This document shows, piece by piece, positions 1 through 37,522 of a stretch of 37,522 nt of DNA. Source of the DNA: a virus (lineage: Duplodnaviria; Heunggongvirae; Uroviricota; Caudoviricetes); the IMG/VR virus record IMGVR_UViG_3300029068_000003. One strand, 5' to 3'. How positions within the stretch are numbered: position 1 is the first letter of the stretch; the number at the start of each line of letters is the position of its first letter. Below the pieces are notes generated by a model. The model saw only the letters and a list, made by a program, of their open reading frames with translations, was not told the DNA's origin and did not search any database. A program made the position numbers and the translations under genes.

Positions 1-366
1 GATTACAGTATTTGGCATTGCGGCGGACGGCCAGAAGAACGGAACGCCAATAGCTGGAGCACCTTCTCCCAAACCAAGGTTTTCGAGAGCCGTTTTCACC
101 GTGCCATCCGATTTGATATCGCCAAACGGATTCTTGCGGCTTAACAGCAGCGCACGAAGCGCGGTAAGCAGCTGGTCGTGCCGCCCCTTCTCCAGGCTGG
201 CACCGGATGCCTCCACCACGCTGCAAAGCTCCTCCTGCAACATGTCAAAGTAGTCATCATCCAGATCGGTGGCAGGCGTGCCGGTCTGGGGGTTACCACG
301 GGTAAAACCGTTCTTACCCGCGCCGAACTTATCCTTCTGCGCGGTTTTCGTGTCTATACGATGCAT
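1..366 (-). CDS. Side tail fiber protein, N-terminal part (partial; continues beyond window start)
   Basis: Minus-strand frame open across 1..366 from ATG (complement of 364-366); translation begins [43 protein letters not shown]..., resembling conserved N-termini of enterobacterial prophage tail fibers; lies just downstream of the baseplate genes. Not in the ORF track because it is truncated. Confidence 0.6.
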
Positions 367-369
367 GGA

Positions 370-954
370 TTACTCCGGATATTTAAAAATTACGTAGGTA
401 TGCGACGGGCAGAGTTTGTTAAGCACACATTCGACAACTGTGTCGCCCCAGATACGCAGTGCGGAATCACAGGGATCGCCACATGTCATCCAGGTGGTGT
501 TGGTGGCGGCTGGCATGTTGACCTGCCAGTAATACCGCCATTCAGGCGCGTTCACAGCGTCAGTACAGGCCGATGAGCAGGTGAACGTGCTTTTGTCGTA
601 TCGCTTGATGGTGGCATCTGGTCTGCCCAGGGCAGCAAGCTGTGCAAGATAAAAATCCTCGTTGATGCCGCCCGCCAGGTTAACCTTCGCATCCAGCCGT
701 TGCTGACGCTGGCGAAGGGTCTGTGTCCCTGCGGGAATACATTCATCCGGCAGACCGCACAGACGCTCCCAGCGGTTTATCAGTTCAGTGGTGGTGCGCG
801 GATCCAGCTCCCGCATCAGGGCATCCGCACGCTGATGAACGCGGGTTAATGACGGTGCCGCACCGGCAATCGCCGGATCGCTGGCTGACCACGCCGGACC
901 GGGGGGCAACAGTGCTGACAACAGACGGATGTAATCATCGTTTGTCACGTCCAT
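370..954 (-). CDS. Baseplate/tail protein, Mu gp48-like (DUF2313; e14 YmfQ-like)
   Basis: 194 aa ORF with ATG start, directly downstream of the baseplate J-like gene and upstream of the tail fiber; size and position as in Mu-type tails. Confidence 0.55.
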
Positions 955-2003
955 GAAATCGTCCCCAGTACCGCCAGTTCATTTTTTGCAATGGAGATAT
1001 TGTCTGCCGGTGCAAGCAACTGATGGCTGTATTCCCCGTTCGCACCGGAAATCGCCTCACTGATACGCGATACCTTCAGTTCTCCCTGCGGATAACCATC
1101 ACGCAGCAGGAACGAACGCAACTCCGCGGTGATGGCAGCCCGTATTTCCGGTGTGTCCGGCGTCACACGGATATGAAAATCCACCGTATGTGCCACCGGC
1201 CTGAACACATACAAATCAGAGCCTGCCACCGGGGCCAGTGGCTCGATATGTTGTCTTGCCGCCGTTTCCGTTGATTCTTCCGGAATGGGATTAATCAGGT
1301 CACTGCTGGCAATCATCACACCGACAGTTCCCGTTCCCATCCAGTGACGGTATGTCCATGCGCGGGTAATGCCGGGCACTTCTTTAGCCCAGACAACATA
1401 GTCCCCGTCAGCCCCGCCCTGCGGCGTCCAGTAATACCGCTCAATGACGCGGGCGCGCCACGTTTCCAGCTCTTCAGTATCAAATCCGCCTGTCAGGGTG
1501 TCAGCCACACCGGAAGACGGCAGACCATTCACCGGCGTGACCAGGATTAATGCCGTACCGTCGTCAGCATTACCGACCGCACCTGCACTTGAGCAGGCGA
1601 TCGGCACGCGCAGGACACCACCGGAGCTGGTTGCATCGTCAGTTGTCGTGTACTGCACCAGGTCATCGCGCTGAATAACACTCCCGGCGGTCACCTTCAG
1701 GCCATCGCTGACACCTTCCCAGCGCATATACCCACTGGCAACCGTGGCTCCCTTGCGCGGACACCGTTTCATCGCAGCATGTCGCGCCAGCCAGGACTCA
1801 TCGCACAGGTCAGGCAGCATGTTCATTGCCAGATAATCGATGTAACCGTAAACCGTATGCAGCGCCGCCGCATACACCTTTGCCCGCACGTCTTCATCCA
1901 TGCGCCGGAGCGTGTCGCTGACGTCCAGCCTGGCGAATAAATCGTTACGGAGCATACTGATATTTTCTGCCAGCGTCGGGCGCTGAAATTCACTGTCCGC
2001 CAT
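945..2003 (-). CDS. Baseplate J-like protein (Mu gp47-like)
   Basis: 352 aa ORF, ATG start; position in a Mu-like baseplate gene series; overlaps neighbours by a few nt (coupled). Confidence 0.7.
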
Positions 2004-2418
2004 GCGTTATCGCACTCCACAGATCATCAAAAGAAATCATTACCGGTCCGTCACGACGCCAGAGGGTGATACTGTTACCCAGTTCATTAATCCCGGTGCG
2101 GCGGATATCCAGATCAATACGGGACACCACGCCGTCATCAATCATCCATTGCAGGCATTCGCGGATATACCCCCTTACCGTCTGCACCAGCTGATTGGTC
2201 AGTTTGCTGCGCTGAAGCAGCCACAGTCGGGAGCCGTAACGGTCATTCTGTACCGCAGACCAGGTATCCCCCCACCATCCCATCGGGACGTCGGCGTTGT
2301 CATCAGGCTCCGCCCGCCGCCAGGTAAACAGGGAAATCACCACGGCGCGGGTCAGCGGATCCAGCGGTGCGCTGGCGCAGGTGCGTTTACCGTTCACCGT
2401 CAGCCACAGTTCCATCAT
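1990..2418 (-). CDS. Baseplate protein, phage GP46 family (Mu gp46-like)
   Basis: 142 aa ORF, ATG start, overlapping junctions with flanking baseplate genes. Confidence 0.55.
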   Translation of the reverse strand: MMELWLTVNGKRTCASAPLDPLTRAVVISLFTWRRAEPDDNADVPMGWWGDTWSAVQNDRYGSRLWLLQRSKLTNQLVQTVRGYIRECLQWMIDDGVVSRIDLDIRRTGINELGNSITLWRRDGPVMISFDDLWSAITHGGQ

Positions 2419-2963
2419 GCCTCCATCGCTTTATCAGGTTTGTCGGTGTTACTGCCCTGACCGTTCTCTCTGTGACGATGCCCGTTATAGGCAAGCCGCA
2501 TCGCTGACATGGTGGTGCCGCCGGAGTCGCACAGGTCTTTCACCTGTCCTGTCACTTCCAGGTCCATTTCAAAACGTGCTTCAGGTGCATTGCGAAACGT
2601 GATCGTTTTACCTGCACCGTCCACCACGATCCCCTCCCGGGTCAGCATCACGGACTGCCCCTGATCGTCATAGACAGCCACCTCACCCGTCTGCAGCCCT
2701 TTCAGGCGGTAGCGCCGGTCCGACACCGTAACAACCACCGCATGAGAACGGTCGCCATCCGGAAACAACACCACCGCTTCCGCACCGCTGTTTGCCCTTG
2801 CGGTAAAACCGTAGGGTTCAAGATGCTCAACCCCGGCTTTGGGTTCACCGGCAATCAGGGACACATCCACGGTCTGACATTTCGTGGCGGCACTGATGCT
2901 TTTCACCACGGCCCGCCCAATCAGGCCGAGGAGTTGTCGCTGCATGGCTTCAATCGTCCTCAT
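2415..2963 (-). CDS. Baseplate assembly protein V / spike (Mu gp45-like)
   Basis: 182 aa ORF, ATG start, between the hub-like gene and the gp46-like gene. Confidence 0.55.
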   Translation of the reverse strand: MRTIEAMQRQLLGLIGRAVVKSISAATKCQTVDVSLIAGEPKAGVEHLEPYGFTARANSGAEAVVLFPDGDRSHAVVVTVSDRRYRLKGLQTGEVAVYDDQGQSVMLTREGIVVDGAGKTITFRNAPEARFEMDLEVTGQVKDLCDSGGTTMSAMRLAYNGHRHRENGQGSNTDKPDKAMEA

Positions 2964-4042
2964 CAGAACGGATCCTCCTGTACTCTGGCTTTTTTCTTTT
3001 TCCGCGCGCCGGGGGCTTCGGGTTCAGGCAGATAAGCATCAGGTGGGCCGACACGGATTTCCGTCAGGGTGCCGTTCTGGTCCTGAGTAAACGTGACTTC
3101 CGAGACAAGCAGTTCGGTATTGTCGAAACCACAGACCGGATCGAAGACAATCACCCGCTGGTTGGGCTGCCACAGCGTACCGTTACCCTGTCGCCAGCCC
3201 TGCACCACATAGGTGGTTTCATCCGTCCGCGCCGCCCGTTGTCGGGCTTCAAAGTCAGCACGCGCAATACAGCCTGCCCCCGTAGCCTGCCCTGTCTGCC
3301 TGATATACATCGGACGGTAACGGGCAATAAATGCATCCTCTGTGCGGGCCCGCAGCGCGGTGGTGGTGGCCTCACCGAAATCATCGTCGTTTCCGGCACG
3401 CTGCCCCGCTACCTGGTAAACTGAAAACCGCTCCCGGATACTCTTCTCCGTATCACAGGAAAGGATGTTTTCCCCAAGTACCAGCGCGGTATGTGCCCGC
3501 GTTGAGCCAATACCACCAATCACCAGCCTGCCGTGCGGGTCGTCATAAGCCAGCGCCTGCTGCTGACCGAGTATTTTGTTGATCACCTCGATCACCGTTT
3601 CACCGTGATCAGGCTGGACATCCGGAATAACACCCGACGGCGCATCGCTGTTCACCACCTCAATGCCGAAAGGCGCAGCAAGCGCCTGCGCAATCTGTAC
3701 CAGCGATCGTCCGTTAAACTGTGTCGGTTCGGCTGCACAGTCAATCAGGTCAGCAGTCAGACTACGTCCGGCAATACCGGTGCTGACCGAACGGGCATCG
3801 TAATGAACGGGGGTCGCCTCCACCCAGCCGGTGATCACCAGCTCATCACCAATCAGCACTTCCACTTTTGAACCATTTTTAATGCGCGGCTGAAGCGTGG
3901 TGATACCCTCATCTCCCGGCCACTGGCGGGTGATCTCCACGCTGAAATCCCGCGCCAGCCGTTCAATACCGGCACCGATGCGCACCGATGTCCAGCCATT
4001 CCACTCCCGGCCATTTACCCGTAGCGTGACATTGTCGTTCAT
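2963..4042 (-). CDS. Baseplate hub / tail protein (Mu gp44, P2 gpD-like)
   Basis: 359 aa ORF, ATG start, directly downstream of the DNA circulation protein gene. Confidence 0.55.
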   Translation of the reverse strand: MNDNVTLRVNGREWNGWTSVRIGAGIERLARDFSVEITRQWPGDEGITTLQPRIKNGSKVEVLIGDELVITGWVEATPVHYDARSVSTGIAGRSLTADLIDCAAEPTQFNGRSLVQIAQALAAPFGIEVVNSDAPSGVIPDVQPDHGETVIEVINKILGQQQALAYDDPHGRLVIGGIGSTRAHTALVLGENILSCDTEKSIRERFSVYQVAGQRAGNDDDFGEATTTALRARTEDAFIARYRPMYIRQTGQATGAGCIARADFEARQRAARTDETTYVVQGWRQGNGTLWQPNQRVIVFDPVCGFDNTELLVSEVTFTQDQNGTLTEIRVGPPDAYLPEPEAPGARKKKKARVQEDPF

Positions 4043-5367
4043 TGCACTGGCACCTTCAGAGGGATCACCGGCACAAAGCCGGGATGCGTAATGGCATTAC
4101 GCCGGATAATGTCCGCGTCACGCGCCGCGTTATCAAACCAGGTCGCCGCCAGCACCAGCGCGGGTAAAACCTCATCCGGCGTGCGCTGAATGATCCGAGC
4201 AGACTGTTCAAGGCGCGTGTTGATATCCGCATTCAGATCTGCTTTCACCCGGCGCAGAGCCAGAAACAGCGCATCACTGGTTGTACGGGACAACTCCTTA
4301 TCAATTGCCGTATTCAGTGTGTCGCGAATGTCGGTCAGTTCTTCCCACGTTGGCAGGTCAACCGTGTTTTTTACCGCCGGTGCATTGTTCAGCACCGGAT
4401 GCGTGACGGCAGGCCAGCCGGAGCTCTGCGCGGGTGTTGTTGACTGCCCCACTGCGGCATTCTGCATCACCGCAGAAGTTGTTGGCGCAGGCAATCGGGT
4501 AACGGCATACGCCGCTTCGCTGATTGCAGTCGTACGAAGGGTGCTGGCAACCATGTTACGCTGCTGCGTCGCTGTGGCGGTGGTTTTACTGTCCGTTTTC
4601 CAGACGCCGCGCGGTTGCAAATCGCTGCCGAGGCTGACACAAGAAAGCGTTTTGATCATGGTGACCAGGTCGCTGGCGTTACCATAAAGGCGTTTCCCGG
4701 TACGCCACATTTTCTGCACCTGCTCAACGAAATTTTTGCCTGACGATGGCGGCGGCAGAAGTACCGAGATATCCCCCTGCAACAGCCTGGCGGCATCCGA
4801 TACGGCAGAATCCACCACTTTCATCGCATCAGAAACATACCCCAGCATTATGCTGGCATTACCGATAACGTCGTTCTGCACGAAATCCGCCACACCATCG
4901 ATACTGAAACCGCTGAAGCTGTCACTGATGCAGTCATCCAGTGCAGAACAGGATGACATCAGCGTCTGCGCCGTCGCCGCACCTGATGTGGGGTAAGAGA
5001 GTTCTCCTGCTTCGACAAACTTCAGGTCAAAGCGGACAATACGCCCTTCACTTTTCGATGTGCTGACCCGAACTTCCCCGTCAACACAGACTTTCAGCTC
5101 ACCATATGTCGGGTGGACAAGCGTGCCGGGACCTGGTTTATTCAGCGCTTCAATCAGGCGATCGCGCTGGTCAAAGCAGTCATCTCCCACCACATAAGCC
5201 GTGATGGACGGGCGAAAAGTGATTTTCCCCAGGTCTTCGGTATAGGGTTTGTCGCGGTTCGGGTATTCATGTGTTTCCACACGGCGACCGGTTCCCGCAC
5301 TTTCTTCTTCAACCTTAAACGGCACGCCGCGAAATGACGCGTCCTGAAGCCTGTCTTTCCACGTCAT
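4039..5367 (-). CDS. DNA circulation protein (Mu gp43/N-like)
   Basis: 442 aa ORF beginning MTWKDRLQDASFRGVPFKVEE, N-terminus typical of the Mu N family; located after the tape measure as in Mu-like tails. Confidence 0.6.
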   Translation of the reverse strand: MTWKDRLQDASFRGVPFKVEEESAGTGRRVETHEYPNRDKPYTEDLGKITFRPSITAYVVGDDCFDQRDRLIEALNKPGPGTLVHPTYGELKVCVDGEVRVSTSKSEGRIVRFDLKFVEAGELSYPTSGAATAQTLMSSCSALDDCISDSFSGFSIDGVADFVQNDVIGNASIMLGYVSDAMKVVDSAVSDAARLLQGDISVLLPPPSSGKNFVEQVQKMWRTGKRLYGNASDLVTMIKTLSCVSLGSDLQPRGVWKTDSKTTATATQQRNMVASTLRTTAISEAAYAVTRLPAPTTSAVMQNAAVGQSTTPAQSSGWPAVTHPVLNNAPAVKNTVDLPTWEELTDIRDTLNTAIDKELSRTTSDALFLALRRVKADLNADINTRLEQSARIIQRTPDEVLPALVLAATWFDNAARDADIIRRNAITHPGFVPVIPLKVPVQ

Positions 5368-5382
5368 ATATACTCCGAAAAT

Positions 5383-5408
5383 TAAAAAGCCACCTATTAG
5401 AAGGTGGC
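5383..5408 (-). terminator. Intrinsic terminator downstream of the moron gene
   Basis: Perfect 7-bp stem gccacct/aggtggc (5389-5395 / 5402-5408) with 6-nt loop, followed on the minus strand by a T-run (plus-strand A-run 5384-5388). Confidence 0.55.
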
Positions 5409-5428
5409 CTTGTAATGAATTTTATTAA

Positions 5429-5959
5429 TTAGCGAGTCAGAAACAACGAATCTTTATACTTTTGCTGTTGTTCATTTAAATACTTAGCTGTTTCATCGCT
5501 GGCAAATGGAAATATTACCGTATTTTTAGGCATGGTAATTTCTTTTTTGTCCAGCGTCAGAGTAAACATAGGAACATACTGAGCAGAGTAACGCACCGCA
5601 GAAACGAGCTCTAGTTTAGACTCTTCAATAACACTTAAATTATCTAGGCTAACTTTCTCTTCATCTTTTTTCTTTGACGCATTTAAAGTTTTTATTACTT
5701 TATTTAATTTCTCCTGAAAATCCTCCTTAAAGTTTTCAGGATTGCCGTCGACAACAAGAATCTGTTCACCCTGATTATCTGGAAAAATAATCTTTGCACT
5801 TATCAATTTATTTTCTTTATAAACATCACCAAGTTTTATGGCTCCTCCAGATAACTGAATAATATGTTCATCTTTAAAGGAGATGTTGCCAGAGATTATG
5901 AGAGATGAAAAAATAGCCGCTGCTCCAAGAATTACACTTGCTGTGATATAGCCTTTCAT
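5429..5959 (-). CDS. Moron-encoded secreted or membrane-anchored protein, function unknown
   Basis: 176 aa ORF, ATG start; N-terminal hydrophobic segment (ILGAAAIFSSLIISG); strongly AT-rich relative to flanking tail genes; own terminator; inserted between DNA circulation and tape measure genes. Confidence 0.55.
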   Translation of the reverse strand: MKGYITASVILGAAAIFSSLIISGNISFKDEHIIQLSGGAIKLGDVYKENKLISAKIIFPDNQGEQILVVDGNPENFKEDFQEKLNKVIKTLNASKKKDEEKVSLDNLSVIEESKLELVSAVRYSAQYVPMFTLTLDKKEITMPKNTVIFPFASDETAKYLNEQQQKYKDSLFLTR

Positions 5960-6050
5960 TTTTCGCCTATTAACATTTTTCTAAATGTGCATTAATTCTA
6001 TCACTCTATTTATGACTTACAACCAGCAATACCTGTGAGGGGAATCCTGG

Positions 6051-7883
6051 CTACCAAAATCGGGTATAGCCAACATCGTGATTTATATCAATGCCACTGG
6101 AGCGTGTTTCCGTAACCCGCATACCTGGTGGCATATTTATAAATGATACCTTGATCTCACCATCAACTTTTGGCGCGGTAGCTTTATTAATCATGAAGGG
6201 ATTCGGACCTGTGGCACCGGAGGCGTTGTTTGCCTGAGCCGGATCCACCTCCGGATAAGGAGTGTATCCCCGTGGCGGTATTCCCGTCCCATAAGCATCA
6301 TAAGCACCCGCGCCCCACTGCGCCGAGTTAATGGCATCGACCGTGTCACCGGAACTGTCGGTAAACCATTCAATAATCGGCTTCAGCTTATCCCACATAT
6401 CCTGAAACCACTTAACAACCGGTCCCCAGTTATTGATCACCATCCCCAGCGGCGACCAGGCAAAAACCTTCTTCAGAAGTTCCCAGCCAGCCTCAAAATA
6501 AGGACTAATGGTTTCCCAGAGCTTCTTAAAATAAGGTCCGACAACATCCCAGTTAGTGATAATTAATCCCGCAGCCAGGGCTATCGCCGTCGCAATCATG
6601 CCAATCGGCGTCATCGACATGATCCTGCTGACGATACTGATGGCACTGCCCACGCCCATCAATCCCAGTTTCAGAATCGCAAGACCGGCAGCAAGCCCGA
6701 CGACGCCGCGAATAACCCGGGGATTTTCATCCGCAAACTTCGTGAATTTTTCCCCTAACTCCCCCAGCCATTGCGTGATATTTTTGGCGTCACCAGAAAA
6801 TGCGCCGCCAATAGCCGCAAGGCCGTTAGTTGCGGTCCCCGTCATTGCCTCCCACAGGTTGGACAGCGTACCAAGCTGGGCCTGAACACGTTTATTCAGG
6901 CTGGCCTGTTTATTCATCTTCTGCTGGATCTGATCGTAACCATCCTTTCCTTTATCGATCAGAGCATTGACCACCTGAAGGGTTTCGGCATCATCACCAA
7001 ATATTGCCTTAAGTACACCGGTTCGCTTAACGTCGGTCAGTTTTCGCAGCTTTGCCAGTTGCCTGAACATGTTATCAAGACCGCCAAAACTCCCTTTGCC
7101 GTCAGTAAAATCGAGCTGTACCCCGAGTTTCTGGCGGGCCATAACTTTATTAACGCCCCTGATTTTCTTAACGCTTAATCCGGACTGGATAACTTTTCGC
7201 AGGGCATTACCTGCCGACTCCCCGTTCATCCCCATCTGATCCATCATGACGCTGATGGGGGCAAGGCTCTGTGCAGCCTGAAGACCGTCCTTGTTCACCA
7301 TCTTCAGAACAGAACTGGTTTTAGTGAAGAAGGACAACATGTTGGTATCGTCAACGCCCAGATAAAACGCCTTCTGGATAGTGTCGAACAGCCCCATCAT
7401 GTCTTCTGACGCCGTTCCGGTAGCATCCTGCATCTTTGCAGCAAACTCAGCAGCCGCTTCCGGTGTTTTTTTCAGTTGTACCGCAAGATAAGCTGTCGCT
7501 TTACCCACACCGCCAAGAATATTTTCTGCCGGGATCCCCTGACGCACCAGCATCTGCATCATGTTCTGGAAATCAGCCGTTGTACCGGGTAGCTGGTTAC
7601 CCAGGCCAATAGCCAGTTTATTGATGTCCTGAAAGCTCTTTCCGACCTCGCCGTTCGCATCCATCATGGCGACTTTCAGCCCGGTGGCGGCGTTTTCCTG
7701 ATCGGCATAAGATTTCAGGGAAAGCGTCAGACCCGCTGCCAGTCCGCCACCAAGCGCCAGCCCACCCTGTGATGCTTCTTCCGCCTGGCGTTTAAATCCC
7801 CGGATTTTCTTTTGCATTTTCGACAGCGCGGGAGAAAGTCTGTCGACACCGGTGATCAACGCCTTAAGCTCAAATTCAGCCAT
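6051..7883 (-). CDS. Tail tape measure protein
   Basis: 610 aa ORF, ATG start, Ala/Gly/Leu-rich with hydrophobic stretches; between tail chaperone and baseplate genes. Confidence 0.7.
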   Translation of the reverse strand: MAEFELKALITGVDRLSPALSKMQKKIRGFKRQAEEASQGGLALGGGLAAGLTLSLKSYADQENAATGLKVAMMDANGEVGKSFQDINKLAIGLGNQLPGTTADFQNMMQMLVRQGIPAENILGGVGKATAYLAVQLKKTPEAAAEFAAKMQDATGTASEDMMGLFDTIQKAFYLGVDDTNMLSFFTKTSSVLKMVNKDGLQAAQSLAPISVMMDQMGMNGESAGNALRKVIQSGLSVKKIRGVNKVMARQKLGVQLDFTDGKGSFGGLDNMFRQLAKLRKLTDVKRTGVLKAIFGDDAETLQVVNALIDKGKDGYDQIQQKMNKQASLNKRVQAQLGTLSNLWEAMTGTATNGLAAIGGAFSGDAKNITQWLGELGEKFTKFADENPRVIRGVVGLAAGLAILKLGLMGVGSAISIVSRIMSMTPIGMIATAIALAAGLIITNWDVVGPYFKKLWETISPYFEAGWELLKKVFAWSPLGMVINNWGPVVKWFQDMWDKLKPIIEWFTDSSGDTVDAINSAQWGAGAYDAYGTGIPPRGYTPYPEVDPAQANNASGATGPNPFMINKATAPKVDGEIKVSFINMPPGMRVTETRSSGIDINHDVGYTRFW

Positions 7884-8058
7884 GTGTGCGTTTCTCCTGC
7901 TCTATCCTGTTTGCCTGACTGACCAGCAAGGGAATTTCACTGATCGGCATATTCAGCAATTCGAAGGGATTAATGCGCCAGTAACTGGCGCAGTCAAAGA
8001 AGCGATCAGTGAGGTATTCAGCCGTCAGGCCTGGAGGAAAAAACCAGCCACAAGCCAC
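7876..8058 (-). CDS. -1 frame extension of the tail assembly chaperone (G/GT-like programmed frameshift product, C-terminal part)
   Basis: ORF in the -1 frame relative to 8025..8294, overlapping its 3' end; slippery heptamer U UUU UUC on the mRNA (complement of 8037-8043) sits in the overlap; the ORF-track start is GTG, not an independent ATG. Confidence 0.5.
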   Translation of the reverse strand: MACGWFFPPGLTAEYLTDRFFDCASYWRINPFELLNMPISEIPLLVSQANRIEQEKRTHG

Positions 8059-8294
8059 GCCGCAGCATTCAGGTCTGCCGGAGACATCTGGTCGACAGAG
8101 TTTTGCGGCACTTTCGCCAGCCGCACAATGTATTTCGATACCACATGCGCCAGAAGTCTGACTGACTCATCCTGATTCATCTGGTAGGGATACCCCAGCT
8201 CGCGGACATCTTTCCCGGTGGGCTCATCAAACTCCAGTACGGAGAGTGTCTCGCCATGAGCAGTAATCGGTTTCTTTAACTCAAGCTCTTTCAT
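8025..8294 (-). CDS. Tail assembly chaperone (Mu gp41-like)
   Basis: 89 aa ORF, ATG start, between tail tube and tape measure; carries the slippery site near its 3' end. Confidence 0.55.
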   Translation of the reverse strand: MKELELKKPITAHGETLSVLEFDEPTGKDVRELGYPYQMNQDESVRLLAHVVSKYIVRLAKVPQNSVDQMSPADLNAAAWLVAGFFLQA

Positions 8295-8650
8295 TACTGG
8301 TAATCCCCTTCTTCACCGTGGAACTCAAGATCAACCGTGCCTTCTTCGGCATTATGGTTCGCTTCGCCGTGCAGCCAGGCAGACGACAGTACATAGACCT
8401 GACCGTTCGCCAGCTCGGCAGTGATGGTCATCTCATCAGACGAGGTGATTTTGCTCACCGGAAAATTCTTCGGCACCTTGAAGGTCCCTTTGACATAGGG
8501 CGCACGGTGAGTTTCCTTGCGGTCCACTGAACCGTCCAGGCCGATGATGTCATCATTGACCGTCCTGTTCATGGGCACCTCAATGCCGCCGGTCAGCGAT
8601 AGCTGCTGACCGTCAATTTTGAAATAACAGGTTCCCCCGATACGGGCCAT
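8294..8650 (-). CDS. Tail tube protein
   Basis: 118 aa ORF, ATG start, immediately downstream of the sheath gene. Confidence 0.6.
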   Translation of the reverse strand: MARIGGTCYFKIDGQQLSLTGGIEVPMNRTVNDDIIGLDGSVDRKETHRAPYVKGTFKVPKNFPVSKITSSDEMTITAELANGQVYVLSSAWLHGEANHNAEEGTVDLEFHGEEGDYQ

Positions 8651-10146
8651 TATGCAGACTCCTCTGAATACTGAAGACGGAACTGGTTAACCACGGCAAA
8701 GACACGCAACTGGTTAACATAGTCAGGCGGGAACAGCGTGTTCAGGCGGTTCGGATCGCTGGCATCACGCTCCACAACCAGGTACTGCTTAAACAGTTCG
8801 TAGTTTTCCACGATCCCCGCACGCTCAAGCTGACGGTAGGTTGCCAGCAGTTCCCCTTTGATCACCGCCGGGGTGACAATCGCCTGACCGGGACCAAAGC
8901 GGGTACCGTCACTGGCAAGCTTGTGACGCCCGTACTTACTGGTAATGACGGATTTCAGTTTGCGCAGTACATACGCGCTGGTATGCAGCGTCTCACTGTC
9001 GAGGTAGCTGTTATCCGCAACCCCGTAAGCGTTTTTCCTGTACGTGGTGACATCACGCTGAATGCGCAGTACCCCGCTTTCGACATACGCCGTTGCCACG
9101 CCATGAGACAGCAGGGTCTGTTGTTCGGTCATCGTGAACCGTTTCCCCTTCGGCGCAGGCAGCATACCCACCAGCTCACCGGTCTGCGTGGGACGTGCCG
9201 GATCGTTGCGAATAAACACCGCTGCGCGGGCGGTACGGCTTGCCGCCAGTTCGTCGGCAGGCGTCTGGGTCTCTTTTTCGTACCCCGCCAGGGTAATGTG
9301 CTGCTGGTTAAACTGGTCACCTGCGGTCACCAGTTCTGACAGCGTGCCGATCTTTGCCGTATACACATGACCATACAGCTGACGCGCATAGCTCCAGCGA
9401 CCGCTGGTATCGTTCATCTCGGTCACCAGCGTGTTAACGGAGGCCGTGTCGTTGAACGGCAGGCCGATATAATCAAACGGCTCATCCGCCATTGCAGCCA
9501 CCGCGCCGGTGAGAACCGGAGCACCCGTTCCGGCGGTACCCGTCGCCACGGCAATCTGTACGCCCGCTGGCAGCACTTCGCCCCCACCAAAGCCGTAGTA
9601 ATTGAGGCTGACAGGAATTTCATTCCCGCAAAGCCCCTTATGACGCGCGGTCAGTGTGACCACACCTGCCGAAGATGAAGCCGTAAACGGCAGGGCCGGA
9701 ACGGCATTGATGGCATCCTGGATACTGCCGGCAATCGTCGTGACGTTATCGCCGTTGGTCACCGGAGCCTGCACGCGGGTACGTCCCACATAGACATTCA
9801 CCGTGCCGCTTTCGGTTGCTTCCCCGGTCACCGTCAGCGTAACCGTTGCCGCCGCGCCTGTGGCTTCCGGAACGGCAATCACATACAGCTCACCAAACGG
9901 GTCGGTCTGGCGATAAGCCTCGACCATACGCGCCAGCTGACTTCCCGCACCACAAATCTGGCGTGCATAGTCTGCCGACGGCATCAGCACCAGACTGTTG
10001 GCAACAATCTCTGCACCGTTATTGGCATGACCAATCAGCAGCGATGCTCCGCTGTCCTGTGCAGTATTCGCAGCCTGGTTATCCATTTCCGCATAAAACA
10101 GCGGAACCAGCGTATTCGACGGAATGGTGTTAAAGCTTATCGTCAT
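8650..10146 (-). CDS. Tail sheath protein (contractile tail)
   Basis: 498 aa ORF, ATG start, sheath-tube-chaperone-tape measure order. Confidence 0.75.
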   Translation of the reverse strand: MTISFNTIPSNTLVPLFYAEMDNQAANTAQDSGASLLIGHANNGAEIVANSLVLMPSADYARQICGAGSQLARMVEAYRQTDPFGELYVIAVPEATGAAATVTLTVTGEATESGTVNVYVGRTRVQAPVTNGDNVTTIAGSIQDAINAVPALPFTASSSAGVVTLTARHKGLCGNEIPVSLNYYGFGGGEVLPAGVQIAVATGTAGTGAPVLTGAVAAMADEPFDYIGLPFNDTASVNTLVTEMNDTSGRWSYARQLYGHVYTAKIGTLSELVTAGDQFNQQHITLAGYEKETQTPADELAASRTARAAVFIRNDPARPTQTGELVGMLPAPKGKRFTMTEQQTLLSHGVATAYVESGVLRIQRDVTTYRKNAYGVADNSYLDSETLHTSAYVLRKLKSVITSKYGRHKLASDGTRFGPGQAIVTPAVIKGELLATYRQLERAGIVENYELFKQYLVVERDASDPNRLNTLFPPDYVNQLRVFAVVNQFRLQYSEESA

Positions 10147-10300
10147 CGGTGTTCACCTTTTTATTCACGCGCCGGATATCACCCGCTGCTTCACGGCGCA
10201 GCCAGTAGTTGTTCTCGTCAACATTTCGCCCTTCGGCGGGCAAAAGGTCGCCGCGGGCAGGGTCAGGCACTGACCGCCCTTTAACAGGTTTGACAAACAT
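10130..10300 (-). CDS. Small protein (about 56 aa), possibly Mu gp38-like; below the ORF-track size cut-off
   Basis: ATG (complement of 10298-10300) preceded by GAGGA 6 nt upstream; translation MFVKPVKGRSVPDPARGDLLPAEGRNVDENNYWLRREAAGDIRRVNKKVNTDDDKL; fills the gap between 10309..10869 and the sheath gene. Confidence 0.4.
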   Translation of the reverse strand: MFVKPVKGRSVPDPARGDLLPAEGRNVDENNYWLRREAAGDIRRVNKKVNTDDDKL

Positions 10301-10308
10301 GAGGATCC

Positions 10309-10869
10309 TCAGGAAGGAAGGGTTATTTCGGTGTGATGTTCGATATCGCCGTCAGGCCCGTTACCGGGATCGAGATAATCAACATCAATCGCCAGCGTTC
10401 GCAGTTCATCCAGACTGTTCAGGTCATCCTGCTGGCGGGTATCGTCTTCGGTCAGCTCGCTGATGATCGAAAAATCGAACTGATAAATCAGCTCATGACG
10501 ATTCAGATCCAGCAGCGTGCCGCCGTCATAGTTAATCGGGTTACCGCACGCTTCCGGGTTCCAGCCCAGCAGGGCCTTAAAGAGCATCTGCCGGACATCG
10601 TCCACCACATCATACGAAGCAAACTGACCGCGCTCATCACGCCCGTTACTCAGTATGACAACCACGGAGAAGCCCTCTTTCAGCTCCTGCCAGTAGTCGG
10701 TCTGGCTTTTGTTTTCTCCCGGAGAATCATCCCCCGGTACCACATACGCCGCCGGGAGTCTCAGCTTTCCGACCTCCGGCAGATTTTTGAACTGTGCCGC
10801 GCCTGCCACCCGGTTCTCAAAATACGGGCAGCGGGCACGCAGCGCAGCAATAACAGGCGTCAGTTTCAT
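10309..10869 (-). CDS. Tail-associated structural protein (Mu gp37-like)
   Basis: 186 aa ORF, ATG start, position between neck genes and sheath. Confidence 0.45.
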   Translation of the reverse strand: MKLTPVIAALRARCPYFENRVAGAAQFKNLPEVGKLRLPAAYVVPGDDSPGENKSQTDYWQELKEGFSVVVILSNGRDERGQFASYDVVDDVRQMLFKALLGWNPEACGNPINYDGGTLLDLNRHELIYQFDFSIISELTEDDTRQQDDLNSLDELRTLAIDVDYLDPGNGPDGDIEHHTEITLPS

Positions 10870-11372
10870 CTGTGTCGTCGCTCCGGCTTCAGTGATTTAC
10901 GCAATTCCCGCGCCAGAAAATAGCGTGTCCAGCTGCGGTTCTTTTCAAGCGTTTCCACCATGAAGTTATTACGTGGAGCCAGTCGCCAGCCGCTGCCACC
11001 GGATGCACCACGATGATGGCTGCGACGACGCTTTGCCCCTCGCCTCACGCCATAGAACAAAAAAGCCGGATAAAAATCACCGGTGATACGGCGGTTTCCC
11101 TCTCCATTACGCTGGTTAGGGGCTATACGTGCCATAAAACCAGGGCGATGTTTACTGGCTCTGGGTACCATGTAACCAATCGAACGAGCCAGGCGTCCGG
11201 TCTGATAACCGGGGTTTTCACCCGGTGCCGACCGCGCACGGCGCATCACCAGCCGACGGGCATCACGCATATGACGCTGACCAATCGTGACAAACGCCCG
11301 CCGGACACGGGCGCGGTTAAAGCGCATCTCCGCGGGCTGCTGAACATCAACGTGCAAAAAGGAAGTCGTCAT
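10866..11372 (-). CDS. Tail completion / virion morphogenesis protein (HK97 gp10-like, basic)
   Basis: 168 aa Arg-rich ORF, ATG start, in the neck region. Confidence 0.45.
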   Translation of the reverse strand: MTTSFLHVDVQQPAEMRFNRARVRRAFVTIGQRHMRDARRLVMRRARSAPGENPGYQTGRLARSIGYMVPRASKHRPGFMARIAPNQRNGEGNRRITGDFYPAFLFYGVRRGAKRRRSHHRGASGGSGWRLAPRNNFMVETLEKNRSWTRYFLARELRKSLKPERRHR

Positions 11373-11757
11373 TGTTGCCTCCGTGACTCTGCCTACATTC
11401 GCCCAGCTCCGTACACTCCAGCAGCAGAAAGCGCCGCGCCCCGTTCAGATCGCGCTGACGTTTCACCCGGTACACACTGTCACCGCAGACCACCTCATAA
11501 TCAGCGGTGATCCCCCGGCGGTAACGAATGGTGATGTAATGGGTGATGGCGTCCCCGGTCTGCGCGGTTTCCTGCCAGGTGGTGGCACTGGTCTGGACAA
11601 CCTTCGCCCATGTCCGGAACGCAACCGGGTATTGAGGCTCCACGCCAAAGTTATCCGCGGGCATATCCACCCGCTGGCGGATCAGGACGCGTTTATTCAG
11701 TTCACCGGGGTCCGGCAGAATGTAGGTTGCGCTGGTCTGCGCCTGACGAATTTTCAT
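11347..11757 (-). CDS. Head closure / head-tail joining protein
   Basis: 136 aa ORF, ATG start, follows the gp6-like connector gene. Confidence 0.5.
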   Translation of the reverse strand: MKIRQAQTSATYILPDPGELNKRVLIRQRVDMPADNFGVEPQYPVAFRTWAKVVQTSATTWQETAQTGDAITHYITIRYRRGITADYEVVCGDSVYRVKRQRDLNGARRFLLLECTELGECRQSHGGNNDDFLFAR

Positions 11758-12077
11758 TGCGGGAAATACCTGTACGGGCCGACAAGCCAGTTAAAGCTCA
11801 TTGGCAACTCCATTTTCTCAACGTCTGTAACCGACGAGCGATTTTCGTAAAAATGGCTGATAAGCATCAGCATCCCCAGACGAATATCATCCGGCAGGTG
11901 CAGCCCGTCCGGATCGCTGTCCGGAATGGTTTCATCCGGAGCATAGAGCTTCCGGTTCAGATACGTTTCCGTCCGCTTTTGCGCCGCACAGGCCAGCAGT
12001 TGCAGATGGCGGTCATCAGCATCGAAATCCTCATCCAGCCGGAGTTGGGCTTTAATCTCTTCCATTGTCAGAAGCAT
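11754..12077 (-). CDS. Head-tail connector protein (gp6-like)
   Basis: 107 aa ORF beginning MLLTMEEIKAQLRLDEDFDADDRHLQ, typical of gp6-like connectors; downstream of capsid. Confidence 0.6.
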   Translation of the reverse strand: MLLTMEEIKAQLRLDEDFDADDRHLQLLACAAQKRTETYLNRKLYAPDETIPDSDPDGLHLPDDIRLGMLMLISHFYENRSSVTDVEKMELPMSFNWLVGPYRYFPQ

Positions 12078-12079
12078 AC

Positions 12080-12280
12080 TCAGCCCTCTTTACTGGTCGT
12101 GGCTTTTTTCTCTTTTGCCGCTTTACTGCTTTTTGCACTGGTTCCGCGCTCTGCTAACCCGGCCTGAAGTGCAATCTCCTGCACCCGGGCAGGAAGCGCC
12201 CCGTCGTCATACTCACCGGCCCGAATGACCTCAACACGCATACCGTCCGGTGACCATTTCAGATCTTGTTTCAGGATCAT
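12080..12280 (-). CDS. Small hypothetical head-associated protein
   Basis: 66 aa ORF with ATG start and Lys/Ala-rich C-terminus, tightly packed between capsid and connector genes. Confidence 0.35.
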   Translation of the reverse strand: MILKQDLKWSPDGMRVEVIRAGEYDDGALPARVQEIALQAGLAERGTSAKSSKAAKEKKATTSKEG

Positions 12281-12329
12281 GATTCTTCACCCGTCAGAAC
12301 AGGGGGCGCGGTTCCACGCCCCTGAGTGA

Positions 12330-13535
12330 TTACGCCGCTGCAATCTTCAGCAGTTTGATGGCCTGCGAATCGACCAGCATCCCGCCGGTGCGCTTGGTGG
12401 TATAAAAACCGACAAACGGTTTATTGGTGTACGGGTCACGCAGAATGCGGGTGCCGATACGGTCAACGATGGTGTAACCCCGTTTGAAGTTACCAAATGC
12501 AATGGCTTTCGCATCAGCGGCGATATCCGGCATCTGTTCGTTTTCAGCGATACCGTAACCCGCCAGAGAGGACGGCTGCCCCAGTTCCAGCCCCGGACGC
12601 CACAGATAGTTACCCTCGGTGTCTTTCAGCAGACGGATGGCAAACAGGCTGTTGTTGTTCATCATGAACTTCGCGCCAGTGCGGTGTGCCTTACGCAGCG
12701 TGTAAATCAGTTTGATAATGGCGTCTGCAGTCACCGCGGTCGCTTCGCCGGATACAATATGCTGAAGTTTGCCGAACGCCCGGACCTTGTCGGTTTCATC
12801 AGTGGATTCATACGCCAGGAACCCTTTCGGCTTCTTGGTGCCATCGCCTGAGGTAAAGGCAATTTCTTCCTGTTCGGCAAATTCGGTTGCCAGCTCGCTG
12901 TTGATCCAGGCCTCCACGTTGAAGAAGGCATCGTCCAGCATTTTCTGGGTAGCCTGCGGGTTGCCGTAGATTTCCCCCATGAGAGGTTCAATCAGCTCCA
13001 GTCTGGAGGTGGCAGTCTGGGATCGCGTATCCGTTTCCCCCACCCATCCGGAAGCCGTACCGCCCAGATTCACCAGTTTTTTGTAGTCGGAACCGCCAAC
13101 GGTGATCACCGTGGCTTCCTGACGCATCACCACTTCATCTTTCAGCAGGTTAAGAATGTTGCGATCCAGTTCTTCCGGCACGGCGTAGCCACCGTCTTCA
13201 TCGGTACCCACCTGCAATGCCTTACGCTCCAGATCGCGCAGACCGTCTTCACGGCCTTTACGCAGGAAGCCCACAAACGCCTCTTTATGCTCGGTGGCCA
13301 GTTTATTTTGCGCTCCACCTGCCGGACGTTTCAGCTCAAGCAGCTCTTTTTCAAGGTCGCTTTTGAGATTTTCCAGCTCGCTGAGTTTCCCGTTCAGGGT
13401 TTCCACCTGCCCGGCAAGCTTGCCTTTTTCCTGCTCAATCGCATCCACGCGCTTGTCGTTCTTTGCTTTGAAGTCGTCAAACTTCTGCTGCAGCTCCTGC
13501 GCGACCTGTTCGACATCTTTAATATCAACCGCCAT
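12330..13535 (-). CDS. Major capsid protein (HK97 family)
   Basis: 401 aa ORF, ATG start with AGGAG upstream; follows the prohead protease as in HK97-type head modules. Confidence 0.8.
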   Translation of the reverse strand: MAVDIKDVEQVAQELQQKFDDFKAKNDKRVDAIEQEKGKLAGQVETLNGKLSELENLKSDLEKELLELKRPAGGAQNKLATEHKEAFVGFLRKGREDGLRDLERKALQVGTDEDGGYAVPEELDRNILNLLKDEVVMRQEATVITVGGSDYKKLVNLGGTASGWVGETDTRSQTATSRLELIEPLMGEIYGNPQATQKMLDDAFFNVEAWINSELATEFAEQEEIAFTSGDGTKKPKGFLAYESTDETDKVRAFGKLQHIVSGEATAVTADAIIKLIYTLRKAHRTGAKFMMNNNSLFAIRLLKDTEGNYLWRPGLELGQPSSLAGYGIAENEQMPDIAADAKAIAFGNFKRGYTIVDRIGTRILRDPYTNKPFVGFYTTKRTGGMLVDSQAIKLLKIAAA

Positions 13536-13549
13536 CGTATTTCTCCTGA

Positions 13550-14236
13550 TTAGAAGTTCAGATTTTTCAGTGCATTCAGTGCAGAGCCCACATCCTCAGC
13601 GTCGCGCAGGGACAGTGCGCCATAGCCCCCGGCCATGAATGCTTTGGCCTGGGTACGGGAGAGTCCGACATCACGCAGGACTCTTTCGATTTTTTTCTGT
13701 TCGGGGATTTCCCCGCGGGCCAGCGCGTTCTTGACGTCGCTGATCCGCGCCTCGTCGTTAGACGGAAACGTCACCAGACTGACTTCCCAGAGGTCGATTT
13801 CTTTCAGCAGAAAGGCTTCTTTCGTCCGGTCGTATTCCCAGTCCTTCAGGACGTACCCAATAGAAAGGCCGGTTAACGAACCGGCCTTCATGTGTGCATG
13901 TGCGCGTTTTGCCAGGGGATCATCATCAATGAGCAACCGCCCCCTGACGTAAAGCCCGACATCGTCTTCCTTCATTTCGGTGTAAACACCGATGGGCTCA
14001 TCCATGCGGTGCTGCCAGAGCAGCGCAGGTAACGCTTTTCTGTCACTCCACGCCCGCAGGGACGCAGCAAATGCCCCGGACATCACCACATCATCGTGAC
14101 TGTCCTTTACACCAAAGACGGAGCCATATCCTTCAAACTCACCGGAGTCACTGACAGATTTCAGACTCAGCGGTACATCAAGACGTTGTTTCGTCTGCAT
14201 TGGCGTTATCCTTCTGCTTACCGGCTTTACTGCCAT
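13550..14236 (-). CDS. Prohead protease (HK97 family)
   Basis: 228 aa ORF, ATG start, between portal and capsid. Confidence 0.7.
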   Translation of the reverse strand: MAVKPVSRRITPMQTKQRLDVPLSLKSVSDSGEFEGYGSVFGVKDSHDDVVMSGAFAASLRAWSDRKALPALLWQHRMDEPIGVYTEMKEDDVGLYVRGRLLIDDDPLAKRAHAHMKAGSLTGLSIGYVLKDWEYDRTKEAFLLKEIDLWEVSLVTFPSNDEARISDVKNALARGEIPEQKKIERVLRDVGLSRTQAKAFMAGGYGALSLRDAEDVGSALNALKNLNF

Positions 14237-15419
14237 CGGAGGGTTTCGTGGTCATGTTCATCGGTGTGAGATAGACATCACCACCGGGACGCGGATTCAT
14301 ATCTTCCAGGTCGCGGCAGTCATTGGGAGAGTAAATTCCCCAGTTAATCCCGGTGGCGTAGGCTTCAAAACGGGACTTCATATCCCCGCGCAGTAACGCC
14401 CCGGCGTTAAATTTGGCGTAATAAACACCCTGCTTACTTTTTCGTACCAGTCCGGTGTTGATCCGCTGCTCAATGCGGGTCAGATACGGCACCAGTGAAT
14501 AGTTGATAAATCCGAGCCCCAGCTCTTCGATATTGTTGAAGGTGGCGCGATCGGTGTTCTGCACCATGTGCAATGGCACACGGAACAGACGACAAATTTC
14601 TTCAAGCTGAAACTTGCGGGTTTCCAGGAACTGGCTGTCCTCTGCGTTCAACGCCATCGACTTCCAGTCCAGCCCCATCTCAAGGATCATCGGGCGGTGA
14701 GCATTGCCAAGCCCGGTGTGACGCTCCTCAAAATCTTTCTTCAGGCGCTCATAAGCCTGATCCGACAGCGTCTGCTCTGTACGCAAAACACCCGACGTCA
14801 CCGCGCCATTGCTGAACAGTCTGGCCCCGTGCTCTTCGGTCGCTGCCGCCAGCGATATTGCCTCGCGGGCATAGGCGATGGGATTCAGTCCCACCAGACC
14901 GTCCAGCGTCAGCGTACGCACATGCCAGATATCCTCCTGGCTCAGTACATCCGTGGAGCCATCCGGGAATGTGACCTGATAGACCGGTTCCCAGCTACTG
15001 TTAAGCTTCGGTACCACACAGCCGGGATCGACGGGCAGCAGTTCAGCCACTTCGCCAAATGCTTTCACTTTGTAGGCGTAAAAGTTTCCCCTCAGGCACA
15101 GACAGGTGACCACCAGCTCCCAGAACTCCTGCGGCGTCATATAGCCATTGGGATGCGTGGAGATCAGTTTATGCAGACGTTCGCCGGTGGCTCTCTGCTT
15201 CAGGCTGCCGTTCAGGTGATACAGATTGCAGGGCAACATCCCGACCGACTCTGCCAGCACTCTGACGCAGGAAAAAACCGCCGTCAGTCGCATGGCCCGC
15301 TGACTGCTGATCTGCTTTCCGGTATAGGTGTCATACGACAGCCCGATGGCATCCGCCAGCTCTGCTGGCGTGGTCACCGGTGCGTCACTTTTTCGTTGAA
15401 ATAATCCCGAAAAGAACAC
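14178..15419 (-). CDS. Portal protein (HK97 family)
   Basis: 413 aa ORF; start is GTG at 15419 with GGAGG 6 nt upstream; follows the terminase large subunit. Confidence 0.75.
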   Translation of the reverse strand: MFFSGLFQRKSDAPVTTPAELADAIGLSYDTYTGKQISSQRAMRLTAVFSCVRVLAESVGMLPCNLYHLNGSLKQRATGERLHKLISTHPNGYMTPQEFWELVVTCLCLRGNFYAYKVKAFGEVAELLPVDPGCVVPKLNSSWEPVYQVTFPDGSTDVLSQEDIWHVRTLTLDGLVGLNPIAYAREAISLAAATEEHGARLFSNGAVTSGVLRTEQTLSDQAYERLKKDFEERHTGLGNAHRPMILEMGLDWKSMALNAEDSQFLETRKFQLEEICRLFRVPLHMVQNTDRATFNNIEELGLGFINYSLVPYLTRIEQRINTGLVRKSKQGVYYAKFNAGALLRGDMKSRFEAYATGINWGIYSPNDCRDLEDMNPRPGGDVYLTPMNMTTKPSDGSKAGKQKDNANADETTS

Positions 15420-15601
15420 TATTTACCTCCGCCGACAGACGACTGTGTACGGTCGAGATATCGCGCCACCAGCCACGACCAGAACAGGCACAGCGCCCCG
15501 GCAACAACAAAACCCGCCGGGGGATAAATCAGCCAGGCACCATACGCCAGCAAAAGCGCACCCAGCACGCCCACCAGAGGCGCGAGAATCAGCATGATCA
15601 T
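15419..15601 (-). CDS. Small hydrophobic protein (two predicted TM segments)
   Basis: 60 aa ORF, ATG start, [46 protein letters not shown]; wedged between terminase and portal. Confidence 0.4.
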
Positions 15602-15612
15602 AATTACCTCAG

Positions 15613-17346
15613 TTAAAGCGAGCGGATCCCGTAGGACTCAATGTGATCAGACAGCGTGTCTTCTTTCTCGTACAGCATGGCTCTGCCAACCGCCATAATC
15701 AGCGCAACTGCACCATCGATTTTGTTTTCCGCCTGCTCCTTGACGGGCTTCACCACATCATCGTTACCCGGAATGGTTTTGCCGACCACGTTGCCGATAC
15801 ACCAGGTCATGATGGGATTGCCGTCATGATGAAAACGCCCCGATTCAATCGCCGCTTCCAGCTCTTTCATCGGATCGGACATGTTGGTGTAGTTCTGAAT
15901 GATGGTGACGGGGTTCAGGTCTTCATCAGCAAGGTCATGTGACAGCCCCGTCGCCCCGAAGGGGTCGATGGGTGACTCACTGACCGGGCTGATTTTGTTC
16001 GCCGCTTTGACCTCTTCGAGGATGTAGCGATAATCCACCTCCGCACCATCGGTAACGGTCAGAACGCCCATTTCCACCCATTTCTGAAAGCGTTCGGCTG
16101 TCCGGCGATCTTCATTTTTCTCGACGCTGTACACCGTGTCATACGGTACCCAGAAACGCGGGGCCACACTGTAGTAATGCGTTTTACCGTCAATCTCGCG
16201 GGTATAAAGTCGCGCCATGCTGTTCATATCCAGCTTACGCGCCAGGTCAAAGGCCAGAATGCACGGCTGCCCCTCGAACTGCTCAAGGGTCAGTGATTTA
16301 TCCTCGCAGCTCTGCCAGCTCACCAGGTTGAAATACGCCGAACGCGCCGACACCCAGATATTGAGGTGCTTTGTTTTAAAGACGTTTGCCAGACGGGCGT
16401 TATTTTTCGCACGCTGCTGCTGACTTAACAAAAATTCGCGATAAACCGACACGCCAATATTCGGGTTAGCTTTTTCCAGCACCTGCGGGTCGGTCCAGTC
16501 ATCGCCTTCGTCAACGGTATAGATGATCCCGAACAGTTCATCGTTGGGTACCGACCCGTTGAGCATCTCGATAACTTCCCGCCGCTTGTCGTAGCACGGC
16601 CCCTCAATGTTGTACCCGGCAGTAGTAATGGCCCACATCAGTGGCTGACGTCGCGCCCCCATCCCGGTAAGCATCGTGGTGTAAAGCGCATCGGTGGCGT
16701 GCTCGTGATATTCATCCACCACGGCACAGTGGGGTGATGAACCATCACCGGGGTTACCGATCAGCGGTTCAAACCGCGCGCCATCCTCCGGACGATTCAT
16801 GTTTGAGGCGTTAACCTCAATCCCGAACGCTTCCGTCAGCATGGGTGTGCGTTTACACATCAGTCGCGCCGGGCGAAAGACTTCCCACGCCTGTTTCTCT
16901 GTCGTGGCACCGGAATACACTTCCGCGCCAAACTCGTTATCACAGGCAAAACAATACAGGGCAACACCGGCAGAGATTGCCGATTTGCCGTTCTTACGGG
17001 GGATTTCGGTATACACCTCCCGGAAGCGGCGCAGCCGGGACCCTTTATTGACCCAGCCAAACGCACAGCAGACCACAAATAGCTGCCACGGCTCCAGCGT
17101 GATGGGCATCCTCTTGAATGCCCACTCACCCTTGGTGTGCGGCAACAGCTGAATAAATTTGGCGGCCCGTTCAGCCAGGTCCTTGTCGAAGCGGTAACGA
17201 AACGACTTACTTTTTTCCGCCATCAGGTCATCAAGATGGCGCTGGCAGGCCTGAATCACAAACTGGCAGGCCACAATCTTTCCGCGCACAACATCACGGG
17301 CATACTGATTGGCAGCATTTACGTTGGGGTAAGATTTCCGGCTCAT
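15613..17346 (-). CDS. Terminase large subunit
   Basis: 577 aa ORF, ATG start, directly downstream of and overlapping the small subunit gene. Confidence 0.85.
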
Positions 17347-17837
17347 GACTCGATGATTTTCAGAAACGGGTTAGTGGCTTTCTTCTGCCCCGCCAGGCCA
17401 ATCAGACGCTGGCGGCTGCTGGGGTCGAGTCCGAGCATTGCCCCCGTGCTGCTCATCTCGGACTCCTGTTCTTTTTTGGCGGTCAGCTCCGGATTTTTTA
17501 CCCTGCCGCCCATTGCACCGGTGATGGTGTTGCCCTGTATGGCAATATTTTTCACGGCACGTCGCCAGAACTCATAGGCCACGCACCACCGCTCAAGCAC
17601 CGCGAGGTCAGTCACGCACAACAGGCCCTGACCGCAGAGTTCTTTGGTTGTCAGTTGCCACATGATCGTGGCGAGAGGGAGATTTTCTTCTGCGAACCAC
17701 TCCGGTGGCTCAACACCTTTGATGGGCGTAAAAACAGGTTCATCTTTATTCAGGGCTCGCTTGCCGGGGTTTCCGGCCAGCGCCTTGCGCGCCGTTGGCT
17801 TGGGGCGACGCCCGGAACGCCCCGCCGTTCCAGCCAT
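17343..17837 (-). CDS. Terminase small subunit (P27-like)
   Basis: ORF-track start at 17846 is GTG; in-frame ATG at 17837 has AGGAG 6 nt upstream, so the start is set there. Confidence 0.65.
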
Positions 17838-17846
17838 ATGCGGCAC

Positions 17847-17962
17847 TCCTGGTTAAATTTCATTTTTCGCGGGTATAAAAAAACGATGGGGCGGGCAGTC
17901 CGGAAGACGTCAGGTCACAGGGATTTGACCCGCCCCTCCCCTCTGGCAGTGGGAACTGGTTC
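17847..17962. other. Candidate cos / packaging site region between HNH endonuclease and terminase genes
   Basis: 116-bp non-coding gap with GC-rich inverted repeat ggggcggg ... cccgcccc (about 17888-17935); HNH-terS adjacency as in HK97-type cos phages. Confidence 0.35.
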
Positions 17963-18313
17963 TTACTTCAGCCGTTCACGGGCCGTCTTCGCCTTATGAC
18001 ACGGCCAGCACAGGCTCTGCAGATTACTGTCTGCATCGGTGCCGCCATGCGCTTTAGGGATGATGTGATCAACGGTTTTCGCCTCACGCACCACACCAGC
18101 ACGCAGGCACAACTGGCACAGGCCTTTGTCACGCTTCAGGACACGTTCACGGATAACATCCCATTTCGAACCATAACCGCGCTGGTGTCGGGACTGGCCT
18201 GGCTTGTATTGCTTCCAGCCTTCGCTTTTGTGGCTTTCGCAGTAGCCTGACGGGTCAGTAGTGGTATGGCGGCAGCCGCGAACACGGCAGGCTTTTGGGG
18301 TTCGTGGTGGCAT
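17963..18313 (-). CDS. HNH endonuclease (terminase-associated)
   Basis: Cys/His-rich C-terminus (CQLCLRAG...VDHIIPKAHGGTDADSNLQSLCWPCHKAK); ORF-track start is GTG at 18376; in-frame ATG at 18313 has AAGAGGA upstream, so start set there. Confidence 0.75.
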   Translation of the reverse strand: MPPRTPKACRVRGCRHTTTDPSGYCESHKSEGWKQYKPGQSRHQRGYGSKWDVIRERVLKRDKGLCQLCLRAGVVREAKTVDHIIPKAHGGTDADSNLQSLCWPCHKAKTARERLK

Positions 18314-18463
18314 TGCATAATCCTCTTGGGTGGTTCGCGTGCGATACGTGGCATCCTTCTCAGAATCGAATCGCACTCCACTCCGGTTTTGCCATAAACG
18401 ATCTTTTATGCTTCGCTGGATGTAGTTGATAGTTGTTGAAACTCAATGAACAGGAGTTCACAA

Positions 18464-18799
18464 ATGAATAGTTATGAATGGGAATGGCTTTTAAACAAAG
18501 ATGACACCCTATGCTTTTTCCCCGTAGGCCATTCTGTAGAAGGTAATTACAAAATTCACTTTGAGTTGAGCGGTAGTTGTAACCTTAGAGTCTCAGATGC
18601 TGAATGGCATGGTAAACCTGTACTGCTGTTCGAATACTTCGATGAAGATGATGACCGCCCTGCAATAATCGAAATATTAGAAACAACCACTACAACTGTG
18701 GAGGCGATGATCGCACATCTGAATAGTATCGATAGTATTTACCATGAACCGATTTACAAAGCGGTTTACGAGTGGGCCGTAAAGTTTTTCTATCGATGA
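18464..18799 (+). CDS. Hypothetical acidic protein (cassette gene 1)
   Basis: AT-rich plus-strand ORF opposite to the flanking late genes; AGGAG 7 nt upstream of ATG 18464 (track ATG 18446 lacks an SD); acidic tract EYFDEDDDRP; no recognisable domain. Confidence 0.5.
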   Translation: MNSYEWEWLLNKDDTLCFFPVGHSVEGNYKIHFELSGSCNLRVSDAEWHGKPVLLFEYFDEDDDRPAIIEILETTTTTVEAMIAHLNSIDSIYHEPIYKAVYEWAVKFFYR

Positions 18800-18842
18800 T
18801 ACTTCGTTATCTTGCTGGCATTCACAATACCTTTACATACTA

Positions 18843-19469
18843 ATGACATGCCAGCACAATACTGTCACTTACAACCGTTCGGATTACCTAGAGAAAAGTA
18901 TGATTCAGGATTTACTGATCGAAGCAATTAGTCACGATAGGATGCATAAAAAGTTAAATGAACTGAATTGCTACTTCTACAATCGCAAACATGAAACTCA
19001 AATACGTGATGAGTTAGTTGTTATTCTCAATCAAATCAGCACACTAACTGCTTTAAGTGAGCATCCAAAACTCGGTATCGGCGCTGTTGACATATCACTT
19101 TATAACCAGTCGATATTAACGTCTGAACATAATGGCAATGTTGCAACCATCGAGATCAAACACCATTACCCAAAGGATTTACTTTATCGGCAAGTTCAAG
19201 AAGACATCATTTTCGATATTTCAAGAGTAATAGTTTCACCAACTACACATTTTATCCATATAATCCAGCAAAGAACTAGGATTAATACTCCTTCTTTTGG
19301 CCAAGTGAAATTCCTTGAACGTGATGCAAGTGATATCAGCACTTATGTGCAATGCCTTGAAGAGCTAAGTTCCTTCCCCAGTATCTTTCATAAAAAAAGT
19401 ATATGTATTGAGGTACTTGGTGAAATTATGTCGACATATACCTTTAACGTATATTCATTTGACAACTGA
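18843..19469 (+). CDS. Hypothetical protein (cassette gene 2)
   Basis: 208 aa AT-rich ORF co-oriented with gene 1; alternative in-frame ATG at 18900; no recognisable domain. Confidence 0.45.
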   Translation: MTCQHNTVTYNRSDYLEKSMIQDLLIEAISHDRMHKKLNELNCYFYNRKHETQIRDELVVILNQISTLTALSEHPKLGIGAVDISLYNQSILTSEHNGNVATIEIKHHYPKDLLYRQVQEDIIFDISRVIVSPTTHFIHIIQQRTRINTPSFGQVKFLERDASDISTYVQCLEELSSFPSIFHKKSICIEVLGEIMSTYTFNVYSFDN

Positions 19470-19490
19470 TTAATTTGACAATTTTATTGC

Positions 19491-19748
19491 TTAATGGTTA
19501 GTTCTCTCTGCATCTATTTTACGAATATCAGCTTTATCCCGATTGCAGTTAGCCAGTGCAGACAACAGACTCACATTCAGCTCCAGGCTGGCACCATAAG
19601 TCAGAGGATTTGGTATGAACGGTACAGGTGTTTCAGAAGTCAGACTAGTCGGTAATGTTGTAGCCGGAGTGCTCACGTAAACTGTCCGCGTACTTCCGCA
19701 ACCGCTCAGCAGCGGCAGCAGGCACAAGGCGTGCAGCACAACCATCAT
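19491..19748 (-). CDS. o-spanin (Rz1-like outer-membrane lipoprotein)
   Basis: In the +1 frame overlapping the 3' part of the Rz-like gene; starts MMVVLHALCLLPLLSGCGS with a lipobox (LSGC); Pro/Thr-rich. Confidence 0.5.
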   Translation of the reverse strand: MMVVLHALCLLPLLSGCGSTRTVYVSTPATTLPTSLTSETPVPFIPNPLTYGASLELNVSLLSALANCNRDKADIRKIDAERTNH

Positions 19749-20025
19749 CCGCAACAGCCACTTTGATATCTTTCTGGGTTCTCTGTGACTCCAGTGCGAT
19801 CTGCTGTTTTGCATGCTGGTTAACCTCTATAACTGTATTGACGATTTGCAGTGATTGCAGGACGTTACGGGTAATGGCTGTTGCAGATTCAGCATTTTGT
19901 ACAGCCTCATCAGCACGTTTCTTTTCGTGCTGATATTTGCTGTAGTAGTGGTTGGCAGACCAGATGAAAGAACCGATGACAGTAAAGAAGAATGCAGCGA
20001 TAACCAGCTTATAGCTCAACTTCAT
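19645..20025 (-). CDS. i-spanin (Rz-like)
   Basis: 126 aa ORF with ATG start, N-terminal TM segment then charged coiled-coil-like region; directly downstream of the endolysin. Confidence 0.6.
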   Translation of the reverse strand: MKLSYKLVIAAFFFTVIGSFIWSANHYYSKYQHEKKRADEAVQNAESATAITRNVLQSLQIVNTVIEVNQHAKQQIALESQRTQKDIKVAVADDGCAARLVPAAAAERLRKYADSLREHSGYNITD

Positions 20026-20485
20026 TTACCACCCCACCAGCCTCTTTAAATCGGGCAATCAGGTCACCGATTTTATGTTCATACTGACCGTAACCTGCAC
20101 CAGGTAATGACGCCCAGATATTGCTGCAACGGTCGATTGCCTGACGAATATTGCCACGGTCAATCATCGGTAAAGCGCCACGCTCTTTAATCTGCTGCAG
20201 AGCTACAGCGTCCTGGCTTTCTGGAGAAAAATCTTTCAGGCCAAGCTGTTTACGGTAAGCATCCCACCAGCGTGAAAGAAGCTGGTAACGTCCGGCGGCT
20301 GTTGACTTGAGTTTCGGGTTTAGCGTGACAAGTTTGCGAGGGTGATCGGAGTAATCAGTGAAGAGTTCACCACCGACAATAACGTCATAACCGTGGTTAC
20401 GTGTCGGTTGTCGTCCGTTATCCGTTCCTTCTGACCAAGCCACCATATCAAGGAAAGCTTTACGCTGGGAATTTAGTACCTGCAT
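20009..20485 (-). CDS. Endolysin (lambda R-like lytic transglycosylase)
   Basis: 158 aa; sequence ...QRKAFLDMVAWSEGTDNGRQPTRNHGYDVIVGGELFTDYSDHPRKLVTLNPKLKST... is near-identical over long stretches to lambda R as recalled. Confidence 0.85.
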   Translation of the reverse strand: MQVLNSQRKAFLDMVAWSEGTDNGRQPTRNHGYDVIVGGELFTDYSDHPRKLVTLNPKLKSTAAGRYQLLSRWWDAYRKQLGLKDFSPESQDAVALQQIKERGALPMIDRGNIRQAIDRCSNIWASLPGAGYGQYEHKIGDLIARFKEAGGVVNEVEL

Positions 20486-20488
20486 AAA

Positions 20489-20815
20489 TTACTCCTTAGA
20501 GCCACCAAACTTATTACCGATTACTCTCATTGCAGCCCCACGAATAGCATCGACACCGATCAACCCAACGCCACCACCAATGGCAACAGAAAGCGATTTA
20601 GGCCATCCGACATACTCAAGCGCGGATGCAAAGGTCAACGTCAGAGCACCACAGAGCAAAATCTCAAGCGTTTTTCGTTTCCAGCCCCCACCACCGCCAA
20701 AATAGGCAATGCGCAAACCAGCCATAACGATCGACATAATCACTGCGCCCAGCGGTGTGTCTCCACGCCACCAGCTCTGGACCAACTCCAGCCATGTATT
20801 TGGGTTATGAGGCAT
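20489..20815 (-). CDS. Holin (class I, lambda S-like topology)
   Basis: 108 aa ORF with hydrophobic segments and a charged C-terminus, immediately upstream of the endolysin. Confidence 0.6.
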   Translation of the reverse strand: MPHNPNTWLELVQSWWRGDTPLGAVIMSIVMAGLRIAYFGGGGGWKRKTLEILLCGALTLTFASALEYVGWPKSLSVAIGGGVGLIGVDAIRGAAMRVIGNKFGGSKE

Positions 20816-20952
20816 TTGTAGTTATCTCTCACCTCGCAATACAGGAGGTGCAAATTGAGGGAACATCATGTACCGCAAATCAGAAGCGGAAACGTCAAAG
20901 AAGCCGAGCCAATGGATAACTGCGGGATAGACCAGGCCCAACGAATCCCTAG

Positions 20953-20988
20953 GCCCAAAAACGACAAAACCCGCTCAATGGCGGGTTT
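20953..20988 (-). terminator. Intrinsic terminator upstream of holin (candidate tR'-like site for Q antitermination)
   Basis: Stem aaacccgc/gcgggttt (20967-20974 / 20981-20988) with loop tcaatg; T-rich tract follows on the minus strand (plus 20956-20969 is A-rich). Confidence 0.45.
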
Positions 20989-21022
20989 AAGCTGTGTGGC
21001 GAAGTAACCACTCTTAACACGA

Positions 21023-21063
21023 TATAATACTTTTTGCGTACGCGTTAACTTTTTCTGTAGTAT
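21023..21063 (+). promoter_or_regulatory. Candidate sigma70 promoter(s) for the 21146..22557 cassette
   Basis: Perfect TATAAT at 21023-21028; also TTGCGT (21034-21039), 18-nt spacer, TAGTAT (21058-21063); AAGGA Shine-Dalgarno before ATG 21146. Confidence 0.35.
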
Positions 21064-21145
21064 TTAGTGTAAGATTCTTCACAAGATAGATACTTTGGAG
21101 TACATGATGTAAAGTGCTGTATGCATAAACAGTACAAAGGATATC

Positions 21146-21667
21146 ATGATGAACAAATTAGCACGCTTATTATTAACAGCAAGCTCAATTGCACCTGTTT
21201 GCGCAACTCTATTTTTTATTGGATATGTAAAAGATACGGTTTGGCTGATGCAATATAGCTTATGCGTTGGCATAGCAAGTTGGTTATTAGCAATAGGCCT
21301 GATTCAATATGCTGAGAAACAACTTGAACCTCTGACAAAAAATATTAGTTCAGTTTCTCCCGCTAACAAAGAAGTAACTAATTATTTCTTAAGCTATTTA
21401 TTCCCTCTCCTAGGAACAGACTCTATTGCTGAAAATAAAGCATATGCGTTATTCTTTTATTTGTCATTGTTATTTTACATCAGCTTTTCCGAGAACTATA
21501 ACTTTAACCCAGTATTGTCACTTATCGGTTATAAATTTTACGAAGCTGAAGATGACACCGGCGTAGGTTTTGTATTGATTTCTAAATCAGTCATTACTGA
21601 TATTAAAGATATCAAATTTACAGTTATTCAATTAACAGACTACACATTTCTACATGTTAAAGGATAA
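21146..21667 (+). CDS. Small integral membrane protein with about 4 TM helices (KwaA-like architecture, unverified)
   Basis: 173 aa AT-rich ORF with hydrophobic segments (LLLTASSIAPVCATLFFIGYV; WLMQYSLCVGIASWLLAIGLIQYA; YALFFYLSLLFYISF); opposite strand to flanking Q and lysis genes. Confidence 0.55.
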   Translation: MMNKLARLLLTASSIAPVCATLFFIGYVKDTVWLMQYSLCVGIASWLLAIGLIQYAEKQLEPLTKNISSVSPANKEVTNYFLSYLFPLLGTDSIAENKAYALFFYLSLLFYISFSENYNFNPVLSLIGYKFYEAEDDTGVGFVLISKSVITDIKDIKFTVIQLTDYTFLHVKG

Positions 21668-21672
21668 TAACC

Positions 21673-22557
21673 ATGGCACTTTTTGCAGTAATAGATAATA
21701 CAATTGCAACGAGAATTGTTAGAGTCGAACTTGATGCAACAGCAAGTACTTCTGTTACGGCCATTTTCCAACAACAGCGTCAATATTTTGAAAGTCATCA
21801 TAACAATATGATACCATTCTATGCCGGTTATACACCAAAACATAGTGAGTGTTTTGAAATACAAAACTTTACTGATTCTGCACGCCTGATTGACGCAGTC
21901 AATAGGCCTACCGCCGTGCCTGTCTGGGATCCCAGCCAAATTGATATTGGTTATATTAAAGCATTATTTGTTGGTGTTGACGCGCCAGCAAACCCCAATA
22001 TTATTGCGCTACAAACCTTCAACAAAAAACAAATCTTAGATACCTCAAAATCATTCTTTGGAAAGCTTTTTGCAAGCAAAACTACCTTTAGTAAAGCTAA
22101 TAGCATCGGTTTTAATGTTGATGATAAACTAGTTGCAATAATTATCAATGATACAATACGATTTAAGAGTTTCTTTAATCTAAGAAGCATTTTTGACATG
22201 TCGTCCTATTTTTCTGCTGCTACTGACCAAGAACTTAATGCATTTAGTCAACTTAGTGTATTTTCTACTCCCCAAGGTTTTGATCTAAAATCCGTTGCAG
22301 ATACAGTGATAAGAAATAAAGTAACACTAATAAATCAGACTGGGATGCTAACACCCCAAAATATGTCAAAGTTTAAATCCGAAGCTGCTAAAGTCAATTT
22401 CCCCTTACAAACCATAATAGTTGGCGGTGTTGAGAAAATTGTCATGCCTTCATCAAAAAAAGAAATAAAAGCCCTTCTTGACTTTCTTGAGGAAGACATT
22501 TGGATTTCAGGGATAAGTGGAAGACGCTTTAAATCGAATTCAAAGCGCCCAATATAA
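21673..22557 (+). CDS. Soluble partner protein of the membrane protein (KwaB-like size, unverified)
   Basis: 294 aa AT-rich ORF starting 5 nt after the upstream stop, with an SD overlapping the upstream gene end (operon); no recognisable catalytic motif. Confidence 0.55.
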   Translation: MALFAVIDNTIATRIVRVELDATASTSVTAIFQQQRQYFESHHNNMIPFYAGYTPKHSECFEIQNFTDSARLIDAVNRPTAVPVWDPSQIDIGYIKALFVGVDAPANPNIIALQTFNKKQILDTSKSFFGKLFASKTTFSKANSIGFNVDDKLVAIIINDTIRFKSFFNLRSIFDMSSYFSAATDQELNAFSQLSVFSTPQGFDLKSVADTVIRNKVTLINQTGMLTPQNMSKFKSEAAKVNFPLQTIIVGGVEKIVMPSSKKEIKALLDFLEEDIWISGISGRRFKSNSKRPI

Positions 22558-22578
22558 CTAGAAGACAGTTAAGAATAG

Positions 22579-22926
22579 TTAACAGGCAAGAGTGCAAACA
22601 ATGCCTTCAATGAAACCAAGCGATGTTTGCAACTCTTTCCTGATAGTCCCATCCGAACACTTTCTCTTCTTAGCAATGGCTCGCAATGAAATCCCTACCA
22701 CAAAATGGGCTATAACTAATTCATACTCTTCTGGTTTGTACTTTCTTAATCTAGCTACGCACCCATCGATCATGAGCCCCTCATCATCATCACACTGAAT
22801 CCGGGACTTTTTGCCATGAGGTAAAAGCCCCTTGAAGCCAGCGGCTACCGGTTGCCAGTCCACTCCGCTATTGTCTGAAGCAGCCCAAGCTCCCCAACGA
22901 TCCATCACTTCATACATATCACGCAT
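22579..22926 (-). CDS. Late-gene antiterminator Q (QuuD-like family)
   Basis: Motifs ...DRWGAWAA...AAGFKGL...CDDD...CSDG... match the small Q family as recalled; ORF-track start is TTG at 22941; in-frame ATG at 22926 has GGAG upstream. Confidence 0.65.
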   Translation of the reverse strand: MRDMYEVMDRWGAWAASDNSGVDWQPVAAGFKGLLPHGKKSRIQCDDDEGLMIDGCVARLRKYKPEEYELVIAHFVVGISLRAIAKKRKCSDGTIRKELQTSLGFIEGIVCTLAC

Positions 22927-22943
22927 CAACTTTCTCCACAAAA

Positions 22944-23939
22944 TCAGGCCAGCACGCCAATTGCCAGCGCACGATCGATAAAACGAAATATCAGCTCCAG
23001 CTGGGAGCCATACTTCTCTTCAAATGCCACGGTATCCGCATGCAGCTCGTCGTGATGCTTTCTGCACAAAGGCAACACAAAGAGGTCATGCGCTTTTGTA
23101 CCCATCCCACCCTGACCGTGGCCTATCAAGTGGTGGGGATCATCAGCAGGCTTTCCACAACATGCACACGGCTGTGTCTTAACCCAGCGCGTGTACTTTT
23201 CATTAACCCAGCGGCGACGTTTTGGGCGTAACATAAAAGACTCCGGCGACTCCGGATCCACTTTCAGCGCCAGCACCTTTTTCGCCTTATCCTGGATGAT
23301 GCTGGTGGCAGGAACCGAAGGCACAAGGTCACTTTCCCGGGTAACAGACGGCACAACAGGCTTCGGTAATCTCAGTGCCTTACGGGCTGCACTTTCCGGT
23401 AAGGCATCCGCCAGATCATTACGAATCAGCCACCAGCACAGTTCCGGCATTGTCACAACGTGACTGTCATCAAAACCGAGATCCCGACGCACAACAGACA
23501 ACACCCAGCGGGCACAGTTATCCGTTGCCATTGATTCCAGCCGTTCCGTGAACTGATCGCGCAGCTGGTTATCGCAGTGCCAGCACAGACGGATTGCGCC
23601 CGGAGCGTGTCGCATTGTGGTCATGTTCTCGCTGTGCCAGTCGGAATGAGGCCACTGGCAGCCTTTTTCACGAAGTAACCAGCTTTCAAGACATTCCACG
23701 CCACCAGCACGACGGATCACTGCCTCATTGCGGAACACGGCCTGAACGGCAGGATCATCCGCCAGCGGTTGTGATGCCGCCGGAACGGCACCACTGGCGA
23801 AAGATGAATAACGTTCCGGCTCAGGCTCCAGCAGGACACGCCCCTGCATAAACAGGGGCATCAGCTCTGAACCTGGTCTGAACAATACGATCCCCATACG
23901 CGGGGCAATTTCAGGGGTCAGTAGTGCTCTCACGGTCAC
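22944..23939 (-). CDS. DUF968-family protein (YdfU-like) with C-terminal HNH/Ref-like Cys/His motif
   Basis: 331 aa; C-terminus ...CACCGKPADDPHHLIGHGQGGMGTKAHDLFVLPLCRKHHDELH; GTG start one nt after the upstream stop; nin-like position. Confidence 0.55.
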   Translation of the reverse strand: MTVRALLTPEIAPRMGIVLFRPGSELMPLFMQGRVLLEPEPERYSSFASGAVPAASQPLADDPAVQAVFRNEAVIRRAGGVECLESWLLREKGCQWPHSDWHSENMTTMRHAPGAIRLCWHCDNQLRDQFTERLESMATDNCARWVLSVVRRDLGFDDSHVVTMPELCWWLIRNDLADALPESAARKALRLPKPVVPSVTRESDLVPSVPATSIIQDKAKKVLALKVDPESPESFMLRPKRRRWVNEKYTRWVKTQPCACCGKPADDPHHLIGHGQGGMGTKAHDLFVLPLCRKHHDELHADTVAFEEKYGSQLELIFRFIDRALAIGVLA

Positions 23940-23940
23940 C

Positions 23941-24750
23941 TCAATGAACGGTATCGAGCAGCTTTAACAGCTCAGGGAATCGGGATTCGAAGAAGTGCGG
24001 CTGCGTCTCGCGCGGATTTGCGGGACTGGTGATGTTCTTGCCGAACATGCAGCCTTTCGCTGTCAGCGACCAGAATTTTTTGATGTTGTTAATCGCGGTA
24101 CGGCTGTATCGTTCGCGCTGCTCGACGATCCCCAGTTTCACCATCTGGTGATATGCCTGATTAGCTGTTAGGCGGATACCATACTGCTTCAGCAGTGCAC
24201 TCAGTGACAGCGTGGGGCGGCTTGAGCCATCAGGCGCGTCAGCAGGAGCATCAATGGCATAGCGCGGTGCCAAATTCGGTAAGCCAACAGCCTCCTGGAG
24301 TTTCTGACAGGCACCAAGCACTGAAGAGTTAGACAGGTTTAACTCCCGGCGCATAAAGTCCAGCAGGATCACGCCAGCCTGCATCTTGTCAGCAGCCTGC
24401 CCGGATAATTTTTCCGGTGTGCTGGTTACCATATCGAAAGTACGGATCACCTTCAGATGGAATGACGGGCTGATCCACATTGCATAGGCATACACCAGTT
24501 CTTTGCAGACATACGTTCCCTGGTTATTTCCGCCATTAATGACGCTAACTGGTTGATTTTGTTCCAGAGGCGGAATTCCACCCTCGGTGAAAAGTTGTTC
24601 AATCAATTCACAGGTTTGCTTATTGGAGAGCCAGTATTTCGGGCGGTTTTTTTGTTCTCCCCCGGCTGCCCTGTGCAGATCGTTCAGGCTGTAACGCCCA
24701 TAAGCATCACGACGAACTTCAATACCATCAATGACCATCAGATTATTCAT
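23941..24750 (-). CDS. KilA-N domain protein (antirepressor-like)
   Basis: 269 aa; N-terminus MNNLMVIDGIEVRRDAYGRYSLNDLHRAAGGEQKNRPKYWL resembles KilA-N/Bro-N domains. Confidence 0.5.
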   Translation of the reverse strand: MNNLMVIDGIEVRRDAYGRYSLNDLHRAAGGEQKNRPKYWLSNKQTCELIEQLFTEGGIPPLEQNQPVSVINGGNNQGTYVCKELVYAYAMWISPSFHLKVIRTFDMVTSTPEKLSGQAADKMQAGVILLDFMRRELNLSNSSVLGACQKLQEAVGLPNLAPRYAIDAPADAPDGSSRPTLSLSALLKQYGIRLTANQAYHQMVKLGIVEQRERYSRTAINNIKKFWSLTAKGCMFGKNITSPANPRETQPHFFESRFPELLKLLDTVH

Positions 24751-24769
24751 ACTTCGTTTCTCCTCTTAA

Positions 24770-25159
24770 TCAGGCGGCTGCACCCGCCGTTTTCTCGTAC
24801 TTACTGATAGTGATCTCGACCTTCCCTCCCGGGATAACCGGTCCCCACTCCACCAGCATTCTTTTCACCTGACTGTCGTCTTCCCACACACCCGCGTGGG
24901 TCAGGGCGTCAAACAGCGCCTTGTTATAGTTGTCCAGATCGCGGATCCGGTTATCCGGAGGAAACAACACGATCTCCACTGAAGCAGGTGCCGACGTTGG
25001 TTTCGGCAGACGACGTAACTGCTCAACTATTGCTGCGCACGCCGCGCTCTGGAATTTTCGCCCCGCCGCGCTTATCAGACTCTTACCAGCAAACGCCCCT
25101 TTGTTGGGGTGTCGCCAGTACGTGTTCACGCTGGGCGGGAAAGGCAAGATCAGCTTCAT
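24770..25159 (-). CDS. rusA: Holliday junction resolvase RusA
   Basis: 129 aa; PPSVNTYWRH...RDLDNYNKALFDALTHAGVWEDDSQV aligns with E. coli RusA (PPSNNRYYRH...[26 protein letters not shown]). Confidence 0.8.
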   Translation of the reverse strand: MKLILPFPPSVNTYWRHPNKGAFAGKSLISAAGRKFQSAACAAIVEQLRRLPKPTSAPASVEIVLFPPDNRIRDLDNYNKALFDALTHAGVWEDDSQVKRMLVEWGPVIPGGKVEITISKYEKTAGAAA

Positions 25160-25482
25160 ACTTTCAGGCCTCTCTCATGTAACCAGTGGGCTGCACGCAG
25201 CCTGGCGTTTTCCTCACCGGCAAGCAGTGCGCGGATAATCCCGACCGCCTCGCTGTCGTCGTCCTTCACCGCGGTATGAAGCGTTATCCCCCGGGCCACG
25301 CCACGCTTTATCGTGATGACGCCTTTTTTCTCCAGTGCACGAAGATGCTCTACCGCTGCATTCACTGAACGGTATCCCAGCATGGTTGCCACCTCCTGAT
25401 TGGTTGGCGGAAAGCCACGCTCTTTCTGGTAAGAAATCAGCATATCCAGCACCTGCTGCTGGCATTGAGTTAACGTCGTCAT
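25156..25482 (-). CDS. LexA N-terminal DNA-binding-domain-like protein (wHTH), function unknown
   Basis: 108 aa; LTQCQQQVLDMLISYQKERGFPPTNQEVATMLGYRSVNAAVEHLRALEKKGVI resembles the LexA DNA-binding domain; ATGA overlap with the upstream gene. Confidence 0.45.
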   Translation of the reverse strand: MTTLTQCQQQVLDMLISYQKERGFPPTNQEVATMLGYRSVNAAVEHLRALEKKGVITIKRGVARGITLHTAVKDDDSEAVGIIRALLAGEENARLRAAHWLHERGLKV

Positions 25483-26165
25483 GCCGCCATCTCCCTGACC
25501 AGTTTTTCCGCCTGCTGGCGAACCTGCACCAGAAAGGCTTCACCACATGCCTCAAGTTCATCGCGCCCGATGTAGCTGATTGCCGGTCCCTTCCAGGTCT
25601 TGTCGAAAACAGCAATAGCACCAGCGAAGAAAGCGCCTGTCGGCACCTGCTTCTCATCCTTCGGGATAAACCAGGCAGGCAGTTCAAAACCAATACGCCC
25701 GCGAATAAAAGCAATATGGTCCGCATCTTCCGGCCACCACACTTCGCTGGTGGCAGCTTTGATCAGGAAAACATAGCGCCCGCCCTTATCACGCATGGCA
25801 CTGGCATGTTTCATGATGTAACGCATGCCGGTGATGTATTGCCCCTCATGCTGACTGGCGCGGCTGTATGGGGGATTACCAAAGGCAGCACCTTTAAGCT
25901 CCGCAAGACGTTCTGACCAGTCATGCGCCAGCGCGTTATCTTCCGCCGTGTAATACGCGGCACATTTGGCGTTATCACCGTCAGTAAACAGATCCAGAAC
26001 AAACGGGCCAAACAGGGTGTTAATTCCCCAGAAAATGTTGTCCGGCGTGCGCCACTGATCGCCCACTTCCTTCAGTTCATGGGCTGGTTTGTTCCGCAGT
26101 TCCACCAGCGCCTGGCAATATTTATTACTCATTAAGCCCCCACGTAATTCCCTGACAGATACCAC
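25479..26165 (-). CDS. Phage N6-adenine DNA methyltransferase (Dam-like)
   Basis: 228 aa with catalytic NPPY motif (AAFGNPPYSRA); ORF-track start is GTG; alternative in-frame ATG at 26132. Confidence 0.7.
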   Translation of the reverse strand: MVSVRELRGGLMSNKYCQALVELRNKPAHELKEVGDQWRTPDNIFWGINTLFGPFVLDLFTDGDNAKCAAYYTAEDNALAHDWSERLAELKGAAFGNPPYSRASQHEGQYITGMRYIMKHASAMRDKGGRYVFLIKAATSEVWWPEDADHIAFIRGRIGFELPAWFIPKDEKQVPTGAFFAGAIAVFDKTWKGPAISYIGRDELEACGEAFLVQVRQQAEKLVREMAA

Positions 26166-26620
26166 TCTTCACCCGATGCAGCGCGCTTGCTGCTTTTCCG
26201 TAAGCACCGCTCACGACGCGCCAGAAAATTGTTTCGTTCTGGCTGGGAGTGGCTTTCACGGAATGCCGCCATCCACACGGTTGCAGCACGACGGTATAAG
26301 CCCCTGGACTCCAGTTCTTCAGCCTGGCGGGTCAGGCACAAAATCACCCGTGGATCGTTAGTGCCGATATAGAAATTGCGCACAGGTCTGGTTTCTCGAA
26401 CTGGTTGTGGTTCCGGTTCCTGCGCTCTCTCAGTCAGGCGCGGGAAATGTCTGCGTGTATCTCCTTCACAACGGTGAGCCACACGCCCACTCTGACGTAA
26501 CTTGCTTGCTGACTGCAGAACGCGCTGCCGTGAGTAACCTGCAAAAGCATCCGCAATGTCTCCGGAAGTACATCCCGGATGGGCTTCAATGAATTTCTGA
26601 ACTTCATTCAAAAGACTCAT
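26132..26620 (-). CDS. Hypothetical protein (possible wHTH regulator)
   Basis: ORF-track start is GTG at 26626; in-frame ATG at 26620 with GGGGG upstream; coupled to the replication gene stop. Confidence 0.4.
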   Translation of the reverse strand: MSLLNEVQKFIEAHPGCTSGDIADAFAGYSRQRVLQSASKLRQSGRVAHRCEGDTRRHFPRLTERAQEPEPQPVRETRPVRNFYIGTNDPRVILCLTRQAEELESRGLYRRAATVWMAAFRESHSQPERNNFLARRERCLRKSSKRAASGEEWYLSGNYVGA

Positions 26621-26622
26621 GA

Positions 26623-27564
26623 TCACCCCCTGAATCCTGCCGGGATCTGGCTGTAGTCCACGTTGTCGTAACTGGATTTGAAGTACGGGTCTTCGCGTTT
26701 TTCGGTGTACGTGCTGACGGACGGTGATAAGCGCAGGGAAAGCTCATCCCATTTTTCCCGCAACTTCGACGGGCTGAGCACGTTACGGCACCAGAACGGA
26801 TCGCGGCTGACGCGGCTGTACATCTCGCAGATTTGTTTGTGAGTACGACCATCCTGCACACACATCAGGCGAATTTCGTTTGCCCAGGCTGTCCAGTTCG
26901 GTTCTTTGGGACGAACCACCTCGCCGTCACATTCGGCGGCTTGCTCGTACAGGGCGATGATTTTTTTCCAGAGCCACTGTGCGCAGGTCAAATCATCCTG
27001 CGTTCCCCACTGGCGCTTTTTAGGGCTGAATACAACCGCATCAGGATGGCGAGTTAAAAAATCCTGTTCATCCGTCTGCGTGTCCGGTTGCGAAGCGTCC
27101 GGACGAGAAGGTTTTTTATCTGACGGATCATGTTTTGATTTTACTGACGGATCCCCGCCAGATTCTGACGGATGAAAACCCGCTTTTTTGCCAGATTTCG
27201 ACGCATCAAATTTTGACGGGTCAGATTTTGATGCGTCAGATTTTGACGGGTCAGAATCTGACAGTTGAGAAAATGCCGCTGCCTGAAGCTTCGCAACGTT
27301 AAGCTGATAAACATTCGACGCATTGCGGTTACCCTGGCGACGCGCCTTACGCGTTAACCAGCCTTCTGCTTCCAGCCGTGCGATAGCCGTCCTGACGGTA
27401 CTCATCCCCGCGCCAATCTGACGGGCAATGGTTTCAATTGATGGCCAGCACACACCTTCGTCATTACTGAAATCAGCCAGGCGGGCCATAATTGCCACGC
27501 TGGATAATTTCATGCCTGATGCAGCGCAACCATCCCATACATAGCCGGTTAATTTAGTGCTCAT
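26623..27564 (-). CDS. Replication initiator protein (HTH N-terminus, low-complexity linker encoded by iterons)
   Basis: 313 aa; N-terminal wHTH-like region; Ser/Asp/Lys-rich repeat segment (SDSDPSKSDASKSDPSKFDASKSG) encoded by DNA direct repeats; position equivalent to lambda O. Confidence 0.6.
   Translation of the reverse strand: MSTKLTGYVWDGCAASGMKLSSVAIMARLADFSNDEGVCWPSIETIARQIGAGMSTVRTAIARLEAEGWLTRKARRQGNRNASNVYQLNVAKLQAAAFSQLSDSDPSKSDASKSDPSKFDASKSGKKAGFHPSESGGDPSVKSKHDPSDKKPSRPDASQPDTQTDEQDFLTRHPDAVVFSPKKRQWGTQDDLTCAQWLWKKIIALYEQAAECDGEVVRPKEPNWTAWANEIRLMCVQDGRTHKQICEMYSRVSRDPFWCRNVLSPSKLREKWDELSLRLSPSVSTYTEKREDPYFKSSYDNVDYSQIPAGFRG
27112..27264. repeat. Iteron array (candidate replication origin) inside the initiator gene
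   Basis: About 8 direct repeats of a TTTTGACGGGTCAGA-like unit, including three contiguous 15-bp copies at 27211-27255 (ttttgacgggtcaga / ttttgatgcgtcaga / ttttgacgggtcaga). Confidence 0.55.
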
Positions 27565-27573
27565 GACCGACCT

Positions 27574-27912
27574 CTATTTCCCTGAATTTACGACGAAACT
27601 GTTCGAGCGGGCTGAAGCACTCATGCTCATAGCCTTCGCGGAGGTAGATAACCCGTTGTGTTTCCGGCTCCCAACGAATGACTCTGACGGGCACTCCGTA
27701 GTGATCTTTGAACCAGCGGTTAACTTGTCGCAAAGGACTGTCTCCTTCTGCCGGTTGAAATCACCCACAGCCCACTCAGCAAAGCTGTGGGTTACAATTT
27801 CCCTGTCACCTGGTACATTAACTGCATAGCAATACTCCACCTTCGCTTTTCCACCCGGTACAGGAAGCGCAATCAGTTGCGAGCGACGGTAGTGTGTTGT
27901 TAAACTGTTCAT
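27574..27912 (-). CDS. Hypothetical protein (reality uncertain)
   Basis: 112 aa ORF whose ATG overlaps the stop of the upstream gene (ATGA); contains a perfect 9-bp inverted repeat (27763-27771 / 27784-27792), so may instead be partly regulatory DNA. Confidence 0.3.
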
Positions 27913-28517
27913 GCGTTAGTTTCTCCACAGTCACGACACGCCACGGCGCCCGGAGCTGCACACTCGCGGGCGTCATTACTTTCTGAAATGCAAAAGATTT
28001 TGTAGACCAGTGCTGCATGCTCCTGCAGCTTCGAAATTGAGAGATACAGCTCGTCGTTAATTGCTGTCTTCTCATGCGGTTCCACCACACCGTCTTCGAT
28101 TGCCGAACGAATCTGTCTGGAATAACTGCCAATCTGTTCAATGACTTCCAGCAGGCGCTGGTTAATATCGGCGTTGTCCACATCCTCGACGTCAGGAAGA
28201 GACACAAAGACGCCATTTGCAGACTGCGCCACAGCGTCAGCAATGAAGTGAGTTCCACCAGCACGTTGCAAAATCATTGCCCATCCCAGCGGGAAAATCT
28301 GATCGCCATCGGCACGAAGGCGGTTAAATAATGCGTTTTCTGTTACATCCAGCCAGTCAGCTGCTTCAGCGTAACCACCCGGCAACGCTGCGATAGTTTT
28401 TCTGACAGCTTTCACGTACCACTCAGGCTGTTTTTCTACTTTCCAGTGATGCTTACCCACGGTTAGCCTCATCGTTCTGTGGTTTCTGTTAATCGATTTA
28501 TCCATTAGATTTTTCAT
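27909..28517 (-). CDS. CII-like regulatory protein (CP76 family-like), start uncertain
   Basis: Segment ...[36 protein letters not shown]... resembles the CP76 CII-like family as recalled; ORF-track start is GTG at 28574 (overlaps cro by 77 nt); in-frame ATGs at 28517 and 28505. Confidence 0.4.
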
Positions 28518-28698
28518 AAAGCTCAGGTTTAAATGGCAACCGTCCGCAAGTTCTATATGCAGCTTCTGCTGCACGTCCTTTTGGAATTAACTGGCCCGGA
28601 CGGTTTCGCCACTGATAAACGGCTTCAGTTGTTATGCCGAAAAAAGCAGCAACTTTCTCAATACTGCCGAAGTAGCTTTCGATATCGTCAGTTGTCAT
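28498..28698 (-). CDS. Cro-like repressor
   Basis: 66 aa HTH protein (...VAAFFGITTEAVYQWRN...), divergent from the cI-like gene, GGAGGG Shine-Dalgarno. Confidence 0.65.
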   Translation of the reverse strand: MTTDDIESYFGSIEKVAAFFGITTEAVYQWRNRPGQLIPKGRAAEAAYRTCGRLPFKPELYEKSNG

Positions 28699-28795
28699 AC
28701 GCCCTCCAAACTAAGTTTTATTAGATGCTAATTACAAATCTATCTTTGGTCAATAAAAACTAAGATTACTTAGCAATTCAAGAAATGGTGCTCCT
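28699..28795. promoter_or_regulatory. Immunity-region operator/promoter (OR, divergent cro and cI promoters)
   Basis: 97-bp AT-rich gap between divergent cro and cI; palindrome AAACTAAGTTT (28708-28718) and CTAAG-ATTA-CTTAG (28760-28773). Confidence 0.55.
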
Positions 28796-29422
28796 ATGGA
28801 AACGGTTGGTCAGCGTATAAAAGCTCTGAGAAGAGTTACCGGAACGTCCCAGAAAGAATTGGGTAAATTTTGTGGAGTAAGCGACGTTGCTGTGGGGTAC
28901 TGGGAGAAAGACATCAATACCCCTGGTGGGGAGGCACTTTCGAAATTAGCGAAGTTCTTCAATACGTCAATAGATTACATTCTTTATGGTGCTGAGTTTG
29001 AAGGCAAACTCGTCACAAACATGCGCAGAGTTCCTGTAATATCGTGGGTTCAGGCTGGGCAGTTTACTGAGTGCAGGGCAGCAGAAGTGTTTAGTGAAGT
29101 GGACAAGTGGGTAGATACATCATTAAAGATTGGTGATAACTCATTTGCATTAGAGGTTAAAGGTGACTCCATGACTAACCCTAATGGCCTCCCAACAATA
29201 CCAGAAGGCGCAACAGTGATTGTAGATCCAGATGCAGAACCTCGTCATGGAAAAATAGTCATCGCTCGACTTGATGGAACAAACGAAGCTACAGTAAAAA
29301 AATTAGTCATCGATGGCCCTCAAAAGTTTTTAGTGCCATTAAATCCTCGGTATCCCAACATCCCTATCAATGGTAATTGCCTTATCATTGGTGTAGTCAA
29401 AGGAGTTCAATACGAACTCTAA
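28796..29422 (+). CDS. CI-type repressor (XRE HTH + S24 LexA-like autopeptidase)
   Basis: 208 aa; N-terminal HTH (QKELGKFCGVSDVAVGYWEKD); C-terminal Ser/Lys dyad context (VKGDSM ... ATVKKLV). Confidence 0.8.
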   Translation: METVGQRIKALRRVTGTSQKELGKFCGVSDVAVGYWEKDINTPGGEALSKLAKFFNTSIDYILYGAEFEGKLVTNMRRVPVISWVQAGQFTECRAAEVFSEVDKWVDTSLKIGDNSFALEVKGDSMTNPNGLPTIPEGATVIVDPDAEPRHGKIVIARLDGTNEATVKKLVIDGPQKFLVPLNPRYPNIPINGNCLIIGVVKGVQYEL

Positions 29423-29669
29423 GACCTCTCTTCTCTAACTAAGGCACCGAACTAAGAAAAGTTTGGTGTTTTCTCTTGCCATAACAACTAAGTTAAGTTA
29501 GATTTTATATCAAAGATAACGAACAGGCAGGACGCCCACGAAGTAGCCGCCTGGGGCATATGAAGTCCAGGATGATTCGTTAGCAACAAAAAAGCGCCCT
29601 ACAGGACGCTTAGCTCTTTAACAATCTGGTCCCCATCAACAAGTAACTGATAACTTGAGGAGGTGTGAA
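29423..29669 (+). promoter_or_regulatory. Candidate OL/pL region
   Basis: Repeated ACTAAG half-sites, including the same AACTAAGTT palindrome (29486-29494) found in OR; GAGGAGG Shine-Dalgarno for the downstream ORF. Confidence 0.4.
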
Positions 29670-29876
29670 ATGCACAAAACAGAACCAAAAATCGTCGCGC
29701 CCGGATACACAAATGAGGAAATTTACGAGTGGATGGCAAAGAAGCTGGCAGCTATAAACCAGCTTCGTGAAGTGCTGTCTTATCGACAGGAAACAATAGA
29801 CTCCTTAAAAAAACTGGATCAGGAAATCACGGTTTTATCACAGGATGTTACTTTAGATATTGTGCAGACAAATTAG
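29670..29876 (+). CDS. Small early-left protein, function unknown
   Basis: ORF-track start is TTG at 29655; ATG at 29670 lies 6 nt after GAGGAGG; 68 aa. Confidence 0.45.
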   Translation: MHKTEPKIVAPGYTNEEIYEWMAKKLAAINQLREVLSYRQETIDSLKKLDQEITVLSQDVTLDIVQTN

Positions 29877-30282
29877 GATCCCATTCATTTTCGTCAAAAT
29901 CATCAAAGTGATGAATTTGTGATCTCCAGTCTCGATAATCTAAAAATTTCTGGGCGGTTACGCTTATTTTATCAAGTGTGAGTTCATCCTGAATTGAAAG
30001 AAGAAGTTCATCAAATTTCATCTCATTAATCTGTTTTGGCATCCAGTGATGCTTCATCAGAATAAGGTGAACCAGAGCCTTTTTCCCATTCAACTGATTA
30101 TAGGGAGTGCCGAATTTCTTCCGGTGCTCATGTAAGACAAGGTCCAGAAGAGTAAGTAATGTTGCCCTTGATTCAACTTTGCTTATTTCGACTGATGACA
30201 CTACCCCACTGATTTCAATGCCCCGATACTTTCCAACATTTTCACAGTGGGATTTGTACAGCGTATAGATATTACCGGACAT
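29848..30282 (-). CDS. Hypothetical protein encoded antisense to the early-left operon (moron candidate)
   Basis: 144 aa AT-rich ORF, ATG start, convergent with and overlapping the 3' end of 29670..29876; direct repeats upstream; no recognisable domain. Confidence 0.45.
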   Translation of the reverse strand: MSGNIYTLYKSHCENVGKYRGIEISGVVSSVEISKVESRATLLTLLDLVLHEHRKKFGTPYNQLNGKKALVHLILMKHHWMPKQINEMKFDELLLSIQDELTLDKISVTAQKFLDYRDWRSQIHHFDDFDENEWDPNLSAQYLK

Positions 30283-30297
30283 TTCTTTTCCTTTTGC

Positions 30298-30349
30298 GTT
30301 GTTGGGGATAACCAGATTAACCGAATCCTTGTTGTTGGGGAATAACCAG
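30298..30349. repeat. Direct repeat pair upstream of the antisense gene (candidate regulator binding sites)
   Basis: gttgttggggataaccag (30298-30315) and gttgttggggaataaccag (30331-30349). Confidence 0.5.
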
Positions 30350-30549
30350 GTCCACCTCGCCTGATGTGGCTAAAAGCAGGCACATAACAGCTAAGTATTT
30401 TCAACCAGAGAGAATTCTTAGCGTTGTGGTGAATGCGGCTCAGCGCACGCGGGTTAAGGTTGAGGCTGACAGTCGACCTTCTGTGGATACCCACCCGCCT
30501 GGTGTGCAACCTTCGCCAGGCACCGGGAGGCACCCGGCACCACAACTTT

Positions 30550-30613
30550 ATGCTGTGTGTAGTCTTGGCGGTACCAGTTTGTACTCTTGCTTCCGGCTGG
30601 TACCGTCCTTTTT
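30550..30613 (+). ncRNA. Candidate small RNA with intrinsic terminator (possible DicF-like sRNA)
   Basis: 9-bp stem cggtaccag/ctggtaccg (30569-30577 / 30597-30605) followed by tcc + TTTTT (30609-30613); 5' arm uggcgguaccaguuuguacuc resembles the DicF seed region as recalled from memory only. Confidence 0.3.
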
Positions 30614-30702
30614 ACAAAACAGAGAAGAGCATCACCGGACGACGGGCTCATAACCCAATCCATCCGGGCGGCTGCCACCGCAGGTGTTCTTCTCTGTTTT
30701 GT
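30614..30702. repeat. Long inverted repeat (15-bp arms, 59-nt spacer) upstream of the YfdP-like gene
   Basis: acaaaacagagaaga (30614-30628) and tcttctctgttttgt (30688-30702) are exact reverse complements. Confidence 0.55.
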
Positions 30703-30750
30703 GGAGAAACTAATCGGCCTTGCAGGGTCGATATGATGAGGAGCAGCAAA

Positions 30751-31113
30751 ATGGCTAGCGAACGCAGTACTGATGTGCAGGCATTTATCGGGGAGCTGGA
30801 CGGCGGCGTATTTGAAACCAAAATCGGCGCAGTTCTCAGTGAAGTCGCTTCCGGTGTGATGAACACGAAAACCAAAGGGAAGGTCTCACTCAATCTGGAA
30901 ATCGAACCGTTTGATGAGAACCGTGTGAAAATCAAACACAAACTCTCATATGTTCGCCCAACTAACCGCGGGAAAATTTCCGAAGAAGACACCACCGAAA
31001 CGCCGATGTATGTCAATCGCGGTGGTCGCCTGACTATTCTGCAGGAAGACCAGGGACAATTACTGACTCTTGCCGGTGAACCTGACGGAAAACTCCGCGC
31101 AGCAGGTCGTTAA
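30751..31113 (+). CDS. YfdP-like prophage protein
   Basis: 120 aa from ATG 30751 (GAGGAG 7 nt upstream); the longer track ORF from 30433 runs through the structured region and is unlikely. Confidence 0.45.
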   Translation: MASERSTDVQAFIGELDGGVFETKIGAVLSEVASGVMNTKTKGKVSLNLEIEPFDENRVKIKHKLSYVRPTNRGKISEEDTTETPMYVNRGGRLTILQEDQGQLLTLAGEPDGKLRAAGR

Positions 31114-31178
31114 TATCGTTCTTAATAAACTAATTATTTACCTCATCACTGAATATCTTTATATAGTGAGGACTTATT

Positions 31179-32003
31179 ATGTCTCAGAACTTAGACGCAA
31201 CCGCAATTAATCAAATCCATGCCCTTATTTCTGCTCAGGGTGTTAATGAAATTATCAGTAAGATTGGTGCCGACGCAGTGGCATTACCTGAGAATTTCCG
31301 CATTCATGATCTGGAAAAATTTAATTTAAATCGCTTCCGTTTCCGTGGTGCGCTTTCCACTGCCAGCATCGATGACTTTACCTGTTATTCTAAAGATCTT
31401 GCAGATGAAGGCACCCGCTGCTTTATCGATGCTGATAATATGCGTGCCGTCAGTGTTCTTAACCTGGGTACTATTGATGAACCAGGTCACGCCGATAACA
31501 CCGCCACTCTCAAACTGAAAAAGACAGCACCGTTCTCTGCTCTGTTGTCTGTTAATGGCGAGCGTAATTCCCAGAAGTCACTGGCAGAATGGATTGAAGA
31601 CTGGGCCGACTACCTTGTGGGCTTTGATGCTAATGGTGACGCTATTCAGGCAACAAAAGCGGCTGCGGCTGTCCGTAAAATCACGATTGAAGCAAACCAG
31701 ACCGCTGATTTTGAAGATAATGACTTCAGCGGCAAACGCTCCCTGATGGAGTCTGTCGAAGCGAAGACCAAAGACATTATGCCAGTGGCATTTGAATTTA
31801 AATGCGTTCCGTTTGAAGGCCTGAAAGAACGTCCATTTAAATTACGCCTCAGCATTATCACTGGCGATCGTCCTGTACTGGTTCTGCGCATTATTCAGCT
31901 GGAAGCAGTGCAGGAAGAAATGGCTAACGAATTTCGTGATCTGCTTGTTGAGAAATTCAAGGACAGCAAAGTAGAAACCTTTATTGGTACTTTCACCGCC
32001 TGA
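31179..32003 (+). CDS. DUF2303 / YfdQ-like prophage protein
   Basis: 274 aa, ATG start with TGAGGA Shine-Dalgarno; size and neighbours match the CPS-53 YfdP-YfdQ-YfdR block as recalled. Confidence 0.55.
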
Positions 32004-32131
32004 TTTCATTACTGCAAATGCCCCTGCGGGGGCATTTATGGAAACGTAATTGACTCAATAATCGCCTGATGGCGAGGGTTTTCTTTAACCCAAATTCAGC
32101 GCGGTGCAGCGCATATAACGAGGAGAACAAA

Positions 32132-32668
32132 ATGTCATTTATTAAAACTTTTTCTGGGAAGCATTTTTATTATGACAGGATAAATAAAGACGACATCGAT
32201 ATTAACGATATCGCGGTTTCCCTTTCAAATATCTGTCGCTTTGCCGGTCATCTTTCGCACTTCTACAGCGTCGCCCAACATGCGGTGCTTTGCAGCCAGC
32301 TGGTACCGCAGGAATTTGCTTTTGAAGCGTTAATGCATGATGCAACAGAAGCGTATTGCCAGGACATCCCCGCACCACTGAAACGCCTTCTTCCTGACTA
32401 TAAACGGATGGAAGAAAAAATAGACACCATAATCCGTGAGAAATACGGGTTACCCCCGGTTATGAGCACGCCTGTGAAATATGCCGATCTCATCATGCTG
32501 GCAACCGAACGCCGCGATCTCGGGCTTGATGATGGCTCTTTCTGGCCTGTACTGGAAGGTATCCAGGCAACAGAGATGTTCAACGTGATTCCACTGGCAC
32601 CGGGCCATGCCTACGGGATGTTTATGGAACGTTTTAAAGAGCTGCATAAGATGCATAAGCAATCCTAA
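32132..32668 (+). CDS. HD-domain phosphohydrolase (YfdR-like 5'-deoxynucleotidase)
   Basis: 178 aa from ATG 32132 (AGGAG 6 nt upstream); His/Asp-containing segment (AGHLSHFYSVAQHAVLCSQ...ALMHDATEAYCQDIP) consistent with an HD domain; the track start at 32069 lacks an SD. Confidence 0.6.
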   Translation: MSFIKTFSGKHFYYDRINKDDIDINDIAVSLSNICRFAGHLSHFYSVAQHAVLCSQLVPQEFAFEALMHDATEAYCQDIPAPLKRLLPDYKRMEEKIDTIIREKYGLPPVMSTPVKYADLIMLATERRDLGLDDGSFWPVLEGIQATEMFNVIPLAPGHAYGMFMERFKELHKMHKQS

Positions 32669-32722
32669 CTGCGAAATTAACTAGTGAAATAGTTTTGTAG
32701 CAAAAGAAATGAGGTTATCAAA

Positions 32723-32968
32723 ATGCTTCAAATGCTGACACTTGAGGAATGGGCTGCGGAAAAATTTAGGAGTAACCCTCCAAGTGTGTCCACATTGCGT
32801 CGTTATGCTAAGCAGAATTTATTTTGTCCACCGGCAATGAAACAAGGTCGACTATGGCGAGTACGTGAGGACGCAGAGTTAGTTGGAGAATTAGTTACTC
32901 CTGTCATTAAGAAAAGTGATTCTATTATTCTACAAAGGATTTTAAGTAATGGCAGCCAGACCACGTAA
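32723..32968 (+). CDS. Excisionase (Xis)
   Basis: 81 aa ORF immediately upstream of and overlapping int; GAGGT Shine-Dalgarno. Confidence 0.6.
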   Translation: MLQMLTLEEWAAEKFRSNPPSVSTLRRYAKQNLFCPPAMKQGRLWRVREDAELVGELVTPVIKKSDSIILQRILSNGSQTT

Positions 32969-34076
32969 GAATAATGTTTCAGTCCCGAACTTGTATCCGC
33001 TCTATAGCAGAAAAGTAAATAAAGTTTATTGGCGATATAAGCATCCAGTGACCGGGAAGTTTCATTCTTTGGGCACAAACGAAGCTGAAGCCATTGCTAT
33101 TGCCACTGAGGCCAATACACGCCTAGCTGAGCAAAGAACCCGGCAGATTCTAGCTATCAGTGACAGGATCGCAACCAGCAAAGGAAAAGCAATCACAACG
33201 TCAACCTGGTTAGATCGCTATCAAGCAATCCAGGAAGACAGACTGAAAAGTGGCGATATAAAGCTCAACACTTATAAACAGAAAGCCAAACCAGTATCCT
33301 TGCTCAGGGAACGAGCAGGACTGAAGTTGATATCAGCCGTTGATGTCAGAGATATAGCACAATTACTTGATGAGTATATCTCTGCTGGACAGCCTAGAAT
33401 GGCCCAGGTCGTAAGGTCTGTATTGATCGATGTGTTTAAAGAAGCACAGCATTACGGCGAAGTTCCACCAGGGTATAACCCTGCTCTTGCAACGAAGCAA
33501 CCCAGAAGAAAAATTACCCGACAACGGTTAAGTCTTGAAGAATGGCAAAAAATTTTTGATATCGCAGATGCCAGTCATCGTTATATGGGGAATGCCATGC
33601 TGTTAGCACTGGTTACTGGCCAGAGGTTAGGTGATATCTCGCGTATGAAATTTAGTGATATTTGGGATGATCATCTCCATGTTATTCAGGAAAAGACCGG
33701 GAGCAAAATCGCAATCCCGCTTTCCCTTCGTCTCAACGCGATTAGCTGGAGTTTACGCGATGTAGTAGTCCGCTGCCGTGATTATGCAGTCAGTCCATAC
33801 TTAGTGCATTTTTTCCGTTCAACCTCACAGGCAAAACGTGGTGCACAGGTTAAATCCAATACATTGACGATGAATTTTAGTAAAGCACGGGATTTAGCAG
33901 GGATTGACTGGGGGGATGGCTCACCTGCCACATTCCATGAGCAAAGGTCTTTATCTGAACGCCTGTACAAAGAACAAGGGATAGATACTAGGAAGCTACT
34001 TGGGCATAAAACACAACAGCAAACTGATCGTTATGATGATGATCGTGGGAAAAACTGGATGAAGATAACATGTTAA
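32949..34076 (+). CDS. Tyrosine integrase (lambda Int family)
   Basis: 375 aa; C-terminal catalytic region with ...HEQRSLSERLYKEQGIDTRKLLGHKTQQQTDRYDD...; next to the xis-like gene and the attachment-site side of the prophage. Confidence 0.85.
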   Translation: MAARPRKNNVSVPNLYPLYSRKVNKVYWRYKHPVTGKFHSLGTNEAEAIAIATEANTRLAEQRTRQILAISDRIATSKGKAITTSTWLDRYQAIQEDRLKSGDIKLNTYKQKAKPVSLLRERAGLKLISAVDVRDIAQLLDEYISAGQPRMAQVVRSVLIDVFKEAQHYGEVPPGYNPALATKQPRRKITRQRLSLEEWQKIFDIADASHRYMGNAMLLALVTGQRLGDISRMKFSDIWDDHLHVIQEKTGSKIAIPLSLRLNAISWSLRDVVVRCRDYAVSPYLVHFFRSTSQAKRGAQVKSNTLTMNFSKARDLAGIDWGDGSPATFHEQRSLSERLYKEQGIDTRKLLGHKTQQQTDRYDDDRGKNWMKITC

Positions 34077-34394
34077 AATTGTGGGAATGAGCAAATATTA
34101 GTTACGCATGTAAAAAGCACACAATGTAATTAATAAGTCTACTTAGTATAATGATTGGATGTTTTTTTCATAATTGACATTAATTACCCCACAAATTGCA
34201 GAGTTAATGCCGAATCAATGTAGAGTATAAAAACAATATTTTTATAGATTTACTGTTTCATCAGTAAACCATTCCCTTGGTGAAAGCCTAGTATCGTACT
34301 TTTATCACATTTTATTTCATCGACTCTCGTAAATAATTTGTTATATGCCATAATGCCTCCTTAACAAAAAAACCACAACCTCATGGAGAGTTTC

Positions 34395-36722
34395 ATGGCA
34401 TTTAACCTTACCCGTATGACAGTTTATGCTCTTCTTTGCGCTTTAGAGGAAGACCTCCGTTCAATAGTTGTAAGTTACATCTTGAAGCCAGAAGATAAAG
34501 AAATAAAACTACCAAACGAACTTTTAGAAAAAGCTAAAAGAAGACTAGAAAAAGACCTCGGCACTGTGATGGATGGTATAGAATCAATTGATTTAATAGA
34601 ATATTTTGACCTTGGAGATACTTACCAAATCATAAATTCCAATGGAAAGGAAATTCCCGATCACATATATAAATTCATAAAATCCATTACCAAAGATTTG
34701 GACTCTCTCGTTCTAATAAGAAACAGAGTTATGCATATTCGACCATTAGACGTAGAAGATTACCCTACGCTTGCATCTATTTGCGAAAAGATAATAAAAT
34801 CCGAAACAAACTGTTGGTCTAACCTTACAGAAATATCCCAAAAAATAAATAACAACCCCAGCTTCTTGTTATCGATGGAAATTAAAAATTATGATGAAGA
34901 AAAGCAAAATCATAATTTACCCCTCCCTGATTTTGATGAAACAGGATTGATAGGAAGACAAAGTCATGTCCAAAAAGTAAAACAACTTTGCTATGGAGCG
35001 TTCCCTGTCATTTCCATAGTTGGAGAAGGTGGCGTAGGAAAAACTGCGCTGGCACTTAAAGTTGCTTATGAAATACTCGAGGATGAAGATAATCCTTTTG
35101 ATGCAATTGTTTGGGTTTCATCAAAAACCACACAAATAACTGTAAATGAAATAAAAGAAATCAAAGACGCTATATCCGACTCCATAGGGGTTATACAGGA
35201 AATATCAAATCAAATAATTGGAACGAGTGTAAAACAATCGAATTTTGAAGAGATAATCGAATATCTTACGACATTTAAAATCGCTCTTTTCATTGATAAT
35301 CTCGAGACAATCCTTGATGATAACATACGCGAATTTGTTGGTGCTTTACCTCAAGGAAGTAAAATAATAATAACATCAAGAATCGGATTGGGTGCATTTG
35401 AGTATCCAGTGAGATTGCAAGGTATCGATGAATCATATGCTTCACAATTAATGAGAATATTGGCAAAAATAAGAGGTGTTGACTCCTTAGAGAAAATAGA
35501 AGAAAAAATAATGAGGAGTTATGTCAATCGTATGTCGCGTAACCCAAGTTACATTAAGTGGTTCGTAAGTTCGGTTCAAACGGGATTGAGCCCTGAAGCA
35601 GTTCTTCAAAATTCAAATATGTTTCTTGATTTTTGCATGTCAAATGTTTATGAGTATTTATCTACAAATGCCAGGACACTTACTGCAGCCCTACAGTGTG
35701 CTCCCGGTTTAAAAGACGTACCTGAGCTATCTTATTTAACTGGATTTGACTCCCTTCAAACTCATCAATCCATTCAAGAATTGATGGCTACAAATATGTT
35801 GTCACAATCATCTAAAACGAAAGGTGCAAGTGTTAAAACCACTTACCAATTATCTGAATTAGCAAGGTTATATTTAGGCAAGAATCATAAACCGACCCAG
35901 ACTTATCAAAAAAGCATTCATGAAAAGCGGAACAAATTAAATGCACTTTTTGAAAAACAGCTGATGTCGAGAAGTGAAGATAAATATAATCCTCTGAATA
36001 TAAAATTCAGGGATAAATCTGATCGAGTTATTGTGAAAATGCTTAGAGACTCTCAGTCATTTATAAGAAATGGTCATCACGATAAAGCATTTGAATTACT
36101 CACTGAATCACACAAATTATCCCCAGACTATTTTGAAGTTGCTCGCGTGATGGCCTACTTACATCAACAGAATGGTGCAATTAGTGATGCCCGTGAGCAA
36201 TACGAATTGGCTATTGTATTATCACCTGACACACCTCAATTACACTACTGGTTCGCAAAATTCTTACTGCGTGAAGAGGATAATGTCGATGACGCTTTAA
36301 CTCAAATACAGCTAGCACATAATTTAGACCCCACATCTATTGAAGTATCTCTATCTTTGTCAAGAGTCTATATGTTCCAACATAGATTTGATGAGGCTGA
36401 AAATGTTCTTTCACTCATAGAATTAGATATTAAAAACTCTAGTGAACATAATATAAAAATATTTAAAGATACACACATTCAAATATCTTACCGGAGAGCT
36501 GATAATTTAGCTCAAAAAGGTGAGTATTCTGAAGCAATGTCATATCTAGAGAAAATGCTTGAGCAATTTGAGGAACTACCCGATTATTACAAAGATGTGC
36601 ATATTAGAAAAAAATTATCGAAATGCGAATTTCTATTGAAGACAATTTCTCGTAGTGCAGATCAATTAATCCTTCACAGAGCTGATAATTTTAGAGAATG
36701 GCTACAAAAAGAATGTGCTTAA
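34395..36722 (+). CDS. HEPN - P-loop NTPase (STAND/NB-ARC-like) - TPR-like repeat protein; candidate antiviral STAND (Avs-like) or abortive-infection effector
   Basis: N-terminal RNxxxH HEPN motif (LVLIRNRVMHIRP); Walker A GEGGVGKTALA; Walker B-like IALFIDNLE; helical repeat C-terminus; AT-rich; own terminator; start taken at ATG 34395 (GGAGAG upstream) rather than 34383. Confidence 0.65.
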   Translation: MAFNLTRMTVYALLCALEEDLRSIVVSYILKPEDKEIKLPNELLEKAKRRLEKDLGTVMDGIESIDLIEYFDLGDTYQIINSNGKEIPDHIYKFIKSITKDLDSLVLIRNRVMHIRPLDVEDYPTLASICEKIIKSETNCWSNLTEISQKINNNPSFLLSMEIKNYDEEKQNHNLPLPDFDETGLIGRQSHVQKVKQLCYGAFPVISIVGEGGVGKTALALKVAYEILEDEDNPFDAIVWVSSKTTQITVNEIKEIKDAISDSIGVIQEISNQIIGTSVKQSNFEEIIEYLTTFKIALFIDNLETILDDNIREFVGALPQGSKIIITSRIGLGAFEYPVRLQGIDESYASQLMRILAKIRGVDSLEKIEEKIMRSYVNRMSRNPSYIKWFVSSVQTGLSPEAVLQNSNMFLDFCMSNVYEYLSTNARTLTAALQCAPGLKDVPELSYLTGFDSLQTHQSIQELMATNMLSQSSKTKGASVKTTYQLSELARLYLGKNHKPTQTYQKSIHEKRNKLNALFEKQLMSRSEDKYNPLNIKFRDKSDRVIVKMLRDSQSFIRNGHHDKAFELLTESHKLSPDYFEVARVMAYLHQQNGAISDAREQYELAIVLSPDTPQLHYWFAKFLLREEDNVDDALTQIQLAHNLDPTSIEVSLSLSRVYMFQHRFDEAENVLSLIELDIKNSSEHNIKIFKDTHIQISYRRADNLAQKGEYSEAMSYLEKMLEQFEELPDYYKDVHIRKKLSKCEFLLKTISRSADQLILHRADNFREWLQKECA

Positions 36723-36750
36723 TTTTATTTTCATAAAACCAAATACTAAA

Positions 36751-36779
36751 GCAAGCCCTTTATTAGGGTTTGCTTTTAT
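36751..36779 (+). terminator. Intrinsic terminator after the HEPN-NTPase gene
   Basis: Stem gcaagccct/agggtttgc (36751-36759 / 36765-36773, one G-U pair) followed by TTTTAT. Confidence 0.5.
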
Positions 36780-37073
36780 AGCTATCGAACAATAATCCTG
36801 ATTATATCCATACAGTACAATCCACCTCATTTTCTGATATTTATTTATGTGTAAATTACTATAATTTTATAACCATAGTATAGCTGAATAAGAATTTACA
36901 AAATCAACAGCACAGCTCTGACTAAACAACCAACTTTTGTAGATATTATAACATAAGGTCTCTATCGTTATATGGTTCAACCTAGAACCGCTCGGTAGCC
37001 TCTTGACTCACCAAACCTCCAAGGGGTTTTGATAACTTATTTTGATAAAATTTTGATAACCGTTAGCAACCTA

Positions 37074-37104
37074 ACAAAAAACAGCGGGAGCGTTACACTC
37101 CCGT
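37074..37104 (-). terminator. Intrinsic terminator of icd
   Basis: Stem cgggag/ctcccg (37085-37090 / 37098-37103) followed by a T-run on the minus strand (plus 37075-37081 A-run), about 25 nt downstream of the icd stop. Confidence 0.6.
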
Positions 37105-37128
37105 TAATAAATTTAACAAACTACGGCA

Positions 37129-37522
37129 TTACATGTTCTTTATGATCGCGTCACCAAACTCGCTACATTTCAGCAGCTTAGCGCCTTCCATCAGACGTTC
37201 GAAGTCATAGGTTACGGTCTTGGCATTGATCGCGCCTTCCATACCTTTAACAATCAGGTCTGCGGCTTCAGTCCAGCCCATATGGCGTAACATCATCTCA
37301 GCGGAGAGAATAATAGAGCCAGGGTTTACTTTGTCCTGACCGGCGTATTTCGGCGCAGTACCGTGGGTGGCTTCAAACAGGGCGCATTCGTCACCGATGT
37401 TTGCTCCAGGGGCGATACCGATACCGCCAACCTGCGCTGCCAGAGCGTCAGAAATGTAGTCACCGTTCAGGTTCATACAGGCGATAACATCATATTCAGC
37501 CGGACGCAGCAGGATCTGTTGC
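37129..37522 (-). CDS. icd: Isocitrate dehydrogenase, C-terminal portion (partial; continues beyond window end)
   Basis: Translation ...[92 protein letters not shown] matches the E. coli Icd C-terminus as recalled; frame stays open to the window edge. Confidence 0.85.

What the first reader, a model, noticed from the sequence alone, without database searches (positions are those of the whole stretch)
5383..6050. Self-contained moron (promoter-gene-terminator) inserted inside the tail gene cluster
Between the tape measure and DNA circulation genes lies a 176 aa ORF with an N-terminal signal/anchor segment, far more AT-rich than its neighbours, followed by a perfect hairpin terminator and preceded by about 90 bp of AT-rich DNA. 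Morons at such sites often encode lysogenic-conversion, exclusion or defence functions expressed from the prophage.
Basis: seen in the sequence. Interest (0 to 1): 0.5.

Follow-up and report, generated by a model that had tools for sequence, protein, structure and literature searches.

The report
Swappable accessory gene inside prophage tail operon
A small AT-rich gene for a membrane-anchored protein of unknown function, with its own stop signal and probable start signal, sits in a slot between two tail genes of an E. coli prophage where related phages carry other small exported proteins or nothing, so it is an ordinary phage "moron" whose most likely job is blocking infection by rival phages.

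Summary
A 176-aa ORF (5429-5959, minus strand) lies between the tape measure and DNA-circularization genes. It has 34% GC against 52-56% in the flanks, 91 bp of AT-rich leader upstream, and a strong hairpin plus T-run downstream.

The window is an intact SfV/e14-like prophage at icd. Phages SfV, SfI and SfII share 97% identical tail DNA but have an empty slot. Other relatives carry unrelated cassettes there, so the gene is accessory, not structural.

The protein belongs to phrog_5485. It has no Pfam, NCBIfam or PADLOC match. It is under purifying selection (pN/pS 0.17). It has an N-terminal membrane helix and a confidently predicted domain (pLDDT 92) with no solved structural relative.

Homologs at 30-59% identity occupy the same slot in diverged tail modules of other Enterobacterales, always AT-rich and always followed by a terminator. 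One copy survives alone in a decayed Lelliottia prophage.

Four of the five cargo families at this slot are exported proteins, and one is annotated Sie-like. The best reading is a prophage-expressed envelope protein, most likely for superinfection exclusion. That function is inferred, not shown. It is a new member of a known kind, of moderate interest.

The parts
5378..6056 (-). Variable cassette (moron). It covers everything between the last 2-3 codons of the tape measure gene and the ribosome-binding site of the DNA-circularization gene.
   Evidence: Compared with the empty site (L001, SfII) and with the alternative cassettes (L002-L004, L012, L013), similarity stops at the tape measure 3' end and resumes at cGGAGTxTATATG. 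GC is about 0.34.
5995..6022 (-). Promoter-like site: -35 TTGTAA, 16-nt spacer, extended -10 TGaTAGAAT. The -10 ends 35 nt before the ATG.
   Evidence: Found by the consensus scan. 2.4% of shuffles reach this score at this distance. Comparable sites occur in L094, L183, L009, L010 and L185, but not in L005, L015 or L181. Function is not shown.
5429..5959 (-). 176-aa ORF, family phrog_5485, of unknown function.
   Evidence: phrog_5485, E 3.8e-108. No Pfam, NCBIfam or PADLOC match. pN/pS is 0.17 (14 synonymous, 9 nonsynonymous, no stops in 75 copies; p = 3.7e-5). AlphaFold2 gives pLDDT 92.
5891..5956 (-). Codons for residues 2-23: an N-terminal membrane helix (signal anchor, or a long signal peptide).
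   Evidence: Hydropathy up to 2.1 over 19-residue windows. The helix at 2-23 appears in the model. A hydrophobic N-terminus is present in the displayed rows of the 57-member family alignment.
5378..5411 (-). Intrinsic terminator: stem-loop at 5411-5386 followed by a T-run. It ends 2-3 nt before the GGAG (5376-5373) of the DNA-circularization gene.
   Evidence: Fold energy is -17 kcal/mol, z = -5.7. A hairpin plus T-run with a different stem sequence sits at the same place in L005, L009, L010, L015 and L094, and hairpin-plus-T-run sequences are also seen in L183 and L185.
6051..7883 (-). Upstream flank: tail tape measure gene (610 aa).
   Evidence: PF10145, E 1.2e-26; phrog_28.
4039..5367 (-). 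Downstream flank: DNA-circularization / baseplate hub gene (Mu gpN-like, 442 aa).
   Evidence: PF07157, E 8.4e-34; phrog_184.

Best explanation
The segment is a self-contained accessory cassette (a moron). It occupies an exchange hotspot between the tape measure gene and the DNA-circularization gene of an SfV/e14-like prophage with a Mu-type contractile tail, integrated at icd.

It encodes a small protein held in the inner membrane by an N-terminal helix. A roughly 150-residue domain, built from two beta-beta-alpha repeats, faces the periplasm.

In the lysogen it would be transcribed from its own weak sigma-70 promoter. Its terminator would keep that transcript out of the downstream tail genes. 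During lytic growth, the Q-antiterminated late transcript would read through the terminator.

The most likely function is superinfection exclusion at the envelope: interference with tail-tip or tape-measure penetration of the inner membrane, or with DNA entry, by incoming phages, possibly relatives with the same tail type.

Shown: accessory status, cassette architecture, conservation and purifying selection, and the predicted fold. Predicted from sequence: the export signal. Inferred: the topology, expression from the prophage, and the exclusion function.

Rough sub-confidences: moron in a hotspot 0.9; envelope protein 0.85; expressed in the lysogen 0.6; exclusion function 0.35-0.4.
For: Accessory and swappable.
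- The flanks occur in 1096 of 5426 complete E. coli genomes, but the cargo occurs in only about 175.
- SfV, SfI and SfII share 97% identical tail DNA and have an empty slot.
- Among 76 IMG/VR loci whose circularization protein is at least 98% identical: 29 are empty, 23 carry this cargo, 22 carry phrog_8976, 1 carries bPH_1 and 1 holds an unclassified 84-bp segment.
- Other cassettes are an OB-fold protein on the opposite strand (L003) and phrog_5586 in phage 720R4.

A real gene. pN/pS is 0.17, with no stops in 75 copies. The profile search found 77 representative clusters at E <= 0.001, mostly 170-180 aa.

Same slot, same architecture, across diverged lineages. Homologs of 30-59% identity lie between the tape measure and circularization genes in Leclercia, Edwardsiella and metagenomic prophages. 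GC is 0.35-0.37 in every one and each is followed by a hairpin plus T-run.

Retention after prophage decay. In Lelliottia the gene stands alone beside icd, with only the last 31 codons of the tape measure gene upstream.

Envelope location. There is a hydrophobic N-terminus and a predicted membrane helix. The only significant fold match is a phage protein named "Lipoprotein" (Foldseek E 9e-7).

The slot favours exported proteins. Four of five cargo families have a membrane anchor or a Sec signal peptide. The OB-fold allele matches phrog_8545, "superinfection exclusion Sie-like", E 1.5e-49.

The prophage carries defence genes elsewhere. Kiwa (KwaA and KwaB) lies in the Q-holin slot.

Transcription signals.. 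A Q-family antiterminator is annotated in the identical RefSeq prophage.

Precedent. The HK97 gp15 moron lies in a tail operon next to the tape measure gene. It is an inner-membrane protein that blocks phage entry (PMC3594210).
Against: - There is no expression or phenotype data of any kind.
- The protein has no sequence similarity to any annotated exclusion or defence family.
- The first promoter scan found no more sites than shuffles give. Three of nine homologous cassettes lack a promoter-like site.
- In L185 and L183 the gap after the tape measure gene is only about 26-34 nt. There the gene looks like part of the late operon.
- Cargo identity falls roughly in step with tail-module identity. 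That would also fit a non-essential gene with a lytic-cycle role tied to this tail type.
- The "Sie-like" label of phrog_8545 is an annotation, not a tested function.
- Whether the N-terminus is cleaved cannot be decided here.
Confidence: 0.45

Rival explanations
1. It is a lysogenic-conversion or host-fitness factor of the envelope, unrelated to phage exclusion. Examples would be protection against colicins, type VI or contact-dependent toxins, serum or envelope stress, or a change in a host membrane process.
For: It is an exported, membrane-anchored small protein with no enzyme-like motif. The conserved positions are G39, L43, G44, E49, Y124 and L134. It is retained alone after prophage decay in Lelliottia, which suggests a benefit to the host. 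Distant homologs lie in small integrative islands without tail genes, next to another secreted protein.
Against: The tight association with one slot of one tail-module lineage, down to 30% identity, is not expected for a general host-fitness gene. One allelic cargo is annotated Sie-like. The protein has no lipobox and no similarity to the annotated PHROG families, such as those for Bor/Lom-type proteins.
Confidence: 0.25
2. It is a non-essential lytic-cycle gene of the late operon. It would be made with the tail proteins and act in the periplasm late in infection, for example to block superinfection, to stop DNA ejection into the dying cell, or to tune lysis. It would not be a prophage-expressed moron.
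For: The gene is co-oriented with the late operon and lies downstream of a Q-family antiterminator. The gap after the tape measure gene is very short in L185 and L183. No promoter-like site is found in L005, L015 or L181. Cargo identity tracks tail-module identity.
Against: Every homologous cassette keeps its own terminator, which has no role for a purely late gene. Promoter-like sites at a fixed distance occur in 6 of 9 lineages. The gene survives intact in a remnant with no late operon. Its composition stays foreign.
Confidence: 0.17
3. It is a structural or assembly component of the tail.
For: Its position between two tail genes is conserved in several genera.
Against: SfV, SfI and SfII lack it, as do isolated phages SKA5 and 720R4, which carry unrelated genes there. 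It carries an export signal. It differs in composition. It has its own terminator.
Confidence: 0.03
4. It is a non-functional hitch-hiking ORF, or spacer DNA.
For: It matches no known family.
Against: pN/pS is 0.17 with no stops in 75 copies. Full-length homologs reach down to about 20% identity. The predicted fold is confident.
Confidence: 0.02

Closest known systems
HK97 gene 15 moron (gp15 superinfection exclusion protein)
   Same: It is an independent cassette inside a tail operon, next to the tape measure gene. Its GC content is foreign and it has its own promoter and terminator. It encodes a small inner-membrane protein. It blocks entry of related phages in a way that depends on the incoming tail (PMC3594210).
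   Different: The proteins are very different in size. HK97 is a siphovirus, and its slot lies between the chaperone and tape measure genes. Here the slot lies between the tape measure and gpN-like genes of a contractile tail. The function of this protein is untested.
[quoted passage not shown] 2022; PMC13586616)
   Same: There is a fixed slot between conserved core genes where unrelated cassettes replace one another among near-identical elements, presumably by recombination in the flanks.
   Different: The cargos here are single small exported proteins. None matches a known defence system in PADLOC. I found no published description of this slot, which lies inside the tail operon of SfV/e14-like phages.
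Membrane superinfection-exclusion proteins (P22 SieA, T4 Imm, P1 Sim) and phrog_8545 'Sie-like'
   Same: Predicted envelope location, a prophage or moron context, and no enzymatic motif. An allelic cassette at the same slot matches phrog_8545.
   Different: No sequence relationship to this protein. Blocking of DNA entry has not been tested.
Pseudomonas phage ventosus 'Lipoprotein' (UniProt A0A2H4P829)
   Same: It is the only significant structural match: Foldseek E 9e-7, TM-score 0.56/0.66. It is phage-encoded and its name indicates an envelope location.
   Different: Sequence identity is 16%. It is presumably lipid-anchored rather than held by a helix. Its function is also unknown.

Membership tests
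Moron (Juhala/Hendrix sense) | Extra DNA that is absent from closely related phage genomes | tested here: met
   The slot is empty in SfV, SfI and SfII (97% identical tail DNA) and in 29 of 76 close IMG/VR relatives.
Moron (Juhala/Hendrix sense) | Nucleotide composition different from the surrounding genes | tested here: met
   GC is 0.34 against 0.52-0.56. The same contrast is seen in all homologous loci examined.
Moron (Juhala/Hendrix sense) | Own transcription terminator | tested here: met
   Hairpin plus T-run, -17 kcal/mol, z = -5.7. It is conserved as a structure, with different stem sequences, in the homologs.
Moron (Juhala/Hendrix sense) | Own promoter | tested here: inconclusive
   The site is TTGTAA-16-TGaTAGAAT. 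The regional scan found no more sites than shuffles. A positional test gave p = 0.024 here, and similar sites occur in 6 of 9 diverged cassettes.
Moron (Juhala/Hendrix sense) | Expressed from the repressed prophage | not testable with these tools
   No transcriptome of a lysogen carrying this gene was found. The NC-SV data set concerns a different, lambda-like prophage.
Known superinfection-exclusion protein families | Sequence homology to an annotated Sie family | tested here: not met
   PHROGs gives only phrog_5485 and phrog_34391, both of unknown function. There is no similarity to the Sie-like OB-fold allele or the other cargos.
Known superinfection-exclusion protein families | Blocks DNA entry without blocking adsorption | not testable with these tools
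   This requires an experiment.
Known anti-phage defence systems (PADLOC-DB 2.0) | Match to a defence protein model | tested here: not met
   No hit at E <= 1.
Phage lipoprotein exclusion factors (Llp/Cor type) | Lipobox with an invariant cysteine after the signal peptide | tested here: not met
   The protein contains no cysteine.
Tail structural or assembly protein | Present in all functional phages that share the tail module | tested here: not met
   Absent from SfV, SfI and SfII. Replaced by unrelated genes in SKA5 and 720R4.

The most novel reading that the evidence does not exclude
phrog_5485 is a previously unrecognised class of injection-blocking protein that has co-evolved with Mu-type contractile tail modules. 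It would be a periplasm-facing, membrane-anchored binder of the incoming tape measure, gpN or hub complex. It would be kept genetically linked to the tape measure gene so that each tail lineage carries its matching exclusion factor. The slot between the tape measure and gpN-like genes would then be a dedicated envelope-immunity hotspot, whose other cargos (phrog_8976, phrog_5586 and the OB-fold phrog_8545) are alternative entry blockers.
Probability: 0.25. Interest if true: 0.6.

Novelty: new member of a known kind. Interest (0 to 1): 0.4.

Why it matters
SfV/e14-like prophages are present in about a fifth of complete E. coli genomes. About one in six of these records carries this gene.

If the slot does collect entry-blocking envelope proteins, it offers several compact, single-gene candidates for new superinfection-exclusion mechanisms against contractile-tailed phages. 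It would also offer a handle on how Mu-type tails cross the inner membrane.

This matters for phage therapy host range. It also matters for understanding why small morons survive when prophages decay.

The protein has a confidently predicted fold with no solved relative, so a structure or a binding partner would be new information.

Tried and rejected
- Pfam, NCBIfam and PADLOC on the protein and on 57 family members: nothing.
- PDB sequence profile search: nothing.
- The afdb50 Foldseek library was not available.
- tblastn against deposited phage genomes found no copy. The plasmid hits are prophage-like records, one of them a frameshifted copy.
- The search for related loci with the wide alignment failed for lack of conserved stretches. 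The genome scan returned a single locus.
- The alternative cargos (phrog_8976, phrog_5586) and the 180-aa neighbour in the Pseudomonas islands are not remote homologs of this family.
- No flanking direct or inverted repeats suggest transposition.
- Rfam: no RNA family anywhere in the window.
- Literature: the accession WP_000679479 appears nowhere. The svsR/NC-SV paper concerns a lambda-like siphovirus at icd and does not help. The SfIV and SfII papers describe other morons, not this slot. The original HK97 gp15 paper is not held.

Full report
**What is there.**
The region holds one ORF, 5429-5959 on the minus strand, 176 aa, co-oriented with the tail genes.
- Its GC content is 0.341 (GC3 0.294). 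The tape measure gene (6051-7883) is 0.515 and the DNA-circularization gene (4039-5367) is 0.558.
- It is the only stretch below 0.40 GC in the tail module.
- The 91-bp gap upstream has GC 0.352.
- Downstream, a 10-bp stem (one G.U pair) with a 6-nt loop and a T-run lies at 5411-5378. It ends just before the GGAG of the next gene. It folds at -17 kcal/mol, z = -5.7, and 0 of 200 shuffles fold as well.

**Context.**
The window is 100% identical to an intact prophage of E. coli OkiPb01675, integrated at icd, the e14 site. RefSeq annotates intE/xisE, a Q-family antiterminator, HK97-type head genes and a Mu-type contractile tail. Pfam confirms the sheath, tube, chaperone, tape measure, DNA_circ_N and gp44-like hub. 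The tail module is 97% identical in DNA to Shigella phages SfV, SfI and SfII.

**The slot is a cassette hotspot.**
- The flanks occur in 1096 of 5426 complete E. coli genomes. The cargo occurs in about 175.
- SfV, SfI and SfII, and many E. coli prophages, have an empty slot of about 60 bp. It still contains a hairpin plus T-run, which is annotated as a terminator in SfII.
- Other relatives carry unrelated cassettes:
  - a 125-aa bPH_1 protein (L002);
  - a 148-aa membrane-anchored OB-fold protein on the opposite strand (L003);
  - a 164/170-aa protein with a Sec signal peptide (L004 and phage SKA5);
  - a 162-aa protein with a Sec signal peptide (phage vB_EcoM-720R4).
- Among 76 IMG/VR loci whose circularization protein is at least 98% identical to the window's: 29 are empty; 23 carry this cargo (one of them with an added IS200-like transposase); 22 carry phrog_8976; 1 carries bPH_1; and 1 holds an unclassified 84-bp segment.
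- Divergence starts in the last codons of the tape measure gene and ends at the ribosome-binding site of the next gene. No flanking repeats are present. Exchange is therefore most simply explained by homologous recombination in the flanks; this is an inference.

**The protein family.**
- The protein matches phrog_5485 (E 3.8e-108, unknown function). It matches nothing in Pfam, NCBIfam or PADLOC. None of 57 family members matches a Pfam family meaningfully.
- It has been seen on at least 1000 contigs and is always named "hypothetical".
- A profile search of 1.8 billion representatives found 77 clusters, mostly full-length proteins of 170-180 aa.
- In 75 full-length E. coli copies there are 23 polymorphic sites, 14 synonymous and 9 nonsynonymous, and no stops. 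pN/pS is 0.17, p = 3.7e-5. It is a real gene under purifying selection.

**Distribution.**
- Homologs of 53-59% identity (Leclercia and metagenomes), 41% (Edwardsiella anguillarum) and 30-34% (metagenomes) lie in the same slot of related tail modules.
- The proteins of those modules have themselves diverged, down to 44% (circularization), 51% (hub) and 62% (sheath) identity.
- In every case the cargo has GC 0.35-0.37 against 0.50-0.60 in the flanks, and is followed by a hairpin plus T-run with a different stem sequence.
- Cargo identity falls roughly with tail identity. The family therefore looks like an old, fast-evolving and frequently lost resident of this slot, not a recent arrival.
- In Lelliottia amnigena the gene stands alone beside icd, with only the last 31 codons of the tape measure gene upstream and its terminator downstream. 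This is a decayed prophage that kept the moron.
- Distant members (about 23% identity, still matching phrog_5485 at E 4e-14) lie in small integrative islands of Pseudomonas and marine bacteria. Their neighbours are a resolvase, an Mrr-type nuclease, a primase-like gene and another secreted protein.

**Protein features.**
- Residues 2-23 form a hydrophobic helix after K2. The hydrophobic N-terminus is present in the displayed rows of the 57-member family alignment. This predicts a signal anchor with the C-terminal domain in the periplasm.
- Cleavage after the conserved Ser23 cannot be excluded. There is no cysteine, so it is not a lipoprotein.
- With the 57-sequence alignment, AlphaFold2 gives pLDDT 92 and pTM 0.77. 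The model has a short hairpin (33-42), then two beta-hairpin-plus-helix units (46-72 with 74-93, and 114-143 with 149-171).
- The only significant fold match is a protein named "Lipoprotein" from Pseudomonas phage ventosus (E 9e-7, TM-score 0.56/0.66).
- The conserved positions (G39, L43, G44, E49, Y124, L134) do not suggest an enzyme.

**Transcription signals.**
- A promoter-like site, TTGTAA-16-TGaTAGAAT, ends 35 nt before the ATG. The regional scan alone is not above chance.
- A positional test is more informative. It takes the best site ending 15-45 nt before the ATG and compares it with shuffles. It gives p = 0.024 here. Values for the diverged cassettes are 0.001, 0.017, 0.027, 0.07 and 0.09 in five cases, with no site in three others.
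- The terminator is solid. With a Q-family antiterminator in the phage, late transcription would be expected to read through it. This inference rests on established lambdoid biology.

**Function.**
Nothing here tests function. The exclusion hypothesis rests on six points:
- the envelope location;
- the moron architecture;
- retention after prophage decay;
- the fact that four of five cargo families at the slot are exported proteins, one of them matching phrog_8545 "superinfection exclusion Sie-like";
- a Kiwa defence system in another moron slot of the same prophage;
- the precedent of the HK97 gp15 moron, an inner-membrane entry blocker beside the tape measure gene.

Three observations cut the other way. 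The cargo co-diverges with the tail module. The upstream gaps are short in distant relatives. Some lineages lack a promoter-like site. These keep alive a role as a late-expressed accessory gene. A host-fitness role unrelated to phages also remains open.

**Verdict.**
This is an ordinary kind of object, a moron in a prophage hotspot. It carries an uncharacterised, structurally unassigned protein family with an unusually faithful link to one slot of the tail operon. It is a new member of a known kind, of moderate interest.

Noticed in passing
window 21146-21667 (+) and 21673-22557 (+): A Kiwa anti-phage system lies in the low-GC slot between the Q antiterminator and the holin: KwaA (PADLOC E 1.9e-83) and KwaB (E 2.3e-150).
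   Followed up: partly
window 18464-18799 (+) and 18900-19469 (+): Two low-GC hypothetical genes (111 and 189 aa) lie on the strand opposite the late genes, between the lysis cassette and the HNH/terminase genes. Neither has a PADLOC match. This is probably another moron slot.
   Followed up: partly
window about 29654-30867: An IS3-family transposase is inserted close to the LexA-family (cI-like) repressor gene of the prophage, according to the RefSeq annotation of the identical record.
   Followed up: no
L001 985-1035; SfII L011 2415-2453: The empty slot still carries a hairpin plus T-run (CCCACTCCGGTGGGATTTTTT). It is almost the same as the terminator of the bPH_1 cassette (GCCCACTTCGGTGGGCTTTTTT in L002). 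The empty state may therefore be a scar left by cargo loss.
   Followed up: partly
L009 7809-8580 (Lelliottia amnigena): A lone homolog (53% identity) sits 370 bp downstream of icd. The last 31 codons of a tape measure gene lie upstream and a terminator lies downstream. Everything else of the prophage is gone.
   Followed up: yes
L003 1079-1525 (+); L004 1059-1553 (-); L013 2507-2995 (-); L002 1032-1409 (-): Four alternative cargos occupy the same slot. The first is a membrane-anchored OB-fold protein (PF12869; phrog_8545 'Sie-like'). Two are unrelated proteins with Sec signal peptides (phrog_8976 and phrog_5586). The fourth is a bPH_1 protein (PF08000). None has a PADLOC match among the three tested, and phrog_5586 was not scanned.
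   Followed up: partly
L148 2421-2879 (+): In one IMG/VR relative, an IS200-like transposase gene (152 aa, identified by eye) is inserted between the cargo's terminator and the circularization gene.
   Followed up: no
L096 4434-7534; L100 5935-7531; L182 96-3254: Distant family members (about 23% identity) lie in small integrative islands. They sit next to a small resolvase gene. In L096 they are near an Mrr-type nuclease (PADLOC type IV restriction-like hits) and directly after another secreted 180-aa protein. L100 and L182 also carry a DUF5906 primase-like gene.
   Followed up: partly
all homologous cassettes (L005, L010, L015, L094, L183, L185): The cargo's GC content stays at 0.35-0.37 in lineages whose tail proteins have diverged to 44-62% identity. 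There is no sign of amelioration, and this is unexplained.
   Followed up: partly

What the first reader, a model, noticed from the sequence alone, without database searches (positions are those of the whole stretch)
7876..8294. Programmed -1 ribosomal frameshift in the tail assembly chaperone (G/GT-like)
The chaperone ORF (8025..8294) ends in a U UUU UUC slippery heptamer (complement of 8037-8043). An overlapping -1 frame ORF with no genuine ATG of its own (GTG only) extends 50 codons to the tape measure start. This is the conserved frameshift arrangement of tailed-phage chaperone genes between tube and tape measure.
Basis: partly seen in the sequence, partly recalled or inferred. Interest (0 to 1): 0.45.

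Follow-up and report, generated by a model that had tools for sequence, protein, structure and literature searches.

The report
Tail chaperone frameshift, P2 E/E+E' type
An SfV-like E. coli prophage very probably makes two versions of its tail assembly chaperone, using a conserved ribosomal -1 slip on U UUU UUC; this is a long-known phage device, but public annotations of this phage group leave it out.

Summary
On the minus strand, an 89-codon chaperone gene (8294..8025, Pfam PF10109) lies between the tail tube and tape measure genes. It carries T TTT TTC (8043..8037) in the phase needed for tandem -1 slippage. The -1 frame then runs 53 codons to a TGA (7878..7876) that overlaps the tape measure ATG by 8 nt. 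The predicted fusion is 139 aa.

Comparative evidence is strong.
- All 20 diverged relatives (38-99% identity, out to a betaproteobacterium) keep the in-phase heptamer and a 50-59 aa -1 extension ending at the tape measure start.
- In 10 of 19 loci examined, the -1 frame has no start codon upstream of the heptamer.
- dN/dS in the extension is 0.11 in the -1 frame and 1.2-1.4 in the other two frames.
- The heptamer codons are synonymously frozen.

The layout matches phage P2 E/E+E' (slip at GGT TTT TTG). It does not match Mu, which uses a -2 shift. The extension does not match Pfam's P2 GpE domain. I found no conserved proximal stimulatory structure.

No public record I inspected annotates the fusion. 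This is an ordinary new member of a known kind. Protein-level proof and slip efficiency remain untested.

The parts
8025..8294 (-). Zero-frame tail assembly chaperone gene (89 aa, the 'G' or 'E' product). Its ATG overlaps the tube gene stop (TAATG).
   Evidence: ORF. Pfam PF10109 Phage_TAC_7, E=3.6e-16, residues 4-86 matching profile positions 2-78 of 79. PHROG 166 'tail protein'. RefSeq names it 'phage tail assembly protein'.
8037..8043 (-). Slippery heptamer T TTT TTC, in X XXY YYZ phase (zero-frame codons GGT|TTT|TTC).
   Evidence: Sequence and phase. The heptamer is in phase in 20/20 diverged loci, as TTTTTTC or TTTTTTT. The codons are synonymously invariant. Exactly T6 is present in 79/80 near-identical IMG/VR contigs.
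7876..8037 (-). -1 frame extension read after the slip (53 codons, PPGLTAEYLTDRFFDCASYWRINPFELLNMPISEIPLLVSQANRIEQEKRTHG, then TGA); the 'T' or E'-like domain. The predicted fusion CDS is join(8294..8037, 8037..7876) and gives 139 aa.
   Evidence: Frames. The extension is conserved in 20 loci with the motif F-D-C-A-x-Y-W-R-I-N-P-x-E-L...Q-A-N-R-I. dN/dS is 0.11 in this frame and 1.38 and 1.17 in the others. It matches PHROG 32181, E=2e-41.
6051..7883 (-). Tape measure protein gene (610 aa). Its ATG (7883..7881) overlaps the end of the -1 extension by 8 nt.
   Evidence: Pfam PF10145 PhageMin_Tail, E=1.2e-26. The same 8-nt overlap occurs in most relatives and in P2 between E+E' and T.
8294..8650 (-). 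Tail tube gene immediately upstream (118 aa). By analogy with lambda, the tube protein is the likely binding partner of the extension.
   Evidence: Pfam PF10618 Tail_tube, E=2.4e-33.
7974..7992 (-). Conserved RNA hairpin UGCGCCAG-UUA-CUGGCGCA inside the extension, 44 nt 3' of the heptamer. Its role is unknown, and it is too far away to be a canonical stimulator.
   Evidence: Predicted. Four of the eight synonymously invariant codons of the extension fall in it, while the loop base varies. It is paired in 87% of cells with almost no covariation. It is weak or absent in 4 of 19 loci that still keep the heptamer.

Best explanation
This is the tail assembly chaperone gene pair of an SfV-like (Mu-type tail) E. 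coli prophage. It is expressed through a programmed -1 ribosomal frameshift.

Proposed mechanism:
1. Most ribosomes translate the 89-aa chaperone and stop at 8027..8025.
2. A minority shift frame. With tRNA-Phe on UUU in the P site and tRNA-Phe on UUC in the A site, both slip back one base onto UUU UUU. They then read CCU CCA GGC...
3. This produces a 139-aa fusion of chaperone residues 1-86 plus a 53-aa extension. Translation ends at a TGA that overlaps the tape measure start.

By analogy with lambda gpG/gpGT and P2 E/E+E', the shared N-domain would coat the tape measure protein and the extension would recruit the tube protein. The slip rate would then set the ratio of the two products.

What is shown: the signal, its phase, its conservation, and purifying selection on the -1 frame.

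What is inferred: that the shift is ribosomal, its efficiency, and the binding partners.
For: Position. The gene lies between tube (PF10618) and tape measure (PF10145) and carries the chaperone domain PF10109.

Signal. The heptamer is in phase and is the only one in the overlap.

Conservation.
- 20/20 loci from 38 to 99% protein identity keep GGT TTT TT(C/T) in phase. They include Edwardsiella, Erwinia, Pantoea, Kosakonia, phage SfIV and Derxia.
- The zero-frame tail after the heptamer varies (5, 10, 11 or 23 codons), yet the site stays put.
- The -1 frame always runs 50-59 codons to the tape measure start.
- In 10 of 19 loci the -1 frame has no ATG, GTG or TTG between its upstream stop and the heptamer.

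Selection. dN/dS in the extension is 0.11 in the -1 frame and 1.38 and 1.17 in the other frames. Codons 84-86 are synonymously frozen while neighbouring codons use 3-4 synonyms.

The heptamer is a proven slippery site. U_UU.U_UU.C gave 0.12% frameshifting without a stimulator, 0.89% with the IS911 stimulator and 7.6% with the IS3 pseudoknot in E. coli reporters (PMC4066793 supplement).

Precedent. P2 E/E+E' is annotated in its RefSeq record as essential tail proteins made by a -1 frameshift, and has the same architecture with its slip at GGT TTT TTG.
Against: - There is no protein or RNA evidence for this phage group.
- In reporters the bare heptamer gives only ~0.1%.
- I found no conserved proximal stimulator. 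The first 40 nt downstream fold no better than shuffles in the window (z=0.1) and inconsistently across loci. There is no conserved SD-like element upstream (sequences) and no Rfam match.
- The extension does not match Pfam PF06528. Profile-profile similarity to P2 E' is not significant (E~0.01, probability 3-4%).
- Transcriptional insertion of one U would give the identical protein.
Confidence: 0.85

Rival explanations
1. Transcriptional slippage rather than ribosomal slippage. RNA polymerase would add one extra U on the T6 run, giving a minority mRNA in which the two frames are fused. The protein would be identical (…GFFPPGL…).
For: The site is a homopolymer run, T6 in most loci and T7 in L019, L020 and SfIV. 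Sharma et al. note that U7 runs may cause indels in mRNA through transcriptional slippage. The two mechanisms cannot be told apart from the protein sequence alone.
Against: From general knowledge, runs of 6 are short for efficient RNA polymerase slippage, and known bacterial cases use about 9 or more. Most loci keep exactly T6 followed by C, although a synonymous change to T7 is available. The homologous P2 site TTTTTTG is annotated and cited as a translational -1 frameshift.
Confidence: 0.07
2. The -1 ORF is an independent small gene started at GTG 8058, as one phage record annotates it (a 60-aa 'hypothetical protein' in vB_EcoM-689R6).
For: A GTG exists 5 codons upstream of the heptamer in the window. 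One GenBank record and PHROG 32181 treat the ORF as a separate protein.
Against: In 10 of 19 diverged loci there is no ATG, GTG or TTG in the -1 frame upstream of the heptamer, yet the conserved peptide begins right after it. No Shine-Dalgarno sequence precedes the GTG. An exhaustive search of 1.84 billion representative proteins found only about seven genuine separately called relatives.
Confidence: 0.04
3. There is no second product. The 141 nt between the chaperone stop and the tape measure start would be a non-coding spacer, as SfV and RefSeq annotations imply, and the open -1 frame and T-run would be coincidental.
For: The SfV, SfIV and E. coli RefSeq records annotate nothing there.
Against: There is strong purifying selection specifically in the -1 frame (dN/dS 0.11). 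The peptide is conserved down to 38% chaperone identity. The stop is positioned invariantly at the tape measure start.
Confidence: 0.02

Closest known systems
Phage P2 E / E+E' tail chaperone pair (-1 frameshift at TTTTTTG; Christie et al. 2002, as cited in PMC3091744)
   Same: - The N-domain is PF10109 and ends at the slip site, at profile position 78 of 79 in both.
- The slip context is GGT TTT TTN, encoding G-F.
- Sizes are similar: 89/139 aa here and 91/142 aa in P2.
- In both, the fusion stop overlaps the tape measure start by 8 nt.
- Neither has a proximal stimulatory hairpin.
- The extension shares a motif-level pattern, D-x-A...[FW][HW]xxPxE[LM]...AxR.
   Different: - The last base of the heptamer is C rather than G, so tRNA-Phe rather than tRNA-Leu is in the A site.
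- The extension fails Pfam PF06528, and the profile comparison is not significant.
- The surrounding tail genes are Mu-type (sheath, 118-aa tube, DNA-circulation protein), not P2-type.
Lambda gpG / gpGT (-1 frameshift at G GGA AAG; Levin et al. 1993; Xu et al. 2004, 2013, 2014)
   Same: - The gene sits between the major tail and tape measure genes.
- Two products share an N-terminus through a low-level -1 slip.
- The longer product ends near the tape measure start.
- This pair supplies the functional model: G binds the tape measure and T binds the tube (PMC5009743).
   Different: - The heptamer and the tRNAs involved are different.
- No sequence similarity was detected, and the Pfam family is different.
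- Lambda is a siphovirus, whereas this is a contractile tail.
Phage Mu gp41 (tail assembly chaperone, -2 frameshift)
   Same: The rest of the tail module (sheath L, tube M, gp38-like protein, DNA-circulation N) is Mu-like in gene order and annotation. Mu gp41 also scores weakly on PF10109.
   Different: - Mu gp41 is 144 aa and carries PF23746.
- It is reported to use a -2 shift (PMC5009743; PMC2628397).
- In the window, the frame a -2 shift would reach closes after 2 codons.

Membership tests
Conserved tail-assembly-chaperone frameshift (G/GT type, Xu et al. 2004) | The gene lies between the major tail/tube gene and the tape measure gene. | tested here: met
   Tube PF10618 at 8650..8294, chaperone at 8294..8025, tape measure PF10145 at 7883..6051.
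Conserved tail-assembly-chaperone frameshift (G/GT type, Xu et al. 2004) | A second ORF overlaps the 3' end in another frame and lacks its own translation start. | tested here: met
   The -1 frame is open 8166..7876 and has only a GTG in the window. In 10 of 19 relatives it has no start codon at all upstream of the heptamer.
Conserved tail-assembly-chaperone frameshift (G/GT type, Xu et al. 2004) | A slippery sequence in the correct phase lies inside the overlap. | tested here: met
   T TTT TTC at 8043..8037 with zero-frame codons GGT|TTT|TTC. The motif has been shown to be shifty in E. coli.
Conserved tail-assembly-chaperone frameshift (G/GT type, Xu et al. 2004) | The slip site and the downstream frame are conserved among relatives. 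| tested here: met
   20/20 loci keep the site. dN/dS is 0.11 in the -1 frame. The heptamer codons are synonymously frozen.
Conserved tail-assembly-chaperone frameshift (G/GT type, Xu et al. 2004) | Both the short and the fused protein are actually made, in a set ratio, and both are needed for tail assembly. | not testable with these tools
   This needs a western blot or mass spectrometry of induced lysates, plus genetics.
P2 E/E+E' family (PF10109 + PF06528) | The N-terminal domain is PF10109 (Phage_TAC_7). | tested here: met
   E=3.6e-16, 59.4 bits against a cut-off of 25. P2 E gives 1.3e-12.
P2 E/E+E' family (PF10109 + PF06528) | The frameshift extension is a PF06528 (Phage_P2_GpE) domain. 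| tested here: not met
   No PF06528 hit at E<=10 for the window extension, nor at E<=1 for any of 11 related extensions, while P2 E' scores 2e-22. hhalign of the two profiles gives E=0.011 and probability 3.8%, so remote homology is neither shown nor excluded.
P2 E/E+E' family (PF10109 + PF06528) | The slip occurs at GGT TTT TTN at the end of the N-domain, and the fusion stop overlaps the tape measure start. | tested here: met
Mu gp41 (-2 frameshift) family | A Gp41_Mu domain (PF23746) and an open frame reachable by a -2 shift. | tested here: not met
   Only PF10109 is found. The +1/-2 frame closes 2 codons after the chaperone stop.

The most novel reading that the evidence does not exclude
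The synonymously frozen hairpin UGCGCCAG-NUA-CUGGCGCA (7992..7974), 44 nt downstream of the heptamer, could be a functional RNA element of this clade. It might be an unusually distant modulator of the frameshift, a pause site acting only on ribosomes that have already shifted, or a processing or stability signal that tunes tape measure expression. A bare heptamer gives only ~0.1% in reporters, so some such element could explain how a useful level of fusion protein is reached.
Probability: 0.1. Interest if true: 0.4.

Novelty: new member of a known kind. Interest (0 to 1): 0.18.

Why it matters
This matters mainly for annotation. The chaperone region occurs in 1063 of 5426 complete E. coli genomes and in the Shigella serotype-converting phages SfI, SfII, SfIV and SfV. 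Every record I inspected either leaves a ~140-nt gap or calls the -1 ORF a separate hypothetical protein. A protein that is probably essential for tail assembly is therefore missing from these proteomes.

The finding also shows a Mu-type contractile tail module using the P2-type -1 site rather than Mu's -2 shift. The extension belongs to a small family that Pfam does not cover. None of this changes current understanding of how these chaperones work.

Tried and rejected
- **Pfam, NCBIfam and PDB sequence searches of the extension or fusion.** Nothing beyond PF10109 was found. The PDB hits to LHCI proteins are spurious.
- **Profile-profile comparison of the extension with P2 E'.** A single P2 sequence and then a 15-member GpE alignment gave E of 0.014 and 0.011, with probability 3-4%. 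The alignment is consistent but not significant.
- **AlphaFold2.** The proxy P0001, an error-fused metagenome protein, gave mean pLDDT 47.5, so I ran no fold search.
- **Stimulatory RNA.** The 114-nt fold has z=-4.1. Its long-range helices are only 56-61% paired in relatives. The proximal 40 nt are unremarkable. Rfam gave nothing.
- **Fused proteins P0001-P0003.** I rejected these 137-139 aa proteins from the big protein database as evidence of natural fusions. They carry extra local errors around the junction and come from single short contigs.
- **Long repetitive hits P0187-P0190.** These hits from the exhaustive search are repeat artefacts.
- **IMG/VR scan.** It returned only near-identical copies, useful only for counting T6.
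- **Prior reports for SfV.** I could not read Xu et al. 2004, so I could not check whether SfV itself was already listed there. The open-access SfI and SfIV genome papers do not mention a frameshift.

Full report
**What is in the sequence.** On the minus strand the window carries a contractile-tail operon:
- sheath, 10146..8650, three sheath Pfam domains
- tube, 8650..8294, PF10618
- an 89-codon gene, 8294..8025, PF10109 'Phage tail assembly chaperone proteins, E, or 41 or 14', E=3.6e-16
- tape measure gene, 7883..6051, PF10145
- a DNA-circulation gene, 5367..4039

The chaperone's codons 84-86 are GGT TTT TTC, so T TTT TTC (8043..8037) is in X XXY YYZ phase. The -1 frame is open from 8166 to the TGA at 7878..7876, which overlaps the tape measure ATG at 7883 by 8 nt. 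Its only upstream start codon is GTG at 8058. A -1 slip on the heptamer gives residues 1-86 plus PPGLTAEYLTDRFFDCASYWRINPFELLNMPISEIPLLVSQANRIEQEKRTHG, 139 aa in all. The +1/-2 frame closes after 2 codons.

**Where the window comes from.** The region is 98-99% identical to Shigella/E. coli phages SfI, SfV and SfII and to several E. coli phages. It is 100% identical to a prophage of E. coli OkiPb01675. The chaperone region is present in 1063 of 5426 complete E. coli genomes. None of the records I inspected annotates a fusion. SfV, SfIV and RefSeq/PGAP leave the ~140 nt unannotated. One phage record calls the -1 ORF a separate hypothetical protein. The SfI and SfIV genome papers do not mention a frameshift.

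**Comparative test.** A genome scan returned 20 loci with 38-99% protein identity to the chaperone, from Shigella, Edwardsiella, Buttiauxella, Citrobacter, Atlantibacter, Scandinavium, Kluyvera, Erwinia, Pantoea, Kosakonia, several MAGs and the betaproteobacterium Derxia. Phage SfIV adds a 44% identical allele.
- Every locus has GGT TTT TT(C/T) in phase. This holds although the zero-frame tail after it varies between 5, 10, 11 and 23 codons.
- In every locus the -1 frame continues 50-59 codons and ends at or within a few bases of the tape measure start.
- In 10 of 19 loci the -1 frame has no ATG, GTG or TTG between its upstream stop and the heptamer, so it cannot be started independently there.
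- The extension peptides align with a clear motif and six invariant residues.
- Across ten diverged loci, pooled Nei-Gojobori dN/dS over the part of the extension beyond the chaperone stop is 0.11 in the -1 frame, against 1.38 and 1.17 in the other two frames.
- In nine diverged chaperone genes, 45 codons have a conserved degenerate amino acid, and only six use a single codon throughout. Three of those six are the consecutive heptamer codons 84-86. The alanine codon just before them uses all four synonyms.
- 79 of 80 near-identical IMG/VR contigs carry exactly T6.

**Mechanism.** U_UU.U_UU.C is an experimentally shifty heptamer in E. coli. It gave 0.12% frameshifting with no stimulator, 0.89% with the IS911 stimulator and 7.6% with the IS3 pseudoknot. 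H_HH.U_UU.Y motifs are among the most efficient in bacteria (PMC4066793). Both slipping tRNAs would be tRNA-Phe, re-pairing UUU to UUU and UUC to UUU.

I found no conserved proximal stimulator:
- The first 40 nt downstream fold no better than shuffles in the window (z=0.1) and inconsistently among relatives.
- The upstream sequence has an SD-like GGGAGG only in some relatives.
- Rfam has no match.

This resembles P2, where no downstream structure is reported either (PMC3091744). A low slip rate is what the lambda model needs. There, G and GT are required at about 30:1, G binds the tape measure and the T part binds the tube subunit (PMC5009743). Those functional roles are inferred here by analogy and were not tested.

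**Comparison with known systems.** The closest system is P2 E/E+E':
- P2 E is also PF10109 and ends at profile position 78 of 79 at the slip site.
- The P2 site is GGT TTT TTG.
- E is 91 aa and E+E' is 142 aa.
- The E+E' stop overlaps the T (tape measure) start by the same 8 nt.

The extension differs. P2 E' is PF06528 (E=1e-21), but neither the window's extension nor any of ten relatives reaches it even at E<=1. Profile-profile comparison gives E~0.01 at 3-4% probability. The alignment is consistent, but homology is unproven.

The extension matches PHROG 32181, of unknown function. An exhaustive phmmer search of 1.84 billion representative proteins found only about seven genuine relatives. 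Each was called from just upstream of the 'FF' encoded by the T-run, which shows how rarely this frame is annotated.

Mu's tail genes otherwise resemble this module, but Mu is different at this gene. Its gp41 is 144 aa, carries PF23746 and is reported to use a -2 shift.

**Rivals.**
- Transcriptional insertion of a U on the T-run would give the same protein and cannot be excluded from sequence. T6 is short for polymerase slippage, and most loci keep T6-C although T7 is synonymously available.
- Independent initiation at GTG 8058 is contradicted by the start-less relatives.
- A non-coding spacer is contradicted by the frame-specific purifying selection.

**Side observation on RNA.** An 8-bp hairpin, UGCGCCAG-UUA-CUGGCGCA (7992..7974), lies 44 nt after the heptamer.
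- Four of the eight synonymously invariant codons of the extension fall inside it, while its loop base varies.
- It is retained in 15 of 19 loci and weak or absent in four that still keep the heptamer.
- Pair counts show 87% pairing with almost no covariation.

It is too distant to act as a canonical stimulator and is not required for conservation of the slip site. Its role is open.

**Verdict.** It is a well-known device in a phage group where the records I inspected do not annotate it. Confidence that a fusion is made by recoding at this site is about 0.9. Confidence that the recoding is ribosomal -1 slippage is about 0.85. Interest is low (0.18). I class it as a new member of a known kind. 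I could not read Xu et al. 2004, so I could not check whether SfV was already listed there.

Noticed in passing
window 5368-6050 (ORF 5429..5959, minus strand): A low-GC insert (33-34% against ~52% in the flanks) sits between the tape measure and DNA-circulation genes. It holds one 176-aa ORF with an N-terminal hydrophobic segment. SfV has only a 45-nt gap at this position. The ORF has no Pfam or PADLOC hit and no match in the phage collection. It is present in 179 of 5426 E. coli genomes as 'hypothetical protein'. It looks like a moron (cargo gene) inside the tail operon.
   Followed up: partly
window 7974-7992 (minus strand): A conserved hairpin, UGCGCCAG-UUA-CUGGCGCA, lies 44 nt 3' of the heptamer. 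Its stem codons are synonymously frozen and its loop base is variable. It is kept in 15 of 19 diverged loci. It is too far from the slip site for a canonical stimulator, and its function is unknown.
   Followed up: partly
proteins P0001-P0003; T-run at window 8038-8043: Three 137-139 aa 'already fused' chaperone proteins exist in metagenome and Logan assemblies. Each comes from a single short contig and has extra local errors near the junction. They are most likely homopolymer or assembly errors rather than natural fusions.
   Followed up: partly
L003 (phage SfIV) 3404-3819: SfIV carries a diverged allele of the chaperone (44% identity, 107 aa) and of the tape measure gene. Its heptamer is T TTT TTT, 23 codons before the zero-frame stop, yet the 52-aa -1 extension ends with the same 8-nt overlap on the tape measure start. 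The chaperone and tape measure genes appear to have been exchanged together as a cassette.
   Followed up: partly
one of L025-L104 (IMG/VR contig, locus id not recorded): In one near-identical viral contig, the -1 frame after '...ELLN' runs on into a very long (roughly 600 aa) unrelated ORF instead of ending at the tape measure start. This suggests a rearrangement or a chimeric assembly downstream of the chaperone.
   Followed up: no

What the first reader, a model, noticed from the sequence alone, without database searches (positions are those of the whole stretch)
18446..19469. Unrecognised AT-rich two-gene cassette between the HNH/cos region and the spanin genes, transcribed against the late operon
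Two co-oriented plus-strand ORFs (about 111 and 208 aa) have no motif I recognise. They are sharply AT-rich, divergent from HNH and convergent with Rz1, which marks them as an acquired module rather than part of the late operon. The first protein is small and acidic, the second larger; this would fit a toxin/immunity, anti-defence or exclusion pair.
Basis: seen in the sequence. Interest (0 to 1): 0.6.

Follow-up and report, generated by a model that had tools for sequence, protein, structure and literature searches.

The report
Two independent prophage cargo genes, one nuclease
The AT-rich insert in this E. coli prophage is real, but it is two separate accessory genes stacked in a variable cargo slot and not a toxin/immunity pair; the larger gene encodes a rare, uncharacterised restriction-endonuclease-like protein whose distant relatives sit in bacterial defence islands, so it is a plausible but untested anti-phage nuclease.

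The parts
18314..19490 (.). Acquired AT-rich island (GC 0.381) filling the variable cargo slot between the HNH start codon and the Rz1/LysC stop codon
   Evidence: Homology to six sibling E. coli prophages ends at 18313 and resumes at 19483-19529. An empty site exists in L110, with 26 bp between HNH and lysC. Composition.
18360..18395 (-). Recombination scar: an 11-codon remnant (MAKPEWSAIRF*) of a foreign small-terminase (terS) 5' end; motif CTCCGGTTTTGCCAT at 18381-18395
   Evidence: In L094/L096/L098/L099 the ORF1 homologue abuts an intact terS that starts MAKPDW..., with the junction CCAGTCCGGTTTTGCCATAAATTATCC. The window keeps this junction although its real neighbour is HNH.
18464..18799 (+). 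ORF1: 111-aa acidic cytoplasmic protein (pI 4.56), phrog_14397, function unknown. An alternative upstream ATG at 18446 would give 117 aa
   Evidence: AGGAG ribosome-binding site. PHROG match 6.8e-79 starting at residue 7 of the long form. PGAP WP_001089762.1. 13 clusters in 5.8 billion proteins. pN much lower than pS. The AF2 model is poor (pLDDT 56; five strands plus two helices). No TM segment.
18800..18899 (+). ORF1-ORF2 spacer holding the only sigma-70-like candidate promoter for ORF2 (TTTACA-17-CACAAT, 18832-18860), bracketed by an inverted repeat at 18808-18821/18848-18861
   Evidence: Consensus scan (the number of sites is not above the shuffled expectation). Inverted repeat. The spacer is shared only with L034/L035.
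18900..19469 (+). ORF2: 189-aa predicted PD-(D/E)xK (restriction-endonuclease-like) nuclease, phrog_12494. Putative active site K30 (18987-18989), E32 (18993-18995), D64 (19089-19091), E85 (19152-19154), K87 (19158-19160). The longest ORF from 18843 (208 aa) is probably not the real start
17963..18313 (-). Left flank: HNH endonuclease gene of the HNH/P27-type terminase packaging module (not part of the island)
   Evidence: PGAP annotation transferred from L001 (offset 1621); ORF list.
19491..20025 (-). Right flank: Rz1/LysC (19491-19754) embedded in Rz/DUF2570 (19645-20025), the end of the lysis cassette (not part of the island)
   Evidence: PGAP annotation transferred from L001; ORF list.

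Best explanation
The island is a stack of two independent accessory ('moron') genes in a hypervariable cargo slot between the lysis cassette and the packaging genes of a temperate phage. That is the same position as bor in phage lambda (my own knowledge). It is not a two-component system. ORF2 is a small stand-alone PD-(D/E)xK nuclease of a rare, undescribed family. It is most likely made in the lysogen and cuts incoming foreign nucleic acid, probably DNA, giving the prophage and its host protection against competing phages. No dedicated methyltransferase partner is present, so how it spares host DNA is unknown. ORF1 is a separate small acidic cytoplasmic protein that arrived through its own recombination event, bringing a foreign terS 5' remnant with it. 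Its function is unknown and ORF2 does not need it. SHOWN: island borders, composition, coding status, separability of the genes, variability of the slot, the scar, the fold and motif of ORF2, and the defence-island context of distant relatives. INFERRED: nuclease activity, expression in the lysogen, the defence role, and the target. Component confidences: the genes are independent, about 0.85; ORF2 has the PD-(D/E)xK nuclease fold, about 0.85; ORF2 has a defence or exclusion role, about 0.5.
For: Separability: co-occurrence only in the lineage at 95% identity or more. ORF2 directly abuts terS with no upstream gene in L007, L010, L045 and L048, and ORF1 occurs alone in L094-L099. L034/L035 are natural ORF1 replacements with ORF2 intact. 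A third small gene (75 aa) pairs with ORF2 in Enterobacter and with ORF1 homologues in L101/L103. Variable slot: of 1,259 E. coli genomes with homologues of the flanking genes, only 75 carry the cassette. Siblings show an empty site or five other unrelated cargo genes. The ORF2 position between lysis and small-terminase genes is kept across phages with Terminase_2, Sf6-type and P27-type packaging modules. Nuclease. Defence association: 5 of 8 distant relatives lie next to type I R-M operons (L106, L109, L117) and/or WYL/WCX regulators (L107, L109, L117, L119). In the metagenome scan, 27 of 46 loci with at least 4 kb of flank, and 7 of 16 eligible 60%-identity clusters, have a WYL regulator within a few kb, often with a YAcAr SLOG gene. 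WYL/WCX (BrxR/CapW) regulators co-localise with phage-defence islands (PMC9122601, PMC9122588). The same prophage carries a complete Kiwa system in an equivalent antisense AT-rich island. There is precedent for methylase-less PD-(D/E)xK defence proteins in E. coli prophages (PMC9519451).
Confidence: 0.5

Rival explanations
1. One reading: ORF1 and ORF2 form an obligate two-gene system (toxin/immunity, or nuclease plus inhibitor) in which the small acidic ORF1 neutralises or controls the ORF2 nuclease.
For: The genes are adjacent and co-oriented, and ORF1 is small and acidic. ORF2-family genes are often preceded by some small gene: a 75-aa protein in Enterobacter, a 100-aa triple-repeat protein in L109/L117, and a 106-aa protein in L106. 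That could hint at interchangeable small partners.
Against: There is no co-occurrence outside one near-clonal lineage. ORF2 stands alone next to terS in L007, L010, L045 and L048. ORF1 homologues stand alone in L094-L099. L034/L035 lost ORF1 and kept ORF2 intact. The gap is 100 bp and the genes are not coupled. The upstream small genes are unrelated to ORF1 (hmmsearch E above 0.3).
Confidence: 0.07
2. ORF2 is a selfish free-standing homing-type endonuclease that cuts a conserved site at or near the terS 5' end of cassette-less phages and spreads, with its flanks, by recombinational repair. On this view the scars and the fixed position reflect homing and not host benefit.
For: The insertion point next to the terS or HNH start is constant across otherwise different phages. 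Closely related prophages differ by presence or absence of the gene. The terS 5' DNA (CCAGTCCGGTTTTGCCAT) is conserved beside the gene, and terS-5' remnants bound the cassettes.
Against: Non-nuclease genes (ORF1, the 75-aa gene) occupy the same slot with the same scars, so the scars reflect ordinary recombination at a module boundary. ORF2 is antisense to the lytic operon, unlike typical phage homing-endonuclease genes (my own knowledge). Distant relatives lie in chromosomal R-M and WYL islands, not in phages. The E. coli copy sits beside HNH, where the putative target is only a remnant.
Confidence: 0.1
3. ORF2 serves the phage's own lytic cycle, for example host-DNA degradation, recombination-intermediate processing or a packaging aid, and does not act in the lysogen.
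Against: It is antisense to the late transcript. Most sibling phages with the same lysis and packaging genes lack it (75 of 1,259 genomes), so it is dispensable. The prophage already encodes RusA and an HNH packaging nuclease. ORF2 is inactivated by a frameshift or an IS in some otherwise intact-looking prophages. Neither protein occurs in 50,697 deposited phage genomes. Distant relatives are in non-phage contexts.
Confidence: 0.1
4. A sub-variant of the main model: ORF2 is an orphan sequence-specific restriction enzyme whose self-protection is outsourced to a resident host methylase (for example Dam or Dcm, which I recall are common in enterobacteria) or to scarcity of its site, so that it cuts unmethylated incoming DNA.
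Against: The Pfam hits are sub-threshold and found in single members. No methyltransferase is consistently linked: none lies within 8 kb in the Enterobacter and Klebsiella loci, and the window's phage Dam-like gene is about 6 kb away in the early region. Phages grown on the same hosts would carry the same methylation.
Confidence: 0.1
5. For ORF1 alone: it is an independent small effector, for example an acidic DNA-mimic anti-restriction protein or a superinfection-exclusion protein, unrelated in function to ORF2.
For: It is strongly acidic, with a conserved FEYFDEDDDRP patch. It is conserved under purifying selection. It occurs alone in the same slot in other phages.
Against: There is no homology or reliable fold (pLDDT 56; Pfam, PADLOC, NCBIfam and PDB profile searches all negative). 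Net charge alone is weak evidence.
Confidence: 0.12

Closest known systems
Methylase-less PD-(D/E)xK-containing defence proteins found in E. coli prophages by functional selection (the PD-T4, PD-lambda and PD-T7 series; Vassallo et al. 2022, PMC9519451)
   Same: They are carried on E. coli prophages. They are small proteins whose only recognisable feature is a distant PD-(D/E)xK motif. They lack a cognate methylase (only 1 of 11 has one), and many give direct immunity.
   Different: ORF2 matches no PADLOC v2 model; from memory, PADLOC v2 includes these systems. It has not been tested against any phage. Its family is rarer (76 clusters in 5.8 billion proteins).
Minimal type IIP restriction endonucleases (R.SwaI 5tgq; also EcoRV, BglI, NgoMIV)
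   Different: Sequence identity is 11-17%. There is no adjacent methyltransferase. Foldseek is not significant. Specificity is unknown.
Pfam PF14281 PDDEXK_4 (a PD-(D/E)xK superfamily family, often embedded in type I R-M loci)
   Same: One ORF2-family member (P0089) passes the family's gathering score (24.1 against 22.3 bits). PDDEXK_4 genes are neighbours of distant ORF2 relatives in L106, L107 and L109. hhalign puts the D...ExK motifs in register.
   Different: The window protein and 31 of 32 aligned members do not hit PDDEXK_4. Profile-to-sequence hhalign is not significant. This is a sister family at best.
Lambda bor-type morons (genes in the slot after Rz/Rz1, transcribed against the late operon and expressed in the lysogen; my own knowledge)
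   Same: Same slot, same antisense orientation, deviant base composition, and presence/absence polymorphism among related phages.
   Different: Bor is an outer-membrane lipoprotein. ORF1 and ORF2 are cytoplasmic (no hydrophobic segment) and unrelated to it. Expression in the lysogen has not been shown here.
Defence islands regulated by WYL/WCX (BrxR/CapW) regulators (PMC9122601, PMC9122588, PMC11662680)
   Same: Distant ORF2 relatives lie 1-4 kb from a divergently oriented wHTH-WYL-WCX gene in 7 of 16 eligible clusters.
   Different: The window prophage and all enterobacterial prophage loci have no WYL regulator nearby. In those loci the gene is stand-alone.

Membership tests
PD-(D/E)xK nuclease superfamily (ORF2) | Core alpha-beta-beta-beta-alpha-beta restriction-endonuclease fold | tested here: met
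PD-(D/E)xK nuclease superfamily (ORF2) | Catalytic D...(D/E)xK motif on strands 2 and 3, conserved across the family | tested here: met
   D64 lies at the start of strand 2, and E85-x-K87 lies in strand 3. K30, E32, D64, E85 and K87 are the only invariant columns in 32 sequences down to about 20% identity.
PD-(D/E)xK nuclease superfamily (ORF2) | Significant match to a curated superfamily profile | tested here: inconclusive
   The window protein has no Pfam or NCBIfam hit. Family member P0089 passes the PDDEXK_4 gathering score. Two members hit HSDR_N at 1.4e-4, and single members hit PDDEXK_9, DpnII-MboI and Tox-REase-7 weakly. A profile search against PDB sequences found nothing.
PD-(D/E)xK nuclease superfamily (ORF2) | Metal-dependent phosphodiester cleavage | not testable with these tools
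   This needs purified protein and active-site mutants.
Type II restriction-modification system | Cognate DNA methyltransferase gene adjacent to the endonuclease gene | tested here: not met
   No MTase lies in the island or next to ORF2 homologues in any prophage locus. The hsdM/hsdS genes next to distant relatives belong to complete type I systems with their own HsdR.
Type II toxin-antitoxin or toxin/immunity pair (ORF1+ORF2) | The two genes are inherited together across lineages | tested here: not met
   They are adjacent only at 95% identity or more. All diverged homologues of either gene lack the other. L034/L035 lost ORF1 and kept ORF2.
Type II toxin-antitoxin or toxin/immunity pair (ORF1+ORF2) | Tight operon organisation (overlap or short gap, single promoter) | tested here: not met
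   There is a 100-bp spacer holding its own promoter-like site and an inverted repeat.
Known anti-phage defence systems (PADLOC-DB v2.0.0) | Profile match to a component of a catalogued system | tested here: not met
   There are no hits for ORF1, ORF2 or four distant ORF2 relatives. As a positive control, the neighbouring KwaA and KwaB hit at 1.9e-83 and 2.3e-150.
Phage moron (independently acquired accessory gene) | Deviant base composition and presence/absence polymorphism between otherwise syntenic phages | tested here: met
   GC 0.381 against 0.49-0.56. Sibling prophages have an empty site or alternative cargo, with breakpoints at 18313 and about 19483-19529.
Phage moron (independently acquired accessory gene) | Own promoter and terminator allowing expression from the repressed prophage | tested here: inconclusive
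   There is only a 9-of-12 sigma-70-like site upstream of ORF2, none upstream of ORF1, and no terminator after ORF2. Site counts are not above the shuffled expectation. RNA-seq is needed.
Free-standing homing endonuclease | Cleaves the cognate empty site and is inherited preferentially | not testable with these tools
   Only indirect data are available: the presence/absence polymorphism is met, but non-nuclease genes share the slot and the scars, and relatives occur in non-phage islands.

The most novel reading that the evidence does not exclude
The ORF2 family is a previously unrecognised minimal single-protein immune nuclease (about 190 aa) that tells foreign from self DNA without a dedicated methylase. 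The non-homologous small genes that often sit immediately upstream of it (ORF1 here, a 75-aa protein in Enterobacter, a 100-aa triple-repeat protein next to type I R-M loci) would be interchangeable modulators, such as inhibitors, sensors or specificity factors, making this a modular 'nuclease plus swappable small partner' defence architecture.
Probability: 0.12. Interest if true: 0.65.

Novelty: new member of a known kind. Interest (0 to 1): 0.38.

Why it matters
If ORF2 is an active defence nuclease, it would add a very small, methylase-independent restriction-like enzyme family to the prophage immune repertoire. It is carried by about 1.5% of complete E. coli genomes and by Enterobacter, Klebsiella, Citrobacter, Yersinia, Pectobacterium and Proteus prophages. 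The locus also shows how morons pile up. Each cassette in the lysis-to-packaging slot carries a remnant of a terS 5' end, so the terS start region appears to act as the recombination anchor through which cargo moves between unrelated phages. More practically, the analysis shows that adjacency plus AT-richness is not enough to call a two-gene system. Comparative genomics separated the two genes cleanly.

Tried and rejected
- Pfam, NCBIfam, PADLOC and PDB-sequence profile searches of both proteins gave nothing usable for the window proteins.
- megablast and tblastn against 50,697 deposited phage genomes gave no match for either gene.
- The ORF1 structure prediction had low confidence (pLDDT 56), so I did not run a fold search on it.
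- Foldseek of the ORF2 model against PDB and BFVD found no significant hit. The AFDB library was unavailable.
- I first read the conserved CATGTATAATCC motif upstream of ORF2 homologues as a promoter with a perfect -10 box. I rejected that as independent evidence, because on the other strand it is the terS Shine-Dalgarno and start codon (AAGGATTATACATG).
- I tested whether the alternative slot occupants (197 aa, 184 aa) or the 75-aa Enterobacter protein are cryptic relatives of ORF2 or ORF1. They are not.
- I tested whether the small genes upstream of distant ORF2 relatives are ORF1 homologues. They are not.
- hhalign of the ORF2 profile against single PDDEXK_4 proteins was not significant, although the motif was in register.
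- The accessions are absent from the searched literature and from the DefensePredictor supplements. DUF6508 does not appear in the literature.
- Rfam and repeat scans of the region found nothing relevant.
- HsdM, HsdS and HsdR probes found no type I R-M genes in the 80 metagenome loci. The R-M link seen in 3 of 8 earlier loci is therefore not general; the WYL link is the more frequent one.

Full report
**Observation**

The maximal ORFs are 18446-18799 (117 aa) and 18843-19469 (208 aa). The probable real starts are ATG 18464 and ATG 18900.
- ATG 18464 has an AGGAG box upstream and gives 111 aa.
- ATG 18900 gives 189 aa.
- Both PHROG profiles start at those residues.
- PGAP annotates them that way in an almost identical record (WP_001089762.1 and WP_000613838.1).
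- Every homologue from another genus starts MIQxLL.

The GC content of the island 18314-19490 is 0.381. The terminase/HNH side is 0.558, the lysis side 0.488 and the whole window 0.497.

The genes are divergent from HNH (17963-18313, minus strand). They are convergent with Rz1/LysC (19491-19754, minus strand), so they lie antisense to the late operon.

Both are real genes. Against homologues at 60-72% identity, non-synonymous differences are 0.16-0.24 per site and synonymous differences 0.67-0.89. dN/dS is about 0.11-0.125 where dS is not saturated.

**Setting**

The window is about 98% identical to an e14-like prophage integrated next to icd in E. coli. The prophage has HNH, a P27-type small terminase, an HK97-type head, a contractile tail and a lambda-type lysis cassette.

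The 1.1-kb region occurs in 80 of 5,426 complete E. coli genomes. It occurs in none of 50,697 deposited phage genomes, at either DNA or protein level.

**The island is acquired, and the slot is variable**

I queried HNH + island + Rz/Rz1 against all E. coli genomes. 1,259 genomes have homologues of the flanking genes, but only 75 carry the island.

Sibling prophages with the same flanks differ at this site:
- HNH and lysC are 26 bp apart in L110, an empty site.
- Others hold a different single cargo gene: a GrlR-family protein of 106 aa, or unknown proteins of 197, 145, 184 and 74 aa.
- None of these has a PADLOC hit.

Homology to six siblings ends exactly at the HNH start codon (18313) and resumes at 19483-19529.

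Inside the island's left edge, at 18360-18395 on the minus strand, is an 11-codon remnant (MAKPEWSAIRF*) of a small-terminase start. In other phages (L094, L096, L098, L099) the ORF1 homologue abuts an intact terS that starts MAKPDW, with the same junction sequence. ORF1 therefore arrived from a phage with a different packaging module and brought a piece of that terS with it. L101 and L103 show a degenerate terS remnant between a 75-aa gene and the ORF1 homologue. The array seems to grow by repeated recombination at the terS 5' end.

**The two genes are not a pair**

I collected 104 loci and looked for both proteins in each.
- The two genes are adjacent only in the E. coli lineage at 95% identity or more.
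- All diverged ORF2 homologues lack ORF1. These are 49-71% identical and come from Enterobacter, Klebsiella, Citrobacter, Yersinia, Proteus and viral contigs.
- All diverged ORF1 homologues (50-72% identical) lack ORF2.
- ORF2 homologues directly abut terS with nothing upstream in L007, L010, L045 and L048.
- ORF1 homologues stand alone in L094-L099.
- A third small acidic gene (75 aa) precedes ORF2 in Enterobacter and precedes ORF1 homologues in L101/L103.
- In L034/L035, close relatives of the window, homology resumes 26 nt before the ORF1 stop codon. ORF1 has been replaced by an unrelated minus-strand gene, while ORF2 is full-length at 95% identity. This is a natural ORF1 deletion that ORF2 tolerates.
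- Within the window the genes are 100 bp apart.

**What ORF2 is**

The family is rare and unannotated.
- It has 26 clusters by single-sequence search and 76 by profile search, out of 5.8 billion proteins.
- It has 42 representatives out of 1.84 billion.
- It occurs in 4 of 185,579 species-representative genomes.

The AlphaFold model is confident (pLDDT 85, pTM 0.85). It has the order helix, three strands, helix, strand.

In an alignment of 32 members down to about 20% identity, the only invariant residues are K30, E32, D64, E85 and K87. D64 opens strand 2 and E85-x-K87 lies in strand 3, which is the canonical PD-(D/E)xK arrangement.

At the sequence level:
- Family member P0089 passes Pfam's gathering score for PDDEXK_4 (24.1 against 22.3 bits).
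- Two others hit HSDR_N at 1.4e-4.
- hhalign places the motif in register with a PDDEXK_4 protein, but without significance.

Against this, Foldseek finds nothing significant, and the window protein itself hits no curated profile. I put the nuclease-fold assignment at about 0.85. Catalytic activity is inferred.

**What ORF2 probably does**

It has no adjacent methyltransferase in any prophage locus and matches no PADLOC model.

Its position is constant: between the lysis cassette and the small terminase, antisense to both. This holds in phages with Terminase_2, Sf6-type and P27-type packaging genes.

Distant relatives lie outside phages, in conflict-type neighbourhoods.
- L109 is embedded in a type I R-M operon, next to PDDEXK_13 and PDDEXK_4 genes.
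- L106 and L117 are immediately upstream of hsdM-hsdS.
- L107, L109, L117 and L119 are next to WYL/WCX regulators.

A metagenome scan added 80 loci. 27 of the 46 with at least 4 kb of flank have a WYL/WCX gene 1-4 kb away, almost always divergently oriented. After clustering the nucleases at 60% identity, 7 of 16 eligible clusters show the link. One cluster holds 51 loci, so the raw count overstates independence.

In that large lineage the unit is WYL/WCX, then a YAcAr SLOG protein, then variable genes including RHS-repeat proteins, then the nuclease. The unit lies between housekeeping genes.

WYL/WCX regulators of the BrxR/CapW type are documented companions of phage-defence islands (PMC9122601, PMC9122588, PMC11662680).

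The same prophage carries a complete Kiwa system (KwaA 1.9e-83, KwaB 2.3e-150) in a second AT-rich antisense island at 21146-22557.

Functional selection in E. coli has already shown that methylase-less proteins with faint PD-(D/E)xK motifs, mostly in prophages, are a common kind of defence (PMC9519451).

Together these make a defence or exclusion nuclease the best-supported function. I put it at about 0.5, because nothing has been tested and lysogenic expression is not shown. There is only a 9-of-12 promoter-like site at 18832-18860, and no terminator.

**ORF1**

ORF1 is a 111-aa acidic protein (pI 4.56) with a conserved FEYFDEDDDRP patch and no hydrophobic segment. It belongs to a family of 13 clusters. 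The fold prediction is unreliable (pLDDT 56) and no profile matches. It behaves as an independent cargo gene. Its function is unknown. An acidic mimic or exclusion role is speculation.

**Rivals**

- The pair model is contradicted by the co-occurrence data.
- A homing-endonuclease reading fits the fixed insertion point and the scars. It is weakened because non-nuclease genes share both features, the gene is antisense to the lytic operon, and relatives live in chromosomal islands.
- A lytic-cycle helper role is weakened by dispensability (75 of 1,259 genomes) and by decay in some copies: a frameshift in an A7 run in L037, and an IS3-family insertion at codon 38 in L065-L067. The antisense orientation also counts against it.
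- An orphan REase protected by host methylation is a possible sub-variant with only faint support.

**Unexplained**

ORF2-family genes are often preceded by some small gene (111, 75, 100, 106 or 145 aa). These genes are not homologous to one another, except that the L109 and L117 triple-repeat proteins are 53% identical to each other. Whether this is meaningful or just stacking is open.

**Verdict**

The 'two-gene system' reading is not supported. ORF2 is a new, rare member of the PD-(D/E)xK superfamily and a reasonable single-gene defence candidate. ORF1 is an orphan. This is a new member of a known kind, of moderate interest.

Noticed in passing
window 21146-22557 (+): A complete Kiwa anti-phage system (KwaA 21146-21667, KwaB 21673-22557) occupies a second AT-rich (GC 0.345) island between the holin and antiterminator Q genes, also antisense to the late operon.
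   Followed up: yes
window 18360-18395 (-): An 11-codon remnant (MAKPEWSAIRF*) of a foreign small-terminase 5' end lies upstream of ORF1. Similar degenerate remnants separate stacked cassettes in L101 and L103, suggesting that the terS start region is the recombination anchor for cargo exchange.
   Followed up: partly
L170:6430-6801, L154:2301-3509 and neighbours; L141-L198: In a large metagenomic lineage the ORF2-family nuclease sits in a conserved island: WYL/WCX regulator, YAcAr SLOG protein, RHS-repeat proteins and small genes, the nuclease, a DUF7738/DUF6892 protein and a metallophosphatase. The island lies between an M20 peptidase and YggS/PriA. It is possibly an undescribed WYL-controlled conflict system.
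   Followed up: partly
P0099, P0112 and relatives (L105:6001-6936): An Acinetobacter subgroup of the nuclease family (about 310 aa) is fused to a C-terminal DUF6508 domain. That domain has no literature in the searched library.
   Followed up: partly
L109:5680-5982 and L117:4637-4939: A 100-aa protein made of three repeats of about 33 residues, each carrying the motif NGKVELRKESGTIIRTI, sits immediately upstream of the nuclease gene in two loci linked to type I R-M. It recurs in at least six metagenome loci.
   Followed up: partly
L065-L067 (about 7117-8312) and L037 (about 7500): ORF2 is inactivated in some prophages. In L065-L067 an IS3-family element is inserted at codon 38, followed by a second copy of terS+HNH. 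In L037 there is a 1-nt frameshift in an A7 run near the C-terminus.
   Followed up: partly
L001:4835-7450 versus window 5240-5247: The annotated sister prophage (strain 7.1994/NIST0056) has an IS66-family (ISCro1) insertion splitting the DNA-circularization gene. The window lacks it.
   Followed up: no
window 18808-18821 / 18848-18861: A 14-nt inverted repeat (86% complementary, 26 nt apart) brackets the candidate ORF2 promoter. It is not conserved in L034, which has a different short inverted repeat at the same place. It could be an operator or a chance match.
   Followed up: no
L007:8773-9650 and L048:3611-4162: In Klebsiella and other loci the same cargo slot also holds a ClpP-family protease gene downstream of the ORF2 homologue, another unexplained passenger.
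   Followed up: no
L133, L158, L160, L168, L172, L177, L182, L184, L185, L188, L198: Many metagenome contigs end within 1 kb downstream of the nuclease gene. This suggests a repeat or hypervariable segment that breaks assemblies just after it.
   Followed up: no

What the first reader, a model, noticed from the sequence alone, without database searches (positions are those of the whole stretch)
21146..22557. Two-gene cassette (4-TM membrane protein + 294 aa soluble protein) inserted in inverted orientation between Q and the lysis genes; Kiwa-like architecture
In lambdoid phages the Q-to-holin interval is a classic cargo site (for example Shiga toxin genes). Here it holds an AT-rich operon on the opposite strand with its own promoter-like elements: a 173 aa protein with about four TM helices followed 5 nt later by a 294 aa soluble protein. 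Sizes and topology resemble the Kiwa defence pair KwaA/KwaB, but I cannot verify DUF4868 homology from sequence alone; it could equally be a different or undescribed membrane-sensor plus effector system.
Basis: partly seen in the sequence, partly recalled or inferred. Interest (0 to 1): 0.75.

Follow-up and report, generated by a model that had tools for sequence, protein, structure and literature searches.

The report
Prophage-borne Kiwa defence operon, SOS box
The two inverted genes between the phage's Q gene and its lysis genes are a Kiwa anti-phage defence pair that public annotation already labels as such; the only apparently unreported feature is a conserved binding site for the DNA-damage repressor LexA just upstream of it.

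Summary
ORFs 21146-21667 (173 aa) and 21673-22557 (294 aa) are KwaA and KwaB of the Kiwa defence system. Both match PADLOC profiles over their full length (E 1.9e-83 and 2.3e-150). KwaB passes the Pfam KwaB/DUF4868 threshold. AlphaFold models of both proteins hit only solved KwaA and KwaB structures in the PDB.

RefSeq already annotates the identical cassette as Kiwa in 33 of 5,426 complete E. coli genomes, so the system itself is known. The carrier is an e14/phiP27-like lambdoid prophage integrated at icd.

Two points appear to be new, and both are descriptive:
- The cassette lies between the Q gene and what I infer to be the late promoter and terminator, not downstream of them as stx genes do. 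This Kiwa group recurs next to an antiterminator gene in prophages of at least six Enterobacterales genera.
- A canonical LexA (SOS) box, at 21115-21134 in the window, overlaps the likely kwaA promoter. It is conserved in 36 of 40 distinct lineages of this Kiwa group and in 9 of 12 loci of a sister group, whatever the genomic context. This predicts SOS-inducible Kiwa expression. I found no paper linking Kiwa with LexA.

Function and regulation are inferred from sequence and homology, not tested.

The parts
21146..21667 (+). kwaA: 173-aa membrane protein. Four predicted TM helices, with an intracellular loop strand and C-terminal strands that form a cytoplasmic beta-rich domain.
   Evidence: ORF. 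PADLOC KwaA PDLC00216, 1.9e-83, residues 1-172 of 173. AF2 model pLDDT 78. Foldseek top 7 PDB hits are all KwaA (9mrx_A, 9mrg, 9mrr), TM 0.56-0.69, next hit E 0.6. NCBIfam KwaA equivalog scores only 46 bits against a cutoff of 100.
21673..22557 (+). kwaB: 294-aa soluble basic protein with an N-terminal alpha/beta domain and a C-terminal DUF4868 domain. By homology, the DNA-binding effector.
   Evidence: ORF. PADLOC KwaB PDLC00225, 2.3e-150, full length. Pfam PF16162 KwaB, 31.7 bits, above the 26.3 cutoff. AF2 model pLDDT 80. Foldseek top 4 PDB hits are all KwaB (9mrx_D, 9mtn, 9nyu), probability 1.0, 11-13% identity, next hit E 0.66.
21115..21134 (.). LexA (SOS) box TGCTGTATGCATAAACAGTA. It ends 11 nt before the kwaA ATG and overlaps the end of the putative -10 and the likely transcription start.
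   Evidence: It is the only CTGT-N8-ACAG in the 37.5-kb window. It is the best of 23 CTG-N10-CAG sites: 4 mismatches to TACTG(TA)5CAGTA against 8 or more for the rest. It is the only upstream block conserved in all 10 loci of alignment A4. It is present in 36 of 40 distinct lineages and in 9 of 12 loci of a sister Kiwa group.
21087..21115 (+). Putative kwaA promoter: -35 TAGATA (21087-21092), 17-nt spacer, -10 TAAAGT (21110-21115).
   Evidence: Matches 8/12, below the scan threshold. In 30 of 33 relatives the best -10-like hexamer starts 5, 2 or 0 nt before the box. Inferred, not mapped.
21048..22612 (.). AT-rich cargo segment carrying the Kiwa promoter region, kwaA, kwaB and the last ~11 codons of Q.
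   Evidence: Similarity to the Kiwa-free phage vB_EcoS-569R4 stops at 21047 and resumes at 22613. GC is about 0.34. No flanking direct repeats.
20957..21047 (-). Inferred late promoter, short leader and intrinsic terminator (pR'-tR'-like). Hairpin at 20967-20988, followed by a U-tract.
   Evidence: Terminator call and RNA fold. A 40-nt core is identical in phiP27, PhiR49_2 and all E. coli Kiwa loci. The core lies directly after Q in the cargo-free phage PhiR49_2. The identification as pR'/tR' is an inference.
22579..22926 (-). Antiterminator Q (phage-21 family, PF06530), convergent with kwaB. Only 21 nt separate the two stop codons.
   Evidence: Pfam 1.5e-45. The exact 115-aa Q protein is next to Kiwa in all 10 places shown, from 29 contigs read.
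20489..20815 (-). Lambda-family holin, the first late gene downstream of the inferred pR'-tR'.
   Evidence: Pfam Phage_holin_3_1, 5.7e-25.

Best explanation
The cassette is a Kiwa anti-phage and anti-plasmid defence operon, kwaA then kwaB. It is carried as accessory cargo by an e14/phiP27-like lambdoid prophage integrated at icd.

By homology with the characterised Kiwa systems (PMC11785009), the mechanism would be as follows:
- KwaA tetramers in the inner membrane hold KwaB dimers.
- Membrane perturbation at a phage-attachment or conjugation site activates the complex.
- KwaB binds the incoming DNA through its DUF4868 domain.
- This stalls replication and late transcription without killing the cell.
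- Gam-type DNA mimics can inhibit the system.

The operon has its own weak sigma-70 promoter overlapped by a LexA operator. It is therefore most likely kept low by LexA and raised during the SOS response. It is inserted antisense between Q and the inferred late promoter, so neither Q-dependent late transcription nor its own transcription runs through the other unit.

Shown here: gene structure, family membership by profile and by fold, genomic placement, and conservation of the LexA box.

Inferred: defence activity, all mechanistic steps, LexA binding, and the identification of pR'.
For: **Family membership**
- PADLOC KwaA 1.9e-83 and KwaB 2.3e-150, both full length, with no other defence family matching.
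- Pfam KwaB scores above its gathering threshold.
- The AF2 KwaA model reproduces four TM helices plus a loop strand and C-terminal strands.
- Foldseek against the PDB returns only KwaA and KwaB chains as significant hits.
- The operon is tight, with a 5-nt gap and a Shine-Dalgarno sequence for each gene.
- The identical cassette is annotated as Kiwa in RefSeq in 33 of 5,426 complete E. coli genomes, always with the same Q and holin flanks.

**Placement**
- The same inverted placement next to an antiterminator gene occurs in Klebsiella, Enterobacter, Serratia, Proteus and an Erwinia prophage remnant. It holds in 28 of 37 distinct lineages sampled.

**LexA box**
- Unique in the window.
- Its position-by-position consensus equals TACTGTATATATATACAGTA, with CTGT and CAG invariant across 30 distinct 20-mers.
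- About 0.015 such sites are expected by chance per 30-nt target.
- It is kept in lambdoid, P4-satellite, P2-like, cI-adjacent and island contexts and in a sister Kiwa group.

**Mechanism**
- Taken from PMC11785009.
Against: - No experiment has been done on this allele.
- Identity to the solved proteins is only 18% (KwaA) and 11-13% (KwaB).
- TM-scores for KwaB are modest (0.41-0.53). Interface and DNA-contact residues could not be mapped.
- Sequence searches of PDB chains found nothing.
- KwaA is below the NCBIfam equivalog cutoff.
- The promoter matches only 8/12 and has not been mapped.
- The window's LexA box has 4 mismatches to the consensus.
- Published Kiwa systems protected cells from native promoters without deliberate SOS induction. 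Basal expression may therefore suffice, and LexA control may only modulate it.
- Some relatives carry disrupted copies: a split kwaB in L031, a 139-aa KwaA call in L005, and IS elements near the cassette in two genomes.
Confidence: 0.88

Rival explanations
1. The pair is a different or undescribed membrane-sensor plus effector system that resembles Kiwa only in size and topology.
For: Very low identity to the solved Kiwa proteins (11-19%). No hit in PDB sequence searches. NCBIfam KwaA below its cutoff and no NCBIfam hit for KwaB.
Against: Full-length matches to PADLOC KwaA and KwaB sub-models at E 1e-83 and 1e-150. Pfam KwaB above threshold. Homologues carry precomputed PF28043 KwaA and PF16162 KwaB. 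The only significant structural neighbours are KwaA and KwaB.
Confidence: 0.02
2. It is a superinfection-exclusion or lysis-accessory pair of the RexAB type, tied to the lysis module rather than acting as a general defence system.
For: It lies beside the lysis genes. It pairs a membrane protein with a soluble protein, like RexB and RexA. In Gilliamella and in a metagenome contig, the same Kiwa group sits directly after the cI-like repressor, the position of rexAB in lambda.
Against: Only Kiwa models match in PADLOC at E up to 1. The same pair occurs with no lysis genes nearby in P4 satellites, Salmonella and Leclercia islands and a Photorhabdus P2-like element. It is transcribed away from the lysis genes and lies outside the inferred late operon.
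Confidence: 0.03
3. The cassette is Kiwa, but the palindrome upstream is not a working LexA operator. Expression would then be constitutive, or governed by something else such as RpoS, H-NS or a phage regulator.
For: No binding data exist. The window's box has 4 mismatches. The promoter is weak and unmapped. The prophage encodes its own protein consisting only of a LexA DNA-binding domain, which could be the real ligand. Escape mutants in the literature point to RpoS inhibitors, not SOS.
Against: The box keeps every high-information LexA position across 30 sequence variants while its spacer drifts. It stays within 11-30 nt of the start codon in this group. It is present in contexts that lack the phage LexA-like gene. 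The background rate is about 0.015 per target.
Confidence: 0.25
4. It is a decaying, non-functional remnant carried passively by the prophage.
For: Disrupted copies exist in some relatives. IS elements lie in or beside the region in two genomes. The exact variant is rare: 33 of 5,426 E. coli genomes.
Against: Both ORFs are intact and identical in at least 16 complete genomes from unrelated sources. Orthologues are full-length across genera, with many invariant residues. The regulatory box is conserved.
Confidence: 0.05

Closest known systems
Kiwa of E. coli O55:H7 RM12579 (Doron 2018; structures 9MRX, 9MRG, 9MRR, 9MTN, 9NYU; Zhang, Todeschini et al., PMC11785009)
   Same: - Two-gene kwaA-kwaB operon.
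- KwaA has four TM helices plus a cytoplasmic beta domain built from ICL1 and the C-terminus.
- KwaB has an N-terminal alpha/beta domain plus DUF4868.
- Predicted folds align over the full length.
   Different: - Only 18% (KwaA) and 11-13% (KwaB) identity.
- Each protein is about 20 residues shorter (173 against about 196 aa, 294 against 315 aa).
- It belongs to different PADLOC sub-models (216/225) and is below the NCBIfam KwaA equivalog cutoff.
- The published interface and DNA-contact residue numbers do not map by position.
- Whether the O55:H7-type operon has a LexA box was not tested.
Kiwa in the P4-satellite defence hotspot (E. coli FORC_042, between psu and int; Rousset 2022, PMC9122126)
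   Same: - Same Kiwa group: KwaA 49% and KwaB 39% identical, sizes 171 and 297 aa.
- Same LexA box upstream, TACTGTTTTTATATACAGAT.
   Different: - The carrier is a P4-like satellite, not a lambdoid prophage.
- There is no Q or lysis context.
Kiwa next to Q in Klebsiella phage ST846-OXA48phi9.1 and in Klebsiella, Enterobacter, Serratia and Proteus prophages
   Same: - Inverted kwaA-kwaB lies between an antiterminator gene and the lysis genes.
- The LexA box is present.
   Different: - KwaB identity is 47-76%.
- In Proteus the antiterminator belongs to another family (DUF1133). A strong promoter plus terminator sits directly after it, so there Kiwa lies downstream of the late promoter.
Shiga-toxin and tRNA cargo between Q and S in Stx phages (for example phiP27)
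   Same: - Accessory genes sit in the Q-to-holin interval.
- The conserved leader and terminator core is the same.
   Different: - stx lies downstream of the leader and terminator, on the late strand, and depends on Q.
- Kiwa here lies upstream of that element, on the opposite strand, with its own LexA-linked promoter.
DNA-damage-responsive control of other defence systems (for example CapH/CapP control of CBASS; recalled from the literature, not checked here)
   Same: Expression of an immune operon is coupled to DNA damage.
   Different: Here the coupling would be direct, through the host LexA operator, with no dedicated regulator gene in the cassette.

Membership tests
Kiwa defence system | KwaA homologue detectable by family profile | tested here: met
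   PADLOC PDLC00216, 1.9e-83, positions 1-172 of 173. Homologues carry Pfam PF28043 KwaA. The NCBIfam equivalog NF041622 scores only 46 bits against a cutoff of 100, so this is a divergent subfamily.
Kiwa defence system | [quoted passage not shown] | tested here: met
   AF2 model: helices 2-28, 32-59, 76-96 and 98-114; strands 62-72, 130-136, 141-146, 157-162 and 167-170. Foldseek TM 0.56-0.69 to solved KwaA chains. Simple hydropathy clearly supports only TM1 and TM2. No dedicated TM predictor was available.
Kiwa defence system | KwaB with a DUF4868 domain | tested here: met
   Pfam PF16162, 31.7 bits against a 26.3 cutoff, residues 108-281. PADLOC PDLC00225, 2.3e-150.
Kiwa defence system | KwaB two-domain fold like the solved KwaB | tested here: met
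   Foldseek top 4 hits are KwaB (9mrx_D, 9mtn_B/C, 9nyu_A), probability 1.00, E 6.5e-5 to 5.6e-4, 304-331 aligned columns, TM 0.41-0.53. The next hit has E 0.66. The model's pLDDT is 80, with a disordered 125-135 loop.
Kiwa defence system | kwaA immediately followed by kwaA-co-oriented kwaB in one operon | tested here: met
   5-nt gap, with the kwaB Shine-Dalgarno sequence inside the end of kwaA. The same order is found in all relatives.
Kiwa defence system | Conservation of KwaA-KwaB interface residues and KwaB DNA-contact residues | tested here: inconclusive
   The published residue numbers (R142, R167, K187, R233 and others) do not correspond by position. At 11-13% identity no reliable residue mapping could be made. 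No complex model was run.
Kiwa defence system | Protects against phages and conjugation; forms a membrane supercomplex | not testable with these tools
   Needs plaque and conjugation assays and biochemistry.
LexA (SOS) regulon | Operator matching CTGT-N8-ACAG / TACTG(TA)5CAGTA that overlaps the promoter or transcription start | tested here: met
   TGCTGTATGCATAAACAGTA at 21115-21134. It is the only strict site in the window and the best of 23 relaxed sites. It abuts the putative -10.
LexA (SOS) regulon | Operator conserved at orthologous loci | tested here: met
   Found in 34 of 37 distinct upstream sequences. Two of the three exceptions are a 1-nt deletion and a truncation. Photorhabdus and a metagenome lineage also have it, but the Pseudomonas Pf phage does not. 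It is present in 9 of 12 loci of the sister group.
LexA (SOS) regulon | LexA binding, and induction by DNA damage | not testable with these tools
   Needs EMSA or ChIP, and expression assays.
Q-dependent late operon cargo (stx-type moron) | Cargo lies downstream of pR'-tR' on the late strand | tested here: not met
   The cassette is on the opposite strand. The conserved leader and terminator lies between kwaA and the holin, and only 21 nt separate Q from kwaB. The identification of pR' itself is inferred.
RexAB-type exclusion | Homology to RexA and RexB | tested here: not met
   At E up to 1, PADLOC returns only KwaA and KwaB models. That PADLOC holds RexAB models is from memory.

The most novel reading that the evidence does not exclude
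Kiwa operons of this large group belong to the LexA regulon. They would be held low in unstressed cells and switched up by SOS signals such as DNA damage, incoming conjugative ssDNA, or waves of prophage induction in the population.

In this prophage the circuit may have a second layer. The early operon encodes a 108-aa protein that is only a LexA DNA-binding domain, without the self-cleaving peptidase domain (25156-25482). It could re-repress the kwaA promoter once the prophage itself enters lytic growth. The antisense placement between Q and the late promoter would keep Kiwa out of late transcription. Together these features would spare the phage's own replication from its cargo.

I put SOS control alone at roughly 0.7. 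The probability given here is for the full two-layer circuit.
Probability: 0.2. Interest if true: 0.6.

Novelty: already known. Interest (0 to 1): 0.35.

Why it matters
As a gene call it adds nothing. PADLOC and RefSeq already recognise this cassette as Kiwa, and Kiwa's structure and mechanism are published.

Its value lies in three smaller points:
- The first-stage reader can recognise a defence system correctly from architecture alone.
- This Kiwa group is a habitual resident of the antiterminator-to-lysis junction of lambdoid prophages across Enterobacterales. In E. coli it sits in a slot between Q and the late promoter that holds other cargo in related phages.
- A conserved LexA operator gives a simple, testable prediction that Kiwa is SOS-inducible. 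If true, it would link a membrane-triggered, DNA-binding defence to the DNA-damage response. It would also matter for how Kiwa is assayed, because expression from native promoters would depend on recA and lexA status.

Tried and rejected
- **PDB sequence searches** with either protein or with profiles of 59-61 homologues found no Kiwa chain. Only fold comparison linked the models to solved Kiwa.
- **NCBIfam** gave no KwaB hit and a sub-threshold KwaA hit.
- **Rfam and tRNA scans** of the window were empty.
- **Transposon-like boundaries.** No direct repeats flank the cassette.
- **Promoter scan.** No site of 9/12 or better lies upstream of kwaA.
- **Published residues.** Looking up the published KwaB and KwaA residue numbers in these proteins failed because the numbering is not transferable.
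- **Link to cloned systems.** I could not establish whether any experimentally cloned Kiwa (ECOR8, ECOR12, ECOR49, D9, Ralstonia) belongs to this group. The paper's supplements are not held.
- **O55:H7-type (about 196-aa KwaA) Kiwa.** I tried to reach it to test for a LexA box. The profile word search returned only this group among the 120 of 153 hits it listed. The alignment of distant representatives was too diverse to scan with. Only a sister group (PADLOC 221/222) was reached.
- **Genome-collection scan** gave only 4 loci.
- **Phage-21 Q-binding repeat** TGAGCA (PMC6606751) has no evident counterpart in the inferred promoter. The pR' assignment therefore rests on position and conservation only.
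- **Literature searches** for Kiwa with antitermination, LexA or SOS found nothing relevant.
Full report
**Observation**

The window holds two co-oriented ORFs at 21146-21667 (173 aa) and 21673-22557 (294 aa) on the + strand, 5 nt apart. They are flanked on the - strand by:
- a phage-21-family antiterminator Q (22579-22926; Pfam PF06530, 1.5e-45) preceded by a DUF968 gene;
- a lambda-family holin (20489-20815), a GH24 endolysin and Rz/Rz1.

The segment is AT-rich: GC 0.33 and 0.36 against 0.50-0.53 in the flanks. Both genes have AAGGA ribosome-binding sites. The description is accurate.

**Identity**

- PADLOC profiles match both proteins end to end: KwaA PDLC00216 at 1.9e-83 and KwaB PDLC00225 at 2.3e-150. 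No other defence family matches.
- KwaB passes the curated Pfam KwaB/DUF4868 threshold, 31.7 bits against 26.3.
- KwaA reaches only 46 bits against the NCBIfam KwaA equivalog cutoff of 100.
- Neither protein, nor a profile of its homologues, finds any PDB chain by sequence. This is therefore a divergent branch of the family.

I built alignments of 61 KwaB and 59 KwaA homologues and predicted both structures.
- The KwaA model (pLDDT 78) has four long helices, a strand in the loop between helices 2 and 3, and four C-terminal strands. This is the topology reported for KwaA in PMC11785009.
- For KwaA, Foldseek against the PDB gives seven significant hits. All are KwaA chains of 9MRX, 9MRG and 9MRR, with TM 0.56-0.69 and 18% identity. 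The next hit has E 0.6.
- For KwaB (pLDDT 80), Foldseek gives four significant hits. All are KwaB (9MRX_D, 9MTN, 9NYU), with probability 1.0, 11-13% identity and TM 0.41-0.53. The next hit has E 0.66.

**Already known**

- The identical cassette, with the same Q and holin flanks, is in 33 of 5,426 complete E. coli genomes.
- RefSeq labels the genes 'Kiwa anti-phage protein KwaB-like domain-containing protein' and, in recent annotations, 'KwaA family protein'.
- Both proteins also match PHROG families of unknown function.
- Kiwa is known to be common on prophages, plasmids and islands and in P4-satellite hotspots.

**Carrier**

The window is a mosaic lambdoid prophage.
- It has an e14-like immunity and early region: an S24-peptidase repressor at 28796-29422, a CII-like gene, Dam, PerC, RusA and KilA-N.
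- It has a P27-type terminase and a Mu-like contractile tail.
- Its lambda-type integrase (32949-34076) lies next to the 3' end of icd (37129-37476). It is therefore integrated at icd, like e14.

**Placement relative to late transcription**

Only 21 nt separate the stop codons of Q and kwaB. On the late strand, between kwaA and the holin, lies a strong intrinsic terminator (hairpin 20967-20988 plus a U-tract). It is preceded by a 40-nt core, TGTTAAGAGTGGTTACTTCGCCACACAGCTTAAACCCGCC.

That core is identical in several settings:
- all E. coli Kiwa loci;
- phage phiP27;
- phage PhiR49_2.

Phage vB_EcoS-569R4 has the same core with one substitution.

What lies between Q and this element differs from phage to phage:

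| Phage or locus | Content between Q and the element |
|---|---|
| PhiR49_2 | nothing; the element follows Q directly |
| phiP27 | a GIY-YIG nuclease gene (stx2e lies further downstream of the element) |
| vB_EcoS-569R4 | another inverted two-gene cassette with no PADLOC hit |
| This window | Kiwa |

I infer that the element is the Q-dependent late promoter, leader and terminator, and that Kiwa occupies a variable slot between Q and that promoter.

Two points qualify the inference:
- It rests on position and conservation. The -35 is poor, and the phage-21 Q-binding repeat has no obvious counterpart.
- In Proteus prophages a strong promoter plus terminator follows the antiterminator directly, so there Kiwa lies downstream of it.

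**Recurrence of the arrangement**

- The exact 115-aa Q protein is listed in more than 3,000 blocks of the collection. It is next to Kiwa in all 10 places shown, while the lysis and post-lysis genes vary.
- Inverted Kiwa next to an antiterminator gene is also seen in:
  - Klebsiella (KwaB 76% and 47% identical, the latter in a deposited phage genome);
  - Enterobacter;
  - Serratia;
  - an Erwinia remnant;
  - Proteus, where the antiterminator is of a non-homologous DUF1133 type.
- Across 94 loci, collapsing to 37 valid distinct upstream sequences, 28 have a Q homologue on the opposite strand within 25-274 bp of the kwaB stop. Most of these loci come from a viral-contig collection, so the fraction is biased.
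- Other contexts are:
  - a P4-satellite hotspot;
  - Salmonella and Leclercia islands;
  - the end of a Photorhabdus P2-like element;
  - the position right after the cI-like repressor in Gilliamella.

**LexA box**

I aligned the 160 nt upstream of kwaA from ten loci in eight genera. The only block conserved in all ten is CTG-N10-CAG with TA-rich flanks. In the window it is TGCTGTATGCATAAACAGTA at 21115-21134, ending 11 nt before the ATG.

- It is the only CTGT-N8-ACAG in 37.5 kb.
- It is by far the best of the 23 CTG-N10-CAG sites, with 4 mismatches to the LexA consensus against 8 or more for the others.
- Among 37 valid distinct upstream sequences, 34 have the box 11-27 nt before the start codon.
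- The three exceptions are a one-base deletion in the spacer, a truncation that keeps the right half, and a copy that keeps only the left half.
- Photorhabdus and a further metagenome lineage also have it. A Pseudomonas Pf-phage Kiwa does not.
- The 30 distinct 20-mers give, position by position, TACTGTATATA.A.ACAGTA, with C3, T4, G5, T6, C16, A17 and G18 invariant.
- The background rate of CTG-N10-CAG in the same loci predicts about 0.015 sites per 30-nt target.
- In 30 of 33 sequences the best -10-like hexamer starts 5, 2 or 0 nt before the box. In the window this gives TAGATA-17-TAAAGT.
- A sister Kiwa group (PADLOC KwaA 221, KwaB 222/225) has good boxes 52-111 nt upstream in 9 of 12 distinct loci.

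The simplest reading is that LexA represses these operons. The Kiwa paper does not mention LexA or SOS, and no paper in the searchable library links them. This is a prediction, not a demonstration.

**How it most likely works**

By homology with PMC11785009:
- KwaA tetramers and KwaB dimers form a membrane supercomplex.
- The complex senses membrane disturbance at phage-attachment or conjugation sites.
- KwaB then binds the entering DNA through DUF4868 and blocks replication and late transcription without killing the cell.
- Gam can inhibit KwaB.

Specific to this locus, and inferred:
- Expression comes from a weak promoter under LexA control.
- Convergent, antisense placement isolates the cassette from late transcription.
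- Because Kiwa is triggered from outside the cell, an induced resident prophage would not be expected to set it off.

**Verdict**

The finding is real and was correctly interpreted, but the system is already catalogued. What remains of interest is the conserved LexA operator and the recurrent Q-adjacent slot. Both are modest and testable.

Noticed in passing
window 25156-25482 (-): A 108-aa protein consisting only of a LexA DNA-binding domain (Pfam PF01726, 2.9e-19). It is 43% identical to E. coli LexA residues 1-86, including most of the recognition helix, and has no S24 peptidase domain. It lies in the early operon upstream of rusA, kilA-N, DUF968 and Q. The same gene occurs in the Kiwa-free phage vB_EcoS-569R4 and in Klebsiella Kiwa prophages. 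It might bind LexA boxes, including the one at kwaA, in a non-cleavable way during lytic growth.
   Followed up: partly
window 18446-18799 and 18843-19469 (+): A second inverted, AT-rich (GC 0.37-0.40) two-gene cassette just after Rz/Rz1 and before the HNH and terminase genes. The proteins match PHROG 14397 and 12494 (unknown function) and have no Pfam, NCBIfam or PADLOC hit. Relatives with the same Q-Kiwa module carry other genes at this spot (a 252-aa protein, DUF1398, DUF6236), so it is another variable cargo slot.
   Followed up: partly
window 34383-36722 (+): A 779-aa NB-ARC/STAND NTPase with C-terminal TPR repeats and GC 0.34. Its N-terminal 130 residues hit the PADLOC candidate family PDC-M34B (4.8e-10). 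It lies between the integrase and the icd attachment site, the slot where e14 carries lit. A related prophage in strain KSC1031 has DarT/DarG next to its integrase. It is a likely second defence gene of this prophage.
   Followed up: partly
window 5429-5959 (-): A 176-aa ORF in a sharp AT-rich island (GC 0.33) between the DNA-circularisation protein and the tape-measure gene. It matches PHROG 5485 (unknown function) and has no Pfam or PADLOC hit. It is absent from the otherwise similar tail module of strain KSC1031.
   Followed up: no
window 20863-20879 and 21094-21110: A 17-nt inverted repeat (15 of 17 complementary) brackets the inferred late promoter and terminator module. The right arm lies in the spacer of the putative kwaA promoter. 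It may be chance.
   Followed up: no
L002 2708-4103 (phage vB_EcoS-569R4); L004 2592-3821 (phiP27): The slot between Q and the conserved leader and terminator holds other cargo in related phages. In 569R4 and mEp460_4F5 it is an inverted pair of 286 and 182 aa with no PADLOC hit (PHROG 2802, unknown function). In phiP27 it is a GIY-YIG nuclease gene. The unknown pair is a candidate for an undescribed defence or exclusion function.
   Followed up: partly
L103/L104 3001-4396 (Gilliamella); L105/L106: Kiwa of the same group sits directly downstream of the cI-like S24 repressor gene, the rexAB position of lambda. In Gilliamella a GamL-family gene lies about 1 kb further on. This is notable because Gam is a reported Kiwa inhibitor.
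   Followed up: no
L031 5001-5866 (Serratia rubidaea NCTC12971); L005 (E. coli GCA_000692895.1): Some relatives carry apparently damaged copies. In the Serratia locus kwaB is split across two reading frames. In one E. coli assembly KwaA is called at 139 aa. In two E. coli genomes (ES8, ES10), IS150 and ISKox3 elements interrupt the Q-Kiwa-holin region.
   Followed up: no

What the first reader, a model, noticed from the sequence alone, without database searches (positions are those of the whole stretch)
27112..27264. Replication origin iterons embedded in the initiator gene
Tandem copies of a 15-bp TTTTGACGGGTCAGA-like unit (at least 8 recognisable, 3 contiguous) lie inside the replication initiator coding sequence and encode its Ser/Asp/Lys-rich linker. 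This mirrors lambda ori lying inside gene O. No obvious P-like or DnaC-like helicase loader follows the initiator.
Basis: partly seen in the sequence, partly recalled or inferred. Interest (0 to 1): 0.45.

Follow-up and report, generated by a model that had tools for sequence, protein, structure and literature searches.

The report
Phage replication origin inside initiator gene
The repeats are real and are conserved as DNA rather than as protein, so they are most likely the prophage's replication origin sitting inside its own initiator gene, as in phage lambda; this is a new example of a known arrangement, with the twist that no helicase loader is encoded.

Summary
The window is an SfII/SfIV/SfV-like E. 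coli prophage integrated next to icd. The 313-aa gene at 26623-27564 (-) has a winged-helix N-domain (Pfam HTH_36), an unstructured linker, a C-domain homologous to lambda O (7e-26), and a tail, SQIPAGFRG, that is 8/9 identical to the C-terminus of host DnaT.

The linker DNA carries five contiguous 15-bp units, a sixth site 33 bp away and two half-sites. Each full site is an imperfect 13-bp palindrome, GTCAGA-W-TCTGAC.

Across 73 homologues from about 70 Enterobacterales species, synonymous codons are nearly frozen in codons 99-161 (major-codon fraction 0.90, against 0.53 in the N-domain; p=7e-19). Two homologues keep the motif GTTTTCACCCGTCAGAATCTG in a different reading frame. Selection therefore acts on the DNA.

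Recombination breakpoints keep the N-domain and repeats together. Initiators with other N-domains carry their own repeats at the same place, one set with a 23-bp period. The least stable 40-mer of the gene adjoins the repeats, as in lambda.

No P, DnaC or DnaB homologue exists anywhere in the window.

Verdict: this is very probably a lambda-style intragenic origin, a new member of a known kind, and it is untested experimentally. The DnaT-like tail is a testable lead for loader-independent helicase recruitment.

The parts
26623..27564 (-). Replication initiator gene (313 aa, 'O-like'; PGAP name 'helix-turn-helix domain-containing protein')
   Evidence: ORF. PHROG 391 'replication initiation O-like' at 1.2e-135 over the full length. 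Pfam HTH_36 at 4.3e-11. It is 98-99.7% identical to the replication genes of the isolated phages SfII, SfIV and vB_EcoM-689R6.
27271..27564 (-). N-terminal winged-helix domain (codons 1-98), the presumed origin-recognition domain
   Evidence: HTH_36, GntR, MarR and PaaX winged-helix hits cover aa 23-82. Its amino acids are conserved across 73 homologues, but its synonymous sites vary freely (major-codon fraction 0.53).
27082..27270 (.). DNA-level constrained segment (codons 99-161), the proposed origin
   Evidence: Major-codon fraction is 0.90 here against 0.53 in the N-domain, with a sharp step at codon 98/99 and decay after 161; Mann-Whitney p=7e-19. In all 2599 sequence pairs the synonymous difference is lower here (median 0.16 against 0.60). 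Consensus.
27250..27262 (.). Site 1, a perfect 13-bp palindrome GTCAGAATCTGAC
   Evidence: It matches the 12-mer on both strands. Sequence.
27235..27247 (.). Site 2 (GTCAGATTTTGAC on the + strand; TCAAAATCTGAC on the sense strand)
   Evidence: Exact 12-mer match. 15 bp from site 1.
27220..27232 (.). Site 3
   Evidence: Exact 12-mer match. 15-bp spacing.
27205..27217 (.). Site 4
   Evidence: Two mismatches; it matches on both strands. 15-bp spacing.
27190..27202 (.). Site 5
   Evidence: Two mismatches. 15-bp spacing.
27170..27189 (.). A6/T4-tract spacer between sites 5 and 6 (sense strand AAAAAAGCGGGTTTTCATCC)
   Evidence: Sequence. The 'aaa..ggTTTT' pattern is conserved in the 73-sequence consensus. 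A role in DNA bending is inferred.
27157..27169 (.). Site 6 (sense strand GTCAGAATCTGGC), which forms an inverted repeat with site 1
   Evidence: CAGAATCTGG is invariant in every homologue examined, including the most distant ones.
27136..27180 (.). The most invariant box: GTTTTCAyCCGTCAGAATCTGGnGGGGATCCGTCAGTAAAwTCA
   Evidence: More than 90% conserved per position in 73 sequences. In L160 and phiP27 its 5' part is read in a different frame, giving VFTRQNLT instead of GFHPSESG, because a 1-nt deletion and a 1-nt insertion flank it.
27106..27145 (.). AT-richer, least stable 40-mer of the gene (candidate unwinding region). It holds two GTCAG half-sites, and one of the two conserved GATC sites (27126); the other (27150) lies just outside it
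   Evidence: Nearest-neighbour dG is -47.0 kcal/mol, against a window mean of -55.2. This is the least stable 40-mer in the gene and the 93rd percentile of the window. In lambda O the least stable 40-mer lies in the same relative position, immediately after iteron 4.
26734..27021 (-). C-terminal domain homologous to the lambda O C-terminal domain
   Evidence: BLASTP against lambda O: 7e-26, 31% identity over 216 aa, strongest over aa 182-277. tblastn gives 2.7e-23.
26626..26652 (-). C-terminal tail SQIPAGFRG, resembling the DnaT C-terminus
   Evidence: E. coli K-12 DnaT ends in SQIPPGFRG. The match is 8/9 identical and both peptides sit at the extreme C-terminus. The last 76 nt of the gene are 94-97% identical in phages with otherwise unrelated O-like genes.
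28725..28753 (-). Candidate early rightward (pR-like) promoter, whose transcript would pass through the origin
   Evidence: TTGACC-17-TAGCAT lies in the cI-cro intergenic region. This is a consensus match only.

Best explanation
The 190-bp segment 27082-27270 is the cis-acting replication origin of this SfII/SfIV-like prophage, and it lies inside the linker-coding part of the phage's own initiator gene.

Shown: the segment is an array of six imperfect 13-bp palindromes (GTCAGA-W-TCTGAC). Five are spaced 15 bp apart and the sixth lies beyond an A/T-tract. A highly invariant box and the gene's least stable, AT-richer stretch follow. The whole segment is under strong selection at the nucleotide level, independent of the reading frame. 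It travels in evolution with the winged-helix N-domain.

Inferred: dimers of the N-domain bind the palindromes and form a lambda 'O-some'-like nucleoprotein complex. This complex distorts the DNA and opens the adjacent AT-richer region, helped by transcription from the early rightward promoter. The lambda-O-like C-domain and the DnaT-like tail then recruit the host helicase (DnaB, probably as DnaB-DnaC), because the phage encodes no P, DnaC or DnaB homologue.
For: (1) The repeats are real and tightly clustered.

(2) Selection acts on the DNA.
- In six homologues, invariant degenerate amino acids use the same codon in 5 of 62 N-domain columns and in 18 of 24 linker columns (Fisher p=1.9e-9).
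- In 73 distinct homologues from about 70 species, the major-codon fraction is 0.53 in the N-domain and 0.90 in the linker. Examples are Val141 GTA 72/72, Ser107 TCA 70/70 and Asp138 GAT 73/73.
- The linker is less diverged than the N-domain in all 2599 sequence pairs.

(3) L160 and phiP27 L17 conserve GTTTTCACCCGTCAGAATCTG in a shifted reading frame.

(4) Within each unit the 12-nt core is fixed while the 3-nt spacer codon varies freely. Copy number varies from 2 to 8 between species and by one or two units among near-identical E. coli relatives. This is how binding-site arrays behave.

(5) The architecture is modular.
- phiNP, Flotzy and YeP1 share only the N-domain plus repeats.
- PhiR42_1 shares only the C-domain.
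- The breakpoints lie at about 27082-27100, just past the repeats.

(6) Initiators with other N-domain types carry different repeats at the same position. PhiR42_1 has a 23-bp period, which is not a multiple of 3. SfV and ST64B have their own motifs. L167 and L169, which have altered recognition-helix residues, lack the motif and carry a 33-bp repeat instead.

(7) The layout matches lambda. Lambda's iterons lie at O codons 117-145 and are followed by its least stable 40-mer. Here the sites lie at codons 102-136 and are followed by the gene's least stable 40-mer. The lambda layout is described in PMC7466680.

(8) The C-domain is homologous to lambda O.

(9) The gene sits in the early operon after cro and a CII-like gene. 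It is 98.7% identical in SfIV, an isolated viable phage (PMC3851460).
Against: - There is no experimental evidence of origin activity or of N-domain binding for this family. Nothing was found in the searchable literature.
- The AT-rich region is modest: 62% AT and the 93rd percentile of the window, against a much stronger tract in lambda.
- A 15-bp centre-to-centre spacing is shorter than in typical iteron arrays.
- No DnaA box was found, and only one weak IHF-like match.
- The mechanism of helicase recruitment is unknown. No function for the DnaT tail was found in the papers I read (PMC13377028, PMC4132743).
- The segment also has a strong predicted single-strand fold (z=-6.4), so an RNA-level role is not formally excluded.
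Confidence: 0.78

Rival explanations
1. The sites are bound by a protein but do not form an origin. They could be an internal operator or roadblock through which the initiator, or another phage DNA-binding protein such as the PerC/wHTH YfdN or the CII-like YmfL, regulates the early operon. The true origin would then lie elsewhere.
For: Dyad-symmetric 13-mers look like operators. The AT-rich stretch is only modest and no DnaA box is present. Several DNA-binding proteins are encoded nearby.
Against: The sites co-segregate specifically with the initiator N-domain across recombinants. Each N-domain type has its own repeats at the same place. The position and order match lambda ori. No other iteron-like cluster exists in the window. 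The Klebsiella relatives keep the repeats but lack the downstream PerC gene.
Confidence: 0.1
2. The constraint acts on the mRNA or on a transcript structure, for example a translational pause, an RNase site or an antisense target, rather than on a DNA site.
For: The 189-nt sense strand folds at -64 kcal/mol, z=-6.4 against shuffles. Frame-independent conservation would also fit an RNA element.
Against: RNAalifold gives a positive (unfavourable) covariation term, +1.07. Pairs are almost all invariant, and only 3 of 39 show any double change. The fold arises from the palindromic repeats themselves. Copy number varies from 2 to 8, which would keep breaking a defined structure. No promoter-like site for an antisense RNA was found.
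Confidence: 0.05
3. The apparent conservation reflects recent horizontal spread. The linker would be a mosaic-junction sequence homogenised by recombination among lambdoid phages, not a selected site.
For: Recombination breakpoints do flank the segment. The last 76 nt of the gene are an obvious shared junction.
Against: Within the segment, the spacer codons, residues 124-129 and the copy number are highly diverged, while interleaved core positions are invariant across about 70 species. Recent transfer would homogenise all positions alike.
Confidence: 0.03
4. It is an ordinary low-complexity protein repeat ((S/F)D(P/A)SK) produced by slippage, with no function at the nucleic-acid level.
For: The repeats are in frame with a 15-bp period and encode a disordered-looking Ser/Asp/Lys-rich linker.
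Against: Synonymous sites are frozen. The motif is conserved in another frame. The relative PhiR42_1 has repeats with a 23-bp period. No alternative-frame ORF is conserved.
Confidence: 0.01

Closest known systems
Phage lambda ori within gene O (O-some origin)
   Same: - The origin lies inside the initiator gene, between an N-terminal DNA-binding domain and a C-terminal domain.
- It is an array of dyad-symmetric repeats followed by the least stable, AT-richer stretch (PMC7466680).
- It sits in the early rightward operon after cro and a cII-like gene.
- The C-terminal domain is homologous (7e-26).
   Different: - The N-domain is Pfam HTH_36, not Phage_rep_O/TIGR01610.
- The sites are 13-bp palindromes spaced 15 bp apart, not 18-19-bp iterons spaced 20-24 bp apart.
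- There are six sites plus two half-sites, rather than four.
- The AT tract is weaker.
- There is no P gene.
- The C-terminal tail is DnaT-like rather than the lambda tail ...NTDWIYGVDL.
Stx-phage (933W-type) lambda-like origins with six iterons
   Same: The number of iterons varies between related phages, and the extra copies are still needed for replication (PMC7466680). Here copy number varies from 2 to 8.
   Different: Those are true lambda O/P replicons. This one belongs to another N-domain family and has no loader.
phiP27 L17 and Citrobacter sp. NCU1 (L160) replication modules
   Same: The N-domain family is the same (62-63% identity), as are the core motif TCAGAATCTGA and the GTTTTCACCCGTCAGAATCTG box.
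   Different: Those initiators have an SfV-type C-domain and no GFRG tail. They are followed by DnaC-like and DnaB-like genes. Part of the box is read in another frame.
E. coli DnaT (primosomal protein I)
   Same: The extreme C-terminal peptide is shared: SQIPPGFRG in DnaT against SQIPAGFRG here. Database annotators call several homologues 'primosomal protein (I)'.
   Different: The rest of the protein shows no significant similarity (hhalign probability 10%). DnaT acts at abandoned forks with PriA and PriB, not at a sequence-specific origin.
DopC/DopE (domesticated lambda O/P of Cellvibrionales; Brezellec 2017, PMC5509034)
   Same: It has an O-like HTH_36 N-domain combined with a DnaT C-terminal motif.
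   Different: DopC has no iteron-like sequences and is not an origin (PMC5509034). It is paired with a P-like DopE. Here the repeats are present and no P is encoded.

Membership tests
Lambda-type intragenic phage origin (iterons plus AT-rich region inside the initiator gene) | A cluster of at least 4 direct repeats inside the initiator gene, between its N- and C-domains | tested here: met
   Six full sites lie at codons 102-136 of 313. Lambda's lie at codons 117-145 of 299.
Lambda-type intragenic phage origin (iterons plus AT-rich region inside the initiator gene) | Each repeat has internal dyad symmetry (a dimer-binding site) | tested here: met
   The consensus is GTCAGA-W-TCTGAC. Site 1 is a perfect palindrome and the others match 4-5 of 6 pairs.
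Lambda-type intragenic phage origin (iterons plus AT-rich region inside the initiator gene) | An easily melted AT-rich region directly downstream of the repeats | tested here: met
   The least stable 40-mer of the gene is at 27106-27145, next to site 6. Lambda has the same relative position. The tract is only 62% AT and the 93rd percentile of the window, so the feature is met weakly.
Lambda-type intragenic phage origin (iterons plus AT-rich region inside the initiator gene) | The sequence is selected as DNA, independently of the protein it encodes | tested here: met
   Codon invariance is 0.90 against 0.53, p=7e-19. The motif is conserved in a shifted frame.
Lambda-type intragenic phage origin (iterons plus AT-rich region inside the initiator gene) | The initiator's N-domain binds the repeats specifically | not testable with these tools
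   The evidence is indirect only: co-inheritance across recombinants, and repeats specific to each N-domain type.
Lambda-type intragenic phage origin (iterons plus AT-rich region inside the initiator gene) | The fragment supports initiator-dependent replication | not testable with these tools
   This needs a plasmid replication assay or marker-frequency analysis.
Lambda O protein family | N-terminal Phage_rep_O domain (PF04492 / TIGR01610) | tested here: not met
   No hit at E<=0.01-0.1, whereas lambda O scores 5.7e-36 and 5.4e-39 in the same scans. HHpred in PMC5509034 does relate the lambda O N-terminus to HTH_36 at profile level.
Lambda O protein family | Lambda-O-type C-terminal domain | tested here: met
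   BLASTP 7e-26.
Lambda O protein family | A cognate P (helicase loader) gene immediately downstream | tested here: not met
   The downstream gene is PerC-like YfdN. tblastn of lambda P against the window finds nothing.
HTH_36 (PF13730) replication initiators | Pfam HTH_36 match above the gathering score | tested here: met
   42.9 bits against a cut-off of 25; E=4.3e-11; aa 23-70.
Plasmid-type iteron replicon (Rep plus iterons plus DnaA box) | A DnaA box (TTWTNCACA) in or next to the iteron array | tested here: not met
   The only match is a 1-mismatch hit at 26964, inside the C-domain coding region and far from the array.
DnaT (primosomal protein I) | DnaT C-terminal ssDNA-binding three-helix domain | tested here: not met
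   hhalign of the C-domain profile against DnaT gives probability 10% over 15 columns. A PDB profile search finds no DnaT hit.
DnaT (primosomal protein I) | Extreme C-terminal peptide ...SQIPPGFRG | tested here: met
   8 of 9 residues are identical, and the peptide is terminal in both proteins.

The most novel reading that the evidence does not exclude
The SQIPAGFRG tail is a portable peptide shared with DnaT. Through it, a lambda-O-like initiator that has no P protein would recruit the host helicase machinery (DnaB-DnaC, or PriA-primosome components) directly to its intragenic origin. The extreme tail, not the C-domain, would then decide which loading route a lambdoid initiator uses.

In the 73 usable loci:
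- 45 initiators with a GFR-type tail have no loader gene downstream.
- All 8 with a P-like or DnaC-like gene downstream lack a GFR tail (two end in GFKG).
- The same tail types occur on two different C-domain folds.

If true, this would also assign a function to the uncharacterised DnaT C-terminal tail.
Probability: 0.35. Interest if true: 0.65.

Novelty: new member of a known kind. Interest (0 to 1): 0.45.

Why it matters
This replication module is very common. The 2.7-kb region matches 2813 of 5426 complete E. coli genomes, 1481 of them over at least 80% of its length. It is also the module of the Shigella serotype-converting phages SfII and SfIV. I found no published description of its origin.

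Defining the origin and its 13-bp sites would:
- give a handle for measuring prophage induction and replication;
- allow compatible lambda-dv-like vectors to be built;
- allow ori-based interference with these phages.

The codon-invariance signature, a sharp step in synonymous conservation, is a general way to find intragenic origins by computation.

The P-less initiator with a DnaT-like tail offers a simple genetic system for a question that PMC13377028 describes as still open: how DnaT-type adaptors recruit DnaB-DnaC.

Tried and rejected
- **Overlapping gene.** All five alternative frames of the constrained segment contain stop codons in most of the 73 homologues. The best frame is open in only 29 of 73. 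Rejected.
- **Internal promoter or antisense RNA.** No promoter-like site lies in 26900-27400.
- **DnaA boxes and IHF sites.** There is no DnaA box near the array and only one 1-mismatch IHF-like site, at 27128-27140. No host-factor site is claimed.
- **RNA structure.** The fold is strong but has no covariation support. It is attributed to the palindromic sites.
- **Homology of the C-domain to the DnaT C-terminal domain.** hhalign probability is 10% and PDB searches find nothing. Only the 9-residue tail is shared.
- **AlphaFold2 without an alignment.** Mean pLDDT was 43.9, too poor for fold search. Only the secondary-structure pattern was noted: a winged helix-turn-helix, no structure over aa 102-163, and a helical C-domain.
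- **First viral-contig scan.** It returned only relatives with an identical N-domain. These were useful only for copy-number polymorphism. Diversity came from genome contigs.
- **Literature.** Searches for a described origin in SfII, SfIV, SfV or other HTH_36 phage initiators found none. Papers on DnaT do not assign a role to residues 154-179 beyond a modest effect on cooperative ssDNA binding.
- **CCGTCAG over-representation.** The heptamer occurs 22 times against 4 expected in the window. I read this, without testing it, as codon bias: most of the other copies are on the + strand of the left half of the window, where the annotated genes run on the - strand, so they would read CTG-ACG-G in the sense orientation. 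Those copies are not origin-related.
Full report
**Context**

The window is an E. coli prophage of the SfII/SfIV/SfV type: an HK97-fold capsid, a P27-family terminase and a contractile tail. It is integrated next to icd and is 100% identical over the tested 2.7 kb to E. coli NZ_CP116241. The region matches 2813 of 5426 complete E. coli genomes.

The early operon on the - strand reads:
- cro (28498-28698);
- a CII-like ymfL gene;
- DUF4222;
- the gene of interest (26623-27564, 313 aa);
- PerC-like yfdN, then dam, a LexA-DBD-like gene, rusA, a KilA-N gene, a DUF968 gene, and Q.

The cI repressor is divergent, at 28796-29422.

The gene matches PHROG 391, 'replication initiation O-like' (1e-135), and Pfam HTH_36 (4e-11). 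It is 98-99.7% identical to the replication genes of the isolated phages SfII, SfIV and vB_EcoM-689R6. SfIV is a viable, inducible phage whose genome paper describes a replication module but no origin (PMC3851460).

Tandem Repeats Finder reports 27192-27255 with period 15 x 4.3 copies. On the sense strand the unit is TCT GAC NCN TCA AAA, which encodes (S/F)D(P/A)SK.

The 12-nt core TCAAAATCTGAC (up to 2 mismatches) occurs six times between 27157 and 27261 and only twice elsewhere in 37.5 kb. Shuffles give 3.6 hits for the whole window. Five units are contiguous, a sixth site lies 33 bp further on beyond an A6/T4 tract, and two CCGTCAG half-sites follow.

Adding one flanking base makes each site an imperfect 13-bp palindrome, GTCAGA-W-TCTGAC. 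Site 1 (27250-27262) is a perfect palindrome.

**The decisive test: DNA or protein?**

I collected the gene from six phages and from 80 genomes of about 70 Enterobacterales species. N-domain identity in this set runs from 100% down to 52%.

At codon columns where the amino acid is conserved and degenerate:
- N-domain (codons 1-98): synonymous codons vary freely, with a mean major-codon fraction of 0.53 over 86 columns.
- Linker (codons 99-161): codons are almost frozen, at 0.90 over 51 columns.
- After codon 161: the value returns to 0.66.
- The step at codon 98/99 is sharp (Mann-Whitney p=7e-19).

Examples are Val141 GTA in 72/72 sequences, Ser107 TCA in 70/70 and Asp138 GAT in 73/73. In every one of 2599 sequence pairs the linker shows less synonymous difference than the N-domain (medians 0.16 and 0.60). 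In the six-phage set, all six share the codon in 5 of 62 N-domain columns and in 18 of 24 linker columns (p=1.9e-9).

Two homologues, Citrobacter sp. NCU1 (L160) and phiP27 L17, give the most direct evidence. They keep GTTTTCACCCGTCAGAATCTG but read it in another frame (VFTRQNLT instead of GFHPSESG), because a 1-nt deletion and a 1-nt insertion flank it. The conserved object is therefore the nucleotide sequence.

**The pattern is that of a binding-site array**

Within each 15-bp unit the 12-nt core is fixed, and the 3-nt spacer codon (CCG, ACA, GCA, GGG and others) varies freely.

Copy number varies from 2 to 8 among species. Among IMG/VR relatives with an identical N-domain it varies by one or two units, giving proteins of 303, 308, 313, 318 or 323 aa.

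The most invariant part is the box GTTTTCAyCCGTCAGAATCTGGnGGGGATCCGTCAGTAAAwTCA (27136-27180). It contains site 6 and one of the two conserved GATC sites; the phage encodes its own Dam methylase.

**The repeats travel with the N-domain**

- phiNP, Flotzy and YeP1 share only the N-domain plus linker with the window. They carry a different C-domain, Phg_2220_C.
- PhiR42_1 shares only the C-domain.
- Both breakpoints fall at about 27082-27100, just past the repeats.

Initiators with other N-domain types carry their own repeats at the same position:
- PhiR42_1 has five or six copies with a 23-bp period, which cannot be a protein repeat.
- SfV and ST64B have GTGAATCTCCTGCAC-type repeats.
- L167 and L169 have changes in the recognition helix (STVRT to STVYG). 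They lack the TCAAAATCTGAC motif and carry a 33-bp repeat instead.

This is the classical lambdoid pattern, in which origin specificity resides in the N-terminal part of the initiator (established knowledge of lambda O; layout in PMC7466680).

**Anatomy compared with lambda**

In lambda the four iterons occupy O codons 117-145, and the least stable 40-mer of the gene begins 4 bp after iteron 4. Here the sites occupy codons 102-136, and the least stable 40-mer of the gene (27106-27145; dG -47.0 against a window mean of -55.2) lies just beyond site 6. The tract is weaker than lambda's (62% AT).

No DnaA box lies near the array.

**Rivals**

- Overlapping ORF: excluded, because all alternative frames contain stops in most homologues.
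- Promoter inside the array: no promoter-like site.
- RNA element: the segment has a strong predicted fold (z=-6.4), but the alignment fold has an unfavourable covariation term and almost no compensatory changes. The pairing comes from the palindromic sites, and variable copy number argues against a defined RNA structure.
- Recombinational homogenisation: this cannot explain invariant positions interleaved with highly variable ones.

**The initiator and the missing loader**

The protein is a natural hybrid.
- Its N-domain is HTH_36, not the lambda Phage_rep_O domain.
- Residues about 182-277 are homologous to the lambda O C-terminal domain (BLASTP 7e-26).

No lambda P, DnaC or DnaB homologue exists anywhere in the window or in the PGAP annotation of the whole prophage.

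The protein ends in SQIPAGFRG. E. coli DnaT ends in SQIPPGFRG, so 8 of 9 residues match, and both peptides are at the extreme C-terminus. The rest of DnaT is not detectably similar.

Among the 73 usable genomic loci:
- 45 have a GFR-type tail and no loader gene within 2.5 kb downstream.
- 20 have a different C-terminal extension (...W..IW...) and also no loader.
- All 8 with a P-like or DnaC-like gene downstream lack the GFR tail. Two of these end in GFKG.
- L161 combines the lambda-like C-domain with a lambda-like tail and a P-like gene.

The same tails occur on both C-domain types. These counts are not phylogenetically independent.

I infer, with modest confidence, that the tail is a helicase-recruitment peptide. 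How DnaT itself recruits DnaB-DnaC is described as unknown (PMC13377028). A DnaT C-terminal motif on an O-like protein was noted before for DopC, which has no iterons (PMC5509034).

**Verdict**

This is very probably a lambda-style origin embedded in the initiator gene of a widespread but uncharacterised replication module. It is a new member of a known kind. Replication activity and protein binding remain to be shown.

Noticed in passing
window 26626-26652 (tail) and 26623-26698: The initiator ends in SQIPAGFRG, 8/9 identical to the C-terminus of E. coli DnaT (SQIPPGFRG). The last 76 nt of the gene are 94-97% identical in phages whose O-like genes are otherwise unrelated at the DNA level (SfV, mEp460, Stx2a/2c phages, Ayreon, 2H10). 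Across 73 loci the GFR tail and a downstream loader gene are mutually exclusive.
   Followed up: partly
window 21146-21667 (+) and 21673-22557 (+): A complete Kiwa anti-phage system, KwaA (1.9e-83) plus KwaB (2.3e-150), sits as a moron between the Q antiterminator and the holin gene of the prophage.
   Followed up: partly
window 27554-27733 (-) and 27574-27912 (-): Two ORFs in different frames overlap by 160 nt just upstream of the initiator, and both match protein families. The 59-aa ORF is DUF4222 (PGAP annotation). The 112-aa ORF matches phrog_1170 over its full length (1.7e-70). Which one is expressed, or whether both are, is unclear.
   Followed up: no
L007 2916-3047 (phage PhiR42_1), L008/L009 3400-3560 (SfV, ST64B): Initiators with other N-domain types carry their own repeat arrays in the equivalent linker: a 23-bp period in PhiR42_1 and GTGAATCTCCTGCAC-type repeats in SfV and ST64B. 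These are probably further undescribed intragenic origins.
   Followed up: partly
L099, L100, L109, L126, L128, L130, L142, L146-L158 and YeP1 (L006): A third class of initiators has neither the GFRG tail nor a recognisable loader gene. They carry a roughly 45-aa C-terminal extension ending ...RWNAIWKE...AA or ...KAWAGIWQQAAEQA.... Its partner is unknown.
   Followed up: no
window 27126-27129 and 27150-27153: Two GATC sites, each within GATCC(G/A)TCAG, are conserved across homologues inside the AT-richer part of the proposed origin. The phage encodes its own Dam methylase two genes downstream (25479-26165). Methylation control of initiation is possible.
   Followed up: no
window, whole length: CCGTCAG occurs 22 times against 4.2 expected from dinucleotide shuffles. 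Most copies are on the + strand of the left half of the window, where the annotated genes run on the - strand, so they would read CTG-ACG-G in the sense orientation. This looks like codon bias rather than a dispersed signal, but I did not test it.
   Followed up: partly

What the first reader, a model, noticed from the sequence alone, without database searches (positions are those of the whole stretch)
29848..30349. Antisense gene within the early-left operon, flanked by a near-perfect 18-19 bp direct repeat pair
A 144 aa ORF runs on the minus strand against the cI/early-left direction and overlaps the 3' end of the upstream small gene. Its 5' region carries two copies of gttgttgggga(t/a)aaccag 33 bp apart, which look like binding sites for a dimeric regulator or a partition/iteron-like element. 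The protein has no motif I recognise.
Basis: seen in the sequence. Interest (0 to 1): 0.5.

Follow-up and report, generated by a model that had tools for sequence, protein, structure and literature searches.

The report
Swappable antisense gene socket in prophage
The backward-facing gene and its two repeats are real. They form a variant of the lambda/P22 sieB-sas arrangement, in which a prophage accessory gene sits antisense in the early-left operon next to an antisense-RNA region that carries the repeats.

Summary
A 144-aa ORF lies on the minus strand (29848-30282). Its 3' end overlaps a 68-aa plus-strand ORF by 29 nt. Two repeats, GTTGTTGGGGA(A)TAACCAG, start at 30298 and 30331.

The repeats are not CI operators, iterons or partition sites. 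The stretch 30298-30384 is collinear with, and about 68% identical to, the region upstream of sieB in lambda and to the published P22 sas antisense RNA. All three have two repeats 33-35 nt apart followed by a pseudoknot.

In 152 related loci the same frame surrounds 8 unrelated cargo families, and the longest ORF is antisense in 149 of them. The frame reads: minus-strand terminator, rrn-type boxA, left arm, cargo, right arm (repeat copy 1), repeat copy 2.

Copy 1 is one arm of a co-varying inverted repeat that brackets the cargo. Copy 2 is a plus-strand hairpin with a GGGG loop. Together they also carry a minus-strand TTCCCC-17 nt-TAATCT promoter-like element.

The 144-aa protein (ECs1072 family) has no informative fold match. 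It co-diverges with its 68-aa partner.

Likely mechanism: the cargo is expressed in the lysogen. On induction, boxA-modified PL transcription reads through it and supplies a sas-like antisense RNA, and perhaps a protein inhibitor, that shuts it off. The biochemical function is unknown. I rate this a new variant of a known kind.

The parts
29450..29510 (+). OL/PL: CI-operator-like sites (29450-29467, 29486-29503) overlapping the early-left promoter TTGCCA-17-TAGATT (29476-29504).
   Evidence: Promoter scan. The operator motif AACTAAG..TTAG is shared with the cI-cro intergenic region at 28709-28773.
29518..29581 (+). Conserved structured PL leader. It is shared with SfIV, SfV, PhiR29, mEp460_4F5, ST64B and, in diverged form, Rac. 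It lies outside the cargo module.
   Evidence: blastn boundaries; sequences.
29582..29611 (-). Intrinsic terminator for the cargo transcript: hairpin 29592-29611 followed by a U-run on the minus strand.
   Evidence: Terminator scan: 8 pairs, tail TTTTGTTGCT. The stem has a G.U pair on the minus strand but a C.A mismatch on the plus strand. It is conserved in the module variants while the loop varies.
29613..29624 (+). rrn-type boxA, GCTCTTTAACAA, about 105 nt downstream of the PL start.
   Evidence: Read directly from the sequence. This is a 12/12 match to the E. coli rrn boxA core as I recall it. It is present in the modules with antisense cargo. It is absent from SfV and mEp460_4F5, which carry a sense-strand cargo, and from ST64B, which has none.
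29623..29643 (+). Left arm of the cargo-bracketing inverted repeat (AATCTGGTCCCCATCAACAAG).
   Evidence: the repeat finder pair I2. Covariation with the right arm: 16 pairs, 90% paired, 9 pairs changed on both sides, 0 of 500 shuffles reach this.
29670..29876 (+). 68-aa ORF (phrog_1744). It is the first gene on the PL transcript in this cassette and is convergent with the 144-aa gene. It is a candidate inhibitor or partner of that gene.
   Evidence: phrog_1744 E 4.8e-34. It co-occurs and co-diverges with the 144-aa gene in three diverged cassettes: 36/50/38% versus 34/52/33% identity, with pN below pS.
29848..30282 (-). 144-aa cargo gene, ECs1072 family (phrog_5286). All-alpha protein of unknown function.
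30298..30318 (+). Repeat copy 1, which is the right arm of the inverted repeat. It corresponds to the first CUGUAGGGG repeat of P22 sas. On the minus strand it holds the -10-like TAATCT (30319-30314) and the predicted start of the cargo mRNA.
30327..30350 (+). Repeat copy 2 (30331-49), a plus-strand hairpin with a GGGG loop (30337-30340). It corresponds to the second repeat of P22 sas. On the minus strand it holds the -35-like TTCCCC (30342-30337).
   Evidence: Hairpin: 87% paired versus at most 64% when slid, with a near-invariant G.U pair. Constant 17-nt spacing to the -10-like hexamer in all variants.
30352..30384 (+). Pseudoknot that ends the sas-like segment. Helix 1 is 30352-55 with 30366-69. 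Helix 2 is 30359-63 with 30377-81.
   Evidence: Helix 2 is 97.5% paired, with 3 of 5 pairs changed on both sides. The alignment includes P22 sas, Rac and SfV.
30393..30616 (+). Downstream STnc100/PasD-family RNA whose 3' end resembles KilS and DicF, with a terminator hairpin. It flanks the module and is not part of the repeats.
   Evidence: Rfam STnc100: 44.2 bits (gathering threshold 47), E 1.2e-7; DicF 19.9 bits. Alignment with the Rac kilS region.

Best explanation
The locus is a 'sieB-type socket'. It is a portable regulatory frame in the early-left (PL) leader of SfV/SfIV-like and some Rac-like prophages, and it holds a single accessory gene in antisense orientation. Here the cargo is an ECs1072-family protein, not SieB, together with a small convergent partner gene.

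Shown:
- The two direct repeats belong to a segment (about 30272-30384, plus strand) that is homologous to the P22 sas antisense RNA and to the lambda and Rac regions upstream of sieB.
- Copy 2 folds as a GGGG-loop hairpin in the plus-strand RNA, and a pseudoknot follows it.
- Copy 1 is the 3' arm of a co-varying 13-20 bp inverted repeat. Its 5' arm directly follows an rrn-type boxA, so the two arms bracket the cargo.
- On the minus strand the same DNA carries TTCCCC-17 nt-TAATCT immediately upstream of every cargo gene.
- A minus-strand terminator closes the unit.

Inferred mechanism:
1. In the lysogen CI keeps PL off. The cargo is transcribed from its own promoter and terminated before it can run into PL and cI.
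2. After induction or on infection, PL transcripts load Nus factors at boxA and become Rho-resistant. They read about 0.7 kb antisense through the cargo and deliver the sas-like RNA, which is complementary to the cargo's 5' UTR, Shine-Dalgarno sequence and AUG. This shuts off cargo synthesis, as sas does for SieB.
3. The left-arm/copy-1 helix acts like an rRNA leader-trailer helix. It loops out the antisense stretch and probably directs processing of it.
4. The 68-aa protein, made only from PL, is a candidate protein-level inhibitor, in the manner of Esc or Ith.

The cargo is most likely a lysogen-expressed exclusion or defence factor. Its biochemistry is unknown.
For: Homology to sas and the sieB upstream region:
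- The window segment 30298-30388 gives 63-64 matches in 93 aligned columns with P22 sas and lambda. Shuffled sequences give 47.6 +/- 3.2, maximum 56. Landmarks are collinear.
- K-12 Rac has the same arrangement: ATACCC(C/T)TACAG twice 35 nt apart, then a hairpin, then KilS.
- sieB is antisense in the PL operon of both lambda and Rac.
- sas is a documented antisense regulator of sieB translation (PMC12197685, PMC7067206, PMC13397905).

Socket:
- 152 modules carry 8 cargo families. The longest ORF is on the minus strand in 149 of them. The flanks are the same.
- The module is also found in a Rac-like context with different outer flanks.

Inverted repeat:
- 90% of cells paired, 9 of 16 pairs with double changes, 0 of 500 shuffles reach this, and slid controls reach at most 52%.
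- The long-range helix appears in the MFE and centroid folds.
- The left arm prefers copy 1 in 54 of 61 module types.

Plus-strand RNA:
- The copy-2 hairpin has a G.U pair in 18 of 19 sequences.
- The plus-strand fold has z = -3.1, against -0.5 for the minus strand.

Promoter-like element:
- The 17-18 nt spacing is invariant.
- T1, A2 and T6 of the -10 hexamer are kept through the variants TAATCT, TACTCT, TATTCT, TATTAT, TAAACT and TAACAT.

Other support:
- boxA is present only with antisense cargo.
- boxA alone protects long untranslated RNAs from Rho (PMC7665894).
- boxA combined with a leader-trailer helix is the rRNA design (PMC10250234).
- The partner gene co-diverges with the cargo.
- A precedent exists for a small overlapping antisense inhibitor gene, Tha/Ith (PMC11087260).
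- ECs1072 is detected in a lysogen transcriptome (PMC2241611).
Against: - No transcript data for this phage were available. The cargo promoter fails the sigma-70 scan because its -35 matches only 3 of 6 positions. Its start site is only predicted.
- The strand on which the bracketing helix acts is not resolved. Opposite G, the left arm shows T 33 times and A 30 times, so there is no wobble preference. Duplex energies favour the plus strand only mildly: -608 versus -570 kcal/mol summed over 22 types.
- lambda, P22 and K-12 Rac show no evident left arm or adjacent boxA, so that part is not needed for sas function.
- In the window-type cassette the left arm pairs as well with copy 2 as with copy 1.
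- The 68-aa partner is missing from one homologous cassette, L217.
- Nothing indicates what the 144-aa protein does. None of the 8 cargo families matches a known defence model.
- My recollection that sas is derived from the PL transcript could not be checked. The Ranade and Poteete papers are not held.
Confidence: 0.6

Rival explanations
1. The repeats are DNA binding sites for a protein. This could be a host or phage regulator of the cargo promoter, or the first reader's dimeric regulator or iteron. Two sites would cover the -35 and +1 positions, and a third, inverted site 0.7 kb away would allow DNA looping.
For: - The core TGTTGGGGA is kept in both copies even where the rest of copy 1 changes (L013, L322 and L224 types).
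- The two copies change together between phage groups: CCCCAACAAC twice here, CCC(C/T)TACAG twice in Rac, lambda and P22.
- Spacing is fixed at 33-35 bp.
- The repeats overlap a promoter-like element.
Against: - They are not CI operators, and they are identical in phages of different immunity.
- Arm covariation tracks unrelated cargo genes, which a common protein would not require.
- The copy-2 stem contains a conserved G.U pair, so it is RNA, and it shows U-A, U.G and C-G states at one pair.
- No rep or par genes are adjacent.
- In P22 the homologous stretch is an abundant RNA.
Confidence: 0.15
2. The inverted repeats are the ends of a mobile or invertible cassette. This could be a MITE- or MIC-like element with terminal inverted repeats, or a recombinase-flipped switch. 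In that case the second direct copy would be an extra recombinase site.
For: - Unrelated cargo genes are bracketed by 13-20 bp inverted repeats with a conserved outer part (AATCTGG/CCAGATT).
- The layout of one inverted copy plus one direct copy resembles multi-site transposon ends.
Against: - The inverted-state junction is found in 0 of the 1396 E. coli genomes that carry a match.
- The cargo sits in the same slot in all 152 modules, and its longest ORF is on the minus strand in 149 of them.
- boxA and copy 2, which lie outside the inverted repeat, travel with the unit into a different phage backbone.
- No transposase or invertase is associated.
- Inner-arm covariation is not needed if one recombinase serves all cassettes.
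Confidence: 0.05
3. The helix forms in the cargo mRNA on the minus strand. Its 5' UTR would pair with its 3' UTR just before the terminator, closing the mRNA to stabilise it or to mask its ribosome-binding region. The repeats would then be 5'-UTR elements of that mRNA.
For: - The minus-strand fold also contains the long-range helix.
- Duplex energies are nearly as good on the minus strand, and better in 7 of 22 types.
- The terminator directly follows the left arm on the minus strand.
Against: - If the -10-like TAATCT is the promoter, the mRNA starts inside copy 1 and lacks most of the right arm.
- Copy 2 forms a plus-strand-only hairpin.
- The minus-strand fold is no more stable than shuffled sequence (z = -0.5).
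- boxA next to the left arm makes sense only on the plus strand.
Confidence: 0.12
4. Nothing special is happening. The repeats are a relic duplication in a recombination-prone junction between mosaic modules, conserved only because the phages are close relatives.
For: Many of the loci are closely related. For example, 46 of 97 boxA-bounded cassette sequences fall in the window-type cluster.
Against: - The repeat architecture survives at about 68% identity in lambda and P22, and in Rac.
- Compensatory changes occur in three separate helices.
- The hexamer spacing is invariant.
Confidence: 0.05

Closest known systems
sieB / sas / Esc superinfection-exclusion locus of phage P22, with the sieB loci of lambda and the Rac prophage
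   Same: - An accessory gene is embedded antisense in the PL operon.
- The DNA upstream is homologous: two G-rich repeats 33-35 nt apart, a hairpin or pseudoknot, then GGCACA.
- In P22 that DNA is the sas antisense RNA, which controls sieB translation (PMC12197685, PMC13397905).
- A small PL-sense gene abuts or overlaps the 3' end of the antisense gene: N in lambda, ydaF in Rac, the 68-aa ORF here.
   Different: - The cargo is not SieB. It has no Pfam hit, it is an all-alpha protein and no in-frame Esc-type internal product is evident.
- The frame additionally has an rrn-type boxA fused to a left arm that pairs with repeat copy 1. Neither is evident in lambda or K-12 Rac.
- These phages have no N gene in this position.
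- The same frame carries at least 8 different cargo families.
rRNA operon leader: boxB-boxA-boxC antitermination plus the 16S leader-trailer helix
   Same: - A hairpin is followed by GCUCUUUAACAA, then immediately by one strand of a long-range helix. The partner strand lies 0.55-0.9 kb downstream, with covariation (PMC10250234).
- The enclosed RNA is largely untranslated, which is the situation where boxA protects against Rho (PMC7665894).
   Different: - The enclosed RNA is the antisense of a protein gene, not a structural RNA.
- The helix is only 13-20 bp.
- Nus binding and RNase III cleavage are untested.
- The hairpin upstream of boxA is better formed on the opposite strand, where it is a terminator.
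Tha/Ith 'noncontiguous operon' of Staphylococcus aureus prophages (PMC11087260)
   Same: A prophage accessory gene and a small overlapping antisense gene are expressed in opposite life-cycle phases. The proposed logic is immunity during lysogeny and self-protection after induction. The two genes here co-diverge.
   Different: - There is no sequence or fold relationship.
- Polarity is reversed. Here the large gene is the antisense insert and the small gene is on the lytic transcript.
- Inhibition by the 68-aa protein is only a hypothesis.
Prophage 'moron' or defence hotspots (for example the P2/P4 hotspots, bioRxiv 10.1101/2021.01.21.427644)
   Same: A fixed position between conserved flanks where unrelated accessory genes replace each other.
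   Different: - Here the flanks are not just recombination handles. They form an elaborate shared expression and silencing frame: promoter, terminator, boxA, bracketing helix and antisense RNA.
- None of the cargo genes matches a known defence family.

Membership tests
sieB-sas antisense exclusion locus (P22/lambda/Rac) | Gene embedded in the early-left (PL) operon on the opposite strand, downstream of the repressor and OL/PL. | tested here: met
   PL/OL lie at 29450-29510 and the ORF is on the minus strand. lambda and Rac have the same layout.
sieB-sas antisense exclusion locus (P22/lambda/Rac) | sas-type sequence covering the start of the gene and its upstream region: two repeats plus a 3' structured element. 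| tested here: met
   68-69% identity to P22 sas and lambda over 93 columns, against 51% for shuffled sequence, with landmarks in the same order. The pseudoknot and hairpin are shared.
sieB-sas antisense exclusion locus (P22/lambda/Rac) | The gene encodes SieB (a membrane protein, with an in-frame Esc product). | tested here: not met
   No Pfam family at E up to 1. AF2 gives a soluble all-alpha model. The family is NF033230 ECs1072.
sieB-sas antisense exclusion locus (P22/lambda/Rac) | The antisense RNA is made during lytic growth and switches translation of the target. | not testable with these tools
   Needs RNA mapping and reporter assays. Only complementarity to the cargo's SD, AUG and 5' UTR is shown.
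Nus-factor boxA antitermination with a leader-trailer helix (rrn type) | boxA consensus GCUCUUUAACAA in the nascent RNA. | tested here: met
   29613-29624 on the plus strand, a 12/12 match. Conserved in the modules.
Nus-factor boxA antitermination with a leader-trailer helix (rrn type) | Complementary leader and trailer strands flanking the enclosed RNA, kept by compensatory change. | tested here: met
   16 pairs, 90% paired, 9 with double changes, 0 of 500 shuffles reach this.
Nus-factor boxA antitermination with a leader-trailer helix (rrn type) | NusB/NusE binding, Rho resistance and RNase III processing of the helix. | not testable with these tools
The strand of the helix is unresolved.
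CI (immunity repressor) operator | Sequence matches the operators at OR and OL of the same phage. | tested here: not met
   The operators are AACTAAG-N-TTAG palindromes. The repeats are unchanged in phages with a different cI.
Iteron or partition site | An array of several direct repeats next to a rep or par gene. | tested here: not met
   Only two direct copies. The neighbours are the cargo gene and an sRNA-like region. The replication gene lies 2.7 kb away on the other side of the immunity region.
Invertible segment or TIR-bounded mobile cassette | Both orientations, or other insertion sites, occur in populations. | tested here: not met
   0 of 1396 genomes have the inverted junction. All 152 modules are in one slot, with the longest ORF on the minus strand in 149.
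Type III toxin-antitoxin (ToxIN-like repeat RNA upstream of the toxin) | Tandem identical RNA repeats on the same strand as a ToxN/AbiQ-like toxin, separated from it by a terminator. | tested here: not met
   There are two imperfect repeats only. There is no PADLOC or Pfam hit for the protein. The structured RNA is on the opposite strand.
Tha/Ith-type defence gene with an overlapping antisense inhibitor gene | A small overlapping convergent gene that co-evolves with the large gene. | tested here: met
   29-nt overlap. Parallel divergence in three cassettes. The partner is absent in L217.
Tha/Ith-type defence gene with an overlapping antisense inhibitor gene | The large protein blocks phages and the small protein neutralises it. 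| not testable with these tools
   No functional data. No defence-model match.

The most novel reading that the evidence does not exclude
The boxA-left arm / copy 1-copy 2-pseudoknot frame may be a self-contained, portable RNA device. It would reuse the rRNA-operon logic, in which a Nus complex tethered at boxA promotes a leader-trailer helix. The device would carry RNA polymerase antisense through any inserted gene, excise that antisense stretch, and release a sas-like RNA that silences the insert. That would give prophages a plug-and-play socket in which any toxic or abortive-infection gene acquires automatic self-immunity during the phage's own lytic cycle.
Probability: 0.25. Interest if true: 0.75.

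Novelty: new variant of a known kind. Interest (0 to 1): 0.55.

Why it matters
- If correct, the 1993 P22 sieB-sas story is one instance of a widespread modular expression and silencing frame in enterobacterial prophages. It is found here in contigs or phages from Escherichia, Shigella, Klebsiella, Salmonella and Scandinavium.
- The frame points to at least eight uncharacterised cargo families as candidate lysogen-expressed exclusion or defence genes. These are ECs1072/phrog_5286, phrog_1244, phrog_6315, phrog_7681, phrog_3983 and others. The 68-aa protein is a candidate cognate inhibitor.
- The model gives concrete, testable roles to an rrn-type boxA outside rRNA, nut sites and CRISPR arrays, and to a co-varying leader-trailer-like helix.
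- It flags several likely mis-annotated CDSs that run through the RNA region in deposited phage genomes.

Tried and rejected
- CI operators: compared and rejected.
- DNA inversion: a chimeric inverted junction was searched in 5426 complete E. coli genomes and never found.
- Function of the 144-aa protein:
  - Pfam and PADLOC gave nothing.
  - NCBIfam and PHROGs gave only 'unknown' families.
  - The afdb50 library was unavailable.
  - A family alignment shows only R54, G66, A69, H72 and W134 conserved, with no recognisable catalytic motif.
- Other cargo genes: Pfam, PADLOC and PHROGs were uninformative. The only hints were weak LprI-like and 2TM-effector-like hits.
- Strand of the bracketing helix: G.U versus A.C counts and duplex energies were inconclusive.
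- RNAalifold did not find the copy-2 hairpin on its own. I tested it explicitly instead.
- The sigma-70 scan finds no minus-strand promoter. The promoter-like element rests on conservation only.
- The genome-contig scan used a gapped pattern with 14 specified bases. It returned almost only chance matches and wasted that cap. Only the E. coli, Scandinavium and one other locus were real.
- The original Ranade and Poteete papers could not be read. A P22 RefSeq fetch used the wrong coordinate frame.
- Type III TA, sigma-54 and sigma-32 promoters, the CsrA site, Hfq ARN motifs and fim-switch-like sites were considered by eye and dropped for lack of fit or testability.
Full report
**1. Observation**

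The window is an SfIV/SfV-like lambdoid prophage. It is 98.6-99% identical to phages Kati, vB_EcoS-569R4 and SfIV over 29400-30800.

cI lies at 28796-29422 (+) and cro at 28498-28698 (-). The yfdP/Q/R-like genes, xis and int follow on the plus strand.

A PL-like promoter sits at 29476-29504. It overlaps AACTAAG..TTAG sites that match those between cI and cro. The plus strand is therefore the early-left direction.

So are its 29-nt 3' overlap with a plus-strand ORF (29670-29876, 68 aa) and the two repeats at 30298-30315 and 30331-30349.

**2. The genes**

The 144-aa protein is a full-length member of NCBIfam NF033230, 'ECs1072 family phage-associated protein' (E 1.7e-46). It also matches phrog_5286 (E 1.5e-90). 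Both are of unknown function, and there is no Pfam or PADLOC hit.

A profile search of 1.84 billion representative proteins finds only 76 relatives, nearly all single-domain proteins of about 145-155 aa.

The 68-aa ORF (phrog_1744) recurs next to diverged homologues of the 144-aa gene. The two diverge in parallel: 36/50/38% versus 34/52/33% identity in the same three pairs. In both, pN is well below a saturated pS. Both are therefore real genes and probably a functional pair. One homologous cassette (L217) lacks the small gene.

**3. A socket, not a one-off**

The stretch between the PL leader and the yfdP leader is replaced in relatives.
- PhiR29 has an unrelated coiled-coil/zinc-ribbon gene of about 170 aa on the minus strand, between the same flanks.
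- SfV and mEp460_4F5 have plus-strand genes.
- ST64B has none.

Three scans of viral contigs gave 152 modules with the full frame. They hold 8 cargo families by blastp clustering, and the longest ORF is on the minus strand in 149.

The frame, left to right on the plus strand, is:
- a hairpin with a U-run on the minus strand, i.e. a minus-strand terminator (29582-29611);
- GCTCTTTAACAA (29613-24), identical to the rrn boxA core;
- a left arm;
- the cargo;
- a right arm, which is repeat copy 1;
- 15 nt of spacer;
- repeat copy 2;
- the sequence conserved from 30352 onward.

The phages with sense-strand cargo or no cargo lack the terminator, boxA and both repeats.

The module also occurs in a Rac-like prophage with different outer flanks, in the position where K-12 Rac has sieB.

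**4. Copy 1 is one arm of a co-varying inverted repeat**

Across 38 distinct arm pairs, the 16 ungapped positions are 90% paired. Nine pairs show changes on both sides. Examples are GGATATCC/GGATATCC, GGATGACT/AGTCATCC, GTAACCCTC/GAGGGTTAC and CTGAAT/ATTCAG.

None of 500 column shuffles reaches any of the five measures. Sliding the partner by 1-3 columns drops pairing to 52% or less.

The helix appears in the MFE and centroid folds of both strands. The left arm prefers copy 1 over copy 2 in 54 of 61 module types. The window type is the exception: both copies fit (-24.8 versus -27.3 kcal/mol).

The cassette is not invertible. A synthetic inverted-state junction is absent from all 1396 matching genomes among 5426 complete E. 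coli genomes.

I could not tell from wobble statistics on which strand the helix acts.

**5. The repeats are the sas / sieB-upstream element**

In lambda, sieB (34482-35036) is antisense to the PL operon and abuts N. In K-12 Rac, sieB is antisense between ydaF and kilR.

Read in the PL direction, lambda has CTGTAGGGGT twice, 34 nt apart. This is followed by AACCACCGAGCCTGATGTGGTTAAAAGACAGGCACA. Rac has the equivalent.

The published small-RNA sequence of P22 sas carries the same two repeats and the same tail (PMC13397905). sas is the antisense RNA that switches sieB translation (Ranade and Poteete 1993, as cited in PMC12197685, PMC7067206 and PMC10461980).

The window segment from copy 1 to GGCACA aligns collinearly with these. 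It gives 63-64 matches in 93 columns. Shuffled sequences give 47.6 +/- 3.2, with a maximum of 56.

Two RNA structures are shared:
- Copy 2 forms a 9-10 bp hairpin with a GGGG loop. It is 87% paired, against 64% or less when slid. One pair passes through U-A, U.G and C-G states, and a G.U pair is present in 18 of 19 sequences, so the structure belongs to the PL-sense RNA.
- An H-type pseudoknot follows. Its helix 2 is 97.5% paired, with 3 of 5 pairs changed on both sides.

The plus-strand RNA across the module folds better than shuffled sequence (z = -3.1). The minus strand does not (z = -0.5).

**6. The same DNA read on the minus strand**

Every cargo gene starts 10-25 nt after copy 1.

TTCCCC (30342-30337, inside copy 2) and TAATCT (30319-30314, at the outer edge of copy 1) are separated by exactly 17 nt in all SfV-type variants. 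The spacing is 17-18 nt in lambda, P22 and Rac.

The hexamer varies only at its middle positions: TAATCT, TACTCT, TATTCT, TATTAT, TAAACT and TAACAT. That is the pattern expected of a -10 element with a weak -35.

The consensus scan does not call it, and no start-site data were available. If it is the promoter, the cargo mRNA begins inside copy 1, and only the PL transcript contains both arms in full.

**7. Proposed mechanism (inferred)**

- Lysogen: CI represses PL. The cargo is transcribed from its own promoter and stopped by the minus-strand terminator before it reaches PL and cI. ECs1072 is detected on arrays of an O157 lysogen.
- Induction or infection: PL transcripts acquire the Nus complex at boxA and resist Rho across about 1.1 kb that is largely untranslated. 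boxA alone does this for CRISPR arrays (PMC7665894).
- These transcripts run antisense through the cargo and carry the sas-like segment, which is complementary to the cargo's 5' UTR, SD and AUG. This silences the cargo as sas silences SieB.
- The left arm sits directly behind boxA and would pair with copy 1 as soon as it emerges. This is the geometry of the rRNA leader-trailer helix (PMC10250234). It probably defines a processing site or controls availability of the antisense segment.
- The 68-aa protein is made only from PL and co-evolves with the cargo. It is a candidate Esc- or Ith-like inhibitor (PMC11087260).
- By position (the sieB slot) and by regulation, the cargo is most plausibly an exclusion or defence factor. 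Nothing here shows that.

**8. Comparison and novelty**

The element works like the sieB-sas locus, and by its regulatory DNA it is homologous to that locus. It fails the membership feature 'encodes SieB'.

As far as I could find, the following are new:
- the same frame serves at least eight unrelated cargo families;
- an rrn-type boxA is fused to a co-varying helix that brackets the cargo;
- sas-type RNAs share a GGGG-loop hairpin and a pseudoknot.

None of the deposited records annotates the region. I rate it a new variant of a known kind. It is interesting to phage regulation and defence specialists, but it is not a new category.

Noticed in passing
window 30393-30616 (+): STnc100/PasD-family prophage sRNA-like region (Rfam 44.2 bits, just under the gathering score of 47; E 1.2e-7). 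Its 3' hairpin and U-run (30554-30616) align with the K-12 Rac sRNA KilS and weakly with DicF. It lies between the socket and the yfdP-like gene. A 2026 preprint (10.64898/2026.05.13.724894) links STnc100 and PasD.
   Followed up: partly
window 30352-30381 (+): H-type pseudoknot directly after repeat copy 2: CCAC/GTGG and GCCTG/CAGGC. Helix 2 shows compensatory changes across SfV-type phages, P22 sas, Rac and a GC-rich group (GCCGGG/CCCGGC). It matches no Rfam family.
   Followed up: partly
window 29518-29581 (+): The PL leader is conserved in SfV, SfIV, PhiR29, mEp460_4F5, ST64B and (diverged) Rac. One hairpin changes from CCUGG..CCAGG to CCGGU..ACCGG. These phages lack an N gene here, so the leader may be a regulatory or antitermination RNA. 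In ST64B a ncRNA (STnc1310) and the two downstream genes are induced by DNA damage (PMC7067206).
   Followed up: no
L126-L216 (viral contigs), e.g. L211, L159, L212: The 17-mer GCTCTTTAACAATCTGG occurs in 68 of 180 phage loci that have none of the other module features. This suggests an extended boxA-like motif (boxA plus TCTGG) that is common in unrelated phage leaders.
   Followed up: no
window 30614-30638 / 30678-30702: A 25-nt inverted repeat (84% complementary, 39-nt loop) between the sRNA-like terminator and the start of the yfdP-like gene (30751).
   Followed up: no
window 30201-30545 (-); L001 3184-3528; L003 2633-3361: Deposited CDSs SfIV_35 (114 aa) and the 242-aa PhiR29 CDS (up to 259 aa in the ORF list) run through the repeats and the sRNA-like region. 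They are probably mis-calls. The true PhiR29 gene most likely starts at the GTG or ATG just inside copy 1.
   Followed up: partly
L002 (SfV) 2880-3051, minus strand: SfV, which lacks boxA and the repeats, still appears to have an unannotated small minus-strand ORF convergent with orf33 in the same slot.
   Followed up: no
window 28709-28773 and 29450-29503: Putative CI operators AACTAAG-N-TTAG at OR and OL. mEp460_4F5 has the same immunity region as this window.
   Followed up: partly
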